Source: Alphaproteobacteria bacterium
GTDB lineage: Bacteria > Pseudomonadota > Alphaproteobacteria > GCA-2731375
Direction of reading: 5' to 3'
Assembly: GCA_965238305.1 (NCBI GenBank)
Contig: CBDEHK010000001.1
Span: forward strand, 1,298,391 to 1,362,390
Length of the DNA stretch: 64,000 nucleotides
In this document: one piece after another, positions 1-64,000 of the stretch
Position numbering within the stretch: position 1 is the first letter of the stretch
Layout: every line of letters starts with the position of its first letter
Made by a program: the position numbers and the translations under genes
Notes under the pieces: generated by a model
Databases searched by the model: none
What the model saw: only the letters and a program-made list of their open reading frames with translations
Told to the model about the DNA's origin: nothing

Positions 1-1010
1 ATCTTGCCGCTGCGGACATGTTTCAACTTCATGCCGCGTTTGAAATGCCCGGAACTAAGTCTTACGAAGGCGATGCGGTCGCGATGTTTGGGGTCCATAT
101 TGGCTTGAATTTTAAAGACAAATCCGGCGACATTTTTTTCTCCTGGATCGATTTCCCGACCAGCAGTCGGTTGCGGGCGCGGCGAAGGGGCGAATTGCGA
201 CAGACCCAGCAGCATCTCGCGAACGCCAAAATTGTTGATCGCGCTGCCGAAATAAACTGGCGTCAAATGGCCTTCCTGATAACTTTGAAGATCGAATTCG
301 GGGCACAGCCCACGCACCATCTCCACTTCTTCGCGCAACTGCTTCACCGCATCTTCGGGCAATAACTCGTCTAGTTTGGGATCGTCCAGGCCGTTACATT
401 GCTCGCCCTCCGGCGGCATGTCGCCCTTGCTGCGCGCGATCAGGATCAAACGGTCGCGGATCAAGTCATAACAGCCGAGGAAATTCCGTCCCATGCCAAT
501 CGGCCAACTGGCCGGGGTCACGTCCAACGCCAGGGTCTGCTCAATCTCATCCAGCAGATCGAACGGGTCCTGCGCTTCGCGGTCCATTTTGTTGATGAAA
601 GTAGCGATCGGTACGTCCCGCAGGCGGCAAACTTCGAACAATTTGCGGGTCTGGGTTTCGATGCCGCGGGCGGCGTCCAGGACCATCACGGCGCTATCGA
701 CCGCGGTCAGGGTGCGGTAGGTATCTTCGGAAAAATCTTCGTGCCCTGGCGTGTCCAGCAAATTGAAGGTGCGGTCGTCATAATCGAAGGTCATGACGGA
801 CGACGCGACGGAAATACCGCGCTCTCGCTCCACTTTCATCCAATCGGAATGGGCCCGGCGCTGGGCCCCGCGGGCTTTCACCGCACCGGCCATTTGGATG
901 GCGCCGCCGAACAATAAAAGTTTTTCGGTCAGCGTGGTTTTACCGGCGTCCGGGTGGGAAATAATGGCGAAGGTCCGCCGCCTGGCCACCGCATCTTGTC
1001 CTGCGTTCAT
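1..1010 (-). CDS. prfC: peptide chain release factor 3 (5' portion; the gene runs off the window start)
   Basis: Reverse-strand translation from ATG at 1010..1008 gives MNAGQDAVARRRTFAIISHPDAGKTTLTEKLLLFGGAIQMAGAVK...DTPGHEDFSEDTYRTLTAVD...FINKMDR...GFVFKIQANMDPKHRDRIAF. This is collinear with E. coli RF3, including the G1 P-loop, DTPGH and NKxD motifs. It is absent from the ORF track only because it is truncated at the window edge. Confidence 0.93.
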   Translation of the reverse strand, partial: MNAGQDAVARRRTFAIISHPDAGKTTLTEKLLLFGGAIQMAGAVKARGAQRRAHSDWMKVERERGISVASSVMTFDYDDRTFNLLDTPGHEDFSEDTYRTLTAVDSAVMVLDAARGIETQTRKLFEVCRLRDVPIATFINKMDREAQDPFDLLDEIEQTLALDVTPASWPIGMGRNFLGCYDLIRDRLILIARSKGDMPPEGEQCNGLDDPKLDELLPEDAVKQLREEVEMVRGLCPEFDLQSYQEGHLTPVYFGSAINNFGVREMLLGLSQFAPSPRPQPTAGREIDPGEKNVAGFVFKIQANMDPKHRDRIAFVRLSSGHFKRGMKLKHVRSGK

Positions 1011-1061
1011 CTGCTCATCAGTTTGTAGAAGTTAATTCGGCGCTTTCAATATCACCGACGC

Positions 1062-1400
1062 TTAGCCGGCGCAACCAACGCAATTGGGGGCGGCCGGGTC
1101 GAGTTCCAGGCGTTTGACCGGAATGTCCTCGCCGCAATTGACGCAATAGCCATAATCGTCATCGTCCAGGCGCTGAAATGCCGCTTCGATGCGTTGCAAT
1201 TGCAGGCCGCGGCGGCGCTCGGTCTCCTGCGCCATGGCCTGGCCTTGCAAGGCGTCCATGCGCGATAGCCGGCCGACCTTGCTTTGATCAAGTTCGACCG
1301 CCTGGCGGCTTTCTTTGGCGGCTTCACTGCTGGCGGTCAGGTCCCGCTGCAACACCAAAAGCTGCTGGCGAAAGCCGTCATTGTCGATGTCATCACGCAT
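1062..1400 (-). CDS. DksA/TraR family C4-type zinc-finger protein
   Basis: 112 aa with a coiled-coil N-terminal part and a C-terminal CVNCGEDIPVKRLELDPAAPNCVGC motif (CxxC-x17-CxxC), typical of DksA/TraR. Confidence 0.8.
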   Translation of the reverse strand: MRDDIDNDGFRQQLLVLQRDLTASSEAAKESRQAVELDQSKVGRLSRMDALQGQAMAQETERRRGLQLQRIEAAFQRLDDDDYGYCVNCGEDIPVKRLELDPAAPNCVGCAG

Positions 1401-1436
1401 GGTTATAGTCCGTTAAAATATCCCCCACAGCTTCCT

Positions 1437-2192
1437 ATGGATGATCGTAAAATGTCCAGCCCCTTCCAATTGCTCTATATTTCGCAGCTTGCCGAAGCTG
1501 CCCGCTATGATAGCTCGGTCCATGCCGACGCCGCTGACGGGCGCGACGATGGCGAATGGATGGCGACCAGGCTCAGGGAACTTGGCTTGCAGAAGCGCAT
1601 TGCCCTGACCGTAATCGATGTTTGTCAGGGCGATCCGATCCCGGATCATCGAGCTTTCGATGCCGTCATTATCGGCGGCAGCGCCCATTCGGTCCATGAA
1701 ATGCGGCAATGGCACGATCAATTGCTGACCTGGATGGCCGCTTATCGGCCAACCGGCAAGCCGCTTCTGGGAATTTGTGGTGGCCATCAACTGATGTGTC
1801 TGTGGCAGGGCCAAAAAGTGGAAAAACTAGCCGGCGGCGAATGTGCGGCAACCCTGCCGATTGAGTTGACGCCGGCCGGCCACAGTCATCCTTTATTTGA
1901 CGGCCTGCCTGATGACGTCGAATACAATTTTGGCAATTCAGAATATGTCGTTGGGGTGCCTCCGGGCGCCAGCGTCCTTGCAACTTTGGGTGAGGCCCGC
2001 TCTCTCGCCCTTGATCATGGCGGCAACTGGTATTCGATCCAGTTTCACCCGGAAATCTCCGCTGATATCATGCGCCAATTTTGGCAACATGAAAAACCAG
2101 CCAATATGGAAAACTATCGCCCGACCTTGGAAGCCCCGAAATTGTTGGCGAATTATCTCACACTTGCTGGTTTGCCCGCCTTGCCGGCTTAA
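1437..2192 (+). CDS. class I (type 1) glutamine amidotransferase-like protein
   Basis: LLGICGGHQLM (G-x-C-x-G nucleophile elbow) and IQFHPE (His/Glu of the triad). Start chosen at ATG 1437 because the ORF-track start at 1284 overlaps the convergent DksA gene. Confidence 0.75.
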   Translation: MDDRKMSSPFQLLYISQLAEAARYDSSVHADAADGRDDGEWMATRLRELGLQKRIALTVIDVCQGDPIPDHRAFDAVIIGGSAHSVHEMRQWHDQLLTWMAAYRPTGKPLLGICGGHQLMCLWQGQKVEKLAGGECAATLPIELTPAGHSHPLFDGLPDDVEYNFGNSEYVVGVPPGASVLATLGEARSLALDHGGNWYSIQFHPEISADIMRQFWQHEKPANMENYRPTLEAPKLLANYLTLAGLPALPA

Positions 2193-2342
2193 TTTTGTTT
2201 CATGTGATCGACCGTTTTTGATCGCATGGCTGATCTACTACATCCACTAAAAGAATATAAAACAAAATATAATTGCAATTTAATACAATCAATGATTTAC
2301 TGGAATTGAAGTCAAAATATACTAATACTTGGGGGGTCCGTA

Positions 2343-2978
2343 TTGCGTGTATTTTATTTATCTCGTGCAATGGCGGCGGCGCTAAGCGTTTGGACCATCC
2401 TACCCGGCTGCACGTTTGTCTACACTGACCCGATAGGAAATGATCGCATCGTTGGCTTGGCCGATGTTGAGATCACTGCCATGGACAATCCGCGCGGCAG
2501 TTTGGCCGGTCATTTAATAATTGTAAATTCGCTTGGGATGATAGTGGACACAAGTCGTGATAAATCTGGCTTTACCATTGGCTATACCAAGATAGCGATG
2601 GCCGGTTTGCAAAATTGTGCCTTATTCAACTTCGAGAGCGCACCGTCTGAATCCTCGAAGTCACAGTCGATTGAGTATGATGCCGGACTTTCGGTCGCAC
2701 GAAATCTCCCCGACAACGGCACCGGTTATTTTGGGTTGGTCAATATTACAATTCCTGGACCGGGACATGGCGGCAGTGTCGCCGGCAACCTTCTGGCGCA
2801 TGAAATAATTGGCCTTAGCATCGCTGAGCGGCCGCAAGGAACTGAGATTGTTATTGGATATTCCAGTTCAACGCTGGCGGCGATGAATAACAATGTTCTA
2901 GTCAGTCCCAATTTTGAAAACGTCGATTGCAACACGCTTGAGCCGTTAATCAGACAAGTAAAGCAGGATAAAATTTAG
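2343..2978 (+). CDS. hypothetical secreted protein / putative lipoprotein (island cargo)
   Basis: 211-aa ORF in the lower-GC region. Hydrophobic N-terminus ending ...WTILPGC, a lipobox-like LPGC. No recognisable catalytic motif. Confidence 0.5.
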   Translation: MRVFYLSRAMAAALSVWTILPGCTFVYTDPIGNDRIVGLADVEITAMDNPRGSLAGHLIIVNSLGMIVDTSRDKSGFTIGYTKIAMAGLQNCALFNFESAPSESSKSQSIEYDAGLSVARNLPDNGTGYFGLVNITIPGPGHGGSVAGNLLAHEIIGLSIAERPQGTEIVIGYSSSTLAAMNNNVLVSPNFENVDCNTLEPLIRQVKQDKI

Positions 2979-3016
2979 CGTATTGCTCGGACAACTATGA
3001 GGGTGGGTGAATTATA

Positions 3017-3937
3017 ATGAATTTCAGATATGTTTTTCTGCTGACGGTAGTTGCGGCGGCGTTATCCGCCTGTGCTAATACCGAACGTGTGCTCTTCGTG
3101 ACCTCCACACAGATTGGCATCGATGCGGATTCTAAAACACAAAGTGTAAGTATTGGCTACGACCGTTATGAGGGATATGTAGGCCCGGCCTATGAAAACG
3201 GTGGCTTACCGCCGGTGATTGCGCATTTGGAATCCAATTTGTCAGTATTCGATCCCAAAATCAGTCAGGTTTACGCCACGGGCGACGCCGCGCGATTGGC
3301 TGCCGGGCGCGGGCCAAAATGGTCCGAAAAACCGCTTTCCGGGAAAAAGAACATTACTTTTTTTGGCACCGGAACGAATTTCGGCTTGAAAGCGACATTT
3401 TCCAGTGAAGCGCCCGCCTTCAATCTAGGCTATAAACGACAAGAGTTTTCTTTAATTCCGATCGGCTCCGAAACCGAAAAAACAGAACCTGCGGTAAAAA
3501 ATACAACCGGCAAGCTCGAGGTCCCGGATCCCAAAGACCCAGACGGCAGCGAAGATATTTATCCGTCGGTCTTGGCGGCATTCGACCTGAACGTCGCGAA
3601 CAAAAGCTACGCCGGGACCGGCGCCGGCGTCAGCCAGTTTTTTGCCACCGGCGATGCCGCCGATTCTTTAGCGGTTCATCCCGATATCCGGGCGGCTTTC
3701 CAAAAGGAAGCGCGAGAGGCGATGAATATCCGTGATATCGATTGCGTCACCGGAACCGATGATGCTTCCAGCAAGATTCTGGCCTGGGTAAAATTGGATG
3801 CCAAGAACAAAAACACGTTGAAATCAATCGTTGAATCCGAATTTGGTAGCAATATCACGAATTGGGAGTTGATTAACTGCAAGGACTATGCCGACAAGCG
3901 TGCTTTGGTTCTAAAACGCCATAATTTAGCCCCATAA
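3017..3937 (+). CDS. hypothetical lipoprotein (island cargo)
   Basis: 306 aa. N-terminus MNFRYVFLLTVVAAALSAC has a canonical LSAC lipobox. Good RBS (GAGGGTGGGTGAATTATAATG). Lower GC than the surrounding genes. Confidence 0.6.
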   Translation: MNFRYVFLLTVVAAALSACANTERVLFVTSTQIGIDADSKTQSVSIGYDRYEGYVGPAYENGGLPPVIAHLESNLSVFDPKISQVYATGDAARLAAGRGPKWSEKPLSGKKNITFFGTGTNFGLKATFSSEAPAFNLGYKRQEFSLIPIGSETEKTEPAVKNTTGKLEVPDPKDPDGSEDIYPSVLAAFDLNVANKSYAGTGAGVSQFFATGDAADSLAVHPDIRAAFQKEAREAMNIRDIDCVTGTDDASSKILAWVKLDAKNKNTLKSIVESEFGSNITNWELINCKDYADKRALVLKRHNLAP

Positions 3938-3975
3938 TCTCGAAATCAAGCCAACGACCGAAATGGAGGATTATT

Positions 3976-4119
3976 ATGCCGACCGTGTCCCGTACTTTTG
4001 ATACCAGGCCGGAAGCAACGGCCTGGGTGAATGAAATCAAAGTCACAGATAATGTTGTTTCTGACAAAATCGAGCAAACACCTGATGAAAAATGGAAAGC
4101 AATCGTCGAGATAGAATGA
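3976..4119 (+). CDS. small hypothetical protein (47 aa), not in the ORF track
   Basis: ATG at 3976 preceded by AATGGAGGATTATT (a GGAGG RBS). Translation MPTVSRTFDTRPEATAWVNEIKVTDNVVSDKIEQTPDEKWKAIVEIE*. Lies between the lipoprotein gene and the hydrolase gene. Confidence 0.35.
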   Translation: MPTVSRTFDTRPEATAWVNEIKVTDNVVSDKIEQTPDEKWKAIVEIE

Positions 4120-4165
4120 TTGGTGATGGGCCTTCCTGCAAGAACTGGAATAATGGAGAAAACTG

Positions 4166-5101
4166 ATGGTAACCGACCTGCAAAAAAGTACCGCTCAGGC
4201 CATTGTCAACATTTTTGAAACCGGCAAGGCGTTGGGTGACTATGGCACGGTGACACTGCTCGCCGGCGACAGCGGTCATTTGACCTATGGCCGATCGCAA
4301 ACGACGTTGGCGAGTGGTAATCTGTTTCTGCTGATCAAAGCCTATTGCGCGGCGCCGGAGGCTGAATTCAGCCAGACGCTGGCGCCTTTCCTGGGGCGGT
4401 TGGAGGATCACGACCTATCGCTCGATCATGATGGGGTTTTTCGTGACCTGCTGCGCCGGGCGGGCGACGATACGGTTATGCATGATGTGCAGGATGGTTT
4501 TTTTGATCGCGTCTATTGGCAGCCGGCGGTTGCTTCGGCACAGCATATCGGCAGCGAAACGGCCCTTGGACAAGCCGTGATCTACGACAGCAAAATTCAT
4601 GGTTCTTGGCATCGTATGCGGGATCGTATCAATGAAAATAACGGCAGTTTAAACGATCTGGGGGAGCAAGATTGGATAGTCAAATATATTCAGACCCGAT
4701 TTGATTGGCTTTCAAATCATTCGAATAAGTTGCTTGGAAAGACTGTCTACCGGATGAAAGCGTTGCAAAAATTGTGTGACGACAATGACTGGACCCTCGA
4801 TTTACCGTTGACTGTGCGGGGCGTTTTGATTGACGAACCGATATTGTCGGGCATAATTGTCCGCGCCTCAGCGGGGGTTGCCGATGAACGCATTTTGCGG
4901 CTTCGAAACCCGATGATGCAGGGCGAAGATGTACGCGAAGTGCAGGAGGCGCTGAAAACAAAGGGTGTCGAAGTTGATGTCGATGGTGTTTTTGGGTCTG
5001 GCACTAAAGCTGCGGTGATCAGTTTCCAGCAAGCCAACAATCTGGAAGCCGACGGGATTGTCGGATCTTCGACAAGGGCCGCGCTTGGAATAGGGCTCTG
5101 A
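4166..5101 (+). CDS. glycoside hydrolase family 46 (chitosanase-fold) enzyme with a C-terminal peptidoglycan-binding domain
   Basis: The N-terminal half aligns with Streptomyces N174 chitosanase. IFETGK...AGDSGHLTYG matches the catalytic Glu/Asp region SAENSS...IGDGRGYTGG. QDGFFDRVYWQPAVASA matches NDERDRVYFDPAVSQA. ALGQAVIYDSKIHGS matches ALGQFAYYDAIVMHG. The C-terminal 60 aa (VREVQEALKTKGVEVDVDGVFGSGTKAAVISFQQANNLEADGIVGSSTRAAL) is a PG_binding_1-type repeat. No signal peptide. Confidence 0.65.
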   Translation: MVTDLQKSTAQAIVNIFETGKALGDYGTVTLLAGDSGHLTYGRSQTTLASGNLFLLIKAYCAAPEAEFSQTLAPFLGRLEDHDLSLDHDGVFRDLLRRAGDDTVMHDVQDGFFDRVYWQPAVASAQHIGSETALGQAVIYDSKIHGSWHRMRDRINENNGSLNDLGEQDWIVKYIQTRFDWLSNHSNKLLGKTVYRMKALQKLCDDNDWTLDLPLTVRGVLIDEPILSGIIVRASAGVADERILRLRNPMMQGEDVREVQEALKTKGVEVDVDGVFGSGTKAAVISFQQANNLEADGIVGSSTRAALGIGL

Positions 5102-5147
5102 TCCCCGGCTCGCGATTGAAAACCGGCCCTTCGAAGCTTTTTTAAAG

Positions 5148-5390
5148 TTGAAAACCGCCGACCGGGCGGGCAATGCTCTTGACTTTGACCTCGCTCCAAT
5201 CTTCCAGTTCGATTTCCATGCCGTCACAGATTCCAACCAGTTTCACCCGGAAATCGATCCCGAAATCATGCGCCAAAATTGGCAGCATGAAAAACCGGCC
5301 AATACGGAAAACTATCACCCGACGCCTGCCGTCCCGAAATTGCTGGCGAATTATCTGTCGTTGGCCGGCGTTAGGACGGTGGCAAGCTGA
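5148..5390 (+). pseudogene. remnant duplicate of the glutamine amidotransferase 3' end
   Basis: The 80-aa ORF ...QFHPEIDPEIMRQNWQHEKPANTENYHPTPAVPKLLANYLSLAG parallels the C-terminus of the 1437..2192 product (IQFHPEISADIMRQFWQHEKPANMENYRPTLEAPKLLANYLTLAG). Nucleotide identity is about 85-90% over roughly 170 nt (2030-2192 versus 5215-5385). Confidence 0.7.
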
Positions 5391-5437
5391 AACAAATTTA
5401 TTTGACCGCTCGTTCCAAACATGCATGATAATAACAC

Positions 5438-6049
5438 GTGCATGTATCATTTCTGCGGAGACCTTCTTTGCCCTGGGAAAAGCGCTATGACGAAACCGAC
5501 GTGCTTGAACGCGCCATGCAGGCGTTTTGGGCGCGCGGTTACGAAGCGACGTCGATGCGCGATCTGGTCGATGCGACCGGTATAAACCGGGGCAGCATTT
5601 ATACCGCCTATACCAGCAAACATGCCCTGTTCATGCAGGCCTTGCGCCATTACGACAAGATTCATCGGGCCGATTATCTGGACCGTATTGCCGATCAATA
5701 TGCACCGAAGGAGGCCATCCTCGCCGCCTTCGACGGGGCGGCTAAACAAACCGGTCGCAAAGGCGCGCCAGCCGGCTGTTTGCTGGTGAATACGGTTCTT
5801 GAACTGTCGCCGCACGACGGCGAAGCGCGGGACTTTGTTGATGGCTGCTTGAAAGCGGTGGAGGATTTTTTCTGCGCCCGGATTATCGCCGCTCAACAAC
5901 AAGGCACTATTGCCAGCCCCGTGCCGCCGCGCAAAACCGCGCAGGCGCTACTGGGTCTATTTTTGGGACTGCGTGTACTGACCCGTGGGAAACCGCACAA
6001 GGCTGCTATCGACGCCATCACATCTCAGGCCAGGATGATGTTGGAATAA
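5438..6049 (+). CDS. TetR/AcrR family transcriptional regulator
   Basis: N-terminal HTH region ...ERAMQAFWARGYEATSMRDLVDATGINRGSIYTAYTSKHALF is the TetR signature. Start codon uncertain (the ORF-track start is GTG at 5438). Confidence 0.85.
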   Translation: MHVSFLRRPSLPWEKRYDETDVLERAMQAFWARGYEATSMRDLVDATGINRGSIYTAYTSKHALFMQALRHYDKIHRADYLDRIADQYAPKEAILAAFDGAAKQTGRKGAPAGCLLVNTVLELSPHDGEARDFVDGCLKAVEDFFCARIIAAQQQGTIASPVPPRKTAQALLGLFLGLRVLTRGKPHKAAIDAITSQARMMLE

Positions 6050-6099
6050 AAAAATTTGGCTATTTTGGAACGAACGTTCAACACAAACAGGAGAGCGAT

Positions 6100-6669
6100 A
6101 TGAGTGTCTCATTAGTGGAAAGAGAACAGGCCGACGACGAAACCATAGCTTTTTACGATAAAGCCGAAGAACGGTTTCAGGCCCTGTTGAATATCTTCAA
6201 GGTGTTCGGTCATCAGCCGGAATACGGTACCGTCTTCACCGATCTGATCATGGCGGTGCTGAAAGACGGGGTGATCGATTGGCAGACCAAGGAGCTGCTG
6301 ATCCTGAAAGCGACCCAGCGCAATCAATGTCAATATTGCGTCGTCCAACACGAACGGGTCTCAAACATGCTAGGGATCACGGACGATAAAATTGCCGACC
6401 TGGATGGCGAGAAATACAAAACCAGTGCGCATTTCAGCGACGGCGAAAAGGCCCTATTGGACCTGACCGTGCAAATCGGCGAAGACGCCAACCGGGTCCC
6501 CAAAGAACTCTGGGATCGCCTGCACGCGCATTGGAATGAAGCGCAGATTGTCGATGCGGTGTTTGTCATCACCATCTACATCGCCGTCTCCAAGTTTGGC
6601 GATGCCTTGGGGGTACAATTGGAATCGATGTTCGACGGCGTCGAGCCGATCCTGCACGTCGCCCACTGA
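6100..6669 (+). CDS. carboxymuconolactone decarboxylase family (AhpD-like) protein
   Basis: 189 aa with a CQYCVVQHE motif (CxxC...H, AhpD-like). Lies downstream of the TetR gene on the same strand. Confidence 0.6.
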   Translation: MSVSLVEREQADDETIAFYDKAEERFQALLNIFKVFGHQPEYGTVFTDLIMAVLKDGVIDWQTKELLILKATQRNQCQYCVVQHERVSNMLGITDDKIADLDGEKYKTSAHFSDGEKALLDLTVQIGEDANRVPKELWDRLHAHWNEAQIVDAVFVITIYIAVSKFGDALGVQLESMFDGVEPILHVAH

Positions 6670-6799
6670 GCGGCTTGAGCAGTGCGGATTGTGCCGGGTC
6701 CGCACTGGCGTCAAGCTGGTTCCAATAGCGGCTTTAGGGGCGAGTATTTAGGCGTTCAATTAGAATAATTGGGCGATATTCCGGCGTCTTATTCCCCAT

Positions 6800-7450
6800 T
6801 CACCGGAGTGGAATTTGTAGGACTGCTTCCAGATCGGTTAGGGCCTGGGCGGCGCCGAGGACTTTGATGGTTTGCATGCCCATGGCTTTGGCCGGCTTTA
6901 AATTGATCCCGAGATCATCCAGGAAGACCACTTCCGCCGGGCTGACATCGGCCATTTCGCAGGCGATTTCATAGAAGCGTTGTTCCGGTTTACGGACCCC
7001 GACTTGGCTCGATTCCACCACATGATGGAACAGCGTCATGATCTCGGCGATCTGCGCGGCTTTCTCCGCCGAGCGGGCCATGCCCGGGCCGGCGCCGCTT
7101 CGAACATTGTTGGTCAGACAGGCAATGGTGAATTGCTGACCGACCCGGCGCAGGGCTTCGACCATTTCCGGGCGCACCTCGCCGGACAGCAATGCCAGCA
7201 CGTCGCGCCCCGGTACCCGATAGCCGAGGGCAGTGGCTTCGGCTTCAAATAGATCGCTGAAGCCGTCCGGATTGATGTCGCTGCGTTCCAGTTTGGCCCA
7301 GGCATTGTCTGCCGGATTATGGCTATTGACGGTACGGATGAAATCCATCGGCAGGCTATTTTGTTCTTCATAACGGTTGAAAGCGTCGAACGGACTGGAC
7401 AGGATGACGCCGCCGAAATCCCAGAAAACGGCCTTTATCTGATGTGTCAT
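6800..7450 (-). CDS. HAD-superfamily hydrolase (subfamily IA-like)
   Basis: N-terminal KAVFWDFGGVIL (HAD motif I, DxD/G) and C-terminal FLDDLGINLKPA (motif IV). 216 aa. Confidence 0.75.
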   Translation of the reverse strand: MTHQIKAVFWDFGGVILSSPFDAFNRYEEQNSLPMDFIRTVNSHNPADNAWAKLERSDINPDGFSDLFEAEATALGYRVPGRDVLALLSGEVRPEMVEALRRVGQQFTIACLTNNVRSGAGPGMARSAEKAAQIAEIMTLFHHVVESSQVGVRKPEQRFYEIACEMADVSPAEVVFLDDLGINLKPAKAMGMQTIKVLGAAQALTDLEAVLQIPLR

Positions 7451-7459
7451 GAAAATGGA

Positions 7460-7864
7460 CTACTCTTTATCGGTGGGTTCAAACGCAAGCGAGGCGGAAT
7501 TCATACAATATCGCAGGCCGCTCGGTTGCGGGCCGTCTTCGAAGACATGACCCAAATGGGCATCGCATTTGCTGCACAAAGCTTCGGTGCGGACCATGAA
7601 GTGGGAGCGATCGGTTTCCGTCTCCACATTGTCGCCATCGATTGGGCCCCAAAAGCTAGGCCAACCGGAACCAGACTCGAATTTTGTCTCGGACGAAAAG
7701 AGCGCCTGGCCGCAGCCGATGCAAGAAAAGACGCCGCTTCGTTTTTCGTCGTTCAGCGGTCCCGTAAAAGCCCGTTCGGTGCCTTTTTGCCGGGTAACGT
7801 AATAGGATTCCTCGCTCAATTGCTGGCGCCATTCGGCGTCCGTTTTTTGCACCTTTTCCGTCAT
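7460..7864 (-). CDS. msrB: peptide-methionine (R)-S-oxide reductase
   Basis: Product MTEKVQKTDAEWRQQLSEESYYVTRQKGTERAFTGPLNDEKRSGVFSCIGCGQALFSSETKFESGSGWPSFW...RTEALCSKCDAHLGHVFEDGP..RYC is a typical zinc-binding MsrB with 2x CxxC. Start set at ATG 7864 with RBS AGGAAG. The longer ORF-track start runs into the upstream gene. Confidence 0.9.
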   Translation of the reverse strand: MTEKVQKTDAEWRQQLSEESYYVTRQKGTERAFTGPLNDEKRSGVFSCIGCGQALFSSETKFESGSGWPSFWGPIDGDNVETETDRSHFMVRTEALCSKCDAHLGHVFEDGPQPSGLRYCMNSASLAFEPTDKE

Positions 7865-8580
7865 GATCTTCCTTTCAAGGCCGTTTGGATATTGGCCATT
7901 TGGATATCGATGTCGATATTCATGATCGACGTTATCTCCAGGTCGCGATCTTCGAAGACATGAGTTTCCAGCTTCTTCTCGCGCCAAGCCGCGATCTTAA
8001 TGTCTCTCTCCCGGATCAGCAATTCGATTTGCGGATAAAAAAACGCGACCATGGCCGTAAGCCAGCGATTGGTCGGCCAGGACGGCCAGGCATGGTCGAT
8101 TTGGAAGTGATCCAACAAGGCGATGGTATTGTCGCCAGTGAACCAATTCTCGTCCGTGACCCAGCGATTGGTGGTGAAAAGCTGTTCGGGGAAACCCTTT
8201 TTGTCCATAGAGATCGCAATTAGGTGGCAGACGATGTCATCGCCGCTTGGCCACTCGGTATCACTGTCGTTTTCGACCGGACCGGTAATATCGAGTAACC
8301 CTTCTTCGCGGATGAAGGTGTGGAAATGGCCATGTTCGCCGCTTTCCGGTCGATGCGCATGATAATAATATTGCCCGTGGGTCTCGCTATCATAGACATC
8401 GCCGTCGGGGTAATGATCCCATTCGTAAAACGTCTCGACCCGATTAATCAGTTCGTCGACCACGTTACCACTGATTTTGTGCAGGACGCGGTTGCATTCA
8501 AACACTTCTTCGCCACCCGCCTGCATTTTCCGCAAGCGCCCGGTGGAGAGGTCGGCAAAATTTATCTCACGTGTGGACAT
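7861..8580 (-). CDS. conserved hypothetical protein, His-rich, translationally coupled to msrB
   Basis: 239-aa ORF. Its stop overlaps the msrB start (ATGA). Contains the His-rich stretch YYYHAHRPESGEHGHFHTF. Family not recognised. Confidence 0.5.
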   Translation of the reverse strand: MSTREINFADLSTGRLRKMQAGGEEVFECNRVLHKISGNVVDELINRVETFYEWDHYPDGDVYDSETHGQYYYHAHRPESGEHGHFHTFIREEGLLDITGPVENDSDTEWPSGDDIVCHLIAISMDKKGFPEQLFTTNRWVTDENWFTGDNTIALLDHFQIDHAWPSWPTNRWLTAMVAFFYPQIELLIRERDIKIAAWREKKLETHVFEDRDLEITSIMNIDIDIQMANIQTALKGRS

Positions 8581-8614
8581 CGTTCATATTCTCAAATTGA
8601 GGTTTCTTGATAAC

Positions 8615-9487
8615 TTATTCCCGGACCAAGCGAAAGCCGATCAGGATATGTTTCAAATGATCTGGTCGGGAATGATGGGCGGCAGGCCGGCAGACGCCGC
8701 AACCTTTGTCGTCCCACGATCCACCCTTGACGATATGGCGGCCTTTGCCCTTTGCCGTTGCCGTCCATTCAAAAACTTGTCCAGCCGGATCGACAAGACC
8801 GTGTTGGCTGTTGCCTTTGGAGTATTGGCCGACCGGTACTGTATCGAAAGGCCCCATATCGTGGCTGTTGAGCCGGCTTGGATCATATTCATTGCCCCAG
8901 GGGAAGATTTTCCCTTCGTCACCGCGCGCGGCGCGTTCCCAGTCATCCTCGCTTGGTAGGCGCCAGTGATGGCCGGTTCGCCTGGACAACCACGCCGCGT
9001 AGGCCTGAACGTCGTCGAAGGACACCAATACAACCGGATGATCTTCCCGCCCTGCAGGCATCTGGCCATCCAACCAGGCATGCCGGCGGGTCCGCGTAAA
9101 TGGGTGGATCAGGCCATAACTTCGCCAAGTTGCCGAATCGACATTCGGTGTCGGATGGCCGGTTTGGTTGATGAATTCAGCATATTGCCGATTGGTGATG
9201 AGGGTTTGGGTAATCGCATAGGCTTTACCTTGGCGTTCAGATAGGGGCGGTTCGTCTTCGTACCATTTCTGTTGCCGGGTCACGCTATGGCCGTAGGCGG
9301 CTTCATCCAGCATATAGGCCAGTTCTTTTTCGGCGCGGTTTGAACCGATGAAATAGGATCCAGCTGGAATGTGAATAACTTCAGGTGCAGCGAGATCGCT
9401 TGCGAAGGTCGGTTGGCCCACAAATATCGCCGCCAGCACCGGCAAAATACCAATTGTTCCGATTTTACATCTGATTTTCTGCATCAC
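8615..9487 (-). CDS. formylglycine-generating enzyme (FGE/SUMF1) family protein, secreted
   Basis: Signal peptide (MMQKIRCKIGTIGILPVLAAIFVGQPTFA). FGE-sulfatase domain hallmarks are RVIRGGSW-like GGSWDD, HPVVLVSFDDVQAYAAWL, WRLPSEDDWERAARG and FPWGNEY. Confidence 0.8.
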   Translation of the reverse strand: MMQKIRCKIGTIGILPVLAAIFVGQPTFASDLAAPEVIHIPAGSYFIGSNRAEKELAYMLDEAAYGHSVTRQQKWYEDEPPLSERQGKAYAITQTLITNRQYAEFINQTGHPTPNVDSATWRSYGLIHPFTRTRRHAWLDGQMPAGREDHPVVLVSFDDVQAYAAWLSRRTGHHWRLPSEDDWERAARGDEGKIFPWGNEYDPSRLNSHDMGPFDTVPVGQYSKGNSQHGLVDPAGQVFEWTATAKGKGRHIVKGGSWDDKGCGVCRPAAHHSRPDHLKHILIGFRLVRE

Positions 9488-9629
9488 CCTCAGGTAAGTC
9501 GAAAATCCCCAAATAGAAAGGCCAATTGCGTCGAATCACATAATGGTGAGCCATTGTTACTAGTCTCCGTGATCAGAGGCGTCCACATTGGGTCCGGGAA
9601 CATCAACAATCAAATTGAGGAGGCACCTC

Positions 9630-10928
9630 ATGTACGCTCAAAAGAGCAAACTATTATCATCGACAGTCATTCCGTTGGTCGCCGTGGCGGCGTTGTCATC
9701 GGCTGGCGTCATTACCATGGCAAATATCAGTTTCGCGGCCAGCAGCGCGATACCCAACAACCCAACCGCGGTATCACGCCCGGCAACGCCAGACGGATCG
9801 TACCAGGTCGCAGCCTGTACCGCCAAGAAAGCGTGTAATCCGTGCGCGACCAAAAAGAAAGGCTGTAATCCTTGCAACCCCTGTGGGGCAAAAAAAGCCT
9901 GCAACCCATGCAATCCTTGCGCGACCAAGAAAGCCTGCAATCCTTGTAACCCTTGCGGTGCGAAAAAAGCTTGTGGCGCCTGCAATCCATGCAATCCGTG
10001 CGGTGGTGCATCTGCTGCGGGGTTATCACAAAAATGCATGGTGCCGCGGTTGATGAAGGCATCGCTTTGCAATCCTTGCAATCCTTGTGCGGCGAAAAAG
10101 GCCTGCAGTCCTTGCGGCGCAAAAAAAGCCTGCAATCCGTGCGCAACCAAGAAAGCTTGCAATCCTTGCGCAACGAAGAAAGCTTGCAACCCTTGTGCAA
10201 CCAAGAAAGCCTGCGGAGCTTGCAATCCCTGTGGCGCCAAGAAAGCCTGCGGAGCTTGTAATCCTTGCGCAACCAAAAAAGCCTGCAATCCATGCAATCC
10301 CTGTGGCGCCAAGAAAGCTTGTGGAACCTGCAATCCTTGCGCAACCAAAAAAGCCTGCAATCCATGCAATCCCTGTGGCGCCAAGAAAGCTTGCGGAGCC
10401 TGCAGTCCTTGTGGCGGCGCGGCGGCACCTGAATTAACCGCGGCAGAAGCCAATTCGGTTTATGACTGCTTGAAAGCCGATATGGTCAAAGGTTATGCAA
10501 AATCAGGACTGAAAGACGCCAAACATTATGCCGATTGGGACGGTTATTCGACGCAGCCTTATGTTTCCGACACCCATGGCGGCCGCTATGTGTTCAATCG
10601 TGGGAATGCGCAGGCCAAATCTTACGGCAAATATGAAGCGGCCGGCCGCATGCCGGTCGGTGCAAAATTGGCGAAAGACAGCTTTGTCGTCAAAACCAAC
10701 GGTAAAGTGGGCTCCGGGCCGCTCTTTATTATGGAAAAAATGGCCAAGGGCTTCAGTAAGGCAAGCGATAATTGGCGGTACACGATGGTGATGCCGAACG
10801 GTCAATTGTTCGGGATGACCAACGGCAAGAATTCTGCCGGAATGAAATTCTGTTATGAATGCCATGCCACTGTTGCGGAAGGCCAAGATAGTCTGATGTT
10901 CCTACCGGACGATTATCGGGTCAATTAG
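9630..10928 (+). CDS. secreted Cys-repeat protein fused to a cytochrome P460-like c-type haem domain
   Basis: ATG 9630 follows a GAGGAGG RBS. Signal peptide, then about 210 aa of tandem KKACNPC(NPC)(G/A)(A/T) repeats with over 60 Cys, mostly as CxPC pairs. The C-terminal roughly 160 aa carry a single CXXCH (FCYECHAT) near the C-terminus and resemble the cytochrome P460 / c'-beta family. Confidence 0.6.
   Translation: MYAQKSKLLSSTVIPLVAVAALSSAGVITMANISFAASSAIPNNPTAVSRPATPDGSYQVAACTAKKACNPCATKKKGCNPCNPCGAKKACNPCNPCATKKACNPCNPCGAKKACGACNPCNPCGGASAAGLSQKCMVPRLMKASLCNPCNPCAAKKACSPCGAKKACNPCATKKACNPCATKKACNPCATKKACGACNPCGAKKACGACNPCATKKACNPCNPCGAKKACGTCNPCATKKACNPCNPCGAKKACGACSPCGGAAAPELTAAEANSVYDCLKADMVKGYAKSGLKDAKHYADWDGYSTQPYVSDTHGGRYVFNRGNAQAKSYGKYEAAGRMPVGAKLAKDSFVVKTNGKVGSGPLFIMEKMAKGFSKASDNWRYTMVMPNGQLFGMTNGKNSAGMKFCYECHATVAEGQDSLMFLPDDYRVN
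9820..10430. repeat. in-frame coding tandem repeats with 27-nt (AAAGCCTGCAATCCTTGCGCAACCAAG-like) and 36-nt units
   Basis: Near-identical units recur roughly 25 times in the sequence. They cause long spurious stop-free antisense ORFs (9638..10453, 9727..10428, 10087..10437, 9953..10261). Confidence 0.85.
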
Positions 10929-10954
10929 CTCGGCAATCGTTCGCCCCCGAACTT

Positions 10955-10991
10955 GGCGGCAGTCCGATGACTGCCGCCATTTTCTTTTGTT
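10955..10991 (+). terminator. rho-independent terminator after the Cys-repeat/P460 gene
   Basis: GGCGGCAGT-CCGATG-ACTGCCGCC, a perfect 9-bp stem, followed by ATTTTCTTTTGTT. Confidence 0.7.
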
Positions 10992-11042
10992 CCGCCCGAC
11001 ATTCACGTATGCTCGCTGCTCCGACAAACGGGAGCGAAAATT

Positions 11043-11654
11043 ATGGCGCGGGTCGAGTTTTTCTTTGATTGTTCCAGTCCATGGACCTATCTGGCGTTCC
11101 ACAATTTCGCCGTGATGGCCGATGAATTGGGCCAGGCAGTGGAATGGAAACCGATCCTCGTCGGCGGGATATTCAATACCATCAATCCTTCCGTCTATGT
11201 TTCACGTGAAACACCGGTGCCGGCGAAGGCGCGATATCAGGCTAAGGACATGCAAGACTGGGCCCGCCAAGCTGGAATAAAGATCACCTGGCCGACCACG
11301 GTCTTTCCGGTCAACAGTGTGAAGGCGATGCGGGCTTGTATTGTCGCCGCGCAAAGCGACCGCTTGATGCCTTATGCCCGGGCCGTATTCGAAACCTATT
11401 GGGGGGACGATCGGGACATTAGTCAGGATGACGTGTTGGCCGATATTGCGACAAAATGCGGTTTCGATGCGCTGGAGATGGCTGAGAAAATCCAAACTGA
11501 CGAGATCAAACTGACGTTGCGAGAAAATACCGAGGCGTTGATGCGGCGCGGCGGCTTCGGTTCGCCGACGATTTTCCTTGATCGGGACGATATGTATTTT
11601 GGCAACGACCGCTTGCCCTTGGTGCGGGCGGCTCTGGCACGGGCGGCGGCTTGA
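11043..11654 (+). CDS. 2-hydroxychromene-2-carboxylate isomerase family / DsbA-like thioredoxin-fold protein
   Basis: N-terminal VEFFFDCSSPWTYLAF and overall length (203 aa) match the HCCA-isomerase (kappa-GST/DsbA-like) family. Confidence 0.7.
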   Translation: MARVEFFFDCSSPWTYLAFHNFAVMADELGQAVEWKPILVGGIFNTINPSVYVSRETPVPAKARYQAKDMQDWARQAGIKITWPTTVFPVNSVKAMRACIVAAQSDRLMPYARAVFETYWGDDRDISQDDVLADIATKCGFDALEMAEKIQTDEIKLTLRENTEALMRRGGFGSPTIFLDRDDMYFGNDRLPLVRAALARAAA

Positions 11655-11724
11655 CAGTACCAAACGCAACTGGCTGAATATGCTACCTGCCGATCTCGAT
11701 ATCCCGCGAAAGGAGGCGACTGAG

Positions 11725-12609
11725 ATGGATTATGTCAGTTATATCGACAAGACCCGCGATTATTATCTCTCGCAAGGTTACGACAAACCCTATCAATGGG
11801 CGCAGCATGATCAGGTGCCATTTCAAGCGCTGGAAAAACCGCTCGCTGGGTGCAAACTGGCGCTCCTGACGACCAGCGAACTCGCGATCAAATATGACGA
11901 GGCGACGGAAGAAAATCCTATCACCGAAGAAGGTTTCCGTAGCGTCTATGCCATTCCCGGCGACACTCGAAGCGAACTTTTTTATAGCCGCACCAACAGT
12001 TTTGATCGTTACGCCACCCATCTGGATGACGTGAACAGCTATTTCCCGGTCGATCGCTTGCGCGAAGCGCTGGCGGCCGGCCGCATCGCTGACATCCCAG
12101 AACGCCTTTATGGTGCCTATAATAATTACAGTGTCAAAAAAGTTCTCATCGACGAAGCGCCAAAAGCCCTGGCGATGTGCCGGGAAGACAACGTTGATGC
12201 AGCAATATTGGTCCCGGTCTGACCAGTTTGCCATCAGACCGTGAGTCTGATTGCCCGCTACCTGGAAGAACATGGCATCCCAACCGTGGTGATCGCGACG
12301 GCCCGGGATATTGTTGAAAGCTGCAATGTCCCGCGATTTTTGTTTGTCGATTTTCCCCTTGGTAATCCGTGTGGGGAACCCTTCAATGTGGCGCAGCAGC
12401 GGGAAATCTTCGAAAGTGCGTTAGGTGTGCTGGAAAACGCGACAGAACCCGGTATCACCATCGAAGCCGGCTATCGCTGGAGCCAGGGCGAAGCCTGGAA
12501 AGATAGCATCTTTACCGAAGCGCAACCGTTCCTATCAGGTGAGGCCAAGCAGGCTTGGCTGGATCGCAAAGACAAATACCGCGAGTTGAAACAGAAAGGC
12601 GAGCTTTGA
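11725..12609 (+). CDS. glycine/sarcosine/betaine/proline reductase protein B (GrdB/PrdB)-family selenoprotein candidate with an in-frame UGA (Sec) at 12220..12222
   Basis: Track ORFs 11578..12222 and 12241..12609 are in the same frame and separated only by TGA. Read-through gives ...AAILVPV-U-PVCHQTVSLIARYLEEHGIPTVVIATARDIV..., a UxxC motif. The UGA sits in the 5' arm of a 7-bp hairpin GGTCTGA-CCAGTTTGCCA-TCAGACC (12216..12240). N-terminal MDYVSYIDKTRDYYLSQGYDKPYQWAQHDQVPF resembles the GRDB family. Start set at ATG 11725 after an AGGAGG RBS. Confidence 0.55.
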
Positions 12610-12848
12610 TGGCGGCGGCGGTGATCGTCTATTCGACGCCATTTTGCATCCCGTGCGAACAGCTGAAGCAGTATCTCACCGATCACAATGTCGTCTTCGA
12701 AAGCCGCGACCTGATGATGGACGAAGGCGCGGCGGAACGCTTGGAAGCCTTCGGCATCCGCTCCACCCCGGCCCTGGAAGTGGCCGGTCAAATCTACGCC
12801 GGCGCCACCCTAACCCCGGAAAAAGTGCAGGAATTGCTGGAGCTGTAG
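12608..12848 (+). CDS. glutaredoxin-like small redox protein
   Basis: 80 aa, MAAAVIVYSTPFCIPCEQLKQYL..., with a CxxC (CIPC) active site in a glutaredoxin/NrdH-like context. Its start overlaps the upstream stop (TGATG). Confidence 0.7.
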
Positions 12849-12896
12849 AATTTTTGATTTTTTGGGTCAGACCTCAAATATTTAGAATTGTCACTG

Positions 12897-14015
12897 CTAT
12901 AACAACAGATCCTGCAGAAGCCGACGCTGATAAGCCGGATCGCCGAACTGGTATTGGTTCCACAAGGCCCGGCGTAGATAGAGTTGGGCATCGCAATCAT
13001 AGGTGAAGCCGAAGGCGCCATGGAATTGGATGGCGCGGTCCCCGGCGAAGGCGAAGGTGTCGTTGGCTTTCGCTTTTGCCATCCGCACGACGGCTTCCTG
13101 ATCTTCAGTTTCGAACATTGTGGCGGCATGGTAAAGCAGCGACCGGCTGGCGTCATAGCCTAACAAAATATCCACGGTCGGATGTTTGAGCGCTTGGTAG
13201 GAGCCGATGAAGCGGTCGAACTGCAATCGGGTGTTGAGATAATCAACAATAGTCTGCAACGCCCCTAAAGTGCCACCGCAGCTTTCCGCCGCATTCAATA
13301 AGCACGCAACCATGTCAATGCGATGCAGGGCAGCTGGTGTCCCCGCCGCATCCAACAAATTGGCGCGCGGCACTTTGATGCCATCGAAACATATACGATA
13401 GCTGCGCCTGGTCTCGTCCATCACCACTTCGCGTTCAAAGGCGGTGTCCGGTAAGGCGGATCTTTCAACCAGCAACAGGGAAGTGGCGCCGTAATATTGC
13501 ACCGACAAGACAAATAGTTCCGCCGCCAGGGCATTGACGACAAGCGTTTTCGTGCCGCTCAGCGTCACTTCGTCTGTTTTGCCATCGGCGAGGCAGGCAA
13601 TATTGCTCAAATCCCAATCGCCGTTGCCCTCCGTCAATGCTAGGGTTGCGGCCATGCCTTCGGCGAGGCGCGGCAACCATTGCCGTTTCTGTTCGGTTGT
13701 GCCGCCGCTGATGATGGCTTGCGCGGCGATGGTCGAGGAAACAAACGGCGTTTCCATCAGGCGCCGGCCCATCGGTTCGACGATGGTGACAACTTCACCC
13801 AGACCCAGGCCGCTGCCGCCGAATTCTTCCGGGATCGCGATGCCGAGCCAGCCGAGTTCTCCCATCTCCTGCCAGACCGAGGCGTCGAAGCCGTTATCAT
13901 CCTCGATCGATGCGCGAACCGTTTCCATCGCCGCTTTGTCGCGACAATAACTTTCGGCGGTTTCCAGCATCATGGCCTGTTCTTCGCTAAATGCGATGGC
14001 TGAATTTCCGGTCAT
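12897..14015 (-). CDS. acyl-CoA dehydrogenase family protein
   Basis: 372-aa ACAD-fold product (…WLGIAIPEEFGGSGLGLGEVVTIVEPMGRRL…). Adjacent to a second ACAD gene. Confidence 0.8.
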   Translation of the reverse strand: MTGNSAIAFSEEQAMMLETAESYCRDKAAMETVRASIEDDNGFDASVWQEMGELGWLGIAIPEEFGGSGLGLGEVVTIVEPMGRRLMETPFVSSTIAAQAIISGGTTEQKRQWLPRLAEGMAATLALTEGNGDWDLSNIACLADGKTDEVTLSGTKTLVVNALAAELFVLSVQYYGATSLLLVERSALPDTAFEREVVMDETRRSYRICFDGIKVPRANLLDAAGTPAALHRIDMVACLLNAAESCGGTLGALQTIVDYLNTRLQFDRFIGSYQALKHPTVDILLGYDASRSLLYHAATMFETEDQEAVVRMAKAKANDTFAFAGDRAIQFHGAFGFTYDCDAQLYLRRALWNQYQFGDPAYQRRLLQDLLL

Positions 14016-14032
14016 TTTATGTCTCCACCACG

Positions 14033-15238
14033 TTAGCTTTTAGGCAGGCGCAAGACGCGCTCGCCAAGAATGTTTTTCTGGATCTGCGTCGTGCCGCCGC
14101 CGATGGTGCTGGAAAACGCTTGGAAATACGCCCGCTGCCATTTCCCGCCGACCGGTGCGGCTTCATCGCCAACATAATAATTGGCGTTTGCTCCTTGCAG
14201 GGAAAGCGAGAATTGTCCGACCCGGCGATTATGTTCGCTGCGCACCAGTTTGTTAGAAAGTGGGATGGAGCCTGGATATTCACCCAACAAGCCAGGGATT
14301 TTGGCGCGTGCGGCGTTCAGTTCCATCGCCTTATCTTCGATCAGCAGTTCGACCAATTGATCGCGAATGAGCGGGTCTTCAATGGCCGGTTTGCCGCTCC
14401 GCTGGGAATTTCGCGCCAGATCCAGCAAATCGCCGATCTTGTTCGGCATCGACGAATGCCCGCCAGCTTGCCCGCCGGTGGCACCACGTTCGAAAGTGAG
14501 CGTTGTCATCGCAACCTGCCAGCCTTCGCCCTCTTCGCCAATCAGGCAGCTTTCATGAATGCGCGCATCGGTGAAGAAAGTTTGTGCAAAACCGGTCTCC
14601 CAGGTCAGTTTTTTGATCGGCTGCACTTCAACGCCGTCGATCTTCATCGGCGAGAGGAAATAACTAAGACCTTCATACTTGGTATTGGTATCGAGATTGG
14701 TTCGCGCCAGCAGGATCATATAACTTGCATAGGTTCCCAAGCTGGTCCAAATCTTGCTGCCATTGATGACATAGTCATCGCCATCCTTGACCGCGCGGGT
14801 TTGCGCATTGCCGAGGTCGGAGCCATTGTCCGGTTCCGAGAAACCCTGACACCAGATATCTTCGGCGCTCAAGATACGTTTGATATAGGCCTGTTTATGT
14901 TCTTCCGAGCCCATTTTCAGGATCAACGGGCCGGCCCAATTAAGACCGATGGTATTGACCATGAAGGGGACATCCTGGCGCAACATTTCCGCCGTGACGA
15001 TGTCTTGTAACGCCTGCGGTCGGCTGCGTCCGCCATATTCTTTCGGCCAAGCCATGCCCAGATAACCGGCATCATAAACCTTGCGTTGCCAATCGCGCAG
15101 AAATTCGAACTGCTGATCGCTGCCAACTTCCATGAAACTTTGCGGTAGCAAAAAATCCGGCTCAGCCGGTTTATTGTCATTCAGCCAATTTGTGAACTCC
15201 GCCTTGAAATCGGCAAGTTCGGGTTCGCTCGGGGCCAT
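14033..15238 (-). CDS. acyl-CoA dehydrogenase family protein
   Basis: 401 aa with ACAD middle-domain motif ...CQGFSEPDNGSDLGNAQTRAVKDGDDYVINGSKIWTSLG and YGG. Confidence 0.85.
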   Translation of the reverse strand: MAPSEPELADFKAEFTNWLNDNKPAEPDFLLPQSFMEVGSDQQFEFLRDWQRKVYDAGYLGMAWPKEYGGRSRPQALQDIVTAEMLRQDVPFMVNTIGLNWAGPLILKMGSEEHKQAYIKRILSAEDIWCQGFSEPDNGSDLGNAQTRAVKDGDDYVINGSKIWTSLGTYASYMILLARTNLDTNTKYEGLSYFLSPMKIDGVEVQPIKKLTWETGFAQTFFTDARIHESCLIGEEGEGWQVAMTTLTFERGATGGQAGGHSSMPNKIGDLLDLARNSQRSGKPAIEDPLIRDQLVELLIEDKAMELNAARAKIPGLLGEYPGSIPLSNKLVRSEHNRRVGQFSLSLQGANANYYVGDEAAPVGGKWQRAYFQAFSSTIGGGTTQIQKNILGERVLRLPKS

Positions 15239-15261
15239 TTATCGTCTCCTTATAAAAATGC

Positions 15262-16251
15262 TTAAGCGGCAATAAGACTTTTGTTCTTATCCAGCCACGC
15301 TATGTAATCGTCAAAGGCTTCATCCAAGCCAAATCGCGGATTGTAACCGATATCGTTGAGCAATCGTTTGTTGTTCAAATGTTGGCGGTCTTTGTCGCCA
15401 TGATAACTGATGTTGTAGGTGTCAGTGTTTTCATCAACGCGGTAGCTAAAGTCCGGGAAATGTTCACTGAGTTTCCGGCACCAATCGGAGACCGGCCAGC
15501 CGGCACCGCCAAAACTAACATTCACCACCGGCGGTTCGGCTTCCTGGCGATCCAGCAAAGCCAGGATTGCCAGGGCCACATCCCGGCTATAGACCCAGTC
15601 AGTGGGGCCGCGTCGCGGCATCACGCCTTCGCCGCCAGAAAGTGCGATCCGGGTGGCTTGATGGGGTCCGCTCAACGTATCGCGAACCCCGGTGGCATAT
15701 TCCCAGGCACCGAAGACAGCGCTTAAGCGCGGCACCACAACGTTCAGACCCAGGTCTCGATACCGCAGCGCCAGTTTTTCGGCGGCAAATTTGGTCACTG
15801 CATAAAGCGTTTCCGGCTGCGCCACGGTGTCCACTTCGTCTAATTTTTCGCTGCCATAGGAGCCGGCGCCATAGACCGAAGCAGAACTAATACAGGCGAA
15901 ACGGGAGATGCCGGTAGCCAATGACGCGTCTAGCATGTGAACGGCGCCCAACGTGTTCACCGAAACCCCGGCCGCCATGCGGCCGGCTTCCAAATTGCCG
16001 GCAATGGTCAGGGCGGCCCCGTGGATAACCTGGCTTGGTTTGACAGCATCGAAGACGGCCTTAACGCTCTCGGGATCACTGACGTCGCCCGGCAGATAGT
16101 TATGCCGACCCGGCAGCGCTGCAAAGGCGGCAATCGCCCCTGCCGGTGGTGGCATAGGGCCAAATGAAGTAATCTGACCGCCGCGCTTCAGCTGTTCTTC
16201 AATGATGTTTAAGCCAACAAAACCGGAGGCGCCGGAGATCAGAATACTCAA
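15262..16251 (-). CDS. NAD-dependent epimerase/dehydratase (extended SDR) family protein
   Basis: ILISGASGFVGLNII Rossmann motif and YAVTK (YxxxK). The likely start is TTG at 16251 after GAGGAAAA. The longer ORF-track N-extension is improbable. Confidence 0.75.
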   Translation of the reverse strand: MSILISGASGFVGLNIIEEQLKRGGQITSFGPMPPPAGAIAAFAALPGRHNYLPGDVSDPESVKAVFDAVKPSQVIHGAALTIAGNLEAGRMAAGVSVNTLGAVHMLDASLATGISRFACISSASVYGAGSYGSEKLDEVDTVAQPETLYAVTKFAAEKLALRYRDLGLNVVVPRLSAVFGAWEYATGVRDTLSGPHQATRIALSGGEGVMPRRGPTDWVYSRDVALAILALLDRQEAEPPVVNVSFGGAGWPVSDWCRKLSEHFPDFSYRVDENTDTYNISYHGDKDRQHLNNKRLLNDIGYNPRFGLDEAFDDYIAWLDKNKSLIAA

Positions 16252-16363
16252 TGAATTTTCCTCACAAGATATTGTGAAATGTTGTACGAAAACCCCTAGA
16301 ATAGAACTTACGAGTATGGGAAAAATTGGTTCTAGAGGGCGAGGCCCATGAAGGAGACCTACC

Positions 16364-17710
16364 ATGACAAATGTCAGCAATCGAAGCAACATGTTCTCCT
16401 GGCCGATCGACGATGTGCCGATGGTGGATCGCGGTGAAGGCATCTATCTCTATGATCAAAGCGGGAAACGCTATATCGATGCCTCGGCTGGGCCACAGAC
16501 CGCAAATATCGGGCATGGCAATAAACGTGTCGTCGAGGCGATGGCAGCGCAAGCTCAACGTGTGGCGTTTGCTTTTCGCAGTCAATTCCTAAACGAGCCG
16601 GCAGAGGAACTGGCCCGGGAAATAGCCGCGGTCGCACCATTCGATTTGGACAAAGTCTTTTTCTGCTCCGGCGGTTCGGAAGCGGTGGAAGCCTCGATCA
16701 AGCTGGCCCGGCAACATGCCGTTGCCACCGGGCAGGCGGGGCGTTACAAAATTATCAGCCGCATGCCGTCTTATCACGGCACGACGCTAGGCGCCTTGTC
16801 GTTGACCGGTGATCCCCAAGGCTTCGGCCCCTACGCACCGATGATGGTGAAACAACCAAAAATCGACGCGCCGTTCTGCCGTTATCGCCCGGGCCACGAA
16901 AGTGAAGATGACGCGGCCTTGCGCTTTGCCAATCAACTAGAAAAAACAATCATTGAGGAAGGCGCCGAAAATGTCCTGGCTTTTATCATGGAGCCGGTCG
17001 GCGGTGCCGCCACCGGTGCTCTGACGGCGCCGGAAGTCTATTATCATCGGGTGCGGGAGATTTGCGACCAATATGGCCTGCTGCTGATTTTCGATGAAGT
17101 GATGTGCGGTTCCGGTCGTTGCGGACGCTTTCTGGCAGCGGAGATTTGGGATGTGCGCCCCGATATTGTCGCCCTGGCGAAAGGGCTTGCGTCGGGCTAC
17201 ACCCCGCTTGGTGCCTGCCTGACTTCGGATCGGATCATTCAGGCCGTGAATGAAGCCGGTGGTTTCCTGCACGGTCACACCTATATGGCCAATCCGGTGT
17301 CGTGTGCGGTTGGCCGTGCCGTCTTGGCGGAGCATCTTGACCATGACCTCTACGGCAATGCGCGCCGGATGGGCGCGGTGCTGAAGGCTAAGTTATGGCA
17401 AATCGCTGAAGACATCCCCTTCATTGGCGAAGTGAAAGGGGAAGGCTTGTTACTCGGTTTTGACGTTGTTGCGGATAAAAAAACCGGCGCGCCATTGCCA
17501 CCGGAATTGAACGCCTATTCGGAAATATCGAAATTGGCGCGTGAACGTGGTTTGATCATTTATTCTCGCCGTATGTTTGGCGGCCTGCGCGGCGACCAGT
17601 TCCTAGTGTCACCCCCACTTATCGTAACGGAAGCCGAAATTGAGGAAATAACCGATCTGCTAAGATCGACGTTGCAAGATTTTGTCCCTTTCGCGGTGGC
17701 AGCTGAATAA
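16364..17710 (+). CDS. class III (omega) aminotransferase, PLP-dependent
   Basis: 448 aa with the aspartate-aminotransferase-family class-III pattern (…FCSGGSEAVEASIKLARQ…, …LIFDEVMCGSGRCG…). Confidence 0.85.
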   Translation: MTNVSNRSNMFSWPIDDVPMVDRGEGIYLYDQSGKRYIDASAGPQTANIGHGNKRVVEAMAAQAQRVAFAFRSQFLNEPAEELAREIAAVAPFDLDKVFFCSGGSEAVEASIKLARQHAVATGQAGRYKIISRMPSYHGTTLGALSLTGDPQGFGPYAPMMVKQPKIDAPFCRYRPGHESEDDAALRFANQLEKTIIEEGAENVLAFIMEPVGGAATGALTAPEVYYHRVREICDQYGLLLIFDEVMCGSGRCGRFLAAEIWDVRPDIVALAKGLASGYTPLGACLTSDRIIQAVNEAGGFLHGHTYMANPVSCAVGRAVLAEHLDHDLYGNARRMGAVLKAKLWQIAEDIPFIGEVKGEGLLLGFDVVADKKTGAPLPPELNAYSEISKLARERGLIIYSRRMFGGLRGDQFLVSPPLIVTEAEIEEITDLLRSTLQDFVPFAVAAE

Positions 17711-17793
17711 GCTTCGGCTAATTCAAGCGCGGAAATATTCCGATGAAAATGAGAACAGACTCGACAGTCAAGAATTTCTGTATAATGATGATT

Positions 17794-17814
17794 TGGTATA
17801 CCACTGGTATACCA
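17794..17814. promoter_or_regulatory. tandem palindromic GntR-type operator (2x TGGTATACCA), downstream of a TATAAT -10-like box at 17781..17786
   Basis: TGGTATACCA-C-TGGTATACCA. Each 10-mer is a perfect palindrome matching the GntR/FadR consensus t.GT..AC.a. It lies immediately upstream of the GntR gene and of the divergent aminotransferase gene. Confidence 0.5.
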
Positions 17815-17855
17815 ATCTAAATAAAACGTCTTTGATTAGTCAGGCGCGAGGGGAT

Positions 17856-18545
17856 ATGTCGGTAGGGGCGAAAATCGCTGATTTAGGGCGCGATCAGATG
17901 AAAAGACCGTCGAATGAAAATTTGGCGGAACTGGCGCATCAACGTTTACATGACATGATTTTGGCCGGCGAGTTGCAGCGCGAAGCCGTGCTGCAAGAAC
18001 GCAGTCTAGCCACGCTGCTCAATATTTCCAGAACCCCTGTCCGCGAAGCGCTGAACCGATTGGAAGCGCAAGGTCTGATCTCGAAACTGCCTGGTCGTGG
18101 CTACCTGGTTCGCCAAATTAGTGCTGAAGAAGTGATCGAGTTATTGGATGTTCGGGTGCTCTTGGAAACAGAAGCAGCGGTGAAGGCCATCGGTCGAATT
18201 GGCACAAAGTCTTTGTCGAATTGGCGCAAAGCGGTGGAGAAACTGTCGTACCAGAAACAGGTCGAAGTTCGCGATCATTGGGCCGTCGACGATATGCTGC
18301 ATGAAGGCATCGCCCTGGCCAGCGGCAACCGGGTGTTGGCGGAGACCATCGCCGGTTTGCGCCGGCGCACTCATATTTTTGACATAGCGCGTTTGCCGGA
18401 TCGATTGCAACCTGGCTGTGTGGAACATCTGGCAATCATCGACGCCCTTAGTGACGGGGACGAGTTTACCGTTCGCCGGGCCATCGCCCTTCACATTGAA
18501 AATGTAAAAAATGGGATCATTAACAATCTTTCAGGAACAACCTAA
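17856..18545 (+). CDS. GntR family (FadR/FCD-type) transcriptional regulator
   Basis: N-terminal winged HTH (LQERSLATLLNISRTPVREALNRLEAQGLI) and C-terminal FCD-like helical domain. Start taken at ATG 17856. Confidence 0.85.
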   Translation: MSVGAKIADLGRDQMKRPSNENLAELAHQRLHDMILAGELQREAVLQERSLATLLNISRTPVREALNRLEAQGLISKLPGRGYLVRQISAEEVIELLDVRVLLETEAAVKAIGRIGTKSLSNWRKAVEKLSYQKQVEVRDHWAVDDMLHEGIALASGNRVLAETIAGLRRRTHIFDIARLPDRLQPGCVEHLAIIDALSDGDEFTVRRAIALHIENVKNGIINNLSGTT

Positions 18546-19511
18546 ATGAGTGAGCCGACTTCTCTCCTTACCGAAGACGCCAAAGGCGTTTATGTGATCT
18601 GTGCCACGCCATTTACCGAAGACGGTGAAATCGATTACGCTAGCACCGAAAGGCTGATCGACTTTTACGTCGACGAAGGTGTGCATGGCATTACCTTCCT
18701 GGGCGTCATGGGTGAAGCACCAAAGTTAAGTGACAGCGAACAGGCCGCATTTGTTCGTCATGCCTTAACACATCTTGCGGGTCGGATTCCTACGCTAGTT
18801 GGGGTTAGCAATCCGGGTATCGATAATCTGGCGGCGCTGGCCCGAACGTCTATGGCAGCCGGTGCCGCGGGCGTCATGATCGCCGGCATGCCCGGGTTGA
18901 AAACCGACGAACAGGTATATGGATATTTTGCCAAAGTTCTGCATAAACTCGGCTCGGATATCCCGGTTTGTGTACAGGACTATCCGCCGTCGACGACGGT
19001 CTATATGTCGGTGCCGGTGATCAATCGTCTGATCGATGATTTCCCGCAAATCAAAATGTTCAAACATGAAGATTGTCCGGGGCATCGCAAACTGAGCCAA
19101 TTACGCCAGGCGCCGGAAACCGATGGCGTCCGCCGGGTCAGCATCTTGACCGGAAATGGCGGTCTTTATGTGCCGCAGGAAATGGCCCGTGGCGCCGATG
19201 GCATCATGACCGGCTTTGCATTTTCAGGGATGTTGGCGGCCGTGTATGAACTTTATGCAGCCGGGCAGGCGGAGCAGGCGGAAGATCTATACGATCTATA
19301 TTTGCCAGTTCTAAGGCATGAGCAGCAAATCGGTTTTGGCTTGGCGCTACGTAAAGAAACCTTGCGTCGCCGGGGCGTATTGTCGTCGGCAAAAACCCGA
19401 GATCCGGGACCGGCGTTGGATGCACGTGATTTTGCCGAGATGGATCACTTGTTTGCCAGGTTAAAGAGAAAATTGACAGCTGCGGCTCAGACCCTGCCAA
19501 GTGGTCTATAG
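18546..19511 (+). CDS. dihydrodipicolinate synthase / N-acetylneuraminate lyase family (DapA-like) aldolase
   Basis: 321 aa, ...VICATPFTEDGEIDYASTERLIDFYVDEGVHGITFLGVMGEAPKLSDSEQ..., typical of the DHDPS/NAL TIM-barrel family. Confidence 0.75.
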   Translation: MSEPTSLLTEDAKGVYVICATPFTEDGEIDYASTERLIDFYVDEGVHGITFLGVMGEAPKLSDSEQAAFVRHALTHLAGRIPTLVGVSNPGIDNLAALARTSMAAGAAGVMIAGMPGLKTDEQVYGYFAKVLHKLGSDIPVCVQDYPPSTTVYMSVPVINRLIDDFPQIKMFKHEDCPGHRKLSQLRQAPETDGVRRVSILTGNGGLYVPQEMARGADGIMTGFAFSGMLAAVYELYAAGQAEQAEDLYDLYLPVLRHEQQIGFGLALRKETLRRRGVLSSAKTRDPGPALDARDFAEMDHLFARLKRKLTAAAQTLPSGL

Positions 19512-19542
19512 TTGCTAGGTTATTTGTTTCGGGAGCGCATTC

Positions 19543-21189
19543 ATGACCTATCAGTCCGAGCCAGACCTTGTCATTTGGAACGGCAACATCATCACCTTGG
19601 ATGAAGACAGCCGACAAGTATCAGCACTCGCTATTCGCGACGGATGCATTGTTGCCTTAGGCGACGATGCGGCGATGAAGGCGCTCGCCGGTCCGGCCAG
19701 TCGCACTCTCGATCTCGAGGGTCAGACCGTTATTCCCGGTATTGTCGATAGTCATTGTCATCCCGACGGTGCCGCCTCACGGGTGATCAATTGGCACGAT
19801 GTCTCGCCGGCACGGATCCAAAGTCGCGAAGCGTTATTGGCGCACATCAATCATGCGACCCGCGAATTGCCCGCCGACGGCTGGTTCATCGGTTACCGTT
19901 TGAATGAACGAAAATCCGGTGGATATCCGACATTGCCGGAGCTGGACGCGGTCAGCAATGGCAAGCCGTTGTTTATTCTGCGTACCGACGGCCATCTTGG
20001 TCTGGCGAATAGTGCCGCCTTCGCGGCGCTTGGTGTTGATAAAAATACCCCCGATCCGGCTTTCGGTGCTTTTGATCATGACCCGGAAAGTGGTGACCTG
20101 ACCGGCCTCGTGCGGGAGACGGCAGCGCAGATGTTTGTCGACCATGCCCAGGCCAGCGATACGCCGGACAGTCAGGTGGAAGGCTTGAAGATCGTTTTTG
20201 ACGATTATCTGAGCCACGGCATTACCAGCGTTTATAACTCTCTGACCTGCTCTAAAGCGATCAGTGCCTATCAAATGATGAAAGCTGACGGCAGCCTTAA
20301 ACTCCGCGTTGGCATCATCGCCAGCGGGCGCGAAGAAGGCTTGGTGGAAAGTTTGATCCAAAGCGGCGTGCGTTCCGGATTTGGTGATGATTGGGTGCGG
20401 GTGATCGCCGTTGAATGGTGCCCCGATTGCTCGACCAGCGGCCGCACCGCCGCTTATTATGAGCCCTATATCGGTGAAAAAACCTTAGGCGAACCGGACC
20501 ACAATACCGGCATGTTGCTTTATGATCTCGACGACCTAAGCGCCCGGGCGATTGCCGCCCACAAGGCCGGCTTGCTGGTCTGCATCGAAGGGGTTGGTGA
20601 CCGCGGTATTGATTTTGCTCTCGACGCCATCGAAGCTGCCTTGACAGCGCACCCGGTTGAGGACCATCGCATGCGGGTCGAACATTGCTGCTACGTGACG
20701 CCACCGATTTTGGCGCGGATCAAAAAGTTGGGTGTCGTCGATAGTTCCGCCACTGGATTTATGTATGATCTGGGTGATGCCTATGTGGCTAATCGTGGGG
20801 CCGTGGCAATGCAGCATATGTGGCCCCATCGTCGTTTGATCGATGCTGGCATTCCGGCGCCGGGACATTCGGATTCCTATGTCTGCACCCCCAATCCTTT
20901 TGTGGCGATCTGGGCTCTGGTCAATCGGCAAAGCGATAGCGGCGGCTCACTGGATACGCCAGGTGCACTTTCACAGGCGATTACAGCGGAAGAGGCTCTC
21001 CGTGCTTACACCACGCTTGGCGCTTTCGCTGGACGCGAGGAAGATATCAAAGGTTCGCTGGAAGTCGGCAAGTTGGCCGATTTTGCGGTCCTGGACCGAG
21101 ACATTTTGACTATTCCCGAATTGGAGTTACGCGACATCGAAGTGACAATGACCATGGTAGGTGGCAAGGTGATGTATGAGCGACACTAA
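19543..21189 (+). CDS. amidohydrolase family (amidohydrolase-3 type) metal-dependent hydrolase
   Basis: 548 aa with the GIVDSHCHPDG metal-binding His motif near the N-terminus and a long inserted domain typical of the Amidohydro_3 family. Confidence 0.8.
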   Translation: MTYQSEPDLVIWNGNIITLDEDSRQVSALAIRDGCIVALGDDAAMKALAGPASRTLDLEGQTVIPGIVDSHCHPDGAASRVINWHDVSPARIQSREALLAHINHATRELPADGWFIGYRLNERKSGGYPTLPELDAVSNGKPLFILRTDGHLGLANSAAFAALGVDKNTPDPAFGAFDHDPESGDLTGLVRETAAQMFVDHAQASDTPDSQVEGLKIVFDDYLSHGITSVYNSLTCSKAISAYQMMKADGSLKLRVGIIASGREEGLVESLIQSGVRSGFGDDWVRVIAVEWCPDCSTSGRTAAYYEPYIGEKTLGEPDHNTGMLLYDLDDLSARAIAAHKAGLLVCIEGVGDRGIDFALDAIEAALTAHPVEDHRMRVEHCCYVTPPILARIKKLGVVDSSATGFMYDLGDAYVANRGAVAMQHMWPHRRLIDAGIPAPGHSDSYVCTPNPFVAIWALVNRQSDSGGSLDTPGALSQAITAEEALRAYTTLGAFAGREEDIKGSLEVGKLADFAVLDRDILTIPELELRDIEVTMTMVGGKVMYERH

Positions 21190-23260
21190 ACTAGCTATCG
21201 ACATCGGTGGGACCTTTACCGACGTCGCCATAGAGCGGGGAGAGGCCCGATGGACCACAAAAGTCCTGACCACGCCGGCACGCCCGGAAGAAGGCGTCGT
21301 TGCCGGGATCAAAGATGTGCTGGAAAAATCCGGCTTACAAAGCCAAATGGTCAGCCTTCTGATCCACGGCACCACATTGGCGACCAACGCGATTATTGAA
21401 CGCAAGGGCGCGTCGACGGCGCTGATTACCACTGAAGGTTTTCGCGACGTGTTGGAGATCGGTTACGAAAGCCGCTACAACCAGTACGACATCATGATTG
21501 AAAAAGCGGTTCCGCTGGTGCCCCGCTATCTGCGCCTGCCGGTGGCGGAGCGGGTCGATGTGCATGGCAAGGCACTGCTCCCGCTGGATGAAATGACCGT
21601 CCGGGCCCATATTCCTATCTTAGAAGAAGCGGGCGTCGAAAGCATAGCCGTTGGCTTCCTGCACGCTTACGCCAATCCGGTCCACGAACAACGGGCCGGC
21701 GAAATATTGCGCGGGGCCTTGCCAAAAGTTTCCATTTCCCTGTCCAGCGACGTTTGCCCGGAAGTGCGTGAATATGAACGACTGACGACGACCACGGCGA
21801 ACGCCTATGTTCGGCCGTTGATTGAAGGGTATTTGACCCGACTGGAATTAGCGCTGAGTGAGCTCGGCTTCACCTGCCCATTATTGTTGATGACCTCAGG
21901 CGGCGGTCTGACGACCTTGGAAACGGCAAAACGATTGCCGATCCGCTTGGTTGAATCTGGTCCAGCCGGCGGCGCCATTTTGGCCCAGCATATTGCCCGC
22001 CAAGCCGGCTTGGACAAGGTGATTTCTTTCGACATGGGTGGGACGACGGCTAAAATCTGCGTGATCGACGATTATAAACCGCAGAAAAACCGGGAATTCG
22101 AAGTCGACCGACAGGCCCGCTTTATGAAGGGGAGCGGCCTGCCGATGCGCATTCCAGTCATCGAAATGGTCGAAATTGGCGCCGGGGGCGGTTCCATCGC
22201 CCGGGTCGATGGCATGAAAAGGATTACCGTCGGCCCGGACAGTGCCGGTGCAGATCCCGGCCCGGCCGCCTATGGTCATGGTGGGGTTGAAGCAACCGTT
22301 ACGGATGCCGATTTGACTTTAGGTAAGATCAATCCTCAGACTTTCGCGGGTGGCAAAGTATTGCTTGAAACCGACAAAGCGGCGGCAGCGATCGCCAGCA
22401 ATGTCGGGCAGGCGTTGGGTCTGGACGATACCATCGCCGCCTATGGGATCTGCGAAATTGTTGACGAGACGATGTCGAATGCAGCTCGTGTCCATGCGGT
22501 GGAACAGGGCAAAATCGCGTCCGACCATACCCTGATCGCGTTTGGCGGTGCGGCCCCCTTGCATGTCGGTCGGATCGCGGAAAAACTCAGCATCGACCGG
22601 ATTATTGTGCCGGTGAACGCAGGCGTCGGCTCCGCCATCGGTTTTCTTCGCGCGCCGGTCGCTTACGAGGTGGTACGCAGCCGCAATATGCGACTAAAAG
22701 CTTTCGATCCCGATATCGCCAATCAAATCATTTCCGCCATGTTGCAGGAAGCCGAAAAGGTTGTTCGCGCCGGCGCGCCGGAAGAACCACTGGAACGGCG
22801 AATTTCTGCTTTCATGCGCTATTTTGGTCAAGGCCATGAGATTGTTGTGGCGCTGCCGGATCGTCCTTTAACCGACGATGACTGGCAAACCCTGCAAAGC
22901 GCCTTTGACGTTGAATATCAACGGCTTTACCAACGCAGTCTACCCAATGCGGAAATAGAGATTTTAACTTGGGCCGTTACGGTGACGACGCCAGAGCAAG
23001 AAGTGCAGTCGCTGGATATGGTAGCAAGCCAGAAAGCAGCGGCACCGATTGAATTGCGTGAGGTTTTCGATTCCGAAAGCCAAAGTAAAAAATCCGTGCC
23101 AGTTTATTGGCGCGACGATCTGTTGCCTGGAGCTGCGGTTGCAGGGCCGGCGGTGATTGCCGAAGATGAAACCGCGACTTTAGTACCGTCGCGATTTCAC
23201 GCGGCCATAGCCGGCAATGGCAATATAATCATAGAGCGACAGGCGGAGGCGGCGGAATGA
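21176..23260 (+). CDS. hydantoinase/oxoprolinase family protein, A subunit
   Basis: 694 aa. N-terminus MSDTKLAIDIGGTFTDVAIE is the HyuA/oxoprolinase-A signature. Overlaps the neighbours by a few codons (operon). Confidence 0.9.
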   Translation: MSDTKLAIDIGGTFTDVAIERGEARWTTKVLTTPARPEEGVVAGIKDVLEKSGLQSQMVSLLIHGTTLATNAIIERKGASTALITTEGFRDVLEIGYESRYNQYDIMIEKAVPLVPRYLRLPVAERVDVHGKALLPLDEMTVRAHIPILEEAGVESIAVGFLHAYANPVHEQRAGEILRGALPKVSISLSSDVCPEVREYERLTTTTANAYVRPLIEGYLTRLELALSELGFTCPLLLMTSGGGLTTLETAKRLPIRLVESGPAGGAILAQHIARQAGLDKVISFDMGGTTAKICVIDDYKPQKNREFEVDRQARFMKGSGLPMRIPVIEMVEIGAGGGSIARVDGMKRITVGPDSAGADPGPAAYGHGGVEATVTDADLTLGKINPQTFAGGKVLLETDKAAAAIASNVGQALGLDDTIAAYGICEIVDETMSNAARVHAVEQGKIASDHTLIAFGGAAPLHVGRIAEKLSIDRIIVPVNAGVGSAIGFLRAPVAYEVVRSRNMRLKAFDPDIANQIISAMLQEAEKVVRAGAPEEPLERRISAFMRYFGQGHEIVVALPDRPLTDDDWQTLQSAFDVEYQRLYQRSLPNAEIEILTWAVTVTTPEQEVQSLDMVASQKAAAPIELREVFDSESQSKKSVPVYWRDDLLPGAAVAGPAVIAEDETATLVPSRFHAAIAGNGNIIIERQAEAAE

Positions 23261-24909
23261 CCCAATCGATTGATACTATTCGGATGCAGGTGATGTGGAA
23301 CCGCTTAGTTTCCGTTGTCGAAGAGCAGGCGCAAACGCTTTTGCGTACCGCCTTCAGTCCGATTGTACGGGAATGCGGCGATCTTTCTGCCGGGGTCTTT
23401 GATCGTCAAGGCCGGATGTTGGCGCAAGCGGTGACCGGGACACCGGGTCATGTCAATTCGATGGCCGAATCCGTTGGTCACTTCATTCGCCATTTCCCCC
23501 TTGATGAGATGGCGGAAGGCGATACCTACATCACCAACGATCCGTGGATGGGAACCGGCCATTTAAACGATTTTGTCCTAACCACACCCTGTTTTTTGGA
23601 TGGCAAGCTGGTGGCGCTGTTTTCCTGCACTTCGCATATTACCGATATCGGCGGTTTGGGCAGCGGTCCGGATGGTACGGATGTGCATATGGAAGGCATC
23701 TATATACCGATGCTGAAACTGGCGGACCGGGGCAAAATGGACGAAACCCTGCTGGCGATGATCCGGCAAAACACCCGTCAGCGGGTGGAAACGGAAGGCG
23801 ATGTTTATTCCCTAGCCGCCTGCAATGACATTGGCTGCAAACGTCTGGTCGAAATGATGCAGGAATTTAGCCTCAAAGATTTAGACGGCATCTCGGAATA
23901 TATCTGCAATAATTCCCAAGCAGCGGTGTTGGCGGAAATTGCCAAACTGCCAAAAGGAACCTATCGAAATAGCATGACCATCGATGGCTATGACCATGCG
24001 GTTGAATTGGTCGCGGCCTTGACGATCAGCGACGATGGCATCGACGTCGATTTCGATGGCAGTTCGGTGATGTCGCGTTACGGGGTCAATGTGCCGGCGG
24101 CATACACCAAGGCCTATAGTTCCTATGGTCTAAGCTGCGTCATCTCGCCGGAAGTTCCAAACAATGCGGGCTCGCTGTTGCCTTACCGGATTTCCGCCCC
24201 GGAAGGGTCAATTTTAAATGCGCCCTATCCAGCTGCCGTCAGCAGTCGCCACGTGATCGGCCAGATGCTGCCGGACGTGGTCTTTGGCTGTTTGCATCAG
24301 GTCATCCCGGACCGGGTCCCGGCGGAAGGTGCGTCTTGTCTCTGGAACCTGACGTTTCGCGGTGAAACCGATCGCGGCTCCAATGACAGTCAGCTATTTA
24401 CCATCACCGCCGTCTGCAATGGCGGCACCGGTGGGCGCCCGATCAAGGATGGGTTGTCAGGTACCGCCTTCCCAAGCGGCGTCCGTGGGACGCCGGTGGA
24501 AATCAATGAATCTGTTGCGCCGTTGATTTTTCATCGTAAAGAGCTGCGAACAGATTCAGGTGGGGCAGGAGAATTTCGTGGCGGCCTGGGTCAAGTGATC
24601 GAAGTCGAAAGCACAATCGGTGCGGATTTTGAACTGCTGGCGGCCTTCGATCGCATTGATTATGGCGCCCGTGGCCGGGCCGGCGGTGGCGGCGGCGAGC
24701 AAGGCTTCGTCGGAATTCGCGATGGCCGAAAACTGCGCAGCAAAGGCACGCAGGATGTGAAGGCCGGCGAACGGGTGATATTTCATACCCCCGGCGGTGC
24801 TGGTTATGGCGATCCGAAAAAACGTGATTCAAAAGCCGTGGCGGGCGATTTGCGCGATGGGTTGGTAAGTGCGGCCGTCGCGAAGGAAATTTATCTTGCT
24901 GACAGTTGA
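23257..24909 (+). CDS. hydantoinase B/oxoprolinase family protein, B subunit
   Basis: 550 aa directly downstream of the A subunit, overlapping by 4 nt. ...ITNDPWMGTGHLNDFVLTTP... matches HyuB. Confidence 0.9.
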   Translation: MTQSIDTIRMQVMWNRLVSVVEEQAQTLLRTAFSPIVRECGDLSAGVFDRQGRMLAQAVTGTPGHVNSMAESVGHFIRHFPLDEMAEGDTYITNDPWMGTGHLNDFVLTTPCFLDGKLVALFSCTSHITDIGGLGSGPDGTDVHMEGIYIPMLKLADRGKMDETLLAMIRQNTRQRVETEGDVYSLAACNDIGCKRLVEMMQEFSLKDLDGISEYICNNSQAAVLAEIAKLPKGTYRNSMTIDGYDHAVELVAALTISDDGIDVDFDGSSVMSRYGVNVPAAYTKAYSSYGLSCVISPEVPNNAGSLLPYRISAPEGSILNAPYPAAVSSRHVIGQMLPDVVFGCLHQVIPDRVPAEGASCLWNLTFRGETDRGSNDSQLFTITAVCNGGTGGRPIKDGLSGTAFPSGVRGTPVEINESVAPLIFHRKELRTDSGGAGEFRGGLGQVIEVESTIGADFELLAAFDRIDYGARGRAGGGGGEQGFVGIRDGRKLRSKGTQDVKAGERVIFHTPGGAGYGDPKKRDSKAVAGDLRDGLVSAAVAKEIYLADS

Positions 24910-25993
24910 ATTTTCGCGCATTGGCGTTGAAGAGGCTGGCTTCGATGCCCTACGTTTGCGCAATGCGGTTGATTTTTTCGAAGCTAACGAAACGCCTTGG
25001 CCTCGTGATTTGGGGGACGCGAAGATCATCCCAGGTCTCAATGAAAGCGAACCGGCGCCATGGAATGAAATCATCGGCCCGTTGAAAAACCGAATGGGAC
25101 CGAGCGGAATAGTATTGCGAAGTGGCAAGCAGGTTGCCTCCTGGGGTGATCTGGAAAGCCCTGAAATGACATTTTCCGTCGCGAAAAGTTACCTTGCTGT
25201 TTTGGCTGGACTGGCCGTCGGTGACGGTCTCATTCCCAGTTTGGACGACCGCGTATGCGCGCAGCTGGATATTGATGAATTTACCTCCGAGCACAATAAA
25301 CAGATCACCTGGCGCCATTTACTGACCCAAAGCAGCGAATGGCAGGGCACGCTGTTCGGCAAACCGGATATCGTTGATCACAACCGCACGGTTGGTGACG
25401 GCGATAGCGAAGCAAAAAAAGGCGAAGAACGCGCCCTGCAAAAACCCGGCAGTTTTTATGAATATAACGATGTGCGCGTGAATGTCCTGTCGCTGGCGTT
25501 GTTACATCTATTCAGTCGACCACTGCCGGAGGTGTTGAAGCAACGCATTATGGATCCAATCGGCGCCAGCGATACCTGGCAATGGCATCCCTACCGAAAT
25601 GCCGAAGTCATCGTGAAGGGGACACCAATGATGTCGGTGCCGGGCGGCACCCATTGGGGCGGCGGAATCTGGATATCAACCTTGGATCACGCCCGCTTCG
25701 CGCGCCTGATCGCACAGGATGGCATCCATGACGGCACCCGGTTGCTGCCGACAGGTTGGGTGCAAGAAATGTGGAGCCCGAGCGCGACGAAGCCAGATTA
25801 TGGTTTGTTTTGGTGGCTGAACACGGCTGGCGTCGGTTTCCCGGGCTTGCCGGAAACCAGCGTCATGGCGGTCGGCGCCGGCAGCAATATTATTTGGATC
25901 GAACCTAGTTTGGATTTGCTGGTGGTGGCGCGTTGGATCGATGCAGATGCCCGTAACGAGGCCTGTCAACTCATCCTAGCCGCCGTGAAATAG
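24869..25993 (+). CDS. serine hydrolase (beta-lactamase / esterase family)
   Basis: SVAKSYLAVLAGLAV contains the S-x-x-K nucleophile motif. Roughly 360 aa. The true start is probably a few codons downstream of the ORF-track start, near 24898. Confidence 0.65.
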   Translation: MRPSRRKFILLTVEFSRIGVEEAGFDALRLRNAVDFFEANETPWPRDLGDAKIIPGLNESEPAPWNEIIGPLKNRMGPSGIVLRSGKQVASWGDLESPEMTFSVAKSYLAVLAGLAVGDGLIPSLDDRVCAQLDIDEFTSEHNKQITWRHLLTQSSEWQGTLFGKPDIVDHNRTVGDGDSEAKKGEERALQKPGSFYEYNDVRVNVLSLALLHLFSRPLPEVLKQRIMDPIGASDTWQWHPYRNAEVIVKGTPMMSVPGGTHWGGGIWISTLDHARFARLIAQDGIHDGTRLLPTGWVQEMWSPSATKPDYGLFWWLNTAGVGFPGLPETSVMAVGAGSNIIWIEPSLDLLVVARWIDADARNEACQLILAAVK

Positions 25994-26043
25994 GCGTTCA
26001 AAATTCACAAAGGGATCCAGGCGAAACGGGCAAGCTGAGGAAA

Positions 26044-26832
26044 CTACTTACACATGGTGATTTTTAGTTTCGAAGGCAGGCGGGTTTTGTCATCGCCGCA
26101 GGCTTCGTCCAGTTGCCGCTGCGCCAAACCGGAGGCGTCAGACAAGTTCGCGCCGCTAAGATCGGTTTGATGGAAAGAGGCATCGTCCAGGTCGGCGTCG
26201 GTGAAATTTGCGTTGCGGAAGTTAGCGCGTCTTAGTTTCGAATTCTCAAGATCTGTCCCAATCAACGAAGCATTTTCCCCGTCCGTTCGATCTAGATCCG
26301 ATTTCCCTAATTTTGCGTTGTCCAACGTCGCATTTTTTAGGATCGTCCGTTCAAGATCACTATCGCGCATGTCGGCGCCGGTCAAATTCGCGCCGGTTAG
26401 ATCGGCCCGGCGCATCACACCTTCACGCAAATCAGCCCCTGATAGGTCGGCATTTACCAAAGATACCTTGTACATATCGACTTCCCGCAAATCCGCCTTT
26501 TTAAGATTGGCGTCCGTCAAGTTCGATTTTTCCATGTCGGTATCTTGCAATTTTGCCCCTTCCAAATTGGTGCCGATCAAAATCGATTTCTCTAGGTCGG
26601 CGTGACGTAAATCGGCGCCGGCCAAATTCGCGCCCGAAAAATTGGCACCCTTCATATCGCTGCCGCGTAATTTAGCGCCAGCCAAATTTTTGCCTTTCAA
26701 ATCAGCGCCCTTTAATTCGCAACGCACACATTTTTTGGTTTTAAGCAGTTGATCGACATCCGCCTGTTCAAACGCCAGTAGGGGGGACGCGAGCAATATT
26801 CCACCCGTCAAAACGACTAAAAAAATATTCAC
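26044..26832 (-). CDS. secreted pentapeptide-repeat protein
   Basis: Signal peptide followed by about 40 consecutive A(D/N)LxG/ANLSG pentapeptide repeats (…ADLKGKNLAGAKLRGSDMKGANFSGANLAGADLRHADLEKS…). Confidence 0.85.
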   Translation of the reverse strand: MNIFLVVLTGGILLASPLLAFEQADVDQLLKTKKCVRCELKGADLKGKNLAGAKLRGSDMKGANFSGANLAGADLRHADLEKSILIGTNLEGAKLQDTDMEKSNLTDANLKKADLREVDMYKVSLVNADLSGADLREGVMRRADLTGANLTGADMRDSDLERTILKNATLDNAKLGKSDLDRTDGENASLIGTDLENSKLRRANFRNANFTDADLDDASFHQTDLSGANLSDASGLAQRQLDEACGDDKTRLPSKLKITMCK

Positions 26833-26932
26833 AGAATCAGCCTCATTTATCCTGTTGATCGCACCAGCTTAACCCATAGATGGGTATTTCACCAACCATA
26901 TCAATGGCTTTGTCGGCAAACCGCCGAATAGC

Positions 26933-27493
26933 TTAATCTGCAATCTCGAAATAAACTGGCAACTCGTCCAATCGTGGTTGCAGGCGATCTTTTTCCGACA
27001 GCTGAGGTTCACCACTGAACGCCCAATCAATCCCGATATCCGGATCGTTCCAACGCAATCCTTTGTCATGCGCAGCGGAAAAAGGAACGGTGACTTTGTA
27101 TAGCACCTCGGTATTTTCTTCGAGCGTGCAAAAGCCATGCGCGAAACCCTTTGGCACCAATATTTGCCGCCAATTCGCTGCATTTATCCGGGCCGAGACC
27201 CAATGACCAAATGATGGAGAACCATGACGAATGTCGACCGCGACGTCCAATATGGAACCGCTGGTGACGCGTACTAGTTTATCCTGCGCAAAGGGCGGGA
27301 TTTGGAAATGTAACCCACGAATAGTACCGATTGCAGCGGATAGGGAATGATTGTCCTGGACAAAATCTAACTCGAATCCAGCCTCGTACCAAACCTGTTG
27401 ATTATAGGTTTCGGAAAAAAAACCTCGGTCATCACCATGCTTTGTCGGCTCAATGACCAGGACATCGGGTATGGCAAGAGGAGTAATCTTCAT
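26933..27493 (-). CDS. rfbC: dTDP-4-dehydrorhamnose 3,5-epimerase
   Basis: 186 aa. ...DDRGFFSETYN...GTIRGLHFQ...KLVRVTSGSILDVAVDIR... is the classic RmlC cupin. Confidence 0.9.
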   Translation of the reverse strand: MKITPLAIPDVLVIEPTKHGDDRGFFSETYNQQVWYEAGFELDFVQDNHSLSAAIGTIRGLHFQIPPFAQDKLVRVTSGSILDVAVDIRHGSPSFGHWVSARINAANWRQILVPKGFAHGFCTLEENTEVLYKVTVPFSAAHDKGLRWNDPDIGIDWAFSGEPQLSEKDRLQPRLDELPVYFEIAD

Positions 27494-27623
27494 ATGTGTT
27501 ATCTTTTGCTGCAGAATGCTTGCCTATTTGGCAGGAATTCTTAATAGTGCGCCCGCGCCTGAACTGCAAGTCAGAGCTGGGCAGCAAGGAGTTTTAACAT
27601 TGGCTGAATTGTCGGACAAATCG

Positions 27624-28631
27624 ATGACAAACAACCAGCATCCGATGATTTGCGTAGTCCTGGTGAACTATAATAGTGGCGCCTGTCTTCGCCATTGCCT
27701 AGAAAAATTGAACGACCAGATATATCGCGATTTTGAGGTAATCGTCGTCGACAATGCGTCCGATGACAATTCAATAGCGTTGGCGAACAGTTTGCTGAAA
27801 GATTTGCGTGTCCTTCAACCCGGCTCAAACACAGGCTTTGCGACGGCGAATAATTTAGCAGTGAAGGAAACCCAAGCCACGTGGATTGCCACCTTAAATG
27901 TCGATGCCTTTGCGGAAGCGGATTGGCTGCAACAACTTATCGAAGCAACGAAACGTTATCCTGAAGTGGTGATGTTTGGCTCCACGCAAATATTTGCCGA
28001 TCGACCGGGCTATCTGGATGGGGCCGGTGACGTTTATCATGCTTCGGGCGTAACCTGGCGCGGCGCCTACAATCAATCCATCGATATGCTACCGGCAGAA
28101 GGTGAAATTTTTGCGCCCTGTGCTGCCGCGGCCCTCTACCGGCGCGATGTGTTCGAAGCGGTAGATGGGTTCGATGAGAAATATTTCTGCTATCATGAAG
28201 ATGTCGATTTAGGGTTCCGTTTGCGCCACGCAGGCTATCACGCCATTCAAGTACCAAAAGCCGTTGTTCACCATAAAGGATCCGCAATTTCCGGGCGACG
28301 CAGCGCCTTCACCGTTTATCACGGTAGTCGCAATCGGTTCTGGACGTTTACAAAAAACATGCCATTGCTGGCCCTGTTCATGTTAATGCCAGTACATATA
28401 CTGATGTCGCTTATCACGCTTTTAGTGGCGGCTAAGCACGGCACATTTGTCGCCACGCTGCGCGGTTATTCCGATGGTTTGATGGGGCTTGGGCAGATTG
28501 TTCTTGATCGGCGAATTTTGGCCAAATCCAAGAACACCTCTTCTTTGGAAATATTGCGGGCGTTGTCCTGGTCGCCGATCGCCCTACTGCGTCGGAACGC
28601 CGATGTTCGACCCTATCGACATGCAAAATAA
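27624..28631 (+). CDS. family 2 glycosyltransferase
   Basis: MICVVLVNYNSGACLRHCLEKLNDQIYRDFEVIVVDNASDDNS has GT-A fold DxD context (rhamnosyltransferase-like). Start taken at ATG 27624. Confidence 0.8.
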   Translation: MTNNQHPMICVVLVNYNSGACLRHCLEKLNDQIYRDFEVIVVDNASDDNSIALANSLLKDLRVLQPGSNTGFATANNLAVKETQATWIATLNVDAFAEADWLQQLIEATKRYPEVVMFGSTQIFADRPGYLDGAGDVYHASGVTWRGAYNQSIDMLPAEGEIFAPCAAAALYRRDVFEAVDGFDEKYFCYHEDVDLGFRLRHAGYHAIQVPKAVVHHKGSAISGRRSAFTVYHGSRNRFWTFTKNMPLLALFMLMPVHILMSLITLLVAAKHGTFVATLRGYSDGLMGLGQIVLDRRILAKSKNTSSLEILRALSWSPIALLRRNADVRPYRHAK

Positions 28632-29514
28632 TCTGATTACCGCCGTCATGGTGACCTACCGCACCGGGCCGGTGTTGTTCGAAGCATTAGCGGCAGTGCT
28701 GAAGCAAGGCGAACTGGGCCAGTTAATCATTGTCGATAACGGCAATCCGGCAGATAAACTGGCGCAACTGCGTGACGTTGCGGAAGCTGACGCGCGTGTC
28801 CTGTTGATCACCGGTCATGGCAATATCGGCTACGCCGCCGCCTGCAATCTGGGGGCCGAAAAAGCTGACCATGATTTGCTTCTGCTGATAAATCCCGATT
28901 GTAAGTTGGCGCCAACGGCGCTTGGGGAAATGGTTCGCGCGGCCGCGCAATTGCCGGTGCCATGGCTGCTGGGTGGGTTTATCACCGATCAGGACGGCCG
29001 CGAGCAGCGGGCCTGCCGGCGCAATTTATTAACGCCCGAAACCTTGCTGGTTGAAGGTCTGCGCCTTGATCTTCTGTCCCCGGAAAAATGGGGTGGCAAG
29101 CGCCTAAATTTGGCCGACGACAATCCGCCGACAGAGCTTGCAGAAATACCGGCGATCAGTGGCGCGCTCATTCTTTTGCCGCGATCGGCTTATCAAGACT
29201 TGGGTGGAATGGATTCCGGATATTTTCTTCATGTCGAAGATTTGGATTTCTTTTGGCGTTTTCAGCGCGGACCGGGGAAGATATTTTTGGCCCCCAAAGT
29301 GCGAGCGACGCATCTGAAAGGCAGTAGTGACGCAACGGCGAATTGGGTCGAGTGGCAGAAATCCAAAGGATTTTTACGCTATTTCCGGCTTCATTTTTCG
29401 AACACGCATTCTTGGTTCGTGCGAACTTTGTTAAGCGGGCTTATCTTGGCGCGGTTTTTTGCCGGTATTCTGCGGCGCGCGTTTAGTCCTCGCCCGGCAC
29501 GCCGTCGACAATAA
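28603..29514 (+). CDS. family 2 glycosyltransferase (second copy)
   Basis: [38 protein letters not shown]...[10 protein letters not shown]. Overlaps the upstream glycosyltransferase end. The start may be ATG 28603 or 28621. Confidence 0.75.
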
Positions 29515-30373
29515 TTCGCTGCAGATATCGCCCGTAGCGGTTTTTTAACAATGGCGCCGCCAGTTCTTCCACCTGTGCGCTATCGATAAATCCCATGCGC
29601 CAGGCGATTTCTTCGATGCAGGCAATTTTTAGGCCCTGACGATTTTCCACCGTGCGGACAAACTCCGCCGCTTCGAGCAGCGAATCATGCGTGCCGGTAT
29701 CGAACCAACAATATCCACGACCTAGGGTGACAACGTCCAAATTGCCCTGCTGCAAATACACCTCGTTGACAGATGTAATTTCCAATTCACCGCGGTCGGA
29801 CGGTTTCACGTTTGGCGCCACCTCGACGACATTATTGTCGTAATAATAAAGGCCGGTAACTGCCCAGTTCGACTTTGGTTCAGTTGGTTTTTCTTCAATA
29901 CTGACGGCTGTGCGATTTTTGTCGAACTCCACAACCCCATAACGTTCGGGATCCTCGACCCAATAGGCGAATACCGTTGCGCCGGACGCAGAAACAGCGG
30001 CTTGCTGCAGATGCCGGCTCAGATTATGGCCATAAAAAATATTATCGCCCAGAACCAGGGCGCAGGGATCGTTGCCGATAAAATCCTTGCCGATAACAAA
30101 GGCTTGGGCCAAACCATCCGGCGACGGCTGCACCGCGAATTGCAAGTTGATCCCCCATTGGCTACCGTCGCCAAGCAGATTTTGAAACTGGCTTTGATCT
30201 TCAGGGGTGGTGATGATTAGGACATCACGAATATCCGACAGCAATAGGATCGACAGTGGATAATAAATCATCGGCTTGTCGTAAATCGGCAGCAATTGTT
30301 TGCTGACCGACGCGGTCACCGGATAAAGCCGGGTGCCCGACCCGCCAGCCAAAATGATCCCTTTACGTGCCAT
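29483..30373 (-). CDS. rfbA: glucose-1-phosphate thymidylyltransferase
   Basis: [41 protein letters not shown] is the RmlA signature. Confidence 0.93.
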
Positions 30374-30376
30374 AGG

Positions 30377-31288
30377 TTATTGACCCTTCATCGTCGCACA
30401 GATTTCATCCATAACCGGTTTCAAACTTTCCCGCCAGTGCGGCGGTAGAATTTTGAAAGTGCTGGCTAGCGCGCTGCAGTCGAGACGAGAATTTTTCGGC
30501 CGCGCCGCCAGCGTTGGATATTCGGCGGTGGTTATCCGCTCCACTTTCGGCGACGGTAAACCTTGTCGGGCGCATTCTTCAAAAATTTCAATGGCAAAAT
30601 CGTACCAACTCGCTTCACCGCTATTGCTCAGGTGATAGGTGCCCCAGGCAATATCCCTTTCGGCGGCAGTCTGGGCCGCCAAGTCGATGATCGCTGTTGC
30701 AATGAAGGCGGCGGCAGTCGGCGTTCCAACCTGATCACCAACAACGGCCAGACATTCACGTTCACCGGCCAAACGCAGCATGGTCTTGACGAAATTTTCG
30801 CCGTGGGCACCATAGACCCAAGCCGTACGTAAGATCAGATGCCTGGCAAGATTATTGCGCACGGCTCGCTCTCCGGCTTCTTTCGATTTTCCGTAGATGC
30901 CCAAAGGAGCAACCGGATCGCCTTCGGTATACGGCCGATCCAATCCGCCATCAAAAACATAGTCCGTAGAAATATGAATTAATGCGGCATCTATTCTGGC
31001 CGCGGCACGGGCTAGATTATCCACACCATGGCAATTGATGGCTTGTGCCTCTTGAGGTTCGTTTTCTGCCCGATCAACAGCCGTATAAGCAGCTGCATTG
31101 ACAAGAATATCATAATCCCCGGTACCGGCAGCAATTTCGACTGCCCTGGCCTCCGTGATATCTAGTTCTACACGCGTCTTAAAGTCGACGGTGAAGCCGG
31201 CGGGCCAGTTGGCGCGGGCCAACTCAAACCCGACCTGTCCGTTGGCGCCGGTGACCAGCACTTTTGTCGCGCCGCCATCGACCATCAA
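30377..31288 (-). CDS. rfbD: dTDP-4-dehydrorhamnose reductase
   Basis: [15 protein letters not shown] with an RmlD-type SDR lacking the canonical length, about 300 aa. Its start overlaps the rfbB end. Confidence 0.85.
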
Positions 31289-32337
31289 GCTTTGCCCAAT
31301 CGTTCGCCGGCATAATTGTTATCAAGGATCGCTTGCCACCAATCCTGGTTGGCCAGATACCACTCAACCGTTGCCCGCAGACCGCTTTCGAAGGTTTCTT
31401 CCGGGAACCAGCCAAGGTCCGTTTTGATTTTGTTTGCGTCAACGGCATAACGCAAGTCATGGCCTGGACGATCGGCAACGTAAGTGATGAGGTCGCGTCT
31501 GTTGCTGGTTTCTTTACCCGGGGCCAGTTCGTCCAATAGATCGCAAATGGCATGAACGACGTCCAAATTGGTTCGTTCGCACCAACCGCCGATATTGTAA
31601 CATTCCCCGATCATGCCGTTTTCCAAGACCGAACAAAGCGCCCGAGCATGATCTTCCACATGCAGCCAATCGCGAATGTTTTCTCCTTTGCCGTAAACCG
31701 GCAGGGCATCGCCATGCAAACCTTTGATTATCATCAATGGGATCAGCTTTTCAGGAAACTGAAAGGGTCCGTAATTGTTGGAACAATTTGTCAATATTGT
31801 CGGCAAACCAAATGTTTCCTGCCAGGCGCGGAGCAAGTGGTCCGACGAAGCTTTACTGGCGGAATAAGGTGAATTGGGTTGATAGGGGCTATCCTCGACG
31901 AACATCCCGGTGTCCCCCAAGCTGCCGTAAACTTCGTCGGTTGAAATATGATGAAAGCGGAAATAGTCCTGGCGCGAACTCGGTAACGACTGCCAATAGC
32001 CAAGCGCTTGTTGCAACAAGGTGAAGGTGCCGACGACATTGGTTTGAATAAACTCTCCCGGGCCATCAATCGAACGATCGACATGGCTTTCCGCCGCCAA
32101 ATTCATCACCGCGTGCGGCTGCTAATCTGCCAAAATGTTGGCCAGCTGGTCGCCGTCGCAGATGTCGGCTTTGACAAAGCGATAGCGCGAATTCTGCTCA
32201 ACCTGCCGCAAGCTGTTCAAATTTGCCGCATAGGTAAGCTTGTCCAAGTTCAGAACTTCATGCTCGGAATTGGCAATCAGATGGCGGATAACAGCAGAGC
32301 CAATGAATCCCGCGCCGCCTGTAACAATAATTTTCAT
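31285..32337 (-). pseudogene. rfbB: dTDP-glucose 4,6-dehydratase interrupted by an in-frame amber codon (TAG at 32122..32124, minus strand)
   Basis: Continuous RmlB homology across ORFs 32122..32373 and 31285..32109: [20 protein letters not shown]...[35 protein letters not shown] versus E. coli ...ICD...[23 protein letters not shown]. The TAG replaces a CAG/CAC-type codon. It is either a nonsense mutation or a sequencing error. Confidence 0.6.
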
Positions 32338-32439
32338 CGCTGAACTCGCTAAGCTTGCAATTGCCCGCCGCATTCATTGCGCGGACGGACAGCGTTATAG
32401 GAGACTTTCTATTACTGTTCAATGACTGCGATCGGACAC

Positions 32440-33912
32440 TTAGGCGTTGGACCGCAAACTTTCCTTCTTGGCGTCATCCGAACCCTCCTGTTCCGCGAAG
32501 CCGACTTGGTTTCGACCGGCCCGTTTAGCGCTGTACATGGCGTTATCGGCTTCCTTCATCAGTTGATCCAGGTTATCTGCATGAATCGGATAAATCGCCG
32601 CGCCAATGCTCGCACTGGTACTGACCCGCTGCTCGCCATCGCCGATCTCGATCTGCAAGGCTTGGTGAAAACGCTCTGCCATGCCACGCAATTCCGACTG
32701 CACCGATCCATTGATACAGGACGTCACCACGGCAAATTCGTCGCCGCCAAGCCGGGCGACAAAATCTTTACTGCGTATAGTGTCAGTTAGCCGCTTGGCA
32801 GCAGTGACCAGCACCATATCACCGGCATTGTGACCCAGGGTATCGTTAACCTGCTTGAAGTTATCCAGGTCGACATAAAGCAAGCAAAAATCTTTCTTGT
32901 CGGTTTCCGCCTCTTCCAGCCGTTCGTTCAAAACGCGCTGAAATTGACGGCGATTTGGCAGTTCCGTTAACTCGTCGTGCAAGGCCAAATATTCACTTCT
33001 TTGGCGATTATGTTCGGCCTCTTCTTTCTGAATGGCCAGTTCATCCGCCAATTTTACGGTCTCGGTCGCTTGTTGCTCCAGCATCGATCGGCTGAACTCC
33101 AGATCCTTAACATGTTTGTTCAATGCATTTTCGTAGGCTTCACGTTCAGTCGAATCGCGCAAAACGACGGTATAACAGGAACCTTCGTGGCCGCTCCGGT
33201 CGCCGCGCCGCCATTCGCTAAAGGTACATTCAAGCGATATAACTGTCTCATCGAGACGCCGGCCTTCGACGAATTTTTCTCGCCGGTTTTTGAGTATTTC
33301 CACCAATATCTCCGGCTCACCGTCGCGACGTTCCTGTCGGACGGGTATAAAATCACCGATATTCCGACCGACCGCTAAATACGCCTGGGTTCGGAAAATC
33401 ACTTCCGCCCCATGATTGAAAGTCAATATGGTGCCATGTTCGTCGAGCGTTAACAGGCCTTCGGAAACGGTATTGATAATTGTCGCCAGATAGCGTTCGC
33501 GGGTGCGTAACATTTCCGCGTTTCTCAACTGTTCGGTGATATCATGGCATTCGATTAGCGTATGTTCCTCGCCGTCATGTTCGAATACGGTGATCCAGAG
33601 TTTTACATCGATGTATCGGCCGTTGGTTGCCCGCAATTTAGAAGGGATTGCATCCATCTCACCGTCGAGATCTTTAACATCAAGGTAAAATATTTCCTGA
33701 TAATCCTCGTGAAGAAATTGGAACATCGGCAGTCCCGCTTCTTCATCGAATTTATCGATCGCCAGCATTTCCCGAGCAGTCTGGTTCAAATAATGGAATC
33801 GACCATTTTTGGAGACGCCCAGGAATATTTTATTTTCATCCACGAGCTTTCGAAGCACCGTGGCGGATGGATCGAACGATTTTTTGTCAGAAATCTTGGG
33901 CATATTGTCCAA
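32440..33912 (-). CDS. PAS-domain sensor diguanylate cyclase (GGDEF)
   Basis: Two N-terminal PAS-like regions, then the GGDEF domain with RxxD I-site context and RLGGDEFAV active-site motif. Confidence 0.85.
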   Translation of the reverse strand: MDNMPKISDKKSFDPSATVLRKLVDENKIFLGVSKNGRFHYLNQTAREMLAIDKFDEEAGLPMFQFLHEDYQEIFYLDVKDLDGEMDAIPSKLRATNGRYIDVKLWITVFEHDGEEHTLIECHDITEQLRNAEMLRTRERYLATIINTVSEGLLTLDEHGTILTFNHGAEVIFRTQAYLAVGRNIGDFIPVRQERRDGEPEILVEILKNRREKFVEGRRLDETVISLECTFSEWRRGDRSGHEGSCYTVVLRDSTEREAYENALNKHVKDLEFSRSMLEQQATETVKLADELAIQKEEAEHNRQRSEYLALHDELTELPNRRQFQRVLNERLEEAETDKKDFCLLYVDLDNFKQVNDTLGHNAGDMVLVTAAKRLTDTIRSKDFVARLGGDEFAVVTSCINGSVQSELRGMAERFHQALQIEIGDGEQRVSTSASIGAAIYPIHADNLDQLMKEADNAMYSAKRAGRNQVGFAEQEGSDDAKKESLRSNA

Positions 33913-34100
33913 TTCATGCTGGCAACAATTTATTTCAACTCAGCAAATTCTTTTAGCGAATCGGTAAAATACTATTCAGTAATAATGTGACTTTACCAGT
34001 TTGTATGTTTGATCTATCCAACTTAATTGTCGATTATTAAGCTTATGTTAACCAGGAATGCAAAATATCTACCATTCCACCATACGGCATTCTCAAATAC

Positions 34101-34174
34101 TGGAGCGGGCGAAGGGAATCGAACCCTCGTCTTAAGCTTGGGAAGCTCCTGCTCTACCATTGAGCTACGCCCGC
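34101..34174 (-). tRNA. tRNA-Gly (anticodon CCC)
   Basis: Reverse complement GCGGGCGTAGCTCAATGGTAGAGCAGGAGCTTCCCAAGCTTAAGACGAGGGTTCGATTCCCTTCGCCCGCTCCA. Cloverleaf with anticodon loop CTTCCCAAG, T-loop GGTTCGATTCC and encoded CCA. Explains spurious ORF 34023..34289. Confidence 0.9.
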
Positions 34175-34384
34175 CTTTCGACGGGCTACATAGCACAATG
34201 TGACCGACTGCTGAAACGAATTGATGACAAAATGGCAATGATAACGAGTGTTCACAGTCTTGCGATGCGTTGACGGCGTCGATTGACAATCAAGCATTAC
34301 CTTCGCAAATTAGCTTATGAATCTTGCTTTATCGATCAACCAGCTAATCGATGCAGTTTGACAATTTATAATTAGAGAGTGTGA

Positions 34385-35347
34385 ATGAATTTCCAATTTA
34401 AAGTCGAACCTTTGCAACGCCTGGATCCGGTAAAATTCAAAAATCCCGAATTCACCGCCAAAGGCGAGGTTCGAGCGTCGGTTCAGTTGCGGAATATCGA
34501 AACTTTGTGGTTCAACACCGGTACGCTTTGCAATCTCAGCTGTGGTCATTGTTATATCGAATCGACGCCGTCAAATGACCGACTGATTTATCTGACAGCA
34601 TCGGAAGTCCGTTGTTTTTTGGATGAATTGGATGCTGATTGGCAGGCCACCGAAATCGGCTTTACCGGCGGTGAACCGTTCATGAACAAGGACATTATCC
34701 TGATGGTGTCGGAAGTTCTGGCGCGCGGATACGAGGTTTTGGTATTGACCAATGCGATGAAACCGATGACCCATCATCGTGCGGCGTTGTTGGCGCTGAA
34801 AGATTGTTATGGCGACAAGTTGAAGGTAAGGGTGTCGCTGGATCACTTTATGGAAGCGGCGCACGATCTTGAACGTGGCGACGGCAGCTGGAAAATAGCC
34901 CTCGACGGGGTCAAATGGTTGTCGGATCAAGGTATCAATTTCAGTATTGCCGGCCGCACTATGTGGCAGGAGAGCGAAGCCGGCCTACGAGCCGGATTTG
35001 CGGAGCTTGCAACAAAAGAAAAGCTACATTTCGATGCCAGCGACCCAAGTGCGCTGGTGCTGTTTCCAGAAATGGATATGGCGGTTGATGTGCCGGAAAT
35101 TACGACGGCGTGTTGGAGCCTTCTTGGGAAAAATCCCAATGATGTTATGTGCGCGAGTTCACGCATGATTGTGCATCGTAAAGGCGAAGATCGAGCGGTC
35201 GTTCTAGCCTGTACGTTGTTACCTTACGACGATCAATTTGAACTTGGCCATCGTCTTGCGGACGCCGCCGGCGCGGTAAAATTGAATCACCCCCATTGTG
35301 CGAAATTTTGTGTCCTTGGCGGCGCCTCTTGCAGTGTGAATAGCTGA
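34385..35347 (+). CDS. radical SAM protein (ArsS-like / uncharacterised subfamily)
   Basis: CNLSCGHC is a CxxxCxxC radical-SAM cluster motif at residues about 45-52, with extra C-terminal Cys (HPHCAKFCVLGGASC). Subfamily assignment is tentative. Confidence 0.6.
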   Translation: MNFQFKVEPLQRLDPVKFKNPEFTAKGEVRASVQLRNIETLWFNTGTLCNLSCGHCYIESTPSNDRLIYLTASEVRCFLDELDADWQATEIGFTGGEPFMNKDIILMVSEVLARGYEVLVLTNAMKPMTHHRAALLALKDCYGDKLKVRVSLDHFMEAAHDLERGDGSWKIALDGVKWLSDQGINFSIAGRTMWQESEAGLRAGFAELATKEKLHFDASDPSALVLFPEMDMAVDVPEITTACWSLLGKNPNDVMCASSRMIVHRKGEDRAVVLACTLLPYDDQFELGHRLADAAGAVKLNHPHCAKFCVLGGASCSVNS

Positions 35348-35438
35348 ATTTCGACACCCAAATCTACCGATAATATCGGCCTTGGTAGTTCGATTGCGAA
35401 CGTGTTAACTTTTGGCCACGACGGCAACTGGACGGAAC

Positions 35439-35945
35439 ATGACCAAGTCAAAAAATTTCGACGAAAATTTTGATCCCGCCGACCATGAGCTGGTGGTTCA
35501 AAAATCGTTTGAAGAACTTGCGATAGGTGATCAATTTCCTATTTCTTCGCGGACCATTGGGGATGCGAATTTTGCCGCCTTTCAGCTTGCGTCAGGTGAT
35601 AATCATCCAATCCACTATGATATCGAATATTGTCAGGCGCGGGGCCATCCGAACCTGCTGGCGCATGGCTTTCACGCGCTTGTTCAGACCGCGCCGGGGG
35701 CTGGCATGTTCCCGCATGTGATCGGTGATTCACTGATCGGCTTCATAGATCAATCAAGCCGATTCTTAGGTCCACTTTATGCCGGCGATACGGTCTATCC
35801 GATGCTGGAAATTGTCGCCCTGGAAACACAGCGTACAACGGGTGTCGTGACTATGAAATCGACTATCCATAATCAGCGGCGGGAATTGATTTTGGATGGC
35901 GAGCAGCGTTATCTGGTCCGTCTTGGCACAACGAAACCGGCTTAG
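35439..35945 (+). CDS. MaoC-like (R)-specific enoyl-CoA hydratase / hot-dog fold dehydratase
   Basis: ...FQLASGDNHPIHYDIEYCQARGHPNLLAHGFHAL... is the MaoC dehydratase motif. Confidence 0.75.
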   Translation: MTKSKNFDENFDPADHELVVQKSFEELAIGDQFPISSRTIGDANFAAFQLASGDNHPIHYDIEYCQARGHPNLLAHGFHALVQTAPGAGMFPHVIGDSLIGFIDQSSRFLGPLYAGDTVYPMLEIVALETQRTTGVVTMKSTIHNQRRELILDGEQRYLVRLGTTKPA

Positions 35946-35967
35946 TTGAAAGCGAAGGGCGGGCGTT

Positions 35968-36360
35968 ATGTATGTTGCTGAAACAAACGATATCCGGATT
36001 ACGGCAACGCCAAATTATTTGGGCGCGCAATCGAACCCGGCGCTCAATCAGTTCTTTTGGACATATACGATTGTTATTGAAAATGTCGGTGCGATAACGG
36101 TTCAATTGCTAAGCCGGCATTGGCGGATTACGGATTGCGAAGGCCGGACAACTGAAGTCCAAGGGGAAGGCGTGGTTGGCAAGACACCAGTTCTTAAACC
36201 GGGGGAGCGGTTTGAATATACCAGCGGTACGCCCTTGGCCTCGGCCTCGGGTATCATGGTCGGAACCTATCGAATGCGGCGTGAGGGCGGCGGCGAATTC
36301 GACGTCGATATTCCGGCATTTTCGCTGGATGGGCCTTCCGCGCCGGCTGTTGTGAACTAA
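35968..36360 (+). CDS. apaG: ApaG domain protein (DUF525)
   Basis: 130 aa, ...ITATPNYLGAQSNPALNQFFWTYTIVIENVGAITVQLLSRHWRITDCEG...GEGVVGKTPVLKPGE, typical ApaG. Confidence 0.85.
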   Translation: MYVAETNDIRITATPNYLGAQSNPALNQFFWTYTIVIENVGAITVQLLSRHWRITDCEGRTTEVQGEGVVGKTPVLKPGERFEYTSGTPLASASGIMVGTYRMRREGGGEFDVDIPAFSLDGPSAPAVVN

Positions 36361-36398
36361 GTTTTGGTTATTGTTGAGCGGTTTGGATTGCGTGGGTA

Positions 36399-37847
36399 AT
36401 GGCACAATATCGCCCTATATTTCTAGCCATTGGTTTGCTGCTGACGCTGTTGGGAATGTTTCAGATCATTCCAGCATTGGTCGATTTTGGCTTTGGGTCG
36501 CCTAATTGGCAGGTATTTGTCGCCTCCGGGGCGATTTGCACATTTTTCGGCGCCAGCTTAGCACTCACCAATCGCGGCCGCGAAGGTGACCTGACGTTAA
36601 AATCCGCCTTTATCCTGACCGCGGCGTCATGGGTTGTGATGCCTGGTTTTGCGGCACTGCCGTTTGCTTTTTCCGATCTTTCGCTCAGTTACACCGACGC
36701 CTATTTCGAAGCGATGTCGGGGCTGACGACAACCGGATCGACAGTTATTCAGGGCTTGGAAGCGGCCCCACCGGGGATATTGATCTGGCGCGCCTTACTG
36801 CAATGGTTGGGCGGCATTGGCATCATCGTCATGGCCGTGGCGATTTTCCCAATGCTGCAGATCGGTGGCATGCAGTTGTTCCGCATGGAAAGTTCAGAAA
36901 CGTCAGAAAAGGCCTTGCCAAGGGCGGCGCAGATCGCCACCGCGATCGGCGGTATTTATTTTTTCTTGAGCGTGACCTGTGCATTCGCCTATTGGCTCGC
37001 CGGCATGAGCATGTTCGATGCGGTCAGCCATGCCATGACAACCATCGCAACCGGCGGATTTTCGACTTATGACCAATCGGTCGGCCATTTTGACAGTGTC
37101 GCTGTCGACTATATTGCCAGTCTGTTTATGATCGTCGGCAGCCTGCCGTTTTTGCTTTACTTCCAAGCGGTCAGGGGACGCCCTCTCGAACTTTGGCGCG
37201 ATACGCAGGTTCGCACTTTTTTCGCCATCGTATTGACCGTAATTTTGGTTCTCGCTTTGTGGCGGGTAAACGCCTCCGGCGAAGGCTTCTGGGCCAGTTT
37301 ACGTTATTGTACTTTCAATGCGGTCTCGATCATGACGGGCACCGGATATTCTACTGCTGACTACAGTAGCTGGGGTCCATTCGCGGTGGGTATCTTCTTT
37401 TTCATCATGATGATCGGCGGCTGTGCCGGGTCAACATCTTGCGGTATCAAAGTCTTCCGCTTTCAGGTCTTGGCGGAAGCATTGCGGGTCCGCATGCATC
37501 GCCAGTTACAGCCCCACGGGGTCTTTTTGCCGCATTTTAATCGACGGCAAATATCGGATTCGGCGATGGATTCGGTGATGAGCTTCTTTTTCCTGTTTGC
37601 GATTTCTTTTGCGGTGTTGGCGTTGCTGTTGTCGGGGTTAGGGTTGGATTTACTCACTAGTTTGTCGGGGGCGGCGACGGCACTGGCCAATGTCGGCCCC
37701 GGTTTAGGCGAAGTGATCGGCCCGAGGGGAACTTTTCAACCGTTGCCCGACGGCGCCAAATGGCTGCTGTCCTTGGGCATGCTGATGGGTCGATTGGAGT
37801 TGTTTACGGTTCTGGTGCTTTTTACGCGGACATTCTGGCGGTCTTGA
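36399..37847 (+). CDS. trkH: TrkH family potassium uptake protein
   Basis: 482-aa polytopic membrane protein with repeated selectivity-filter-like GTGG/ATGG motifs (TTTGSTV, ATGGFST, TGTGYST). Confidence 0.85.
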   Translation: MAQYRPIFLAIGLLLTLLGMFQIIPALVDFGFGSPNWQVFVASGAICTFFGASLALTNRGREGDLTLKSAFILTAASWVVMPGFAALPFAFSDLSLSYTDAYFEAMSGLTTTGSTVIQGLEAAPPGILIWRALLQWLGGIGIIVMAVAIFPMLQIGGMQLFRMESSETSEKALPRAAQIATAIGGIYFFLSVTCAFAYWLAGMSMFDAVSHAMTTIATGGFSTYDQSVGHFDSVAVDYIASLFMIVGSLPFLLYFQAVRGRPLELWRDTQVRTFFAIVLTVILVLALWRVNASGEGFWASLRYCTFNAVSIMTGTGYSTADYSSWGPFAVGIFFFIMMIGGCAGSTSCGIKVFRFQVLAEALRVRMHRQLQPHGVFLPHFNRRQISDSAMDSVMSFFFLFAISFAVLALLLSGLGLDLLTSLSGAATALANVGPGLGEVIGPRGTFQPLPDGAKWLLSLGMLMGRLELFTVLVLFTRTFWRS

Positions 37848-40800
37848 TCCCGAATATCCATTGGTAGAAACGGGTAAAGTCATATTGGATCGCCAGCAGC
37901 GCTGGGATAACAAATAGAATGAGCAATGTTGCGACTGCCAGGCCAAAGACTATGGTGATCGCCATCGGCAACAGGAATTGGGCCTGCATGCTTTTTTCCG
38001 TCAACAACGGTGCCAAACCGCCGATCGTCGTTAACGAAGTTAACAAAACAGCCCGCAAGCGATCCTGTGAACCTTGAATGATGGCCTGGATCACTTCTTC
38101 GCCATCGCGAATGCGTTCATCGACGGTGGTGACGAGAATGATTGAATCGTTGACCAATATCCCCGACACCCCTAACAGGCCAATCATCGACAACACGGTT
38201 AAATCGAAACCCATGACCATATGGCCGAGGATCGCGCCGACCATGCCAAACGGGATTGCTGCCATCACCACAATCGGACGCGTGTAACTGGCAAATACCC
38301 AAGCCAAGATAACATAGATCGAAATTAGGCCAATGATGGCGCCCAATTGCATGTCGGCAAAAGTTTGAGCTTGTTCTTCGGCCTTGCCGGCGAAGCGGTA
38401 GCTGACATTGTATTTCCGCGCGATCTCATTCAAACCCGATGTTTTTAAAGCATCAAACAAGACGTTCTGCGTGGTAATGGATTCATCGATTTCGCCGGTG
38501 ACGGCAACCTCGCTGTGGCCTTCTTCGCGGCGAATTCGGGCAAAACCGGTTTTGCGGTCAATGGTAACGACTTCGCTTAGCGGGACTTCTTCGCCACTTG
38601 GACTCCGCAGATAGAGGTCGTAAAGATCGGCGATGGCGATGGCGTCGCGCGGATATTGCACCCGTATCGTGACTTCGTCATCGCCCCTGGCGAAACGTTT
38701 CGCAATCGCCCCCTCAAAAGCATTGCGAACCTGTCGGGCGACGCTTTCGGTATCAAACCCCATGGCGCGGCCTCTGGGGCTCAAGGACAATATCACTTCC
38801 CGTTTTCCAATCGGCAGATCGTCCTCCATATCGCTAACGCCGGGGAAGCGGGAGACCAGTTTGCGAGTTTCCAGGGCGGCCAATTTTAGCTGTTCGGTGC
38901 TGCCACCGGATAGCCGAATATCGATTTCCTTACCCGGCGGCCCGCCTATCCGTTCAGTCAAGGCAATCCGCTGGACGCCCGGCAGCTCTTGAATTTCCGC
39001 TCGCCAGGCCGCGATAAATTCAGCGGTGCGTACCTGCCGTCGATCACTCGTCTGCAATTCGGCATAGACGCCACCATAGCGATCTCCGCTGAGGCGTTCG
39101 AAGGATCGACCTTGCGATTGTCCGATCGAGCCATAAGTGAGGACCAACAATTCGCCTGCTTGATCAACTAATTTTGCTTCCGCGGCCCGCGCCGCTCGCT
39201 CCAGCTCCATGGTCATGTTTGCGGTTTGCTCTTTCAGCGTCCCGGGGGTCATGACGACATTGGCGATCACAATGTCGCTTTCGGGCGATGGGAAGAAGTG
39301 AAAGCTGATCCGCCCCCCGGCGACCAGGCCGCCACAAACAATCATCAGGGCGATGGTGCAGGCGAGTGTCAGGTAGCGCCAGCGAACGCACAGACCGACA
39401 AAGGCACGATAGGCATGATCACGAAAATAATTGAACTTGCTGTTGAACCACTGGCGGGGCCGCGAATCATGCTCCACGCCCCGGGTCAACGCGCCGCGCA
39501 TGTGACCGGGCAGGACCAGGAAACATTCCGCCAAACTGGCCAGCAGCACCGTCACGACGATAAATGGGATGGCCCGCATGATGGTGCCGATGATGTCGCC
39601 AATTAGGAATAACGGCAGAAAGGTTGCGATCGTCGTAAGCGACGATGCTGCCACAGGAACCAACATTCGCAGCGCCCCTTTTTCTGCTGCGTCGGTTGCG
39701 TTCAGACCGCGCTCGCGCTGTGTCACCGCGTGTTCGGCGACCACGATCGCATCGTCGACGATGATCCCCAAGGTCATGATCAAGGCAAATAAACTGATCA
39801 TATTTATCGATTGTCCGCTCATCAGCATAACAAACATGGTTGCCAGCAAAGCGGCGGGAATCCCCATCGCCACCCAAAATGCGACGCGAATATTCAAAAA
39901 TATGAACAAAGTGATGAGAACTAACACCAGGCCGCTGACGCCGTTTTTGAGCAGGATGTCTATGCGTTCCTGGATCAATCCCGATTGCACATCGAATATT
40001 TCCATACGCAGCTGCGGCGGCAGAGTAGGCCTGATTTTTTCGACAAAAGCATCGACAATTGCCGCCACCTTCAGGGCATCGGCGTTGACCGAGCGTTGGA
40101 CATGTAACACGATTGCCGGTAAGCCATCGCGAATCGCGAGCGGCTCGTCGTCATCGAAGGCTTCGCGTAAGGTTGCGATATCCCGGATCAGCACCCGTTC
40201 GCCGTTATCTAAGGCCCGGACTTCGATGGCGGCGAGTTCGCGGGCCGTACGACGTTGCCCGAGGCTGCGGATTTGCTGTTCCTGACCGCCCTGAATATTG
40301 CCCGATGGCATATCAATACTGTTGCTACCGACAATTCGCGCCACATCCTGCAGGGTCAAATTCATCTGCCGCAGGACTTCCGGCAGGATTTCAATGCGGA
40401 TTTCTTCCGACCGTGCCCCCGTCAACGTGACCCGGTCGGCACCATTTTCCAGTAATTGATCGCGAAGGTCCTGCGCGATCGCTTTCAAGGCGCTTTCCGA
40501 ATAAGGCCCGGAAAGGAGTATCTTCGAGATCGTGTCATAACGCACGGGATGTCGAATGATCGGTTCTTCGGCATCCTCTGGATAGGTCGTTATTCGGGCG
40601 ACGGCGGATTCCACATCCGACAAGGCGGAATCCATATTGGCGCCTTGTTCGAATTCCATCACAATGACCGCGCGCCCTTCCAAGGCATAGGAGATCGTCT
40701 TTGTGACATTGTTCAAGAAGCGGACTTCCGGTTCTGTCGCGGCAATGATATTGGCTTCCACGTCTTCCGCACTGGCCCCCGGCCAGACAATGGTGACGGA

Positions 40801-40944
40801 AATGACGTCGATGCCGAAGTCGGGAAAGAACTGCGTGTTGAGGCGCTGGATGCCGACGATACCGACTGCCATCATCATCACCATCAGAAGGGTGGCGGCA
40901 TTTTTGTGTCGAACAAATATCTGGATGAGGGATGCTGGAAACAT
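37822..40944 (-). CDS. RND-family efflux transporter permease (AcrB/CzcA-type)
   Basis: 1040 aa, 12-TM architecture with two large periplasmic loops. N-terminus MFPASLIQIFVRHKNAATLLMVMMMAVGIVG is typical. Confidence 0.9.
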   Translation of the reverse strand: MFPASLIQIFVRHKNAATLLMVMMMAVGIVGIQRLNTQFFPDFGIDVISVTIVWPGASAEDVEANIIAATEPEVRFLNNVTKTISYALEGRAVIVMEFEQGANMDSALSDVESAVARITTYPEDAEEPIIRHPVRYDTISKILLSGPYSESALKAIAQDLRDQLLENGADRVTLTGARSEEIRIEILPEVLRQMNLTLQDVARIVGSNSIDMPSGNIQGGQEQQIRSLGQRRTARELAAIEVRALDNGERVLIRDIATLREAFDDDEPLAIRDGLPAIVLHVQRSVNADALKVAAIVDAFVEKIRPTLPPQLRMEIFDVQSGLIQERIDILLKNGVSGLVLVLITLFIFLNIRVAFWVAMGIPAALLATMFVMLMSGQSINMISLFALIMTLGIIVDDAIVVAEHAVTQRERGLNATDAAEKGALRMLVPVAASSLTTIATFLPLFLIGDIIGTIMRAIPFIVVTVLLASLAECFLVLPGHMRGALTRGVEHDSRPRQWFNSKFNYFRDHAYRAFVGLCVRWRYLTLACTIALMIVCGGLVAGGRISFHFFPSPESDIVIANVVMTPGTLKEQTANMTMELERAARAAEAKLVDQAGELLVLTYGSIGQSQGRSFERLSGDRYGGVYAELQTSDRRQVRTAEFIAAWRAEIQELPGVQRIALTERIGGPPGKEIDIRLSGGSTEQLKLAALETRKLVSRFPGVSDMEDDLPIGKREVILSLSPRGRAMGFDTESVARQVRNAFEGAIAKRFARGDDEVTIRVQYPRDAIAIADLYDLYLRSPSGEEVPLSEVVTIDRKTGFARIRREEGHSEVAVTGEIDESITTQNVLFDALKTSGLNEIARKYNVSYRFAGKAEEQAQTFADMQLGAIIGLISIYVILAWVFASYTRPIVVMAAIPFGMVGAILGHMVMGFDLTVLSMIGLLGVSGILVNDSIILVTTVDERIRDGEEVIQAIIQGSQDRLRAVLLTSLTTIGGLAPLLTEKSMQAQFLLPMAITIVFGLAVATLLILFVIPALLAIQYDFTRFYQWIFGIKTARMSA

Positions 40945-40950
40945 GGCCGG

Positions 40951-42201
40951 TTACCGCGCGTCGACTTTTACGCCGGGGCCTATTTCGGCAAACAGATGAC
41001 GGACAACTTTTTCGCCATCTTTCAATTCACCTTTGACCAGCACGTCATTGCCTTGCCGCGCGATCAGTTCGATTTGCCGACGCTCCAAACGACCATCTTT
41101 AATGACAAAAACCTGCAGATCGTTGTTTAAGGCGGTTTCCGGCAGACGCGCCACCTGGCGATAAACCTTATCCGGCAACAATATTGTCACAAAAGCGCCT
41201 GGGCGAACGGATCGGGAAATAGCGGCACGATCCAGGACCGCGTAGGCATCGACACCGCCACTGGCGGCGTTAATGGTTGGCGCGACCCGGTCAATCGTTG
41301 CGGCCAGACGGATTTCATCACTGCCAATTTTCCAGCTCACCTGTGCCTTTCGCCCGACCAGGGTTTCTCCGGACGAAATCAACCGGCCGAATTGACTATC
41401 GGAAAGATGCACCGCGACTTCCAGTCGGCTGGCGTCGATCAGGCGGGCTACTCGGTCATTGACGGACAAGCGCTTGCCGACCTCGGCGGTGATATCATAA
41501 AGATAACCATCGAACGGGGCGGCAAGGATGGTGCGCTCCAGGTCTCGTTCCATGCGGGTGATGCCGACCTCGAGGCGGGTGATCAACGCTTGTTGTTGCG
41601 CCAGGCGCGCCGCTTCCGCGACGATTTCATTGCTTCGGTTCGACATAATTTGCTGCTGTCTGGCGATATCCAACTTGGCATTGTCCAAAGCACGGTCGGT
41701 TCCGGCACCCTTCGCTTTTAGTTTCTGCACCCGCGACAGATGGCGCTCTTGCAAAGCCAGTATCTCCTGATCCCGAATTAGCGCTTCCGCATGCGATTTT
41801 TGACGGGCTTTGATTTCATCCAGTCGCGCTTTGGCCTCAACCAATTGGGCGCGGCGTTCGGCCAGGATCGTGCGATAATCGAAATCGTCGATTTTGGCGA
41901 TCATGTCGCCGGTTTTGACCGCGCCGCCGTCGCGAAACCTTTCGCCGACAGCCAGAATTTCACCGGCGACCAAAGCCCTCAATTCAACGGTTCGCCCCGC
42001 GACCACATCGCCAAAGAGCTGTAGTTGCGGTTGCACGTCGGCAAAATTCACGGCATCCGCCTCGACCCGCCAGACGCGTTCTTTTGGCGGCGCCGGCGCA
42101 ACTTTCGGCTTTGAAATATAAAGTTGAAAGGCCCCAAATGAGGCCGCACCGAACACAACGAGCGCGAGTATTGTTTGCACCAAAAAGCGGAAAATACGCA
42201 T
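40951..42201 (-). CDS. RND efflux periplasmic adaptor (membrane fusion protein, HlyD family)
   Basis: N-terminal TM anchor, long coiled-coil (...RRAQLVEAKARLDEIKARQKSHAEALIRDQ...) and beta-barrel/lipoyl segments. Immediately upstream of the RND permease. Confidence 0.85.
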   Translation of the reverse strand: MRIFRFLVQTILALVVFGAASFGAFQLYISKPKVAPAPPKERVWRVEADAVNFADVQPQLQLFGDVVAGRTVELRALVAGEILAVGERFRDGGAVKTGDMIAKIDDFDYRTILAERRAQLVEAKARLDEIKARQKSHAEALIRDQEILALQERHLSRVQKLKAKGAGTDRALDNAKLDIARQQQIMSNRSNEIVAEAARLAQQQALITRLEVGITRMERDLERTILAAPFDGYLYDITAEVGKRLSVNDRVARLIDASRLEVAVHLSDSQFGRLISSGETLVGRKAQVSWKIGSDEIRLAATIDRVAPTINAASGGVDAYAVLDRAAISRSVRPGAFVTILLPDKVYRQVARLPETALNNDLQVFVIKDGRLERRQIELIARQGNDVLVKGELKDGEKVVRHLFAEIGPGVKVDAR

Positions 42202-42366
42202 CCTCTTATCCTAAGTTATTCAATGGTAAAATAGTCCCCTTTATTTTGAACGCAAGTCACAAGATTTCCGTCGAAAATTCGGTTGATATATCTGTTCTGG
42301 ACCTTCGAAGAAGAGACTTCTATGCTGCGCGACTTCCAATCACAGGTCTGCGGAGTATTTAAATTC

Positions 42367-43527
42367 ATGGTGCAAGCCCGCTACAGCACTCGCGAAATGA
42401 TCGACAAGTTGATCAGTTTCGATACCACCAGTCGAGATTCGAATTTGGCGCTGATCAATTTTGTCGCCGACTATCTTGCTGATTTGGGCGTTGAGCCGGT
42501 CATTATTCCGGATGAAACCGGTAAAAAAGCCAACTTATTTGCCACTTTGGGGCCGGCGGTCGATGGCGGTGTCGTGCTTTCGGGTCATACGGACGTGGTG
42601 CCGGTGGACGGGCAGGATTGGGATAGCGATCCATTTCAGGTGAAAGAGGCCGACAATAAGCTTTTTGGGCGCGGTACCTCCGATATGAAAAGTTTTTGTG
42701 CCGTCGCCGCGGCTTTAGCGCCCGACATGTTGGCAGCAAATATGAAAGTGCCTATCCATTTCGCTTTTTCCTATGACGAGGAAGTTGGTTGCCTCGGCGT
42801 TGGCGGCATTGTCGAGCATATTGATGGCCTGACCCACAATCCCCGCGCGGTGATTGTCGGCGAACCGACGGAAATGAAGGTGGTGAATGCGCACAAGGAA
42901 TGCTGCGCCATCCGTACCACGGTGCAGGGGTTAGAGGCTCATTCCAGTGCGACCCACAAAGGTGTTAGCTCGATCATGTACGCCGCCGATCTGATCGGTT
43001 TTCTTGATCGCATGGCGCAGGATTTAAGCGACGGCCCAAAATCGGAGCGCTTCGATCCGCCTTATACCACCATTCAAGTCGGTCTCATCAACGGCGGCAC
43101 CGCACCTAATATCATTCCCAAAGAAACCAGTTTCCGTTGGGAATTCCGCGCTGTCGATGCCGGCCAAGGTGATGAAATCTTGGAACGTTTTGAAAATTAT
43201 GCGGTGCAGAAAGTTTTACCGCGCATGCGTGAGGTATATCCCGAAGCGCAGATCAAAATCGATGTCGGCGGACGCGTACCGCCCTTATTGCCGGAAGATG
43301 GCTCCGACGCGGAAACTCTGGCGCTAGCGCTGGTCAATAGCAATCAAACCTATGCGGTGTCTTACGGCACCGAAGGCGGCATTTTTCAACAGCAAAGTGG
43401 CATTCCGACGGTTATTTGCGGTCCCGGCAGCATCGATCAGGCCCATAAACCAAATGAATTCATCGCCCTCTCGGAAGTCCAGGCCTGCGAAGACTTTGTC
43501 CGCAAACTGATCCAACATCTGGCATAG
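42367..43527 (+). CDS. argE: acetylornithine deacetylase (M20 peptidase family)
   Basis: SGHTDVVPVDGQDWDSDPF...GRGTSDMKSF are ArgE/DapE metal-binding motifs. Start chosen at ATG 42367 (MVQARYSTREMIDKLISFDTT). Confidence 0.8.
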   Translation: MVQARYSTREMIDKLISFDTTSRDSNLALINFVADYLADLGVEPVIIPDETGKKANLFATLGPAVDGGVVLSGHTDVVPVDGQDWDSDPFQVKEADNKLFGRGTSDMKSFCAVAAALAPDMLAANMKVPIHFAFSYDEEVGCLGVGGIVEHIDGLTHNPRAVIVGEPTEMKVVNAHKECCAIRTTVQGLEAHSSATHKGVSSIMYAADLIGFLDRMAQDLSDGPKSERFDPPYTTIQVGLINGGTAPNIIPKETSFRWEFRAVDAGQGDEILERFENYAVQKVLPRMREVYPEAQIKIDVGGRVPPLLPEDGSDAETLALALVNSNQTYAVSYGTEGGIFQQQSGIPTVICGPGSIDQAHKPNEFIALSEVQACEDFVRKLIQHLA

Positions 43528-43584
43528 CAGCGAAAAAAAAATTAAAAAAGTGTCTGACACCTTTATAATTGGCTGTCGCTTCAA

Positions 43585-44163
43585 CTAGCGGAGATAGTTG
43601 GTCAGCTGCTGTTTGATTTTCGCTTCGGCTTCCTGATCCAGAGCGATTATCATATCTTTTGTCAATTGATAGAACGCCCGGTCGCGATCATTTAGCGAGG
43701 CGTTTTCGGCGACGGTTTGACTGCGCACTGTCACCGCCTCGATGCGACCCTGAGAGTTGTTTTTTTGAATTTGCAGTACGATTTTGAGGTGACCGTTATA
43801 CCGCTCACTTTGCTGATTGGTAAAAAACGCTGTCAATCCAGTTTTTTTTGTAAGCTTTTCTTCAATAACGCTGGCATCAAAAATGACCAATGTCGCGGTA
43901 CCATTCACGCCGACCGCCTGCAGTCGATCACGGGCCCAGTTCTTCAGCACCAATACCGGCGGGATCGGAAACTTATGTTCCACGTTTGGGGCACTGAGAG
44001 GGGCGCGATAACGATCGTCGATCTTGATCTGAGCGACATCCAGGCGGATTGCCGCTTGCTCGCTAAAGCGAATGTCTTCGAATTCCGGTTTTGGGGCGGC
44101 TATCTCGCAAGCACTTAATCCAAATAGACACAAAATCAAAAAGAGGCGAAATATTGGCTGCAT
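43585..44163 (-). CDS. hypothetical lipoprotein
   Basis: MQPIFRLFLILCLFGLSAC has an LSAC lipobox. 192 aa, no catalytic motif recognised. Confidence 0.55.
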   Translation of the reverse strand: MQPIFRLFLILCLFGLSACEIAAPKPEFEDIRFSEQAAIRLDVAQIKIDDRYRAPLSAPNVEHKFPIPPVLVLKNWARDRLQAVGVNGTATLVIFDASVIEEKLTKKTGLTAFFTNQQSERYNGHLKIVLQIQKNNSQGRIEAVTVRSQTVAENASLNDRDRAFYQLTKDMIIALDQEAEAKIKQQLTNYLR

Positions 44164-44166
44164 GAA

Positions 44167-45093
44167 TTAGTTTATAAATTGCGCCGCGTCATAGTCAAAG
44201 AAGGAATTGCAAAATTCGCACGTGACCGACAATTTATCATCGACAACCAGGTCCTTTAATTCTTCCGGCGCCAGGCTATTCAGCACATTTACCACCCGAT
44301 CCGAAGAACAGCGGCAACCAAAAGTCAGTGGCGAAGGTTCAAAAACGCGGACTTTCTCTTCGTGGAATAAACGGTAAAGCAACTGATCGGGGGAAAGGTC
44401 AGAAGCGGTCAATTCCTCATCCTTGGCGCTCGCCAACAAGGCGACGGCGCGACGCCAATTGTCCTCTGCTTCGTCGTCGGGTACCGGTTCGCCGCCGCGG
44501 GCCAGAAGACTTGGGTCGCCCGCTGGCAGTCTTTGGATCATAACTGCCCCAGCGCGCCAGGAAGTTTTACCATCTTCCCCTTCGACTGGTTTGGCAGCCA
44601 CCCGAATGGCGCTTTGCAGCTGTTCCGATTCGCGGAAATATTGGTGCGCACAATCGGCCAGATTACTGCCCTGAAGTTCGACGATACCTTGATAGCGTTC
44701 CGTGTCTTCGCCTTGATCGACACTGAAGGCGATGTAGCCGGCGCCCAATAGCTGCGGCACGCTGGCGCCAATTGCATCGCTGCTATCGACAAGCGGGGCT
44801 AATTTTTCCGCATCAAACTGGGCATAACCGCGCAATTTTCCCGGCGAGGCAAAATCCGCGACCAGCATCCCGACAGGACCGTTACCTTTGGTCTGCAAGG
44901 TGAAGACACCATCAAATTTCAACGCGCCAGCTAATGCCGCCGCCAGCGCCGTCGCTTCGCCCAGCAATTCGGAGACCGGATCGGGATAGCCGTGGCGGCT
45001 TAGGATTTCATCGACAGTTGGGCCGAGACGAACCAAACGTCCGCGCAGACCGGCGTCGTCCAGTTGAAAAGGACGGATTAAGTCGTCGTTCAT
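44167..45093 (-). CDS. hslO: Hsp33 redox-regulated chaperone
   Basis: 308 aa. Hsp33 N-domain (RGRLVRLG..., GEATALAAALAG) and C-terminal zinc centre CRCSSDRV...CEFCNSFFDY. Confidence 0.9.
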   Translation of the reverse strand: MNDDLIRPFQLDDAGLRGRLVRLGPTVDEILSRHGYPDPVSELLGEATALAAALAGALKFDGVFTLQTKGNGPVGMLVADFASPGKLRGYAQFDAEKLAPLVDSSDAIGASVPQLLGAGYIAFSVDQGEDTERYQGIVELQGSNLADCAHQYFRESEQLQSAIRVAAKPVEGEDGKTSWRAGAVMIQRLPAGDPSLLARGGEPVPDDEAEDNWRRAVALLASAKDEELTASDLSPDQLLYRLFHEEKVRVFEPSPLTFGCRCSSDRVVNVLNSLAPEELKDLVVDDKLSVTCEFCNSFFDYDAAQFIN

Positions 45094-45121
45094 CGAATGC
45101 TCCGTTTGCCGCCCGATTGAA

Positions 45122-46057
45122 TTAGGTCAGACGATCCATGCACCACAGCAATATTCCCTTTTGCGCGTGCAAGCGATTTTCAGCTTCATCATAAATCACC
45201 GATTGCGGACCATCCATCACTTCATCGGTAACCTCTTCGCCGCGATGGGCCGGCAGGCAATGCATGAAGATGGCATCTTTGTCGGCTTCCGCCATCAGTC
45301 GATCATTGACCTGATAAGGGGCCAGCATATTGTGGCGATCGGAATTCGGGTCGTCATGCATGGAGACCCAGGTATCGGCAACAACGCAATCGGCGCCTGA
45401 AACCATGGCTTCGGGATTGCTCGATACTTTGACCTTGGCACCCTCTGTTTCAGCCCAGCGGATCAGGTCCGGCGATGGTTGCAACGCGTCCGGACAAGCC
45501 AGGCGCATTTCATAGCCAAAACGCGCCGCGCCGTGGATCCACGAGGTCGCAACATTGTTGCCGTCGCCGGACCAGGCAATGACCCGGTCCTTGATCTCTC
45601 CTTTATGTTCTTCAAAGGTCATCACATCGGCCATCAACTGACAGGGATGGGAAAGATCGGTCAGACCATTGATCACCGGCACTTCGGCATATTCTTGCAA
45701 GCCGGTCACCAGCGTATGGTTTTTTGCCCGCACCATGATCGCATCGACATATCGCGACAGCACGCGGGCCGCATCCTTGACACTTTCTCGTTGGCCCAAT
45801 TTTGTCTCATCACCGCTCAACATGATTGCCTCGCCGCCCAATTGGCGCATGCCGATGTCAAAAGACGTACGCGTGCGCAACGACGGTTGTTCAAAAATCA
45901 TCGCGAGAACTTTGCCAGCCAAAGGCTTATCTGGATCTAGCATCCCCTTGCCGCCGGCAGGACGATTGGCTTTCATGGCGACGGAAGCGTCCAAGATACC
46001 GCGAAGTGTATCAGTGTCGAGATCGGCCACATCGACGAAATGCTTTATGTCATTCAT
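45122..46057 (-). CDS. argF: ornithine carbamoyltransferase
   Basis: STRTR carbamoyl-phosphate motif (SLRTRTSF), HPCQ and HCLP motifs. Start at ATG 46057 (MNDIKHF...) overlaps the argD stop (ATGA). Confidence 0.9.
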
Positions 46058-47226
46058 GAGCCTAGTTCCCGACAAACGTTCTCCATAATTTCCATGGCGG
46101 CGTCGATTTCGGCGTCGGTGATATTGAGGGGCGGTAAAATCCGAATGACGTCTTCGGCTGCCGGGACCACCAGCATCCCGGCATTTCGCAAGGCTGTGAC
46201 CACATCGCCGCAAGGGATCCGGCATTTGACGCCCAAATGCAGGCCGCGACCACGCACTTCTTCGAATATATTGTCGTTGCGTTTACGCAGTTCTTCCAGA
46301 CGGGTCTTGAGCTTGTCGCCCATCTCGACCACGTGATCCAGGAAGCCGTCTGCCAACATCACATCAAGGACTGCGTTACCTGCCGCCATCGCCAGTGGAT
46401 TGCCGCCATAGGTCGAACCATGGGTGCCGGCTGTCATCGCGGCGGCGGCTTTTTCCGTGGCGATACAGGCACCAACCGGGAAACCGCCACCAATACCTTT
46501 GCCTAGCGCGGCGATATCGGGCACTGCGTCGGTCCATTCATGACCCAACAAGCGACCGGTCCGGCCCATGCCGGTCTGCACTTCGTCCAAAACGAATAAC
46601 AGGTCGTTTTCGTCGCAAAGCACTCGCAGACCTTCCATATAACCTTCCGGCATGACCTTGATGCCGCCTTCGCCGATAATCGGCTCGACCAAGATCGCCG
46701 CGGTTTCCGGTCCAATCGCCGCCTTGACCGCGTCCAGATCGCCAAATGGCACCTGATCGAAGCCGTCGACTTTGGGTCCGAACCCGTCCAGCAGTTTGGC
46801 GCCACCACCAGCGGCGATCGTCGTCAAGGTGCGGCCATGGAAGGCCCCCTCGATGGTGATAATGCGATAGCGGTTCTCATTGCCCTTGTTGCTTTGATAA
46901 CGCCGCACCATTTTGATCGCGCATTCGTTCGCTTCGGCGCCTGAATTGGTGAAAAAAACCGTATCCGCGAAAGTATTCGCCACCAGGCGCTCCGCCAGCC
47001 GTTCTTGCCCCGGAATATGGAACAGGTTAGAGGTATGCATCAGGGTCGCCACCTGAGCCTGCAACTGTTCAACAATATGCGGATGGCTGTGGCCCAGGCA
47101 CAAAACCGCAATTCCAGTGGAGAAATCCAGGAATCGTCGGCCATCCGTCCCATACAAATAAGCACCTTCGCCCTTTTCAAAGGCAACATCTGCTCTCGCA
47201 TAGGTCGGCAATACCGGATCGATCAT
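46054..47226 (-). CDS. argD: acetylornithine aminotransferase
   Basis: 390 aa class-III aminotransferase. N-terminus [41 protein letters not shown] is typical of ArgD. Sits upstream of argF and hslO on the same strand. Confidence 0.85.
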
Positions 47227-47338
47227 GATTTCTCCTCCTTGAGATTAATCGGTTTTACACATAAGTCGTTAGTATGACAGGAAACCGGGACGAATATAGA
47301 ACTGCTCGCCCGTCGTCAACATATTCCGTCAGCGGGGA

Positions 47339-48136
47339 CTAGATACAATCTTTCAACATCTGCAATTGCTGCCGCGTTTCCTGCAAATGTCGGTCATCTA
47401 GGTCAATAACAGCGATCCCGCTTTGGTTCGCGCCGGCATCGCTCAGACATTGACCATCGGGGCCGTGAATGGCGCTCATGCCGCCATAGGCTAGGCCGTC
47501 ATGCTCCCCAACATAATTTGAAAACGCCAGATAGATGGTATTTTCAAGCGACCGGGCTGGAAAATACACTGTTCGTCGATAGTCCGAGCGACCAAGCGGA
47601 AAGGCACCGGACAGCAGATAGACATCTGTTTCGGCCAGCGCATATTTACGCGCATGTTCTGGAAAACTACTATCATAGCAGATGCCCAAACCCAGTTTCC
47701 AACCGTCGATATTGAGAGATCGCTGCTGGGACCCACGGGCGAACCATCTTTTTTCATCACCGTCCAGATACATCTTGTAGTAAATCGTTTCGACTTCACC
47801 GCCTCTGTTGATCGCGATGGCGGAAAGATGCAGGCCTTGTTCGCCTGCGACCGGCGCCCCAACGACAGCGCCGATGTTGAAACGTGCGCAAGCAGCGCGT
47901 AAGTCGGTCAGGACCCCACCCATCGGATCGATGGCGCAGGCACGCGGATCTTTATCGAGCAGGCTTGAACAATACCCCGTAACGGACAATTCAGGAAAAA
48001 TCACCAGGGCTACGCCTGCGTCGGCGGCTTGCGCCAGCAATTCGATGTGGCGAGCGATATTGTGAGCCAAATTTCCATTGACGGCGTCAAATTGCGCCAC
48101 CGCCAAACGAATGGATGATCGAAGTCCGCTTTCCAT
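47339..48136 (-). CDS. carbon-nitrogen hydrolase (nitrilase superfamily) protein
   Basis: IRLAVAQF...LVIFPELSVTGY carries the E-K-C triad context typical of CN hydrolases. Confidence 0.75.
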   Translation of the reverse strand: MESGLRSSIRLAVAQFDAVNGNLAHNIARHIELLAQAADAGVALVIFPELSVTGYCSSLLDKDPRACAIDPMGGVLTDLRAACARFNIGAVVGAPVAGEQGLHLSAIAINRGGEVETIYYKMYLDGDEKRWFARGSQQRSLNIDGWKLGLGICYDSSFPEHARKYALAETDVYLLSGAFPLGRSDYRRTVYFPARSLENTIYLAFSNYVGEHDGLAYGGMSAIHGPDGQCLSDAGANQSGIAVIDLDDRHLQETRQQLQMLKDCI

Positions 48137-48169
48137 CGGCCTCTTTCCCTCATCTTGCATTAAAACGGT

Positions 48170-49015
48170 TTAGGCCTTCAGTTTCCAGCCGCGTCGGAAC
48201 ATCGTAACAGCAGCTGTCCATAGAACAACATTCAGCGTCACGAAAATGGCGACCCCGATCCACAGATTACCATCAGCCTTGCCGATAAAGGCGTAGCGGA
48301 ACCCATCAATGGCGTAGAAGAACGGATTGAACTGGCTCAAATCGTGCCAGATGCCGGGCAACCGCTCGATCGAATAAAAGGTGCCGGACAAAAATGCCAA
48401 AGGTGTAATGATGAAATTTGTGATCATCGACATCTGATCGAATTTTTCCGCCCAAACGCCGGTCAACATGCCCGCCAGCGCCAATGCCCGCGACGCTGAA
48501 ATGGCAAAGAAAAACAGCGCCCAGAAATTGTGAATGCTGAGGTCGACAAACATGAACATGCCGAAAGCGACCGCCAGGGCGACGCAAATTCCGCGCGATA
48601 TACCGGCCAGGGCAATACAAGTGACCAATTCTCCGGCACTTAAGGGCGGCATCAGGATATCGACTATATTACCTTGAATTTTGGAGATTAGCAGGCTGGA
48701 CGAAGAATTGGCGAAACTGTTCTGGATGATCGCCATCATGATTAAGCCAGGCGCCAAGAATTCGCCATAACTCACTTCACCATTGCCGGTAAAACGGCTG
48801 CCGAAGGCCAAGGTGAAGATCGCTAAAAACAAAAGCGTTGTCGAAACCGGGGCCAGGATGGATTGGGCATAAACTTTTAAAAAACGCTGGCATTCTTTAC
48901 TGTAAAGCACCCAGGCGCCATACCAATTCACGCCCCGCCCCACATAGGGTTGGAAGAGAGGTTGATCGTTGTCTTTGAAAGCGCCTAATTCGAGGTCAAT
49001 TTTATGCTGGTTCAA
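48170..49015 (-). CDS. ABC-2 type transporter permease
   Basis: 281 aa, 6 predicted TM helices, ABC-2 family pattern. No ATPase gene is immediately adjacent in the window. Confidence 0.6.
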   Translation of the reverse strand: MNQHKIDLELGAFKDNDQPLFQPYVGRGVNWYGAWVLYSKECQRFLKVYAQSILAPVSTTLLFLAIFTLAFGSRFTGNGEVSYGEFLAPGLIMMAIIQNSFANSSSSLLISKIQGNIVDILMPPLSAGELVTCIALAGISRGICVALAVAFGMFMFVDLSIHNFWALFFFAISASRALALAGMLTGVWAEKFDQMSMITNFIITPLAFLSGTFYSIERLPGIWHDLSQFNPFFYAIDGFRYAFIGKADGNLWIGVAIFVTLNVVLWTAAVTMFRRGWKLKA

Positions 49016-49656
49016 AATACGCCAAATTTCTTGAATGCGTCGACCGGATCCATGCCGCCCATCAAGGCGGCGCGCATCTCGGTTTCCGTATTCGCTTTTT
49101 CTTCGGTTGCAATGATCGCCTCTTCTGCCATGGATCGGGGGATAATGACAACACCGTCAATGTCGGCCAGGACAAAATCACCGCTTTCGATATCAACGCC
49201 ACCAATATTTATCGGCTCGCCCATGCTTTTGGCGACCCAGCGGCCGACAATATCTTTGGGCGTGTTGTGACGGCAGAAAGTAGGGAATTCGTTCTTCAGC
49301 AGAAAATCGACATCCCGGGAAGCACCGTCAACGACATAGCCGCGCACGCCCTTGTTCTTCAGGACTTCAGAGGATAATTCCCCCATCAAGGCGACTTCAT
49401 AGGTATTTGGCTGGCAGACCAGAACTTTGCCCGCTGGCGCTTTCGATAACAAGGTCGCCCATTGGACCAAGGTTTCGTGATCGTCTTGTCCAGTTTGATA
49501 ATGACCGTCGATTGTATGAATTTCACCGGCCAATTTTTGCGCAGGGATCAAGGCCCGAATGCCGGGCGGTAACACACAATTGTCGTGTCCCATGGCGCGC
49601 AATGCGTCATAAACTGCACTGGCATAAAGGTTTTCCAGTCTTTCCGTCAAAGTCAT
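49012..49656 (-). CDS. RraA family protein (RNase E regulator / 4-hydroxy-4-methyl-2-oxoglutarate aldolase-like)
   Basis: 214 aa. ...VLVCQPNTYEVALMGELSSEVLKNKGVRGYVVDGASRDVD... is the RraA/MenG-like fold. Confidence 0.7.
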   Translation of the reverse strand: MTLTERLENLYASAVYDALRAMGHDNCVLPPGIRALIPAQKLAGEIHTIDGHYQTGQDDHETLVQWATLLSKAPAGKVLVCQPNTYEVALMGELSSEVLKNKGVRGYVVDGASRDVDFLLKNEFPTFCRHNTPKDIVGRWVAKSMGEPINIGGVDIESGDFVLADIDGVVIIPRSMAEEAIIATEEKANTETEMRAALMGGMDPVDAFKKFGVF

Positions 49657-49835
49657 GGAAGCTCGCCCATCGAATTTCGATAATTTGATCGGCGCACTAT
49701 ATGTGAAAATAACCTTCGGTCCTAGGGTACTTTTATTTGCCGAGAAGGCGCGCTATATAGGGGTTATATTCAGTTTTGTATCCTCCTCGTCATTCCGGCG
49801 GAGAGCTTCAGTTTCATCATGCAGGAGAATTTCAT

Positions 49836-51020
49836 ATGAGAGAAGCGGTCATCGTATCAACCGCACGGACGCCGATTGGCAAAGCCTATCGCGGTGCGTT
49901 CAACAATACTCATGGTGCCGATATGGGCGGCCATGTCTTGAAACATGCGGTCGAGCGGGCCGGGGTCGAACCGGGCGAGGTTGAAGACGTCATTCTTGGT
50001 ACCGGTGGTCCGGAAGGCGCGACCGGGACTAATATTGCCCGTCAAGCGGCTATTCGTGCCGGTTTCCCGGTCACAGTCGGCGGTGTTACGGTCAATCGGT
50101 TTTGCTCATCCGGCCTGCAAACCATCGCCATGGCGGCGCAACGGGTCATCGTCGATGATGTCCCAGTGATGGCGGCAGGTGGTCTGGAAAGCATCTCCCT
50201 GGTACAGAACGAACATGCCAACAATTATCGCCGCGCCAATGAATGGATTCTTGAAAACAAGCCCGATCTTTACGTCTCCATGCTACAAACGGCGCAAACC
50301 GTTGCCGATCGTTATGGCGTCAGCCGCGATGCCATGGACGAATATGCTTTGGAAAGTCAAATGCGCACCGCTGCGGCGCAGCAGGCTGGTAAGTTCGATG
50401 ACGAAATCGTGCCAATGGAAACGGTGAAGATCGTTGTCGACAAAGAAACCAAAGAAACCAGCGAACAAGTCGTGACCTTGGAAAAAGACGAAGGCAATCG
50501 TCCGACCACGACGGGCGAGGGCCTGAGTGCTCTGGAGCCGGTAACCGGTCCGGACGGCCATATTACTGCCGGTAACGCCAGCCAATTATCCGACGGTGCG
50601 TCAGCTTGCGTGATCATGGAAGCAAAAGATGCGGAAAAACGCGGCATCAATCCGCTGGGTATTTTCCGTGGTTTTGCCTTGGCCGGTTGTGAGCCGGACG
50701 AAATGGGTATCGGCCCGGTATTCGCCGTGCCGCGTTTGCTGGAACGTAACGGCCTCACCGTCGACGATATCGATCTGTGGGAACTGAACGAAGCTTTCGC
50801 AGTGCAAGTGCTTTATTGTCGCGACAAGCTCGGCATTCCACAGGAAAAATTGAATGTCAGCGGCGGTGCGATCTCGGTCGGCCACCCTTATGGCATGAGT
50901 GGTGCCCGTATGGTCGGCCATTCACTGATTGAAGGTAAGCGCCGTGGCGCCAAATATGTCGTTTCCACCATGTGCATTGGTGGTGGCATGGGCGCGGCAG
51001 GCCTATTCGAAGTCGCCTAA
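49836..51020 (+). CDS. acetyl-CoA C-acyltransferase (thiolase)
   Basis: [22 protein letters not shown]..., NRFCSSGLQ (active Cys) and C-terminal [10 protein letters not shown]. Start at ATG 49836. Confidence 0.9.
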
Positions 51021-51052
51021 GCGTCGCGATTTGGCGTCAAGTCACAGATCAA

Positions 51053-51086
51053 AAGGCGGTTGCTTCCGGGCAGCCGCCTTTTTCGC
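51053..51086. terminator. bidirectional rho-independent terminator between the convergent thiolase and thioredoxin-like genes
   Basis: AAAAGGCGGTTGC-TTCCGGG-CAGCCGCCTTTTTCG, a GC-rich stem flanked by an A-run and a T-run. Confidence 0.55.
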
Positions 51087-51089
51087 GTT

Positions 51090-51524
51090 TTAGCCGGTAC
51101 AGGACGGCGCATCGGAGGCCCGTCCGGGGGCCTTGTCCAGCAGACTTTGTATTTTATTTTGGTTGGTTTCGGCGACCATGCGTGCGGCGACTTCGCCACC
51201 CGTCACCATAATCAATGTCGACTGACGTCTGACCGAAAACTCTATGCTGATCGGCGAACTGCTATGTTGATCCCAATCGACATAGAGGAAAGCGATGTTT
51301 TTGTCATAGTCGGAATTCGCAGCGCGTAATGCCTCGATCACACGGACCTGGCGTCGGCAAGTACTTCACCAGGAAGCGCCGAATTCGAGGAAAACAGCAC
51401 ATCCCTTCGCTTTCGCAGCCTCCATGGCCTGTGGTGAATACGGGATACTGCCCTTGCTGGCCTGCGCGCTAAAGGGCGCGGCAAGGGCCAGCGCAAAAAT
51501 CGACAGCAAAATAAATTTCGGCAA
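51090..51524 (-). CDS. secreted thioredoxin-fold selenoprotein candidate with an in-frame UGA (Sec) at 51368..51366 in a W-U-S-T-C active-site motif
   Basis: TTG start at 51524 after an AAGGAG RBS with 7-nt spacing. Product MPKFILLSIFALALAAPFSAQA|SKGSIPYSPQAMEAAKAKGCAVFLEFGASW-U-STCRRQVRVIEALRAANSDYDKNIAFLYVDWDQ...TLIMVTGGEVAARMVAETNQNKIQSLLD. The UGA lies exactly where the first Cys of the thioredoxin WCxxC motif is expected. The downstream region aligns with thioredoxin PTLLLFKNGEVAA. UGA is at the base of hairpin CCTGG-TGAAGTACTTGCCGACG-CCAGG. Track ORF 51090..51341 is the post-UGA part. Confidence 0.6.
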
Positions 51525-51544
51525 AATTCTACTCCTTTACGAAA

Positions 51545-52270
51545 TTACACCGAGACGGAGAAATCCTGTAACCAGATGGGTAGGATATCCAATAATTGGC
51601 CTTCCAGCCAATAGTTGAAGCCCAATAATATGGCCGTACCGACACACAAAAACGTGATCCCGAGAATGAGTTTGGCCCGATTCGCCAGTTGCTGGAGGGC
51701 AATTTGCCGACGAACAATGACTTCACGCGCACCGAACGCCAGGGCGATCATGACCGTCGAAACGCCTAGGGCGAAGAAACTCATGATCGCGCCGGCCCAG
51801 GCGATGTCTTGCCCTTGCGAGGCAAGCGATATCGCGCCGCCCAAGGTCGGTCCGATGCAGGGAGACCAAACCGCGCCCAACAGCACCCCGCCCAAAAACT
51901 GGCCGCGCAATCCGGTCATGCTATCCCCGGCGTCGAGTTGGCGCATGAGGATGTCCGCTTTGCCGGCCAAGTTGGCTGTTGCCGCGGCAAACTTCTCATT
52001 CATTTGCGGGACTAATAGGACAATGCCAAATCCGATCATCAGCCAGGCGCCAATCGTTGTCATGACTCCTTGATCAAGGCCGATGGAAGCGCCAAGAGTG
52101 ATCACAAATAACCCGACAACAACAAATGAAAAACTAAGGCCAGCGGCAAGTGCAATTGGCCCACGCCGATCGCTCTGCAACGAGGCTGCGAGCACAATTG
52201 GCAGAACCGGCAAAACACATGGGTTCACCAAGGTCAAAATTCCCGCCGCATAGGCCAACAACAATTCCAC
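51545..52270 (-). CDS. ccdA: cytochrome c biogenesis protein CcdA (DsbD-family transmembrane thiol-disulfide transporter)
   Basis: Conserved TM cysteines in LVNPCVLPVLP and WSPCIGP. The probable start is GTG at 52270 (MELLLAYAAG...). Ends 20 nt upstream of the thioredoxin-like gene. Confidence 0.8.
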   Translation of the reverse strand: MELLLAYAAGILTLVNPCVLPVLPIVLAASLQSDRRGPIALAAGLSFSFVVVGLFVITLGASIGLDQGVMTTIGAWLMIGFGIVLLVPQMNEKFAAATANLAGKADILMRQLDAGDSMTGLRGQFLGGVLLGAVWSPCIGPTLGGAISLASQGQDIAWAGAIMSFFALGVSTVMIALAFGAREVIVRRQIALQQLANRAKLILGITFLCVGTAILLGFNYWLEGQLLDILPIWLQDFSVSV

Positions 52271-52484
52271 TAGTAATAACTCCTGTAAGAACCGGTCATT
52301 GCCTCCGACACGATCATCTTCCGGCAGCAAAACAAAACCATACCATACCATAGGTAGCGAAACGCGCTTGCAACGTCACTTCAATTCCCCGCTACTATCG
52401 ATCGCATTAAGCAATCGAACCGCTATTTGTAGGTTTCTAAACAGCCTGCTAATGTTGTGATGAACTGCACAGGGAATAGAGTTA

Positions 52485-52832
52485 GTGAAAGTCTACAAAG
52501 GGACGCGGGATGTAAATGGGATCCGGGTGACCGTTGACGGTCAACCGCTGGACCCGCGCACAGATCTGCGTGACTTTCACGCCGATACATTTGAATGGGG
52601 TTACGACGGGCCTGGCCCCCGGCAGCTCGCTTTTGCAATCTTGGCTGATTTTGAAAGCTCGGAAATAGCTTTTCAGCGCTATCGCGATTTTTCCGAAGAC
52701 GTCATTGCAAAACTGAGTGACAGTGCGTGGGTTTTAACGTCGGAAGACATCGGCCAGAGCCAGGAAGGCGTGGTTTATGTCGACATGGATCTCGACACCT
52801 TGTTGAAGAAAGTGCGCGGTGAAATTGACTGA
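52485..52832 (+). CDS. hypothetical protein
   Basis: 115-aa ORF upstream of the acyl-CoA ligase gene, overlapping it by a few codons. No recognisable motif. Confidence 0.4.
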   Translation: MKVYKGTRDVNGIRVTVDGQPLDPRTDLRDFHADTFEWGYDGPGPRQLAFAILADFESSEIAFQRYRDFSEDVIAKLSDSAWVLTSEDIGQSQEGVVYVDMDLDTLLKKVRGEID

Positions 52833-54429
52833 GCGAACGCTATCGGCGGTGCTGGCCAGACAGGTGCGGGATAACCCCGCCATCCCCGCGATTGTTTACG
52901 ATACCCAAACCGTTAGTTTCGCGGAATTGGACGATCTCAGCCGACGGGTCGCAACTTCGTTGCAAAATTGCGGTATTGGGGTTGGTGATCGGGTCGCGTT
53001 TTGGTTGCCGAATACGATAGCCTATCTGACCCTCTATCTTGCCTGCGCCCGCTTGGGGGCTATCGCGGTGGCCGTGAACACCCGTTTTCGCGGCGTCGAG
53101 GTGGCTGATATCGTGAGCCGGTCGGGCGCCAAGATGCTGATCATGTGGCCGGGCTTCCGTAACATCGATTTTCCAGGAATCTTGGCGGAAATCGATGCAT
53201 CGGCGCTGGCAGGATTAGCAGCGATTGTCATCTATCAGGAAGATGAGCGAGAGTTTTTTCTGCCCAGCAATCTGCAACATTGCGATCTGCACCACTACGG
53301 CGAAATATGTGCCGCGCCGGCAATGACGGAAGATTATTCGGAACCGAATCAGGCTTGCAACATATTCACCACTTCCGGCACCACAAAAGCACCGAAATTT
53401 GTTCTGCATGGGCAAGCTGACTTAACCGACCATGGTCATGACGTTGTGGCCAGCCTGCCAGCGGCGGCGGCCGGTGAAGCGATGCTTCAAACCCTGCCGT
53501 TCTGTGGTGTTTTTGGCTTTACGCAGTTCGTCGCATCATTGGTCGGCGGCCATACGATGATTGTGATGAACGCTTTTGACGCGCAGGAGGCGGTGGCGAA
53601 TATTGATCGCCACAACATCCGGTATTTGAACGCGACCGACGACATGATCGAAGCTCTGTTGGCAGCGGATAGCCGCCCTCAAGCGCTGCCGAGCATCGAG
53701 TTCTGTGGTTATGGATCGTTCAATACCGACCCGGAAGAAATTGTTCGCAAAGCGGAGGACCGGGGACTTAAATTGGTTGGCCTTTATGGCATGAGCGAAG
53801 TGCAAGCTTTCTTCTCTCGTCAACCGGAAGATCTGACGGTAGAAGAGCGGATGCTAGGTGGCGGCAAGCTATTGTCTGCCAAAGCTAAGGTTCGCATTCG
53901 CGATCCAGATAGTGGTGAATTGTTGCCGCACGGCCGACATGGTGAATTGGAATTGACCGGACCAAGCCTGATGCTTGGTTATTTCGAGAATCCGGAAGCT
54001 AATGCCGAAGCATTCACCGATGATGGTTTCATTCGTAGCGGCGATATGGGCTACACCGTCGACGATGATCGTTTCGTCTTTCTGGCCCGCATGGGCGACG
54101 TTTTGCGGTTGGGCGGCTTTCTGGTCTCGCCGGTGGAAATCGAAACTCATATTCAGGAAGCTGCCGGCGTATCGGGATGCCAAGTCGTCAGCAGCAATAT
54201 TGCCGGCAAAGCCCGTGCCGTTGCGTTTGTCACAATGGCCTCTCATGCGGGCTTTGATGAAGCGGCGTTGCGCCAACATTGCCACGCTGGACTGGCAAAG
54301 TTCAAAGCACCGGCAGCGATCTTCCAACTGAAGGAATTTCCAACGACGCCCAGCGCCAACGGGACAAAAATTCAACGCGCCAAACTGCGCCAATGGGCCG
54401 GGGAGTGGACGCGCGAAGCAGGGGATTGA
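52819..54429 (+). CDS. AMP-dependent synthetase/ligase (class I adenylate-forming enzyme)
   Basis: 536 aa with core adenylation motifs (TSGTTKAPK..., GYGMSE, ...RSGDMGY...). Confidence 0.8.
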   Translation: MKLTERTLSAVLARQVRDNPAIPAIVYDTQTVSFAELDDLSRRVATSLQNCGIGVGDRVAFWLPNTIAYLTLYLACARLGAIAVAVNTRFRGVEVADIVSRSGAKMLIMWPGFRNIDFPGILAEIDASALAGLAAIVIYQEDEREFFLPSNLQHCDLHHYGEICAAPAMTEDYSEPNQACNIFTTSGTTKAPKFVLHGQADLTDHGHDVVASLPAAAAGEAMLQTLPFCGVFGFTQFVASLVGGHTMIVMNAFDAQEAVANIDRHNIRYLNATDDMIEALLAADSRPQALPSIEFCGYGSFNTDPEEIVRKAEDRGLKLVGLYGMSEVQAFFSRQPEDLTVEERMLGGGKLLSAKAKVRIRDPDSGELLPHGRHGELELTGPSLMLGYFENPEANAEAFTDDGFIRSGDMGYTVDDDRFVFLARMGDVLRLGGFLVSPVEIETHIQEAAGVSGCQVVSSNIAGKARAVAFVTMASHAGFDEAALRQHCHAGLAKFKAPAAIFQLKEFPTTPSANGTKIQRAKLRQWAGEWTREAGD

Positions 54430-54431
54430 AG

Positions 54432-55334
54432 ATGGGGAAGCCGAATATCGATAAAACAGCGGCGAAGGTCGCGGTGCTTGAATATTGCAAGCGTAAGGGC
54501 GCTTTGGTTGCCGGGATCGCCGACCTAGACGCACTGGAACGCATTGCGCCGGCTGGCCACCGGCCCAGCGACATCATGCCCCGGGTGAAATCTGTCATTT
54601 CCTTGGGTGTTGGCGGCCAAACCCAAGGTGCTTGGACCGTCCCATCAAAGGCCATGGCTTATTTCGGCAGCACGGAAACTCGGGCTTATGGCATCAGTTA
54701 TGGCCTGAGTTTTTTCCTGGAAAGCAGATACCATGCCCGCTCAATTTATTGTCCGCCGGATCTCGATAACGAAGCCGGACCCCGGGTGCCGTTGCAAAGT
54801 CTGAAATTACATGCGGAATTGGCGGGCCTGGGTGCGCGTTCGCTGGCCGGCGATATCCTGCTGCATCCGGAATTCGGCTACATGTATTTCGCTTCCGTCT
54901 TTACTGAGTTGGAGCTGGAGCCGGATCAACCATTGGCGGAAAATCCCTGTCCGGCGCCATCTTGCGTCAACATGTACAAAAGCATTGGCCAGACGCCGTG
55001 TATGAAGTTCTGTCCGGCTGAATGCCTCAGCGGGACAATAGACGACGACGGCGCGCAGGTAGAGATGAATTACGACATGCATGCCTGCGCCGAACTCTCA
55101 CAGCAGTATGAAGCGGTGCCAAAAATGCTTGCCGACGCGATCCGCCAAGAAGATCCGGAAGCACAGGCCACTGCTTTGCTGGATCCCAGCAACAAGATGC
55201 TCTGGTACAAAATGTCGGTTGGTTCGGGCGGGCTGCTGGCGCAATGTTTTGAATGCATGCGGGTCTGTCCGATTGCAACCAAGGCCCCGATGGCTGATCC
55301 AATCCTGCGTTCGCAAGCGGCGGAGACGGATTAA
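54432..55334 (+). CDS. 4Fe-4S cluster-binding protein (QueG / reductive-dehalogenase-like ferredoxin domain)
   Basis: ...LHPEFGYMYFASVFTELEL...CPAPSCVNMYKSIGQTPCMKFCPAEC...CFECMRVCP are two ferredoxin-like Cys clusters. Lies between two ligase genes. Confidence 0.5.
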   Translation: MGKPNIDKTAAKVAVLEYCKRKGALVAGIADLDALERIAPAGHRPSDIMPRVKSVISLGVGGQTQGAWTVPSKAMAYFGSTETRAYGISYGLSFFLESRYHARSIYCPPDLDNEAGPRVPLQSLKLHAELAGLGARSLAGDILLHPEFGYMYFASVFTELELEPDQPLAENPCPAPSCVNMYKSIGQTPCMKFCPAECLSGTIDDDGAQVEMNYDMHACAELSQQYEAVPKMLADAIRQEDPEAQATALLDPSNKMLWYKMSVGSGGLLAQCFECMRVCPIATKAPMADPILRSQAAETD

Positions 55335-57295
55335 TGGTGGCCGGGAAATCGGCCGCGGAGACCGGCGTCACCAAAGCCATGATTGAAAGTTTTGGCGAAA
55401 CAGTGTTTCGCCTCAGCCACAATGTGCAACGTCGGCTTGGCGACCCGATCCGCGAATTGGATTTTGAGGAGATTGAAAAGCAGCGCGCCCAGTTAGGCCT
55501 GGCCGATCATGAAATTGCTGCCAAGGTCGGCCTGACCCGTGCCCAAGTTGTCTATATCCGCAATGTGATGGAATGGCGGCATTTCGAACGCAGCACCTAT
55601 CATCGCCTCAACGAGTTGGGTGGTGGCAAGCGTTATCGCCCCGAGCGCGAGGTGGCGGCGGGCGACTTGCGCTCCCAAAACGCCCGCGCTTTCGCCTTGC
55701 GGGAAGCCATCACTTATCCGTCTGTCTTAGTTCAAAGCTATATCGAACGCGGTTATTGGCAGGGTGATACGATCCGTGCCTGGATCGACAAATGGGCCAC
55801 CGCGACGCCTGACGCGCCGGCCATTCTCCACGGCGAAACCAACATCAGTTATGCTGAATTTGCCGATCAAGTACGCCAACTTGCCAGCGCCTTCTATGAT
55901 CTGGGCTTACGTAAAGGCGCCGTGGTGGCGATCCAGCTGCCAAATATTCCGGAATTCCTGATTGCCTATAGCGCGCTTGCCTATATGGGCGCCGTGATGA
56001 CGACCCTTTATATGCCGCATCGGGCGCAGGAAATGCGCACCCTGATGGGTCATAGCGGCGCCCGGGCGATCATTTGCCTCAGTGATGCAGCCGGGTTCGC
56101 GGCAGCCGCCACGGCGGTGCAGTTAAGTGCTGACCTTGCGGATTTAGACCATGTTGTCACGATCGGTGCGCCAGTGGATGGCGCCTTGTCATTTGCCGAC
56201 CTGGCGCAGCAGGCGGTTCTTGAAACGCCCGGTGAGGTGCCGGTCGCCGGCGATCCGTTGATGTTGCTCTATACCTCCGGCACAACTTCTAGCCCCAAGG
56301 GGGTGCCGCATTCGTCTCATTCGATCCTGTCGAACGCACGCCTAGGTTTGGCGGAACATAATGTCAGCAGCAATGATGTGCTATTGTCGGCGGCGCCGTT
56401 TGGGCATTTGTTTGCGCTGTATAGTTTTCATCTGGCACTTGCCGCGGGGGCGACTAATTTATTGCTGCCGGTCTTTACGCCGCCAGATATGGTCAAGACC
56501 GCGGCGACTGGAAAAGCGACAATGCTCTTTACCGCGCCGGCGCATATCGCGGCTTGTTTGGGACTGGGTCTGTTCGACGCGGCTGATCTTGGCTGCTTAA
56601 AGTTGGCAATTATGTCCGGGGCGGCAGTGCCACCGGATCTGGCGCGTGCTTTCGCGGCGAAACTTGAAAACTGTGAAGTGTCGCAATTATGGGGCATGAC
56701 GGAAACGCAAGCCGGGCTTTACACCCGACCCGGCGATGATCTGGATGTCGCCGCCAGTAGCGCCGGACGGGTCAGCCCAGGCACTGAAGTCAAGATCGTT
56801 GGCGAAGATGGCGCGGCAGTTCCGACCGGTGAGATCGGGGAATTATTGCTGCGCGGGGCCTTGATGTTCCCTGGCTATTTCGACAATCCTGGGGCCAATG
56901 AAAGCGCCTTTTCCGATGATGGTTATTTTCGCTCCGGCGATCTGGCCTGCATCGACGCGGCCGGCAATGTCGCCATTGTTGGGCGGACAAAGGATGTGAT
57001 CAATCGCGGCGGGGTCAAATACAATCCTCGCGATATTGAAGATCTGCTCGATAGTCATCCGAAGATCATGCAGTCCGCAATCGTGCCAATGCCGGATGAG
57101 ATATTGGGTGAGCGAGCTTGTTGTTTTGTCACGCTGGCCGGCGAAGAGGGTATCGATCTGGCGGAAATATGCGATTATCTGGCCGCTCACGCGATCGCCA
57201 AAACCAAGTTACCTGAGCGCTTGGAAATTGTCGCAGAAATGCCGATGACGCCGACACGCAAGGTGATCAAGGCCAAGTTGGCGTTGTTGCTTTAG
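55334..57295 (+). CDS. AMP-dependent synthetase/ligase with an unusual roughly 120-aa N-terminal extension
   Basis: C-terminal 530 aa are a standard adenylate-forming enzyme (LYTSGTTSSPKGV, WGMTE, RSGDLAC, PMTPTRKVIKAKL). The N-terminal extension contains an HTH-like stretch (IAAKVGLTRAQVVYIRNVM). It could also be a separate small gene with a non-ATG ligase start. Confidence 0.7.
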   Translation: MVAGKSAAETGVTKAMIESFGETVFRLSHNVQRRLGDPIRELDFEEIEKQRAQLGLADHEIAAKVGLTRAQVVYIRNVMEWRHFERSTYHRLNELGGGKRYRPEREVAAGDLRSQNARAFALREAITYPSVLVQSYIERGYWQGDTIRAWIDKWATATPDAPAILHGETNISYAEFADQVRQLASAFYDLGLRKGAVVAIQLPNIPEFLIAYSALAYMGAVMTTLYMPHRAQEMRTLMGHSGARAIICLSDAAGFAAAATAVQLSADLADLDHVVTIGAPVDGALSFADLAQQAVLETPGEVPVAGDPLMLLYTSGTTSSPKGVPHSSHSILSNARLGLAEHNVSSNDVLLSAAPFGHLFALYSFHLALAAGATNLLLPVFTPPDMVKTAATGKATMLFTAPAHIAACLGLGLFDAADLGCLKLAIMSGAAVPPDLARAFAAKLENCEVSQLWGMTETQAGLYTRPGDDLDVAASSAGRVSPGTEVKIVGEDGAAVPTGEIGELLLRGALMFPGYFDNPGANESAFSDDGYFRSGDLACIDAAGNVAIVGRTKDVINRGGVKYNPRDIEDLLDSHPKIMQSAIVPMPDEILGERACCFVTLAGEEGIDLAEICDYLAAHAIAKTKLPERLEIVAEMPMTPTRKVIKAKLALLL

Positions 57296-58752
57296 TCCGA
57301 AAAAGGATTTTCGATGCGTGGCCAAAAGGCGTCAGTGAATTTCTGAAATGGGATATTGGCAAAGTCCGGGGTTATCGCCCCGGGCGTTGCCACATATATC
57401 ACTTCGCCGACGATGGGTGCAAAACCGGCATAAAAATGTTGCGTTGATTTGACCACCACCAGATCCTTGTCGCCTGGCTCAAGACCCAAACAAGTAAAGG
57501 CATCCGGGTTGAAGGTTTGGGTACGGACAGTGTTGATCACCAGGTCCAAGTTGTTCGCTGCCCTCAACCATACCGCCGTCCCCATACCCGCCTGATTAGC
57601 GCCGAAGGATTGTCGGGCGTTTTCCAATATTCTCACGACCTCGACATGCAGGTCGATGGGATCGCCCGAGTCCGGACCACATTTGCCGCCGATGCGTAAA
57701 TCCAGGCTTGCCCCTTCGCCCGCTTCTTCGCAAATCCGAACCGCCACCGGATCCCAGTAAATACCGGAGAGAACATTCCCAAGCTGACGATCCAATATCC
57801 GGCGCAACAGAAAGGTGGAATCCGACGGCGCGCCGCCGCCGGCATTGTCCGCAACATCAGCTAAGACAACTGGTTTGTCCGATTGCACGCCGGCGCGATC
57901 CAACGCTTCGTCGATCGTTAGCGTGTTTGTCTGCGCCTCTTCCCGCATCTCCCAGACCTGCTGGCCAAGCGAGGCCGCGGCTTTCGTAGCTGTTGCCATG
58001 TCACCATCCGCAACAACTAATATTTTGGCGCTGGCATGTTCGACATCGCCCCAAGGAAAACCATGGGCAAAGGATACCGACAGGATACCATTCCGGCCTT
58101 CCAAATCTTTCATGTGTTGGACGAAATTTTTAGTCGGCTGATCCGGCGTGCGCCACATATTGATCATGCGGCAATCATGGACGGCAATAATAGGCTTGGT
58201 TTCTTTTTGCGCAGCGGCGCGGCAAATCGTGAAAAGTTCTTCCGCCCGCGCGCCGGCGTCAATGTGAGGATATTCCTTATAAGTAATGATGACGTCGGCA
58301 TTCTCTGTCATTTGCGGCGTGATGCTGCAATGCAGATCCAGCTCCACGCCGATCACCACGTCTGGGCCGACAATTTCGCGCGCATGTTGCAAGATGTCGC
58401 CTTCGCAATCATCATAGCCGTCGGCGACCATAGCGCCGTGCATGTTGATCAGAACGACATCGAACGGCGCCCCAGCTTGTAAATCGGCCAATAACTCATC
58501 GCGCAGGTTTTCATAAACTTTACGCACGGTGATGCCGCCTGGTTGAGCAAAAGCAGCAATGCTTTCGACTACTTCACCCTGATGTTCTTCCGTCCGTCGG
58601 CGCCAGACATGCAACGGTTCCGTCGGCAAACTAGGCGCATGCTGTGTTGCGTCACCGCGATATAACACCGTCTCTTCAAAAGTTTTTAAGCCAGTTGGCA
58701 GCGAGGCAAAGGTGTTGGTTTCCGTACCCAGCGTGGCAATGAATACTTTCAT
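57292..58752 (-). CDS. M81 family metallopeptidase (microcystinase C MlrC-like)
   Basis: 486 aa. The N-terminal DUF1485-like and C-terminal DUF1446-like halves are typical of MlrC. Confidence 0.65.
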   Translation of the reverse strand: MKVFIATLGTETNTFASLPTGLKTFEETVLYRGDATQHAPSLPTEPLHVWRRRTEEHQGEVVESIAAFAQPGGITVRKVYENLRDELLADLQAGAPFDVVLINMHGAMVADGYDDCEGDILQHAREIVGPDVVIGVELDLHCSITPQMTENADVIITYKEYPHIDAGARAEELFTICRAAAQKETKPIIAVHDCRMINMWRTPDQPTKNFVQHMKDLEGRNGILSVSFAHGFPWGDVEHASAKILVVADGDMATATKAAASLGQQVWEMREEAQTNTLTIDEALDRAGVQSDKPVVLADVADNAGGGAPSDSTFLLRRILDRQLGNVLSGIYWDPVAVRICEEAGEGASLDLRIGGKCGPDSGDPIDLHVEVVRILENARQSFGANQAGMGTAVWLRAANNLDLVINTVRTQTFNPDAFTCLGLEPGDKDLVVVKSTQHFYAGFAPIVGEVIYVATPGAITPDFANIPFQKFTDAFWPRIENPFSD

Positions 58753-58784
58753 AAAATGAACCTCGAAATATTATGAACCAAAAA

Positions 58785-59909
58785 TCAAAATCGCGCCGGA
58801 CTAAGCGCTGCGGCCTGGACCCCTAAATCCTGTAGATCCACGGGTACCTCGTGACCAATCGCGAGTTCCGCCGTCAGGCGACCCATACTTGGCGCAGTTT
58901 GGATGCCATAACCACCCTGACCCGCCAACCAGAAAAATCCATCGGCCCGTGGATCGAAACCAACCACTGGCGTTTTGTCGGCAACAAAACTTCGCAAGCC
59001 CGCCCAACGATGGTCTATCTGGCGAACTTGCAGATCGGTCGCCGTTTCGATCCGATCAACAGCAATGGCAATATCAAGTTCTTCGGGCTGAATATCTTGC
59101 GGGGCGACCGGCGTTTCGTCGGCAGGTGAGCCAATCAATTTGCCGGCGTCGGGTTTAAAATAGAACGTTTCATCCACGTCGACACATAATGGCCAGTCAG
59201 CAAAATCAACGTCGCTACCCGGCTGGAATAGAAACGCGGTACGGCGTTTCGGCACCAGACCGACCGCTTTGGCGCCCGCCAATTCAGCGGCCTCATCACA
59301 CCAGGCACCGGCCGCATTGACAACGATGCCGGCATCGTAGCTGTCGGATGTGGTCTCCACCCTCCAGCGCCCGTTCACGGGTTCAAGTGCGGTGACCTCT
59401 GCCTGGACCATAAGAGCGGCGCCATGTTCCCTGGCGCCGCGCAGGAATCCTTGATGCAGGATGTCGACGTCAATATCCATGGCGTCCGGTTCCAACACTG
59501 CACCCGCGACATAGTCGTCGCGAAGGTGGGGGATGATGTTCAACGCGGTGAGGCTATCGACGCGTCTGATACTATCGATCAGGCGGCTCGATTCTTCCGC
59601 CACTTGATCGAGCCGATCGAGTTGATCTTCGCGCCCGATAAACATCGCGCCACGCTCGCTAAGAATGGCGTGTTCGACAAAACCTTTGGGCGGGGCCAGA
59701 AAGAACCCTTTGCCGCCGGTGGTCAGGGCGCGGATCGTGGCATTGCCATAGGCTTCACTATAAAGCGCCGCCGAACGGCCAGTGGAGTGGTAGCCGGGTT
59801 GGCTTTCGCGTTCCAAAATTAGCACGCGTCCGTGCTGAGCGAGAAAATAAGCGGCAGACGCACCGGCGATGCCGGCCCCTATGACCGCAAAATCAAAACT
59901 TTGCTGCAA
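58785..59909 (-). CDS. FAD-dependent oxidoreductase (DAO / glycine oxidase-like family)
   Basis: FDFAVIGAGIAGASAAYFLA is a GxGxxG dinucleotide-binding motif at the N-terminus. About 375 aa with a probable TTG start. Confidence 0.75.
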   Translation of the reverse strand: MQQSFDFAVIGAGIAGASAAYFLAQHGRVLILERESQPGYHSTGRSAALYSEAYGNATIRALTTGGKGFFLAPPKGFVEHAILSERGAMFIGREDQLDRLDQVAEESSRLIDSIRRVDSLTALNIIPHLRDDYVAGAVLEPDAMDIDVDILHQGFLRGAREHGAALMVQAEVTALEPVNGRWRVETTSDSYDAGIVVNAAGAWCDEAAELAGAKAVGLVPKRRTAFLFQPGSDVDFADWPLCVDVDETFYFKPDAGKLIGSPADETPVAPQDIQPEELDIAIAVDRIETATDLQVRQIDHRWAGLRSFVADKTPVVGFDPRADGFFWLAGQGGYGIQTAPSMGRLTAELAIGHEVPVDLQDLGVQAAALSPARF

Positions 59910-60010
59910 AATCTGCCCTCGGACTGAAAATATGATTGCGGCTATACAATCATGCGGCGGGTCGTGCGGATACGCTTTAGAAGTGGAACAGAGGCCGTGA
60001 AAATAATCTC

Positions 60011-60439
60011 CTATTCGCGCACCACCATCACCGAGCAATCGACATGGCGAACCACCCGAGAGGCGTTCGGACCGAGAAGATAATCTTTTAATTCCGGGCG
60101 ATGAGCGGAAATGACGATCACCTCACAATTAAGCTTTGCCGCGGCTTTGATGATTTCTTCGTAAATCGTGCCATGTGCGACATGGGCCTTAACTTCGATA
60201 TCGTCGTCGATATGACTAGATACATATTCCGCAATCGCCGTCTTCATCTTATCCATGGCCTCGACTTCGAAATCCTTGGGAAAAAAACCGCCAACGACCG
60301 GCATGCCGAAATTCGGCAAGACGGAGACAATATGTAAAGCCGCACCCCACAGGCGCGCCATTTCAACCGAAGTTTTCATTGCTTTTAGCGAAGTATCTGC
60401 TTCGCCCAGGTCAACCGGCAACAGGATCGATTTATACAT
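60011..60439 (-). CDS. universal stress protein (UspA family)
   Basis: 142 aa. ...ILLPVDLGEAD..., ...CEVIVISAHRPELKDYLLGPNASRVVRHVDCSVMVV ATP-binding motif. Confidence 0.85.
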   Translation of the reverse strand: MYKSILLPVDLGEADTSLKAMKTSVEMARLWGAALHIVSVLPNFGMPVVGGFFPKDFEVEAMDKMKTAIAEYVSSHIDDDIEVKAHVAHGTIYEEIIKAAAKLNCEVIVISAHRPELKDYLLGPNASRVVRHVDCSVMVVRE

Positions 60440-60450
60440 TTTTTCTCTCC

Positions 60451-63069
60451 TTAAGCGGCGGCTTTTTGTCGACTACGTTGCAGGAACACGACAAGCAATA
60501 ACAACAAAATGGCAGGAATGTAGAAGATTTCCTTAAAGATGCGATCTCTGGGTATTTCGACCGAAGAAATCGTCACCGGCGTATCGCCATAGAAATCCAT
60601 CTTCTCACCCAGCTTTTTTATAGTGTCGGGTGCGGTATTCAAGGGCTCTTCCAATACCGCCTTGTCGCCGTCGATTGTGACCATCAGACCGGCTTGGTTT
60701 AGGCGTGTCAAACCATCACCAGCCTTGCCCAAGGGTATCATCAAGCTGGTGGTGTAGGTCTCTTCAGCGTCGTCAAAATCGGGCCCGCTGATGGTGATGC
60801 GCAAAGCACCATTTTCAGGTTCTTTCCCAGCTAGGGTAACGGCTTCAGTGCCCGGTCGATCTTCAAACGGTTCGGATATTTTATCGAGCCAGAAGCCGGG
60901 CCGGAACAATGTGAAGGCAATGAGAAGTAATATAGCGGATTCCCAGATACGATTACGCACCAGGAACCAACTTTGCGTGGCCGACGCAAACAGCATCATC
61001 GCAATGACCGCAATAACAAAGACAAAAATACCTTTCGCCCAGCCGACATTTATCAGCAACAATTCCGTGTTGAACAGGAACAAGAACGGCAGCAAGGCGG
61101 TGCGGATATCGTAAGCAAAGCCTTGCAAACCGGTCTTGATCGGATCGCCTCCGGATATCGCCGCGGCGGCCAATGCGGCCAAACCAACAGGCGGCGTATC
61201 ATCCGCTAAGATGCCGAAATAGAAGACAAACATATGCACCGCGATCAACGGCACGATCAGGCCGCTTTTTGCCCCCAGTGCGACAATCACCGGCGCCATC
61301 AAGCTAGAGACGACGATATAGTTCGCCGTCGTCGGCAGGCCCATGCCCAAGATCAAACTCATGATGGCGACCAGGATCAACATCACAATCAACGAACCAC
61401 CGGAAAGAAACTCGACAAATTCACCGATAATATTATGCGCGCCGGTGAGGGAAATTGTCCCGACGATGATACCGGCGGCGCCGGTGGCGATGCCGATTGA
61501 GATCATGTTGCGAGAGCCGGCAATCATGCCGTCAATCCATTCACCAACGCCCTTCTTAAAGGCCGCGCCAAAATTACCGGTGCCACGCATCACCGCTTTA
61601 ATCGGATGCTGCGTCAAGGCGACGGTGATCATGGCAATCGACGCCCAGAAAGCAGACAAAGCCGGCGACAGACGTTCCAGAACGATGCACCAGATTAAGA
61701 TCACAATCGGCAGGACGAAATAAAGTCCGGTTATTGCCGTCGCCCCTGCTCTTGGCAGCTCAAGAATTGGCGCGTCCGGCGGATCCACCACCAGGTCGGG
61801 CAGCTTTGAAGCAAACCAAAGCAATATCAAATAAGCCGCGCCGCAAAGAGTTACAACGATTGGAAAAGCGGCTTCTGGCGCGACAACCTTGATCCAACCG
61901 ATGCCGAAATAGACGATCAGTCCCAATACGCCGATGCCGATAAAACCACCTAAAAAGCCGATGATTTTGCTCATGAAGGTCAGGGATGAAGGGGGCTTGG
62001 GCAAGCCTTTCAAGTCCATTTTCATCGCTTCCAAATGCACGATGTAAACCAGCGCAATATAGGAGACAATCGCCGGCACCAGGGCGTGAAGGATTATGTC
62101 GGTATAGGCAACGCCGGTAAATTCCGCGATCAGGAAGGCTGCTGCCCCCATCACCGGCGGCGTCAATTGCCCATTGGTCGACGAAGCAACTTCCACCGCG
62201 CCGGCTTTCTCAGCAGAAAAACCGGTCCGCTTCATCAGCGGGATCGTGAAGGTGCCGGTGGTAACCGTATTGGCAATGGAAGACCCTGAATAAAGTCCAC
62301 TCAATGCAGAGGCGATGACGGCCGCTTTCGCCGGGCCGCCACGGAAATGGCCAAGTAAAGCGAAGGCGATTTTAATGAAGAAATTGCCAGCTCCGGCCTT
62401 CTCCAATATCGAACCGAACATCACAAACAGGAAAATCAAGGTCGCCGAGACCCCCAAGGCGACGCCGAAGACGCCCTCGGTTTGCATCCAGAAGTGCCAC
62501 ATCGCTTTGCCGAAGGAGGCGCCTTTCCATTGCACCACTTCTGGCAACCAGCGCATATCGCCAAAGAAAACATATACCACAAAGACACCGGCGACGATCA
62601 CCAGCGGCAGGCCAAGGGAGCGGTAAACGGAAATGGCTAGGATGACCATGCCAATCGACGACATCACCAGATCGGCAGTGGTGGGCAGGCCGGCGCGCTC
62701 GGCAATATCGACGCGGTTATAAATAATATAAAAACACGTAAGGACCCCAACTATGGCCAACAACCAATCGTACCAAGGGATGCTGTCGCGTGGGCTATTC
62801 TTAGTCAGTGGGAAAGCCAACGCAGCCAAGAAAAGGGCAAAAGCCAAATGAATTAATCGCGCATTCGAGTTTGTGACGATGACGCTAAAGCCGATATGTT
62901 CGGTCAAAAAGAAGGGTAGGTTGGAAGCGATATATAGTTGGAAACAGGCCCAGGTAAAACAAACGATCAGGATGAACTTACCCTGCCAATTTGTCGGGTT
63001 TCGCGCACCGGTATCAACCTGTGCGACTAAATCATCAACTTGATCGGCCGACAGTGCAGACTTCGCCAT
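60451..63069 (-). CDS. TAXI-type TRAP transporter fused permease (DctQ-DctM fusion)
   Basis: 872-aa polytopic membrane protein, the size and architecture of TAXI-TRAP fused permeases. Adjacent to the TAXI binding-protein gene. Confidence 0.85.
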   Translation of the reverse strand: MAKSALSADQVDDLVAQVDTGARNPTNWQGKFILIVCFTWACFQLYIASNLPFFLTEHIGFSVIVTNSNARLIHLAFALFLAALAFPLTKNSPRDSIPWYDWLLAIVGVLTCFYIIYNRVDIAERAGLPTTADLVMSSIGMVILAISVYRSLGLPLVIVAGVFVVYVFFGDMRWLPEVVQWKGASFGKAMWHFWMQTEGVFGVALGVSATLIFLFVMFGSILEKAGAGNFFIKIAFALLGHFRGGPAKAAVIASALSGLYSGSSIANTVTTGTFTIPLMKRTGFSAEKAGAVEVASSTNGQLTPPVMGAAAFLIAEFTGVAYTDIILHALVPAIVSYIALVYIVHLEAMKMDLKGLPKPPSSLTFMSKIIGFLGGFIGIGVLGLIVYFGIGWIKVVAPEAAFPIVVTLCGAAYLILLWFASKLPDLVVDPPDAPILELPRAGATAITGLYFVLPIVILIWCIVLERLSPALSAFWASIAMITVALTQHPIKAVMRGTGNFGAAFKKGVGEWIDGMIAGSRNMISIGIATGAAGIIVGTISLTGAHNIIGEFVEFLSGGSLIVMLILVAIMSLILGMGLPTTANYIVVSSLMAPVIVALGAKSGLIVPLIAVHMFVFYFGILADDTPPVGLAALAAAAISGGDPIKTGLQGFAYDIRTALLPFLFLFNTELLLINVGWAKGIFVFVIAVIAMMLFASATQSWFLVRNRIWESAILLLIAFTLFRPGFWLDKISEPFEDRPGTEAVTLAGKEPENGALRITISGPDFDDAEETYTTSLMIPLGKAGDGLTRLNQAGLMVTIDGDKAVLEEPLNTAPDTIKKLGEKMDFYGDTPVTISSVEIPRDRIFKEIFYIPAILLLLLVVFLQRSRQKAAA

Positions 63070-63162
63070 AGTCTTATCCCCCCCAAGGATTATGTATTTT
63101 TATCGTTATAATATTATGAGGTTACGGGGCGACCGAAGCCGCCCCGTCCCAATTGGACTGGC

Positions 63163-64000
63163 TTACATCCAACCTTTTTCTTTGTAATATTTGACCGCAC
63201 CGTCATGCAGGGGCGCAGACAAACCGTCTGAAATCATCTCTTTCGGTTTCAAGTGGCCAAACGCCGGATGCAGTTTCTTGAACTGGTCGATATTGTCGAA
63301 CACGGCTTTCACAACCACGTAGACAACATCGTTCGACACGGCTGCGCTGCTAACAAATGTCGCACCGACACCGAAAGTCATAACGTCTTTTTTGTTGTTA
63401 TACATACCAGCCGGGATTGTCGCTGTCCGATAGTAGGAATTATCGGCAACCAGTTTGTCAATTGCCGGTCCTGTAACGTTGACTAGATGGGCATCGCAAG
63501 TCGCCAGCGATTCTTGCGTTAAAGCTGACGGATGGCCAACCAACCAGAAATAAGCGTCGATTTTACCGTCGCAAACCGCTTGTCCGGTTTCAGCCGATTT
63601 CATCTCCGCCGCTAATTTCAAATCGGAACGCGACCAACCAAGGGCTTTTTCCAAAACTTCCCAGGTGCCGCGGGTACCGGAACCGGGATTGCCGATATTT
63701 AGACGCTTGCCTTTGACATCGGTCAAATTCATAACGCCGGACGAGTCACTGGCAATTACAGTCACCGGTTCCGGATGGACCGAAAAGACCGCCCGCAAAT
63801 CCTTGTAGGCACCGGCTTTTTCGAACTTTGACGTGCCATTATAGGCATGGTATTGCCAATCTGACTGAGCCACGCCAAATTCCAATTCGCCGGCGCGGAC
63901 GGTGTTGATATTGTAAATTGAACCGCCGGTAGATTCCGCCGAGCAACGAATGCCGTGTTTTTTGCGGCCTTTGTTGACCAGACGGCAAATGGCGCCGCCG
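63163..64000 (-). CDS. TAXI family TRAP transporter solute-binding subunit (3' portion; N-terminus beyond window end)
   Basis: C-terminal ...HLKPKEMISDGLSAPLHDGAVKYYKEKGWM is the TAXI/Imp-like signature. The reading frame stays open upstream to the window edge. Confidence 0.8.
   Translation of the reverse strand, partial: GGAICRLVNKGRKKHGIRCSAESTGGSIYNINTVRAGELEFGVAQSDWQYHAYNGTSKFEKAGAYKDLRAVFSVHPEPVTVIASDSSGVMNLTDVKGKRLNIGNPGSGTRGTWEVLEKALGWSRSDLKLAAEMKSAETGQAVCDGKIDAYFWLVGHPSALTQESLATCDAHLVNVTGPAIDKLVADNSYYRTATIPAGMYNNKKDVMTFGVGATFVSSAAVSNDVVYVVVKAVFDNIDQFKKLHPAFGHLKPKEMISDGLSAPLHDGAVKYYKEKGWM

Follow-up and report, generated by a model that had tools for sequence, protein, structure and literature searches.

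A PrdB-like selenoprotein and a 79-residue redoxin form a conserved two-gene unit that may act as a selenol/thiol redox relay

Three same-strand ORFs lie within positions 11043–12848 of a 64,000-nucleotide stretch of alphaproteobacterial DNA, which as a whole is termed the window here. The question raised by this locus is which of the three genes belong together and what reaction their products might carry out. The first-pass annotation had read them as a three-gene thiol-redox module, in which a Sec-containing GrdB/PrdB-like reductase is bracketed by a DsbA-like gene and a glutaredoxin-like gene, both supplying dedicated thiol donors. We examined each gene and its neighbours in related genomes, and the features that we refer to are collected in Table 1.

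Table 1. Positions of the genes and signals discussed, in window coordinates.
Feature	Position	Strand	Details
Terminator-like hairpin and T-run, after the upstream P460-type gene	10954..10979	+	11-bp stem with 8 G-C pairs, then TTTTCTTTTG
Cytoplasmic DSBA-fold protein gene, HCCA-isomerase/GST-kappa type (neighbour, not core)	11043..11654	+	203 aa; PF01323
Ribosome-binding site AAGGAGG	11711..11717	+	8 nt 5' of ATG 11725; read from sequence
Orphan PrdB/GrdB-like selenoprotein gene	11725..12609	+	294 aa, Sec166; start ATG 11725, not TTG 11578
In-frame UGA, selenocysteine U166	12220..12222	+	Motif U-P-V-C-H-Q-T; TGA in ~70/82 related loci
Cys169 codon, putative resolving Cys of UxxC	12229..12231	+	Invariant in alignment A1; >90% of alignments A2 and A3
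SECIS hairpin	12230..12254	+	GC-C-AUCAGAC-CGUGA-GUCUGAU-U-GC, by folding; apical loop CGUGA begins 17 nt after UGA
Glutaredoxin-fold (NrdH/short-Trx-like) redoxin gene	12609..12848	+	79 aa; PF00462, 45.5 bits; conserved adjacency

The middle gene is a genuine selenoprotein gene, with a real Sec codon and a SECIS element, and this part of the first-pass annotation stands. PrdB/GrdB-type homology flanks the in-frame TGA on both sides in ~70 other species, and in close-clade loci tblastn matches spanning residues 1–294 cross the TGA. Codon 166 is TGC or TGT in 12 of the 82 related loci, Bordetella among them, and Cys is invariant at column 166 in 19 aligned full-length homologues. Across 68 distinct Sec-form sequences, 96.1% of the cells of the SECIS stem are paired, compared to 20–33% when the 3' partners are slid, and pair 15–31 shows a compensatory change, from C-G (57 sequences) to U-A (8 sequences). 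Third-position synonymous sites are frozen inside the hairpin only, and in the Sec forms only. The hairpin is kept in all Sec forms and lost in the Cys forms, which carry ACC-AUC-AGC where the Sec forms have ACC-GUG-AGU. Rfam gave no match to the hairpin. SelA, SelB, SelD and tRNA-Sec were absent from the scanned ORFs and the tRNA search of the 64-kb window, in which the sole tRNA is Gly-CCC; thus, we infer the Sec competence of the genome from the SECIS element alone.

The extent of this gene required correction. Its 5' region overlaps the DsbA-like gene, as had been claimed, only when the ORF is extended back as far as the TTG at 11578. The start Met encoded at 11725 is common to all full-length homologues (alignment A1), and with this as the true start there is no overlap, the DsbA-like stop (11654) and the reductase ATG being separated by a 70-nt gap. 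Gene callers break the reductase gene into two ORFs, encoding 165 and 122 residues, a split in routine annotation that the present result corrects. In total, 663 homologues of the PrdB-like protein were found, and at least 590 GTDB species carry the gene.

The best curated match of the reductase is the PrdB model TIGR04483 (E 3e-26), with residues 33–251 aligned to model positions 20–233 of 238, but the score of 92.3 bits lies well under the cut-off of 300. The scores against TIGR01917 (33.8 bits, cut-off 602), TIGR01918 (30.4 bits, cut-off 65.45) and PF07355 (18.8 bits, cut-off 22, which a few homologues just pass) are also too low, and the reductase thus misses the cut-off of every curated PrdB/GrdB model. 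U166 falls near U151 of PrdB, an equivalence taken from HMM coordinates rather than from a printed alignment. Beyond the PrdB model, the family has conserved extra segments at the N-terminus (residues 1–32) and the C-terminus (residues 252–294). About 50 columns are invariant in a 20-sequence alignment, and 22 remain so across 70 sequences from several phyla; these include Y6, Y14, Y23, W25, D94, T98, D102, S136, D195, R204, the DFPLGN motif, W252 and W258. A sequence search returned no homologues of solved structure. In an AF2 model (pLDDT 88.7), built for a Cys homologue with 57% identity rather than for the window protein itself, the position of U166 comes directly after strand 159–163, at the start of helix 167–182, so that the UxxC motif is placed like a redox site in the predicted fold.

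Could the middle protein nevertheless be the B subunit of a true D-proline or glycine/betaine reductase, with the other subunits encoded elsewhere? The similarity is significant over nearly the whole PrdB model, the UxxC motif matches, and public annotations and selenoproteome surveys alike say PrdB. However, the scores are far under all curated cut-offs, and the conserved segments at both ends set the protein apart. In the canonical systems, prdA is paired with prdB and grdA with grdB in an operon (PMC13188914, PMC11229817), but no PrdA/GrdA-type operon neighbour was present at ~90 loci from many phyla. The ~48 window ORFs scanned contained no Grd/Prd partner families, in agreement with the first-pass annotation, and PrdA, PrdH/PrdC, GrdA, GrdE and GrdC/D were missing from nine Pfam-annotated contexts or related flanks. 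The hosts also argue against such an enzyme: they include groups such as Rhodospirillales, Pseudomonadales and Bordetella, which are presumably mainly aerobic heterotrophs. A true proline or glycine/betaine reductase is therefore extremely improbable. The name PrdB is almost certainly wrong for this family, as judged from its gene neighbourhoods, because no prdA lies beside the gene in any locus examined.

What does lie beside it is the small redoxin gene. The 80-aa glutaredoxin-like gene previously described at this position is correct in its CIPC motif, its TGATG overlap and its PF00462 membership, but the protein has 79 residues, the 80th codon being the stop. The redoxin ATG (12609–12611) and the reductase stop TGA (12607–12609) share one base, and the active site C13-I-P-C16 has its Cys codons at 12645–12647 and 12654–12656. 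The PF00462 score compares to a gathering threshold of 22.9 (E 9e-12), while the cut-offs of the NrdH model TIGR02194 (39.1 vs 85.75) and the YruB model TIGR02196 (52.7 vs 88.55) are not reached. Among solved structures, those of 78-aa Trx-like proteins and of NrdH come closest to the redoxin. Among 32 partners, C16 is invariant and position 13 is C or U; in six Rokubacteria/Methylomirabilota loci the first Cys is encoded by TGA, followed by a conserved hairpin of its own. From this pattern, the first Cys is the predicted attacking residue.

The Grx-like gene is found directly 3' of the reductase gene in 33 of 34 close-clade loci, with a spacing of −8 to +71 nt, in Proteobacteria, Chloroflexi, Acidimicrobiia and Rokubacteria/Methylomirabilota. 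It was directly downstream in six of six further look-ups and was present in every Pfam-annotated look-up, and reverse look-ups from Grx homologues revealed split reductase ORFs directly upstream in three of three cases. A more distant reductase subfamily (~49 loci) has no adjacent Grx, and the redoxin is thus not universally needed in cis. ORF clustering over 83 loci revealed no third conserved gene, and the context beyond the Grx gene is highly variable between loci. Neighbours were taken from the Pfam-annotated look-ups; picking of the longest flanking ORFs was dropped, as it yielded many spurious high-GC shadow ORFs. The conserved unit therefore consists of two genes, encoding the PrdB-like protein and the 79-aa redoxin. 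Of the dedicated thiol donors that had been proposed, the Grx-like protein is upheld by these data.

The DsbA-like protein is not. Its assignment to the HCCA-isomerase/DsbA fold is sound (PF01323, 133 bits, E 1.4e-38), with matches to PDB 3fz5 (2.1e-19), 2imd (4.4e-17) and GSTK1 (3e-13), whose FDFSS/FDFLSP aligns with its FDCSSP. A DsbA-type thiol:disulfide oxidoreductase has a CxxC at the N-terminus of helix 1. By contrast, the motif here is FDCSSPWTYL, in which SPWT replaces CPxC; Ser-Pro likewise takes the place of the DsbA Cys-Pro in HCCA isomerase and GST kappa (PDB 3fz5, 2imd, 1yzx). SSPW is invariant in 80 DsbA-like homologues, whereas the lone nearby Cys, Cys10, is I or V in eight of them. 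The lack of a CxxC rules the protein out as a dithiol electron donor.

The genetic arrangement in the window did favour a module of all three genes, in which the DsbA-like and Grx-like proteins would both be dedicated thiol donors of the reductase. The genes are on one strand with spacings of 70 nt and −1 nt, no terminator-like site lies between them, and the only plus-strand terminator-like site 3' of the DsbA start (12304–12333) is inside the reductase gene. The hairpin upstream of the trio is likely the upstream boundary of the transcription unit, and the DsbA-like gene is possibly co-transcribed with the reductase gene in the window. The trio recurs in L083 and in L164, and glutathione-linked enzymes (GSTs) recur close to the reductase-redoxin pair in L172 and in L165/L173, which represent two further lineages. 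However, co-occurrence, whose failure the first-pass annotation had itself named as grounds for refutation, does not bear the module out. A species scan found no DsbA homologue within 6 kb at any of 82 other reductase loci, and of 80 loci retrieved with the DsbA-like protein as query, a single one (L083) has a reductase. The other 79 lack it, the downstream sequence being long enough to reveal one in 44 of the 80. The trio is thus limited to the window, L083 and L164, the last of which shares wider synteny with the window, so that the adjacency may be merely inherited. The closest reductase relatives, L163 (78% across the N-terminal fragment of 165 aa) and L003 (74%), have no DsbA gene, and the relatives of the DsbA-like protein are glutathione-dependent isomerases/transferases rather than dithiol donors. 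As a general arrangement the three-gene module is refuted by this lack of co-occurrence, and for the window itself we consider it very improbable. The DsbA-like gene is a lineage-specific neighbour outside the conserved system.

Other neighbours were considered for clues to the substrate. Two acyl-CoA dehydrogenase genes adjoin the window locus, CoA-transferase, AMP-binding and ECH genes occur at other loci, and in Bordetella a CoA-transferase gene overlaps the 3' end of the Grx gene. Against a background of 80 loci, acyl-CoA dehydrogenase density is 1.9 near the reductase and 1.7 in the background per 100 kb, AMP-binding density is 1.3 and 0.8 per 100 kb, and CoA-transferase genes number 12 and 1 (p ~0.06, hand calculation), mostly in Burkholderiales. 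With no clear enrichment over the background, an acyl-CoA neighbourhood was set aside. An AMP-binding (adenylating) enzyme is fused to the PrdB-like domain in three separate 50%-identity clusters, and these fusions are the only acyl-CoA-type clue that we retain, as a weak hint. Taken with the invariant residues and the Bordetella CoA-transferase gene, they hint at a small-molecule, carboxylate-linked substrate. In another lineage (L166–L168), the pair lies directly 3' of ECF sigma factor and Cupin_7 genes, adjoined by CMAS, DUF1365 and amine-oxidase genes, a set that we take to resemble the RpoE-ChrR singlet-oxygen regulon. In L164, an MsrB (SelR) gene is located five genes from the pair.

We favour, with a probability of about 60%, the reading that the pair forms a pyruvoyl-independent, self-contained two-protein selenol/thiol redox relay. 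In such a relay, the U-P-V-C motif of the cytoplasmic 294-aa PrdB-like protein, with its Sec166 and Cys169, would cap the N-terminus of an α-helix, with the selenolate of Sec166 acting as the nucleophile and a Sec166–Cys169 selenenylsulfide presumably forming after turnover. The translationally coupled 79-aa redoxin (C13-x-P-C16) would then re-reduce this selenenylsulfide, the electrons probably flowing in that direction, and would itself be recharged by a general cell system. Here thioredoxin reductase seems likelier than glutathione, because the redoxin is NrdH/short-Trx-like and has no Grx glutathione-binding motifs. The enzyme would need no pyruvoyl subunit (PrdA/GrdE), GrdA or GrdC/D, and would therefore not be a proline or glycine reductase. 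By analogy to PrdB, the most likely chemistry is reductive C-X bond cleavage in a small molecule, at a position adjoining a carboxyl or acyl group and with a leaving group that would need no imine activation. Yet the reductase family has many natural Cys forms, and the U151C variant of canonical PrdB is inactive (PMC11229817); thus, thiol-disulfide chemistry would fit at least as well as C-X cleavage.

The last point bears on whether the pair might instead be an oxidoreductase for protection or repair (for example, a peroxidase, or a sulfoxide or disulfide/persulfide reductase), in which U166–C169 reduces oxidised S or O and the Grx-like protein recycles it. The relay architecture would be the same and the chemistry alone would differ. 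Such a role would suit a pair that stands alone amid very different gene contexts, in hosts that include supposedly aerobic groups, and thiol oxidoreductase families typically show such frequent exchange of Sec and Cys. The sigma factor/Cupin_7 context and the nearby MsrB gene point the same way, and in a 2006 survey 'Proline reductase' is flagged as homologous to thiol-based oxidoreductases (PMC1794560). On the other hand, the stress-regulon context is found in one lineage only, the very many invariant residues with aromatic or charged side chains suggest a pocket for a specific ligand, and the AMP-binding fusions indicate a carboxylate as the substrate. Moreover, homology could be detected to PrdB/GrdB alone, and in these the Sec attacks carbon (PMC11229817). 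We therefore regard a protective enzyme as rather unlikely. A bolder proposal, which we again regard as rather unlikely, is that the pair is an unrecognised pyruvoyl-independent selenoenzyme of largely aerobic bacteria, which would reductively cleave a C-X bond of an activated carboxylic acid (acyl-CoA or acyl-AMP) or of an onium compound, for example glycine betaine, with the Grx-like protein as a dedicated electron carrier or even a GrdA-like acceptor. If true, this would provide a real reaction for a selenoprotein family that is among the most abundant in the sea and has been mislabelled 'proline reductase' for ~20 years.

Under the name "PrdB", in use in selenoproteome surveys since 2005, the family is placed by these surveys among the leading selenoproteins of the sea. 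The Sargasso Sea (2005) and GOS (2008) surveys listed 42 and 235 ocean-metagenome sequences, respectively, as 'Proline reductase PrdB (UxxC)', a UxxC selenoprotein family that was detected by computation only and has pfam07355-type similarity. In all probability it is the family described here, the two being equated by description rather than by sequence comparison. Neither the absence of PrdA nor the Grx-like partner and its Sec form is mentioned in the marine surveys. Our literature search found no functional or biochemical study of any PrdB-like or GrdB-like family member. The two-gene reductase-redoxin unit makes the reaction of this family directly approachable by experiment, with natural Cys versions in Bordetella bronchiseptica, which is culturable and genetically tractable and whose redoxin has 82 residues, and with a version in Rokubacteria that has Sec in both proteins.

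How does the pair compare to known systems? The reductase is homologous to PrdB of Clostridioides/Acetoanaerobium (TIGR04483) over almost the full PrdB length, and the Sec of UxxC occupies the corresponding position, U151 of the C. difficile protein and U166 here. Both proteins are cytoplasmic, and dithiol-type regeneration is expected in both. However, the PrdB system has the PrdA pyruvoyl subunit, the PrdH maturase and PrdC, none of which was found with the reductase here, while the latter has a dedicated Grx-like partner, common natural Cys forms and extra N- and C-terminal segments. Homology to GrdB/GrdF/GrdH (PF07355, TIGR01917/01918) is more distant and confined to the C-terminal half (model positions ~200–430). 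The Sec-x-x-Cys arrangement is common to both, but the GrdB motif is UxxCxxC (PMC13188914), compared to UxxCHQT here with the third Cys absent; the reductase also lacks the N-terminal half of GrdB, and the GrdB operon partners GrdA, GrdE and GrdC/D were not found at its loci. The redoxin resembles the NrdH-redoxins and short Trx-like proteins (PDB 1r7h, 4fiw, 3zij; YruB TIGR02196) in having 75–85 residues, a glutaredoxin fold and an N-terminal CxxC. Just as nrdH adjoins nrdEF, the redoxin gene adjoins that of the enzyme that its product presumably reduces. Unlike NrdH and YruB, the redoxin carries a signature of its own, VYsTP(L/F)(C/U)xPCExLK...D(L/V)MxDExAA, and in Rokubacteria/Methylomirabilota it is itself a selenoprotein.

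The conserved module at this locus consists of two genes, a PrdB/GrdB-like selenoprotein (the reductase, gene 2) and a Grx-like redoxin (gene 3), not three, and the DsbA-like gene ahead of them (gene 1) is incidental. We searched the three window proteins by tblastn against 82 related reductase loci, taking flanks of up to 6 kb per side as the contig allowed; 80 of these loci came from a GTDB scan of one genome per species, in which at least 592 species had a reductase relative, and two from a Bordetella look-up. A Grx-like gene lies directly downstream of the reductase in 33 of 34 close-clade loci, including the window (the exception is locus L026), and the spacing in the close full-length clade is -8 to +71 nt, mostly -4 to +7. 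This clade ranges over Alpha-, Beta-, Gamma- and Deltaproteobacteria, Chloroflexi, Acidimicrobiia and Rokubacteria/Methylomirabilota. Conversely, the reductase, split into ORFs of 165 and 122 aa, precedes all three Grx homologues retrieved (63-71% identity). One Dehalococcoidia locus (L063) also carries the Grx-like gene, and no adjacent Grx was found in a more distant subfamily of ~49 loci, most of which match only to residue ~260. In seven look-ups with precomputed Pfam annotation, the pair sits in otherwise unrelated surroundings.

The first-pass annotation had proposed a three-gene thiol-redox module with dedicated donors. The reductase-Grx pair bears out a dedicated redoxin, but the DsbA-like gene does not belong: a homologue was found at 0 of the 82 loci, and with the DsbA-like protein as query only one of 80 metagenome loci (60-70% identity), the closest (L083), had a reductase downstream. 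Since the adjacency was seen, besides the window, only at L083 and the syntenic locus L164, the trio is a feature of one lineage. L164 (reductase 73% and DsbA 70% identical to the window) shares the order HAD hydrolase, DUF6969, FGE-sulfatase, P460, DsbA, reductase, Grx, two acyl-CoA dehydrogenases and epimerase; upstream genes differ at L163 (78% across the N-terminal 165-aa fragment) and L003 (74%), whose reductases are closest to that of the window. When the flank ORFs of 83 loci were all clustered, no further neighbor with wide conservation emerged, and no Grd/Prd partner family was detected among the ~48 window ORFs scanned, in agreement with the earlier statement that the canonical partners are missing.

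Two features lie upstream. The DUF6969 and FGE-sulfatase-domain genes (window 7861-9487, minus strand) are kept as an adjacent pair in L164:1155-2760, where a MsrB (SelR) gene adjoins them. Window 9588-10928 (plus strand) encodes a 446-aa protein with a signal-peptide-like N-terminus, ~25 tandem Cys-rich units (CNPCNPCGAKKA / CNPCATKKA; DNA periods 27, 36 and 72) and no Pfam or NCBIfam match. The last 148 aa, which terminate in a CYECH haem motif, share 80% identity with an L164 ORF annotated as Cytochrome_P460, making this an unusual fusion of a Cys/Pro/Lys-rich repeat with a P460-type cytochrome.

Features of the locus and Sec-form redoxin genes of related loci (L-numbers)
Feature	Coordinates	Strand	Basis
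Strong terminator-like hairpin ahead of gene 1	10954-10979	+	Terminator scan
Gene 1, DSBA-fold protein, 203 aa	11043-11654	+	PF01323, E 1.4e-38
Gene 2, PrdB/GrdB-like selenoprotein, 294 codons + stop, codon 166 = TGA	11725-12609	+	ATG start, homologue alignment
Gene 3, Grx-like redoxin, 79 aa, C13-I-P-C16	12609-12848	+	Translation
Sec-form redoxin gene	L022:6728-6967		TGA at first Cys of CxxC
Sec-form redoxin gene	L028:5728-5982		TGA at first Cys of CxxC
Sec-form redoxin gene	L029:6873-7124		TGA at first Cys of CxxC
Sec-form redoxin gene	L030:6882-7130		TGA at first Cys of CxxC
Sec-form redoxin gene	L031:6878-7117		TGA at first Cys of CxxC
Sec-form redoxin gene	L032:6879-7118		TGA at first Cys of CxxC

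A mechanical ORF listing renders gene 2 as two same-frame ORFs (11578-12222 and 12241-12609) separated by the TGA at 12220-12222. Its true start is ATG 11725, because AAGGAGG lies 8 nt upstream and all full-length homologues in a 20-sequence alignment begin at the matching Met (M-x-x-V-x-Y-I-D-K-T-R). The reported overlap of gene 1 with gene 2 was thus an artefact of a TTG-extended ORF, and a 70-nt gap separates them; the gene 3 ATG does overlap the reductase stop, sharing its A (TGATG). A terminator-like hairpin precedes gene 1 and the window scan found none between the three genes, so they may be co-transcribed in this genome; the only other plus-strand site downstream of the gene 1 start lies inside gene 2 (12304-12333).

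Gene 2 is a genuine selenoprotein gene. A protein search returned 663 relatives, many of them 165-aa products ending exactly at the UGA (one 100% identical) and many others full length (~294 aa). In the 20-sequence alignment the codon 166 column is an invariant Cys inside an invariant C/U-P-V-C-H-Q motif. Among the 82 related loci, codon 166 is TGA in ~70 and TGC/TGT in 12, these Cys forms occurring in Bordetella, other Burkholderiales and some Alphaproteobacteria. Downstream of every TGA is CAY-CAG-ACC-GUG-AGU-CUG-RU, which folds as a hairpin with a 7-bp core, two outer pairs and a CGUGA loop starting 17 nt past the UGA. Of the pair cells in 68 distinct Sec-form sequences, 96.1% are standard pairs, vs 20-33% after shifting the 3' partners by 1-3 columns, and pair 15-31 is C-G in 57 and U-A in 8, the window being a U-A case. 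Third codon positions within the hairpin (ACC, GUG, AGU, CUG) are almost invariant, and just outside it variation is free. Cys forms read ACC-AUC-AGC (Thr-Ile-Ser), with the stem broken. At residue 173 (codons at window 12238-12246 and in related loci) virtually every Sec form has Val (GUG) and every Cys form Ile (AUC), the next residue being Ser encoded by AGU and AGC, respectively; the SECIS loop dictates this Val/Ile difference, which tracks the Sec/Cys state. No Sec machinery genes lie within the 64-kb window. Public gene calls split the reductase into 165-aa and 122-aa ORFs in the window and in L163-L176, a systematic annotation artefact; P0019, the database entry for the window itself, is the truncated 165-aa product.

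The best curated match of the reductase is PrdB TIGR04483 (E 3e-26, model positions 20-233 of 238), with 92 bits vs a cut-off of 300. The GrdB/F/H models and the umbrella model TIGR01918 gave 30-35 bits vs cut-offs of 65-800, and Pfam GRDB 18.8, below its threshold of 22. Because all these cut-offs were missed, the protein falls outside every curated family; it has a core the size of PrdB (residues 33-251), extended by additional conserved segments at both termini. An exhaustive profile search recovered 2972 representative clusters at E ≤1e-3 and 209 at ≤1e-30; the locus is unremarkable within this widespread, uncharacterised family. No solved structure related by sequence was found. In an AF2 model of a 57%-identical Cys homologue (pLDDT 88.7, pTM 0.88), residue 166 is predicted to follow strand 159-163 directly and to N-cap helix 167-182, the classic place for redox-active CxxC/UxxC motifs.

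The gene family is known in silico. In selenoproteome surveys "Proline reductase PrdB, UxxC" counts as one of the most abundant selenoproteins of marine origin (PMC1088965, PMC2398784), with 42 sequences from the Sargasso Sea (PMC1088965) and 235 selenoproteins plus 110 Cys homologues in GOS (PMC2398784), the latter paper making no mention of prdA or operon context. Anaeromyxobacter and Geobacter are listed in a 2006 survey as carrying a "proline reductase" selenoprotein (PMC1794560), and in recent reviews TIGR04483 and the clostridial enzyme still define the PrdB family (PMC9312934, PMC13188914). No functional study turned up in the literature searched, whose coverage was incomplete. That the family is not a proline reductase, that it has a conserved Grx-fold redoxin partner, with Sec in some phyla, and that the DsbA-like gene is incidental appear to be undocumented.

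The gene 3 product has a glutaredoxin fold (PF00462, 45.5 bits), scores under the NrdH and YruB cut-offs, and has 78-aa Trx-like proteins and NrdH-redoxins as its nearest solved relatives. Its gene has TGA in place of the first CxxC Cys codon at six Rokubacteria/Methylomirabilota loci (U-R-P-C, U-G-P-C), with a conserved CCUGCGGUCCGCAGG hairpin ~28 nt downstream. These loci are therefore two-selenoprotein operons, and the Sec marks that redoxin residue as the attacking nucleophile.

The gene 1 product, which matches HCCA isomerases (3fz5 2e-19, 2imd 4e-17) and GST kappa, cannot serve as a dithiol donor. Where DsbA has Cys-Pro-x-Cys it has Ser-Pro-Trp-Thr (F-D-C-S-S-P-W-T-Y-L), and across 80 homologues SSPW is invariant and Cys10 is replaced by I or V in 8. 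GST-type genes lie within 1-2 genes of the pair in three unrelated contexts (L172:4272-5228; L165:7889-8596 / L173:6004-6711; window 11043-11654), either canonical GST or, in the window, GST-kappa/HCCA-isomerase type; this recurrence could be chance or a glutathione link.

In the accepted Prd mechanism, the enzyme is left as a selenenylsulfide needing re-reduction. The substrate is held on the PrdA pyruvoyl group, the PrdB Sec attacks the alpha-carbon, and PrdA, PrdB and PrdH suffice for activity, U151C being inactive (PMC11229817). The present system has a Sec-x-x-Cys centre on a PrdB-type scaffold and a CxxC/UxxC redoxin obligatorily linked to it in the close clade, and neither a pyruvoyl subunit nor another conserved partner was found in the window or the flanks of related loci. 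Sec166 would be the nucleophile and Cys169 would resolve the intermediate, forming a Se-S bond that redoxin C13 (U in Rokubacteria/Methylomirabilota) would attack and C16 resolve; thioredoxin reductase or glutathione would recharge the redoxin. Because there is no imine-forming cofactor subunit, the substrate would have to be either a compound with an activated carbon that bears a good leaving group or an oxidised S/O species.

We favour a specific small-molecule C-X reductase, since invariant aromatic and charged residues are unusually dense in the alignments and the family includes adenylating-enzyme fusions. In three of the top clusters, P0143, P0144 and P0146 (separate at 50% identity), a PrdB-like domain of the Cys form is fused to an acyl-adenylate-forming (AMP-binding) enzyme, which may be a Rosetta-stone pointer to carboxylic-acid activation; the contig of P0144 carries the fusion as an intact 805-aa ORF (L177:363-2780). 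The Grx gene of Bordetella overlaps at its end with a CoA-transferase gene. In B. bronchiseptica (L001:369-7365) this Cys-form reductase-Grx-CoA-transferase operon lies ~1.5 kb from the pertussis toxin (ptx) cluster, with a TctC-family gene between. Neighbor densities per 100 kb at reductase loci vs the DsbA-locus background were 1.3 vs 0.8 for AMP-binding, 0.7 vs 0.6 for ECH, 1.9 vs 1.7 for acyl-CoA dehydrogenase and 1.45 (12 genes) vs 0.28 (1 gene) for CoA-transferase (p ~0.06, hand calculation). None of these enrichments is convincing, and the window's two adjacent acyl-CoA dehydrogenases are therefore not to be taken as partners.

The pair might instead be a protective oxidoreductase, as hinted by one lineage (L166:3566-6134, L167 and L168) in which it lies directly downstream of ECF sigma factor and Cupin_7 genes. 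With the CMAS, DUF1365 and amine-oxidase genes alongside, this set resembles the RpoE-ChrR singlet-oxygen regulon and hints at a stress role. The invariant residues and AMP-binding fusions favour a C-X reductase, and we regard a protective function as the less likely reading.

The locus would not surprise a selenoprotein specialist, and it makes a 20-year-old question directly testable. Compared with the Sec-dependent Grd/Prd reductases, its architecture is a variant, a reductase paired with a redoxin.

What the first reader, a model, noticed from the sequence alone, without database searches (positions are those of the whole stretch)
11725..12609. GrdB/PrdB-family reductase gene with an in-frame UGA in a UxxC motif embedded in a hairpin, making it a candidate selenoprotein
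The two track ORFs 11578..12222 and 12241..12609 share a frame and are separated only by TGA at 12220..12222. Read-through gives VPV-U-PVCHQT, with Sec two residues before Cys as in redox-active UxxC centres. The UGA forms the 5' arm of a perfect 7-bp stem GGTCTGA/TCAGACC (12216..12240), reminiscent of bacterial SECIS elements that begin at the UGA. A plain stop here would leave two truncated half-proteins. A second UGA-Sec candidate lies elsewhere in the window (51368..51366), which makes a Sec-decoding organism more likely.
Basis: partly seen in the sequence, partly recalled or inferred. Interest (0 to 1): 0.75.

Follow-up and report, generated by a model that had tools for sequence, protein, structure and literature searches.

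The report
PrdB-like selenoprotein gene with SECIS
The "stop" codon in the middle of this reductase gene almost certainly encodes selenocysteine, so this is one 294-residue selenoprotein of a family already known to be common in marine bacteria, and public records wrongly cut it in half.

Summary
A single 294-codon frame (11725-12609) is interrupted only by TGA at 12220-12222, giving VPV-U-PVCHQT. The selenoprotein reading is strongly supported. In 80 related genome loci, 77 carry TGA at this exact column and 3 carry TGC or TGT. More distant full-length homologues have Cys there (VCPVCHQT).

It is the next hairpin downstream, at 12233-12251: stem AUCAGAC/GUCUGAU, loop CGUGA, with 17 nt between the UGA and the loop. 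It is paired in 99.4% of cells, shows U-A to C-G and G-C to A-U compensatory changes, freezes the synonymous sites of five codons, and meets every criterion of the published bacterial SECIS model.

The protein is a distant PrdB/GrdB relative that scores below all curated cut-offs. No PrdA, GrdA or GrdE partner lies nearby. A glutaredoxin-like gene follows it directly in 73 of 80 loci. This matches the "proline reductase PrdB, UxxC" selenoprotein family reported as abundant in ocean metagenomes since 2005. It is a new member of a known kind. Its substrate is unknown, and the genome's Sec machinery could not be checked.

The parts
11710..11716 (+). Shine-Dalgarno-like AAGGAGG, 8 nt upstream of the ATG
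   Evidence: Read directly from the sequence.
11725..12609 (+). Complete coding sequence of the PrdB-like selenoprotein (294 residues including Sec166; terminal stop TGA at 12607-12609)
   Evidence: Translation. tblastn matches cover residues 1-294 in 80 loci. Full-length Cys homologues are 291-305 aa. GC3 is similar in the two halves, 0.57 and 0.59.
12220..12222 (+). Sec-encoding UGA (residue 166), first position of the UxxC centre
   Evidence: TGA in 77 of 80 loci and TGC/TGT in 3. Cys in all full-length database homologues.
12229..12231 (+). Cys169 codon (TGC), the inferred resolving cysteine of U-P-V-C
   Evidence: Nearly invariant in the family. Invariant in all 77 distinct Sec-form sequences.
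12233..12251 (+). SECIS upper stem-loop: AUCAGAC-CGUGA-GUCUGAU. A possible 2-bp lower stem joins 12230-12231 with 12253-12254.
   Evidence: -10.6 kcal/mol from the UGA to +37 nt, z -3.0. 99.4% of cells paired, two pairs with compensatory changes, 0 of 500 shuffles as high. RNAalifold predicts the same stem independently. Synonymous-codon entropy is about 0 at codons +5 to +9. It meets the bSECIS model criteria quoted in PMC13188914.
12216..12240 (+). It is mutually exclusive with the SECIS and not conserved; it is most likely a by-product.
   Evidence: -11.4 kcal/mol in this sequence. Across relatives it is 77.9% paired with no compensatory changes and 500 of 500 shuffles as high.
12609..12848 (+). 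Glutaredoxin-like gene (79 aa, active site C-I-P-C). Its ATG overlaps the selenoprotein's TGA (ATGA). It is the inferred dedicated reductant.
   Evidence: Pfam Glutaredoxin E 8.8e-12. NCBIfam YruB/NrdH-like, below cut-offs. Found directly downstream in 73 of 80 loci, including Cys forms.
11043..11654 (+). DsbA-like/HCCA-isomerase-type gene (203 aa, FFFDCSSPW). It is probably the first gene of the operon in this genome only.
   Evidence: Pfam DSBA E 1.4e-38. Found in only 3 of 80 loci, distantly related and not adjacent. A terminator-like site at 10954-10979 lies upstream of it.
51090..51524 (-). Second candidate selenoprotein: a secreted thioredoxin-fold protein reading ASW-U-STC, with TGA at 51368..51366. 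A candidate SECIS GGUC-CGUGU-GAUC lies at about 51348..51336.
   Evidence: ORFs and sequence. Pfam Thioredoxin. 12 metagenome relatives all have WCSTC. Hairpin of -7.5 kcal/mol, 21 nt after the UGA. The loop motif CCGTGWG is shared with the first SECIS and occurs only 4 times in the window.

Best explanation
Window 11725-12609 is one gene for a 294-residue selenoprotein of the PrdB-like branch of the GrdB/PrdB reductase superfamily.

Recoding (partly shown, partly inferred): when the ribosome reaches UGA 12220-12222, the hairpin at 12233-12251 recruits SelB-GTP-Sec-tRNASec, and selenocysteine is inserted instead of terminating. The hairpin has a 7-bp stem and a CGUGA loop, and 17 nt separate the UGA from the loop.

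Chemistry (inferred): Sec166 lies at the N-terminal end of a helix that follows a beta-strand. Together with Cys169 it forms a U-x-x-C redox centre. By analogy with PrdB and GrdB, the selenolate attacks the substrate, Cys169 resolves the adduct to a selenenyl-sulfide, and the translationally coupled glutaredoxin-like protein (C-I-P-C, 12609-12848) reduces that bond back.

No pyruvoyl partner (PrdA or GrdE) accompanies the gene. The substrate is therefore probably not D-proline and remains unknown.

What is shown: the single conserved frame, the Sec/Cys pair, the conserved covarying SECIS, and the conserved glutaredoxin-like neighbour. What is inferred: SelB recognition, the catalytic cycle, and the glutaredoxin-like protein acting as reductant.
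For: (1) The nearest relatives in the protein database (64-100% identity) are all called as 165-aa proteins ending ...LVPV. More distant full-length ones (291-305 aa) read VCPVCHQT.
(2) Of 80 genome loci, 77 have TGA and 3 have TGC/TGT at the column. tblastn matches run through residues 1-294.
(3) The hairpin at 12233-12251 is 99.4% paired. The U-A pair changes to C-G in 22 distinct sequences and a G-C pair changes to A-U in one. 0 of 500 shuffles reach this level. RNAalifold finds the same stem unaided.
(4) Codons +5 to +9 (CAG ACC GUG AGU CUG) have synonymous entropy of 0-0.24 bits, against 0.7-2.4 bits in the flanks. The three Cys forms use ACC/ACG AUC UCC/AGC CUG there and lack the hairpin.
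(5) All four constraints of the bacterial SECIS model are met. The loop is 5 nt, the stem 7 bp, G is at loop position 2 followed by U, the spacing is 17 nt, and the energy is -10.6 kcal/mol.
(6) TGA is an ordinary stop in 14 of 50 window genes, so the code is not reassigned.
(7) Homology to PrdB/GrdB: TIGR04483 E 3e-26 over residues 33-251, plus GrdF, GrdB and GrdH hits.
(8) The AlphaFold model of a 57%-identical Cys form has pLDDT 88.9. It places residue 166 between strand 159-163 and helix 167-182.
(9) The glutaredoxin-like gene lies directly downstream in 73 of 80 loci. No other neighbour is conserved.
(10) A second UGA/Cys pair in the window is followed by a hairpin with a C-CGUGN-G apical loop. 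Only 4 CCGTGWG sites exist in the window, and 2 of them are at these two places.
(11) The family matches the 'Proline reductase PrdB, UxxC' selenoproteins of ocean metagenomes: 42 genes in the Sargasso Sea, and 235 Sec against 110 Cys forms in GOS.
Against: The genome's Sec machinery (selA, selB, selC, selD) could not be examined. None of these genes lies in the window, and the source genome could not be retrieved.

There is no experimental evidence for Se incorporation.

In this particular sequence a competing hairpin that sequesters the SECIS 5' arm is slightly more stable (-11.4 against -10.6 kcal/mol).

Rfam has no matching family.

The protein scores below the curated cut-offs of every PrdB/GrdB model. 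The catalytic analogy therefore rests on distant homology, and no solved structure exists for the fold.

The role of the glutaredoxin-like protein is inferred from gene adjacency only.
Confidence: 0.9

Rival explanations
1. The gene is the selenoprotein subunit of a genuine D-proline reductase (PrdB) or glycine/betaine/sarcosine reductase (GrdB/F/H). It would work with a pyruvoyl subunit encoded elsewhere in the genome.
For: The best NCBIfam hit is TIGR04483 PrdB (E 3e-26). It has the same UxxC motif that is listed for PrdB and GrdB. Some metagenome sources label relatives 'D-proline reductase (dithiol) PrdB'.
Against: It scores 92 bits against the equivalog cut-off of 300, and 30 bits against 65 for the family model TIGR01918. 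No PrdA, PrdC, GrdA, GrdE, GrdC or GrdD lies in the window. No neighbour other than the glutaredoxin-like gene is conserved in the 81 loci clustered (the 80 related loci plus the window). PrdB needs PrdA for activity (PMC11229817). The motif is UxxC-H-Q-T, not the UxxCxxC described for GrdB. The hosts are mostly Alpha-, Beta- and Gammaproteobacteria MAGs, not Stickland fermenters.
Confidence: 0.07
2. The TGA is a true stop. The locus is either two separate genes (a 165-aa product and a 122-aa product starting at GTG 12241) or a pseudogene inactivated by a nonsense mutation.
For: Public gene calls give a 165-aa product that is 100% identical to the N-terminal part (P0019). Many database representatives are N- or C-terminal halves. 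TGA does terminate other genes in the window.
Against: The same TGA is present in 77 of 80 loci at 51-74% protein identity, which is incompatible with independent nonsense mutations. Cys forms are single continuous proteins. The 'start' GTG at 12241 is the invariant Val codon in the SECIS loop and has no ribosome-binding site upstream. The downstream half is conserved in frame and has the same GC3. The window does contain a real interrupted gene for contrast, rmlB with an in-frame TAG. That gene was not compared with relatives, so the contrast is not established.
Confidence: 0.02
3. The UGA-containing hairpin at 12216-12240 that the first reader described is the functional SECIS, or is a regulatory switch that competes with the SECIS.
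For: It is a perfect 7-8 bp stem and is slightly more stable than the downstream hairpin in this sequence (-11.4 kcal/mol, z -3.5). About half of the relatives have Val = GUC before the UGA, which allows the same pairing.
Against: Across 68 distinct sequences only 77.9% of cells pair, no pair shows a compensatory change, and the score equals the shuffled expectation. Where the SECIS pair changes U to C, the pairing with the A of the UGA is simply lost, in 23 sequences. The 5' arm would lie inside the ribosome when the UGA is in the A site (inference from the general mechanism). RNAalifold does not predict it.
Confidence: 0.05

Closest known systems
'Proline reductase PrdB' UxxC selenoprotein family of marine metagenomes (Zhang, Gladyshev and co-workers: Sargasso Sea 2005, PMC1088965; GOS 2008, PMC2398784)
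   Same: Related to Pfam PF07355. Sec sits in a UxxC motif. There are more Sec forms than Cys forms, and the family occurs in environmental Proteobacteria-type genomes. A stem-loop with G in a small apical loop follows the UGA.
   Different: Nothing essential differs. Those papers give no sequences that I could align here, so identity with that family is inferred from motif, domain and habitat. The papers treat it as proline reductase. The absence of PrdA and the conserved glutaredoxin-like partner shown here are not mentioned in the passages I read.
D-proline reductase subunit PrdB of Clostridioides difficile / C. sticklandii (TIGR04483)
   Same: Homologous domain: the profile is covered at positions 20-233 of 238. 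Sec lies in a UxxC motif at an equivalent position (U151 in a 25.7-kDa PrdB, against U166 here after a roughly 13-residue N-terminal offset). The proposed selenolate attack followed by Se-S formation and dithiol regeneration is the same.
   Different: It scores 92 bits against the cut-off of 300. It has a C-terminal helical extension of about 45 residues. No PrdA pyruvoyl subunit, PrdC, PrdH or PrdF lies nearby. The hosts are Proteobacteria rather than Stickland-fermenting Firmicutes. A dedicated glutaredoxin-like partner takes the place of PrdC.
Glycine/sarcosine/betaine reductase selenoprotein B (GrdB/GrdF/GrdH; PF07355, TIGR01918)
   Same: The match is to the C-terminal half of these roughly 435-residue proteins (positions about 204-427). 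Sec is followed by Cys two residues later. A thioredoxin-type reductant is encoded in the operon (the last point is from general knowledge of grd operons).
   Different: It lacks the N-terminal half. It has no UxxCxxC motif. It has no GrdA, GrdE, GrdC or GrdD. All scores are below the cut-offs (18.8 against 22 for Pfam; 30 against 65 for TIGR01918).
Consensus bacterial SECIS (bSECISearch model; E. coli fdhF type)
   Same: It lies immediately downstream of the UGA inside the coding region. It has a small apical loop with G-U at positions 2-3, a 7-bp upper stem, 17 nt from UGA to loop, and an energy below -7.5 kcal/mol.
   Different: No Rfam family matches. The sequence CAGACCGUGAGUCUG is specific to this protein family and fixes the residues Q-T-V-S-L. 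Cys forms have Ile where Sec forms have Val.

Membership tests
Bacterial selenoprotein gene (Sec-UGA plus SECIS) | In-frame UGA aligned with Cys in homologues (Sec/Cys pair), with the reading frame conserved on both sides | tested here: met
   77 TGA and 3 TGC/TGT among 80 loci. Full-length homologues have Cys. Matches cover residues 1-294.
Bacterial selenoprotein gene (Sec-UGA plus SECIS) | Stem-loop downstream of the UGA that meets the bSECIS model: loop 3-9 nt, stem 4-16 bp, G in the first two loop positions, 16-37 nt spacing, MFE <= -7.5 kcal/mol | tested here: met
   Loop CGUGA, stem 7 bp, spacing 17 nt, -10.6 kcal/mol.
Bacterial selenoprotein gene (Sec-UGA plus SECIS) | RNA-level conservation of the SECIS beyond what the protein sequence requires | tested here: met
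   Two pairs with compensatory changes and 0 of 500 shuffles as high. Synonymous entropy about 0 at five codons. Cys forms lack the hairpin.
Bacterial selenoprotein gene (Sec-UGA plus SECIS) | Host genome encodes selA, selB, selD and tRNA-Sec | not testable with these tools
   None lies in the 64-kb window. The 4.9-Mb source contig could not be retrieved. There is indirect support from a second UGA/Cys pair followed by a hairpin with a C-CGUGN-G apical loop.
Bacterial selenoprotein gene (Sec-UGA plus SECIS) | Selenium demonstrated in the protein | not testable with these tools
   Needs 75Se labelling or mass spectrometry.
GrdB/PrdB superfamily (PF07355, TIGR01918) | Profile match at or above the curated cut-off | tested here: not met
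   PF07355 scores 18.8 against 22. TIGR01918 scores 30.4 against 65.45. The E-values (3e-26 to PrdB) still show homology, so this is a distant subfamily without a curated model of its own.
GrdB/PrdB superfamily (PF07355, TIGR01918) | Sec (or Cys) in a UxxC motif within the homologous region | tested here: met
   U166-P-V-C169 lies inside the matched stretch 33-251. The motif is listed as UxxC for both families. A residue-by-residue alignment with a bona fide PrdB was not made.
D-proline reductase PrdB (TIGR04483 equivalog) | Equivalog score >= 300 bits | tested here: not met
   92.3 bits for the window protein, and 98-118 bits for Cys homologues.
D-proline reductase PrdB (TIGR04483 equivalog) | Partnered with the pyruvoyl proprotein PrdA (and PrdC/PrdH) in the same cluster | tested here: not met
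   No such gene lies in the window. No conserved neighbour other than the glutaredoxin-like gene was found in the 81 loci clustered, that is the 80 related loci plus the window. Elsewhere in the genomes was not testable.
Glycine reductase GrdB | Protein of about 430 aa with a UxxCxxC motif, in a grdA/grdE/grdC/grdD context | tested here: not met
   294 aa. The motif is U-P-V-C-H-Q-T. No grd genes are present.

The most novel reading that the evidence does not exclude
The PrdB-like selenoprotein and its glutaredoxin-like neighbour form a self-contained two-gene Sec-dependent reductase. It would work without any pyruvoyl subunit, on a substrate other than D-proline or glycine, in aerobic or facultative Proteobacteria. 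Occasional fusions of the domain to AMP-binding (adenylating) enzymes hint at an activated carboxylate or thioester substrate. On this reading, the abundant ocean 'PrdB' selenoproteins have been functionally mislabelled for twenty years.
Probability: 0.45. Interest if true: 0.55.

Novelty: new member of a known kind. Interest (0 to 1): 0.3.

Why it matters
The practical outcome is an annotation repair. The public record calls a 165-residue fragment, and many database entries for this family are N- or C-terminal halves. The analysis also gives a precise, covariation-supported SECIS for the family (CAGACCGUGAGUCUG, 17 nt after the UGA). That element can be used to find and correctly translate its members.

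The biological point is that one of the commonest selenoprotein families of environmental Proteobacteria carries the name of a clostridial Stickland enzyme. Yet it lacks that enzyme's obligatory pyruvoyl partner and travels instead with a dedicated glutaredoxin-like gene. This makes its real substrate a well-posed open question. It is not a new principle.

Tried and rejected
- The source genome could not be recovered to look for sel genes. Exact-product look-ups found nothing, and cluster look-ups gave no names or accessions.
- ARAGORN found no tRNA-Sec in the window or in the 60 of the 80 related loci that were scanned.
- Rfam gave no SECIS match at either the gathering or the permissive threshold.
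- A PDB sequence search with a family profile found nothing meaningful. A Foldseek search of the good AlphaFold model against the PDB gave no hit with E <= 0.001. The fold therefore has no solved representative. The afdb50 library was unavailable.
- Folding a 71-nt stretch around the UGA gave an unremarkable z-score of -0.63. Only the comparative analysis separated the two competing hairpins.
- The DsbA-like upstream gene was rejected as part of the conserved system, because it occurs in only 3 of 80 loci and not adjacent.
- The metagenome scan for the second candidate used a pattern containing Cys codons. It could only find Cys forms and says nothing about how common Sec forms of that protein are.
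- A literature search for 'PrdB-like' found nothing.
Full report
**1. The observation**

An ATG at 11725, preceded by AAGGAGG at 11710-11716, opens a frame that runs to TGA at 12607-12609. It is interrupted only by TGA at 12220-12222. The two mechanical ORFs 11578..12222 and 12241..12609 share that frame. Read-through gives 294 residues containing ...AAILVPV-U-PVCHQTVSLIARY... The stem GGTCTGA (12216-12222) / TCAGACC (12234-12240) is present. Folded alone it forms 8 bp at -11.4 kcal/mol with z -3.5. The second in-frame TGA, at 51368..51366 on the minus strand, is also there.

**2. Is the TGA a stop?**

No. A protein search split the homologues into two classes. Every close relative (64-100% identity) is called as a 165-residue protein ending ...LVPV. 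This includes P0019, which is 100% identical and comes from a 4.9-Mb contig. More distant relatives (40-57% identity) are full-length proteins of 291-305 residues. In the alignment, the full-length proteins have Cys at the TGA column (VCPVCHQT).

I then fetched DNA for 80 related genome loci. These are mostly Alphaproteobacteria MAGs (Hyphomicrobiaceae, Rhodospirillaceae, Reyranella), with some Beta- and Gammaproteobacteria. Of these, 77 have TGA at exactly this codon and 3 have TGC or TGT (L062, L067, L077). In all of them the tblastn match continues in frame to residue 294.

TGA is an ordinary terminator in 14 of 50 other genes of the window, so the genetic code is standard. GC3 is the same on both sides of the TGA. 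A nonsense mutation, or two separate genes, cannot explain a stop codon kept at one column across lineages that share only 51-74% protein identity.

**3. Which hairpin is the SECIS?**

Codon-aligned DNA of the 78 Sec-form sequences (the window plus 77 loci) shows that CA[U/C] CAG ACC GUG AGU CUG [A/G]U is essentially invariant, including its synonymous positions. The synonymous-codon entropy is 0-0.24 bits for codons +5 to +9 after Sec. It is 0.7-2.4 bits for the neighbouring codons, even those with invariant amino acids such as Pro+1, Val+2 and Arg+12.

This block folds as AUCAGAC-CGUGA-GUCUGAU at window 12233-12251. For that stem:
- 99.4% of cells are paired.
- The U-A pair is replaced by C-G in 22 distinct sequences. 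This comes from a His CAU to CAC change paired with an Ile AUC to Val GUC change.
- A G-C pair becomes A-U in one sequence and G-U in two.
- No shuffle out of 500 reaches the observed values.

RNAalifold, given only the alignment, predicts exactly this stem. The three Cys forms encode ACC/ACG AUC UCC/AGC CUG at this place and cannot form the hairpin. Sec forms have Val (GUG) where Cys forms have Ile, so the RNA requirement dictates a residue of the protein.

The element meets the published bacterial SECIS model (quoted from PMC13188914):

| Criterion | Model | Here |
|---|---|---|
| Apical loop length | 3-9 nt | 5 nt |
| Upper stem | 4-16 bp | 7 bp |
| G in first two loop positions | required | G at position 2, followed by U |
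| Spacing, UGA to loop | 16-37 nt | 17 nt |
| Energy | <= -7.5 kcal/mol | -10.6 kcal/mol (z -3.0) |

Across the relatives only 77.9% of its cells pair and there is no compensatory change. Its score equals the shuffled expectation. When the SECIS pair changes U to C, the pairing with the A of the UGA is simply lost. It exists in this genome because Val165 happens to use GUC, so that GUCUGA repeats the sequence of the SECIS 3' arm. I regard it as a by-product, although a modulating role is not excluded. Rfam has no family for this element.

**4. What the protein is**

The best profile match is D-proline reductase PrdB (TIGR04483, E 3e-26, residues 33-251 on profile positions 20-233 of 238). Next come the C-terminal halves of GrdF, GrdB and GrdH. 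All are far below their curated cut-offs: 92 against 300 bits, and 30 against 65 bits for the family model TIGR01918. Pfam GRDB scores 18.8 against 22. Cys homologues behave the same way. The protein is therefore homologous to PrdB and GrdB, but belongs to a separate subfamily with no curated model.

An exhaustive search found 1,561 cluster representatives at E <= 1e-3. Many of them end at residue 165 or start at 168/174, which means gene callers have split them at the TGA.

No solved structure exists, either by sequence or by fold. The AlphaFold model of the 57%-identical Cys form P0001 is confident (pLDDT 88.9). It places residue 166 in the turn between strand 159-163 and helix 167-182. This is the strand-turn-helix position that redox-active CxxC motifs typically occupy (general knowledge).

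**5. Context**

The only conserved neighbour is a 79-residue glutaredoxin-like gene with active site C-I-P-C (Pfam Glutaredoxin, YruB/NrdH-like). Its ATG overlaps the selenoprotein's terminal TGA (ATGA at 12607-12611). It lies directly downstream in 73 of 80 loci, including the Cys forms. Clustering all ORFs within about 5-6 kb in the 81 loci (the 80 related loci plus the window) revealed no other shared gene family.

No PrdA, PrdC, PrdH, GrdA, GrdE, GrdC or GrdD was found there or anywhere in the window. The upstream DsbA-like/HCCA-isomerase-type gene (11043-11654) probably shares the operon in this genome, since a terminator-like site lies before it at 10954-10979. It is not conserved elsewhere.

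D-proline reductase needs the pyruvoyl subunit PrdA to bind its substrate (PMC11229817). A stand-alone PrdB-like protein with its own small dithiol partner is therefore unlikely to be a proline reductase.

**6. Mechanism proposed**

Recoding is partly shown by sequence evidence: the UGA, the SECIS and the Sec/Cys pair. That SelB-GTP-Sec-tRNASec binds the 12233-12251 hairpin as the ribosome reaches the UGA is inferred.

The chemistry is inferred by analogy with PrdB and GrdB. The Sec166 selenolate attacks the substrate. Cys169 resolves the adduct into a selenenyl-sulfide. The glutaredoxin-like C-I-P-C protein reduces that bond, and is itself recharged by cellular thiol systems.

The substrate is unknown. 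One lead is that two distant representatives fuse an AMP-binding adenylation domain to the PrdB-like domain (P0126, P0129).

**7. Sec decoding in this genome**

This is the weakest link. The window has no tRNA-Sec and no sel genes, and I could not retrieve the rest of the genome.

There is indirect support from the second candidate, at 51524..51090 on the minus strand. It lies downstream of a DsbD/CcdA-type membrane protein. It is a signal-peptide-bearing thioredoxin-fold protein whose TGA aligns with the first Cys of WCSTC in all 12 metagenome relatives. Twenty-one nt after its UGA lies GGUC-CGUGU-GAUC. This gives the same C-CGUGN-G apical motif as in the PrdB-like gene.

CCGTGWG occurs only 4 times in the 64-kb window on both strands, against 13.9 expected, and two of the four are these sites. 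There are two caveats:
- Part of that sequence also encodes the conserved residues R-V-I.
- The scan pattern could only recover Cys forms.

Alphaproteobacteria are known to carry Sec systems (PMC8124441).

**8. Comparison with what is known, and novelty**

'Proline reductase PrdB' with a UxxC motif and pfam07355 was reported as the third most abundant selenoprotein family of the Sargasso Sea, with 42 genes (PMC1088965). It was also among the most abundant in the GOS data, with 235 Sec forms against 110 Cys forms (PMC2398784). By motif, domain, Sec/Cys ratio and habitat, the gene here belongs to that family.

It is therefore a new member of a known kind. The contributions here are the correct SECIS with covariation, the demonstration that PrdA is not in the neighbourhood, and the conserved glutaredoxin-like partner.

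**9. Verdict**

The selenoprotein interpretation is supported with high confidence (about 0.9). The SECIS assignment is corrected. Membership of the PrdB or GrdB enzyme families proper is not supported. Interest is modest: the result is unsurprising to a selenoprotein specialist, useful for annotation, and points to an unresolved function for a very common family.

Noticed in passing
window 51090-51524 (-), TGA at 51368..51366; upstream gene 51545-52351 (-): A second candidate selenoprotein. It is a signal-peptide thioredoxin-fold protein reading ASW-U-STC, downstream of a DsbD/CcdA-type membrane protein. Twelve metagenome relatives have WCSTC at that place. A hairpin GGUC-CGUGU-GAUC lies 21 nt after the UGA and shares the C-CGUGN-G apical motif with the PrdB-like SECIS.
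   Followed up: partly
window 31285-32373 (-), in-frame TAG at 32124..32122: An rmlB-type dTDP-glucose 4,6-dehydratase is split by an in-frame TAG (…[26 protein letters not shown]…). From memory, E. coli RfbB has Tyr at that position. It looks like a TAY-to-TAG nonsense mutation or a sequencing error. I did not compare it with relatives.
   Followed up: partly
L070, about +2150 to +2638 relative to its Sec codon (-); other loci: Some related loci carry a second, divergent PrdB-like paralogue. It also ends prematurely (162 aa...LLIAIPA), which suggests a further Sec-containing copy.
   Followed up: no
proteins P0126 (805 aa) and P0129 (514 aa): These are fusions of an AMP-binding (adenylate-forming) enzyme domain with a C-terminal PrdB-like domain (NCPVCHQS). 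They may hint at the substrate class of the family.
   Followed up: partly
window 7861-9487 (-): An FGE-sulfatase-domain protein, with weak similarity to the C-terminal domains of EgtB, SenA (selenoneine synthase) and PvdO, sits next to a DUF6969 protein, about 2 kb upstream of the selenoprotein operon. All hits are far below their cut-offs.
   Followed up: no
window 9588-10928 (+): A 446-residue ORF has no Pfam or NCBIfam match. It overlaps long antisense ORFs and is followed by a strong terminator-like hairpin at 10954-10979. A related stretch was seen in only one of the 80 loci (L039).
   Followed up: no
window 12367-12373 (+): A third copy of the CCGTGWG motif lies inside the selenoprotein gene itself, encoding the conserved N-P-C-G-E segment. 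It is probably coincidental.
   Followed up: no

Follow-up and report, generated by a model that had tools for sequence, protein, structure and literature searches.

A predicted selenocysteine-containing thioredoxin-fold protein encoded beside ccdA in an alphaproteobacterial contig

A two-gene operon on the minus strand of the 64-kb stretch of alphaproteobacterial DNA analyzed here (the window) encodes the membrane protein CcdA, followed by what is, with a probability of about 85%, a small exported thioredoxin-fold selenoprotein in which an in-frame UGA is decoded as selenocysteine by means of a hairpin. Direct observation covers the reading frame, where the UGA lies in it, the conservation on both of its sides, the hairpin and the linkage to ccdA, whereas selenium insertion, export, electron flow from CcdA and the substrates are inferred. 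A preliminary description of the window had proposed such a pair, an exported protein with the active site W-U-S-T-C, its UGA standing for selenocysteine, together with ccdA, and comparative evidence supports the proposal. The arrangement is real, and chance does not account for it: the TGA stands opposite the leading, invariant Cys of W-C-x-x-C in homologs and was found again at that codon in independent contigs.

Translation of the minus strand from 51524 to 51090 gives a single reading frame, L(TTG)PKFILLSIFALALAAPFSAQASKG...GCAVFLEFGASW*STCRRQVRVIEAL...APSCTG*, in which the TGA at 51368..51366 is the only one in frame. The product is laid out as a signal peptide, the stretch GASW-UGA-STC and a thioredoxin fold. 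The TTG start at 51524 that had been suggested earlier was confirmed, the ribosome binding site AAGGAG (51537..51532) lying 7 nt upstream, as was the run of the frame from the signal peptide through W-TGA-STC into an 83-aa open reading frame. The signal peptide has its counterpart in orthologs, whose N-termini are equivalent and end in VQA or AQA. In the public annotation the gene is cut into one ORF of 52 aa and another of 83 aa, and its orthologs exhibit the same two-ORF split and the same in-frame TGA. The gene is followed by a terminator-like hairpin (-19.3 kcal/mol, z = -2.4 on folding) that was not called by a simple terminator scan. The coordinates of all features are collected in Table 1.

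Table 1 Features of the ccdA-thioredoxin operon and of the second UGA-containing gene in the window.
Feature	Position	Strand	Details
ccdA, membrane thiol-disulfide electron conduit	51545..52270	minus	241 aa from GTG after AGGAG
Full selenoprotein gene (predicted)	51090..51524	minus	144 aa and stop; from translation, Pfam and orthologs
Shine-Dalgarno AAGGAG of the thioredoxin gene	51532..51537	minus	7 nt before TTG; read from sequence
Sec-pathway signal peptide MPKFILLSIFALALAAPFSAQA	51459..51524	minus	read from sequence; probable cleavage after A-Q-A (inferred)
Codon for Cys42, motif G-C-A-V	51399..51401	minus	kept only in the window's selenocysteine subfamily
Active site W-U-S-T-C	51357..51371	minus	aligned with W-C-x-x-C of homologs
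Candidate bacterial SECIS GCC-A-GGUC[CGUGU]GAUC-GA-GGC	51331..51352	minus	loop begins 21 nt after UGA
Codon for Cys142, tail ..APSC-T-G-stop	51099..51101	minus	C-terminal tail of the subfamily
Terminator-like hairpin AAAAGGCGG..CCGCCUUUU	51043..51087	minus	3' of the thioredoxin stop; common to the convergent thiolase gene
PrdB/GrdB-like gene, in-frame UGA 12220..12222, motif VPV-U-PVC	11725..12609	plus	TIGR04483 hit, below its cut-off
Hairpin AUCAGAC[CGUGA]GUCUGAU	12233..12251	plus	17 nt after the PrdB-like UGA; same loop type

The UGA, codon 53 of the frame (U53), falls on the first, invariant Cys of the W-C-x-x-C motif in the Cys-containing homologs, exactly where the preliminary description had placed it, and full-length Cys homologs span the junction in a gap-free alignment. 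A check at the DNA level revealed TGA at the same codon in nine further lineages that come from different samples and assemblers: L073, L074/L075, L163-165 and L166-168 in the window's own subfamily, and L155/156, L159/160 and two tandem genes in L161/162 in a second subfamily. L165 belongs to the metagenome-assembled genome GCA_018661565.1. Some 20 additional database proteins, 81-85 aa long, begin at the same residue, i.e. they are cut at the same point. Two other candidates for selenocysteine forms were rejected: P0027 proved to be a Cys form truncated by the end of its contig, and P0072 a decayed pseudogene. Conservation of the frame extends to either side of the UGA, contrary to the earlier concern that it might be confined to the downstream part. 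A comparison of the window with L073 over the 26 codons that precede the UGA gave 13 synonymous and 4 non-synonymous differences, and this part is therefore translated in the same frame. TGA serves as an ordinary stop in 13 of the 46 long ORFs of the window, hence the genetic code is not reassigned. Genes for selA, selB, selD or tRNA-Sec were not found within the 64-kb window; in alphaproteobacteria selC may be nested inside selB (Mukai 2021, cited in PMC13188914). The UGA at 51368..51366 is very probably read as selenocysteine.

Within 51330..51375 of the minus strand, for which a SECIS prediction had been advised earlier, lies a hairpin with the loop CGUGU (51352..51331) that fits the bacterial model. 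Its stems are of 4 and 3 bp, and taken alone it folds with -7.5 kcal/mol. It agrees with all published criteria for bacterial SECIS elements (a loop of 3-9 nt, an upper stem of at least 4 bp, a G in the first two loop positions, a spacing of 16-37 nt and an energy of -7.5 kcal/mol or lower), the energy being borderline, exactly at the threshold. Unconstrained folding of the region favors another structure, and the z-scores are not significant. The same hairpin was observed in L073, L075, L163 and L166 with one change of G-U to A-U, and identity at third codon positions is 8-9 out of 10 inside it as against about 40% elsewhere. In all verified selenocysteine forms the hairpin is closed by C-G, has the loop CGUG(U/A) and lies 21 or 26 nt after the UGA. 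Its stems vary between subfamilies yet always pair, with compensatory changes in three of four pairs, the 100% pairing being partly by construction as the hairpins counted were chosen by their loop. The two strands of the window together (128 kb) contain just seven hairpins of this kind, and two of these fall 17 and 21 nt after its two in-frame UGAs. Rfam returned no SECIS match, either at the gathering threshold or at E ≤ 10, for the thioredoxin UGA site or for the PrdB-like site described below; the result for the former says little because the latter is unmatched as well.

Two other structures were rejected as SECIS elements. The hairpin CCUGG..CCAGG, at whose base the preliminary description had placed the UGA, does exist and holds the UGA (7 bp, -10.6 kcal/mol), but the conserved element is the downstream CGUGU hairpin instead: only three of the five outer pairs of CCUGG/CCAGG are kept in three of five orthologs, its loop is 13 nt long and the spacing from UGA to loop is zero. 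An 8-bp hairpin, CGUGUGAU/AUUACGCG, is not conserved in L075 or L166.

The other in-frame UGA of the window lies in a gene that encodes a PrdB/GrdB-like protein. Its product matches the TIGR04483 model for PrdB with E = 3e-26, yet stays under the cut-off. The PrdB family is listed as a selenoprotein family in marine surveys and in a 2026 inventory (PMC13188914). Together with its hairpin of the same type, this gene provides indirect evidence that the organism may well decode selenocysteine.

We considered three other explanations of the thioredoxin UGA. The one that survives best, although improbable, is that a near-cognate or suppressor tRNA (Trp, Cys or Gly) reads through the UGA and that the hairpin stimulates this read-through. 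The second UGA gene is the one pointer to selenocysteine machinery, and two relatives carry the residues that such tRNAs would insert, P0217 having Gly at the UGA position (W-G-G-T-C) and P0033 having Trp; however, Trp or Gly in place of the nucleophile would inactivate the enzyme. The codon also coincides exactly with the catalytic Cys position in a redox motif, the hallmark of Cys/Sec pairs, the hairpin matches the SECIS model in its spacing and in the G-U of its loop, and the PrdB-like gene in the same window has a hairpin of the same type. It is very improbable that the UGA is a true stop, separating a 52-aa exported peptide from an 83-aa protein that starts at a GUG. All public annotations that we found call the genes in this way and the GUG is conserved, but it is conserved because it is part of the hairpin loop CGUGU, and no Shine-Dalgarno sequence precedes it. 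The 83-aa product would be devoid of active site, first beta-strands and signal peptide, whereas the full-length Cys homologs cross the junction gap-free. Moreover, a Cys before the UGA (Cys42) and a C-terminal Cys after it are both found subfamily-wide, while P0217, the one close relative that has no selenocysteine, has neither. Hardest of all to credit is that the TGA is a sequencing error (TGC or TGT turned to TGA, as had been cautioned earlier) or a recent nonsense mutation that made a pseudogene of a Cys-type thioredoxin gene: a single base separates TGA from TGC/TGT and decayed copies do exist in the family (L157/L158 with TAG at the Trp codon, L081 with further defects, L154 with an extra TAG), but the same TGA is shared by the nine other lineages, some 20 further entries are cut identically, purifying selection is strong on either side and a conserved hairpin follows.

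With U read as C, the selenocysteine protein that we predict matches the Pfam models Thioredoxin_7 (PF13899; 36.6 bits, cut-off 27) and Thioredoxin (PF00085; 35.4 bits, cut-off 23.5), and BLASTP aligns it with E. coli TrxA (E = 4e-11), W-U-S-T-C falling on W31-C32-G-P-C35. Ser102, in the motif Q-S-T-L, sits where E. coli TrxA has Pro76, i.e. the cis-proline is missing. Ser is invariant at this place across the family alignment; it is a peculiarity of the family and no ground to doubt the thioredoxin fold. Scores against the NCBIfam equivalogs of canonical thioredoxins were below their cut-offs (TIGR01068, 37.9 against 96.8; TrxA, 27.1 against 138; TrxC, 22.1 against 125), as were those against the Pfam models Redoxin and AhpC-TSA, and no selenoprotein-specific NCBIfam model matched. 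Membership in the TlpA/ResA/DsbE(CcmG) family, with which the preliminary description had wished the protein aligned, was rejected, the NCBIfam scores being far below the cut-offs (TlpA, 20 bits against 230; ResA, 18.1 against 170).

By sequence comparison the protein belongs to a family of small secreted thioredoxins, and its nearest relative of solved structure is Trxlp of Edwardsiella piscicida (PDB 5ZPV, 5ZF2; PMC6636751; E = 7e-11 with the single sequence, 8e-29 with the family profile). The two proteins share W-C-x-x-C (with U for the first Cys in the window), the motif Q-S-T-L-I and their overall length. Trxlp differs in having Cys instead of selenocysteine and in having neither Cys42 nor the C-terminal Cys tail. 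It was reported to be a virulence effector that acts within host cells (PMC6636751).

The gene upstream on the same strand was recognized as ccdA in the preliminary description, and this held: the product matches the Pfam models DsbD_TM (47.1 bits, cut-off 27.1) and DsbD_2 (31.5 bits, cut-off 24.9) and carries two conserved Cys motifs in its translation, LVNPC and VWSPC (NPC and SPC). Its probable start is the GTG at 52270, behind AGGAG, and not the ATG at 52351 with which the longest ORF begins. The thioredoxin frame starts 20 nt after ccdA. Among 90 related loci, 67 have a CcdA-like ORF next to the thioredoxin gene and in the same orientation, and the order of ccdA and then the thioredoxin gene is retained in L073, L076-L081 and L163-165. 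No ccdA was found in the examined flanks of L075 and L166, which are selenocysteine lineages, or of L159 and L161, of the second subfamily; the link to CcdA is thus common, not obligatory. A search around the two genes identified no third gene conserved across clades, and cytochrome c maturation genes are not present within the window.

In the mechanism that we propose, the CGUGU-loop hairpin 21 nt downstream would direct the insertion of selenocysteine at the UGA, and the Sec-pathway signal peptide would bring a mature protein of about 122 aa to the periplasm. Selenocysteine would there replace the exposed, nucleophilic N-terminal Cys of the thioredoxin motif in the active site W-U-S-T-C. By analogy with known CcdA partners, CcdA would take up reducing equivalents from thioredoxin in the cytoplasm, carry them through the membrane via its NPC and SPC cysteines and reduce the Se-S bond of the oxidized partner. 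The selenolate of this partner would then attack disulfides or other oxidized sulfur species in periplasmic substrates, and compared with a thiolate it would react more rapidly and at lower pH. The substrates may be assembly factors of the respiratory chain, as neighboring genes in two related lineages suggest.

The window's subfamily carries two further cysteines. Cys42 is invariant in the window, L073, L075, L163 and L166 and in the N-terminal fragments P0265, P0266 and P0275, and is absent from the Cys homologs. Of 23 C-terminal fragments of the subfamily 22 end in C-x or C-x-G, a Cys tail that Cys homologs do not have. P0217, the one close relative without selenocysteine, has neither residue. 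We suggest, as an unlikely speculation, that the subfamily is more than a thioredoxin in which Sec has replaced Cys: it would be a distinct four-residue redox device, selenocysteine always occurring together with Cys42 and the tail Cys, and the tail Cys would be a mobile resolving or shuttle residue forming a selenenylsulfide with U53. Mammalian thioredoxin reductase has a C-terminal redox tail, G-C-U-G-COOH. The likeness is one of analogy: in both, a chalcogen redox residue is combined with a Cys 1-3 residues from a Gly-rich, flexible C-terminus. Here, however, selenocysteine would be in the thioredoxin active site and the tail holds just Cys, and fold and electron source differ. If the tail does act as a shuttle, it would imply peroxidase-like or substrate-specific chemistry and could explain the lineages in which no ccdA is adjacent and the gene lies beside cytochrome oxidase assembly genes.

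Extracytoplasmic reduction that depends on CcdA is known with the partners ResA, CcmG/HelX, TlpA, StoA and Etrx, and in the fused forms DsbD and mycobacterial DipZ. The window resembles these pathways in that a CcdA-type protein with two membrane cysteines is encoded beside an exported partner of thioredoxin fold. It differs in that the partner, of about 122 aa, is soluble with a probably cleavable signal instead of being anchored in the membrane as the TlpA/ResA type is, and in its predicted selenocysteine nucleophile. The selenoprotein TsoB (NF045694, rhodanese/DsbD fusion-like) likewise joins a membrane domain of DsbD type to a thioredoxin-like region and contains selenocysteine, but it is a single fusion protein that also has a rhodanese domain and the motif UxxxxU, while the window has two genes and no rhodanese domain. 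Matches to NF045694 are weak, the two scores being 19.3 and 24.1 bits where the cut-off is 805 (regions hit: positions 180-357 by CcdA, 459-496 by the thioredoxin protein), and membership was rejected on these scores and on the separate-gene architecture.

Thioredoxin-like proteins with selenocysteine in a UxxC motif have been described from marine metagenomes since 2005 (Sargasso Sea 2005; GOS 2008, Trx-like 1/2/3), and the 2026 inventory (PMC13188914) lists the Treponema denticola Trx, Trx-like families and a 'thiol:disulfide interchange protein'. The window protein shares with them the thioredoxin fold, U at the first position of UxxC, a candidate SECIS that closely follows the UGA within the coding sequence, numerous Cys homologs, a marine bacterial origin and the COG/Pfam class. 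It differs by its predicted cleaved signal peptide, its operon link to ccdA, Ser for the cis-Pro and the two extra conserved cysteines of its subfamily; the family-specific motifs VDWD, RRSTL and RQSTL were not found in the searched part of the GOS sequence supplement. The locus adds a predicted member to a kind of marine selenoprotein that others predicted earlier, and current views are not overturned.

Among predicted marine selenoproteins, those with a thioredoxin fold and UxxC are the most common. The gene studied here is systematically miscalled: public data show a pair of hypothetical ORFs, about 52 and 83 aa long, and the latter starts on the GUG in the candidate SECIS loop. This split signature could serve to recover the whole family. 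As predicted, the family would bring selenocysteine into those periplasmic reducing pathways that run through CcdA, in which a selenolate partner would be a faster reductant, active at lower pH, in an oxidizing compartment.

The minus-strand frame proposed in the preliminary description begins, as stated there, at a TTG, which follows an AAGGAG ribosome binding site at a distance of 7 nt. Its N-terminus reads MPKFILLSIFALALAAPFSAQA|SKG with an A-x-A site at the cut, and from our own reading of the sequence MPKFILLSIFALALAAPFSAQA is predicted to be a typical Sec-pathway signal peptide. The UGA lies within ..KGCAVFLEFGASW-UGA-STCRRQVRVIEALR.., and the C-terminus is ..DAPSCTG. Scored with C in place of U, the protein exceeds the Thioredoxin_7 and Thioredoxin Pfam cut-offs, and W52-U53-S-T-C56 aligns opposite W31-C32-G-P-C35 of E. 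coli TrxA, so that U53 pairs with C32 and the UGA does occupy the first cysteine position of the WCxxC motif. Membership of the TlpA/ResA type was not borne out: curated cut-offs ruled out TlpA and ResA, and likewise TrxA and TsoB. Directly upstream on the same strand lies the ccdA-type gene, whose product scores above the DsbD_TM cut-off, retains both the NPC and SPC cysteine motifs and is 241 aa long when started at the GTG (orthologues, 242–247 aa). A terminator-like hairpin was found 3' of the thioredoxin stop codon, and the two genes look like a single operon. The neighbouring thiolase and acyl-CoA ligase genes in the window gave no clue to function.

Coordinates of the two UGA-containing genes, the ccdA-type gene and the associated hairpins in the window
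Feature	Position	Strand	Remarks
Selenoprotein reading frame	51524..51090	minus	one interruption only, TGA 51368..51366
ccdA-type gene	probable start GTG 52270	minus	AGGAG before the start; ends 20 nt upstream of the thioredoxin gene
Candidate SECIS hairpin	51352..51331	minus	
Second probable selenoprotein gene, PrdB/GrdB-like	11725..12609	plus	UGA 12220..12222, motif VPV-U-PVCHQ
Hairpin of the PrdB/GrdB-like gene	12233..12251	plus	17 nt after the UGA

Searching the word index with the joined protein retrieved the source's own 83-aa ORF and cysteine homologues bearing W-C-S-T-C, the closest of which, from Roseicyclus, shows 44% identity spanning the UGA site. In an exhaustive search the two best matches to the 83-aa downstream ORF were both cut at the identical residue, and a profile search yielded about 20 further fragments of 81–85 aa that begin there, together with three N-terminal fragments that stop at ..A-x-W. 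The related locus L073 is arranged as a DsbD_TM gene, a 52-aa ORF, TGA and an 83-aa ORF, and L074 is split identically. DNA checks placed TGA at the equivalent codon in L075, L163-165 and L166-168, as well as in a second subfamily with W-U-P/G-T/V-C (L155/156, L159/160 and L161/162, the last with TGA in both of two tandem genes). Over the 26 codons 5' of the UGA, 13 synonymous but only 4 non-synonymous changes separate the window from L073, which shows that this frame is translated ahead of the UGA; TGA terminates 13 of the 46 long ORFs in the window, hence the genetic code is standard. Because of the recurrent TGA, this coding constraint and the standard code, it is very unlikely that the UGA is a sequencing error or a genuine stop between two separate ORFs, both raised in the preliminary description, or that the thioredoxin gene is a pseudogene.

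P0217 (134 aa, on an 878-nt contig), the closest full-length relative of the window's selenocysteine subfamily, reads W-G-G-T-C at the protein level, with glycine where selenocysteine sits; a GGA codon would be one base from TGA. A decayed cysteine-form copy (L157 647..1120 and L158 387..860), whose Trp codon reads TAG and whose motifs have degraded, follows a remnant of the CcdA C-terminus, beside chorismate synthase and cytochrome c1 genes. L154 (3..461) combines TGA at the selenocysteine codon with an in-frame TAG five codons upstream, and its hairpin, with the loop CGUGC, is separated from the UGA by 39 nt, more than the usual spacing; this copy may reflect a misassembly or a gene that is being lost.

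The hairpin first proposed, CCUGGUG..CGCCAGG with the UGA within the stem, is present in both the window and L163, but L073, L075 and L166 each retain just three of the five outer pairs; it has a 13-nt loop and is at odds with the bacterial SECIS model. The conserved element is the stretch CGCCAG(G/A)UCCGUGUGAUC, which does not vary at wobble positions across five lineages with proteins sharing only about 55% identity (8–9/10 third positions agree there, against about 40% elsewhere). It folds as GCC-A-G(G/A)UC[CGUGU]GAUC-GA-GGC at -7.5 to -8.1 kcal/mol, the CGUGU loop starting 21 nt downstream of the UGA; among lineages, a single stem pair changes from G-U to A-U. This hairpin agrees with published bacterial SECIS criteria: a loop of 3–9 nt with G in its first two positions followed by U, an upper stem of at least 4 bp, a spacing of 16–37 nt and -7.5 kcal/mol or lower (PMC13188914). 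The second subfamily has another stem, GCAC/GUGC, and its CGUGA loop lies 26 nt downstream of the UGA. In the set of six distinct hairpins, chosen by their loop, which bears on the pairing figure, 24/24 pair cells are standard, with compensatory changes in three of the four pairs.

None of selA, selB, selD or tRNA-Sec was found within the 64-kb window. The PrdB/GrdB-like gene matches TIGR04483 with E = 3e-26, below the equivalog cut-off, and its UGA is followed by the 7-bp hairpin AUCAGAC[CGUGA]GUCUGAU. Only seven CG‌UG-loop hairpins of this type were counted over the two strands of the window, and two of them sit 17 and 21 nt after its only two credible in-frame UGAs. PrdB-like UxxC proteins rank among the most abundant marine selenoproteins in marine surveys. 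The PrdB/GrdB-like gene and its hairpin are indirect evidence, from sequence, that the organism decodes selenocysteine. Another 7-bp hairpin (24477..24495, plus strand, loop CGUGG), within a hydantoinase-B/oxoprolinase-like ORF (23257..24909), is probably coincidental, since no in-frame UGA precedes it. The window also holds a 446-aa ORF (9588..10928, plus strand) with a signal-like N-terminus, a long Cys-rich repeat run (..KKACNPCNPCATKKACNPC..) and a non-repetitive C-terminal domain; the repeat gives rise to mirror ORFs on the opposite strand.

Among solved structures, Edwardsiella Trxlp is the closest, and the whole secreted family, Trxlp included, carries an invariant Ser (motif Q/R-S-T-L) at the position of the cis-Pro that faces the active site in thioredoxins (alignment A4); in the window this is Ser102 (codon 51221..51219, minus strand). 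Cysteine homologues mostly have twin-arginine-like starts (RRxF; MKRRxF/L.., e.g. P0002 and P0021-P0026), as does the second selenocysteine subfamily (L159 2297.., L161 2315.. and 2938..), and the window's subfamily has Sec-type signals; one secreted thioredoxin family thus appears, from these predictions, to employ two export routes. Only the window's subfamily has Cys42 and a cysteine near the C-terminus (C-x or C-x-G-COOH; 22 of 23 fragments), and P0217 lacks both. Alignment with E. coli TrxA and the known thioredoxin fold place Cys42 at the beginning of the strand running to the active site; the C-terminal helix terminates at that same end of the fold. A C42-C142 structural disulfide would therefore be the simplest reading; less probably, the C-terminal tail could shuttle to the selenocysteine.

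In 67 of 90 related loci a CcdA-like ORF is the same-strand neighbour of the thioredoxin gene; most of the others are short contigs. The order is ccdA then thioredoxin in the closest relatives (L073, L076-L081, L163-165) and reversed in more distant ones; no third gene conserved across clades was found around the pair. In a soil metagenome clade of cysteine forms (L098-L127), the trx-ccdA pair has as flanking genes one for an ECF sigma factor and an AhpD/CMD-like one with a C-x-x-C-H motif, each in 9 loci; many of these loci are near-duplicates. Two selenocysteine lineages have no adjacent ccdA; they adjoin the cytochrome oxidase assembly genes SURF1, COX3, CtaG, CtaB and COX1 (L166). The L163 module is close to bc1 genes. 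These neighbours hint weakly at a role in respiratory-chain maturation. The tandem paralogues of L161 (2315..2713 and 2938..3351; also in L162) encode W-U-PTC and W-U-GTC, each with a CGUGA hairpin, and no ccdA was found within 2.5 kb of them. CcdA is known as the reductant of exported partners, and by analogy it would hold the exported thioredoxin-like protein reduced, with selenocysteine taking the place of the attacking cysteine.

Predictions of UxxC selenoproteins with a thioredoxin fold, among them thioredoxin and 'thiol:disulfide interchange' proteins, go back a long way, both for bacterial genomes and for the Sargasso Sea (2005) and GOS (2008) data. One selenocysteine thioredoxin has been characterised; the window protein adds another member to this kind. 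No selenoprotein-specific NCBIfam model covers it, and the 2026 inventory (PMC13188914) makes no mention of a CcdA partner. The selenoprotein finding is genuine, well supported and only moderately surprising, and its use lies in annotation, which would also break the PrdB/GrdB-like gene at its UGA. Gene callers start the downstream ORF at the GUG of the CGUGU loop (GTG, 51341), and for this reason the truncated entries (P0019, P0020, P0229-P0261) begin at one residue. These mis-annotated fragments open with M/V-I-x-x-L-R, a signature that could serve to find the thioredoxin family.
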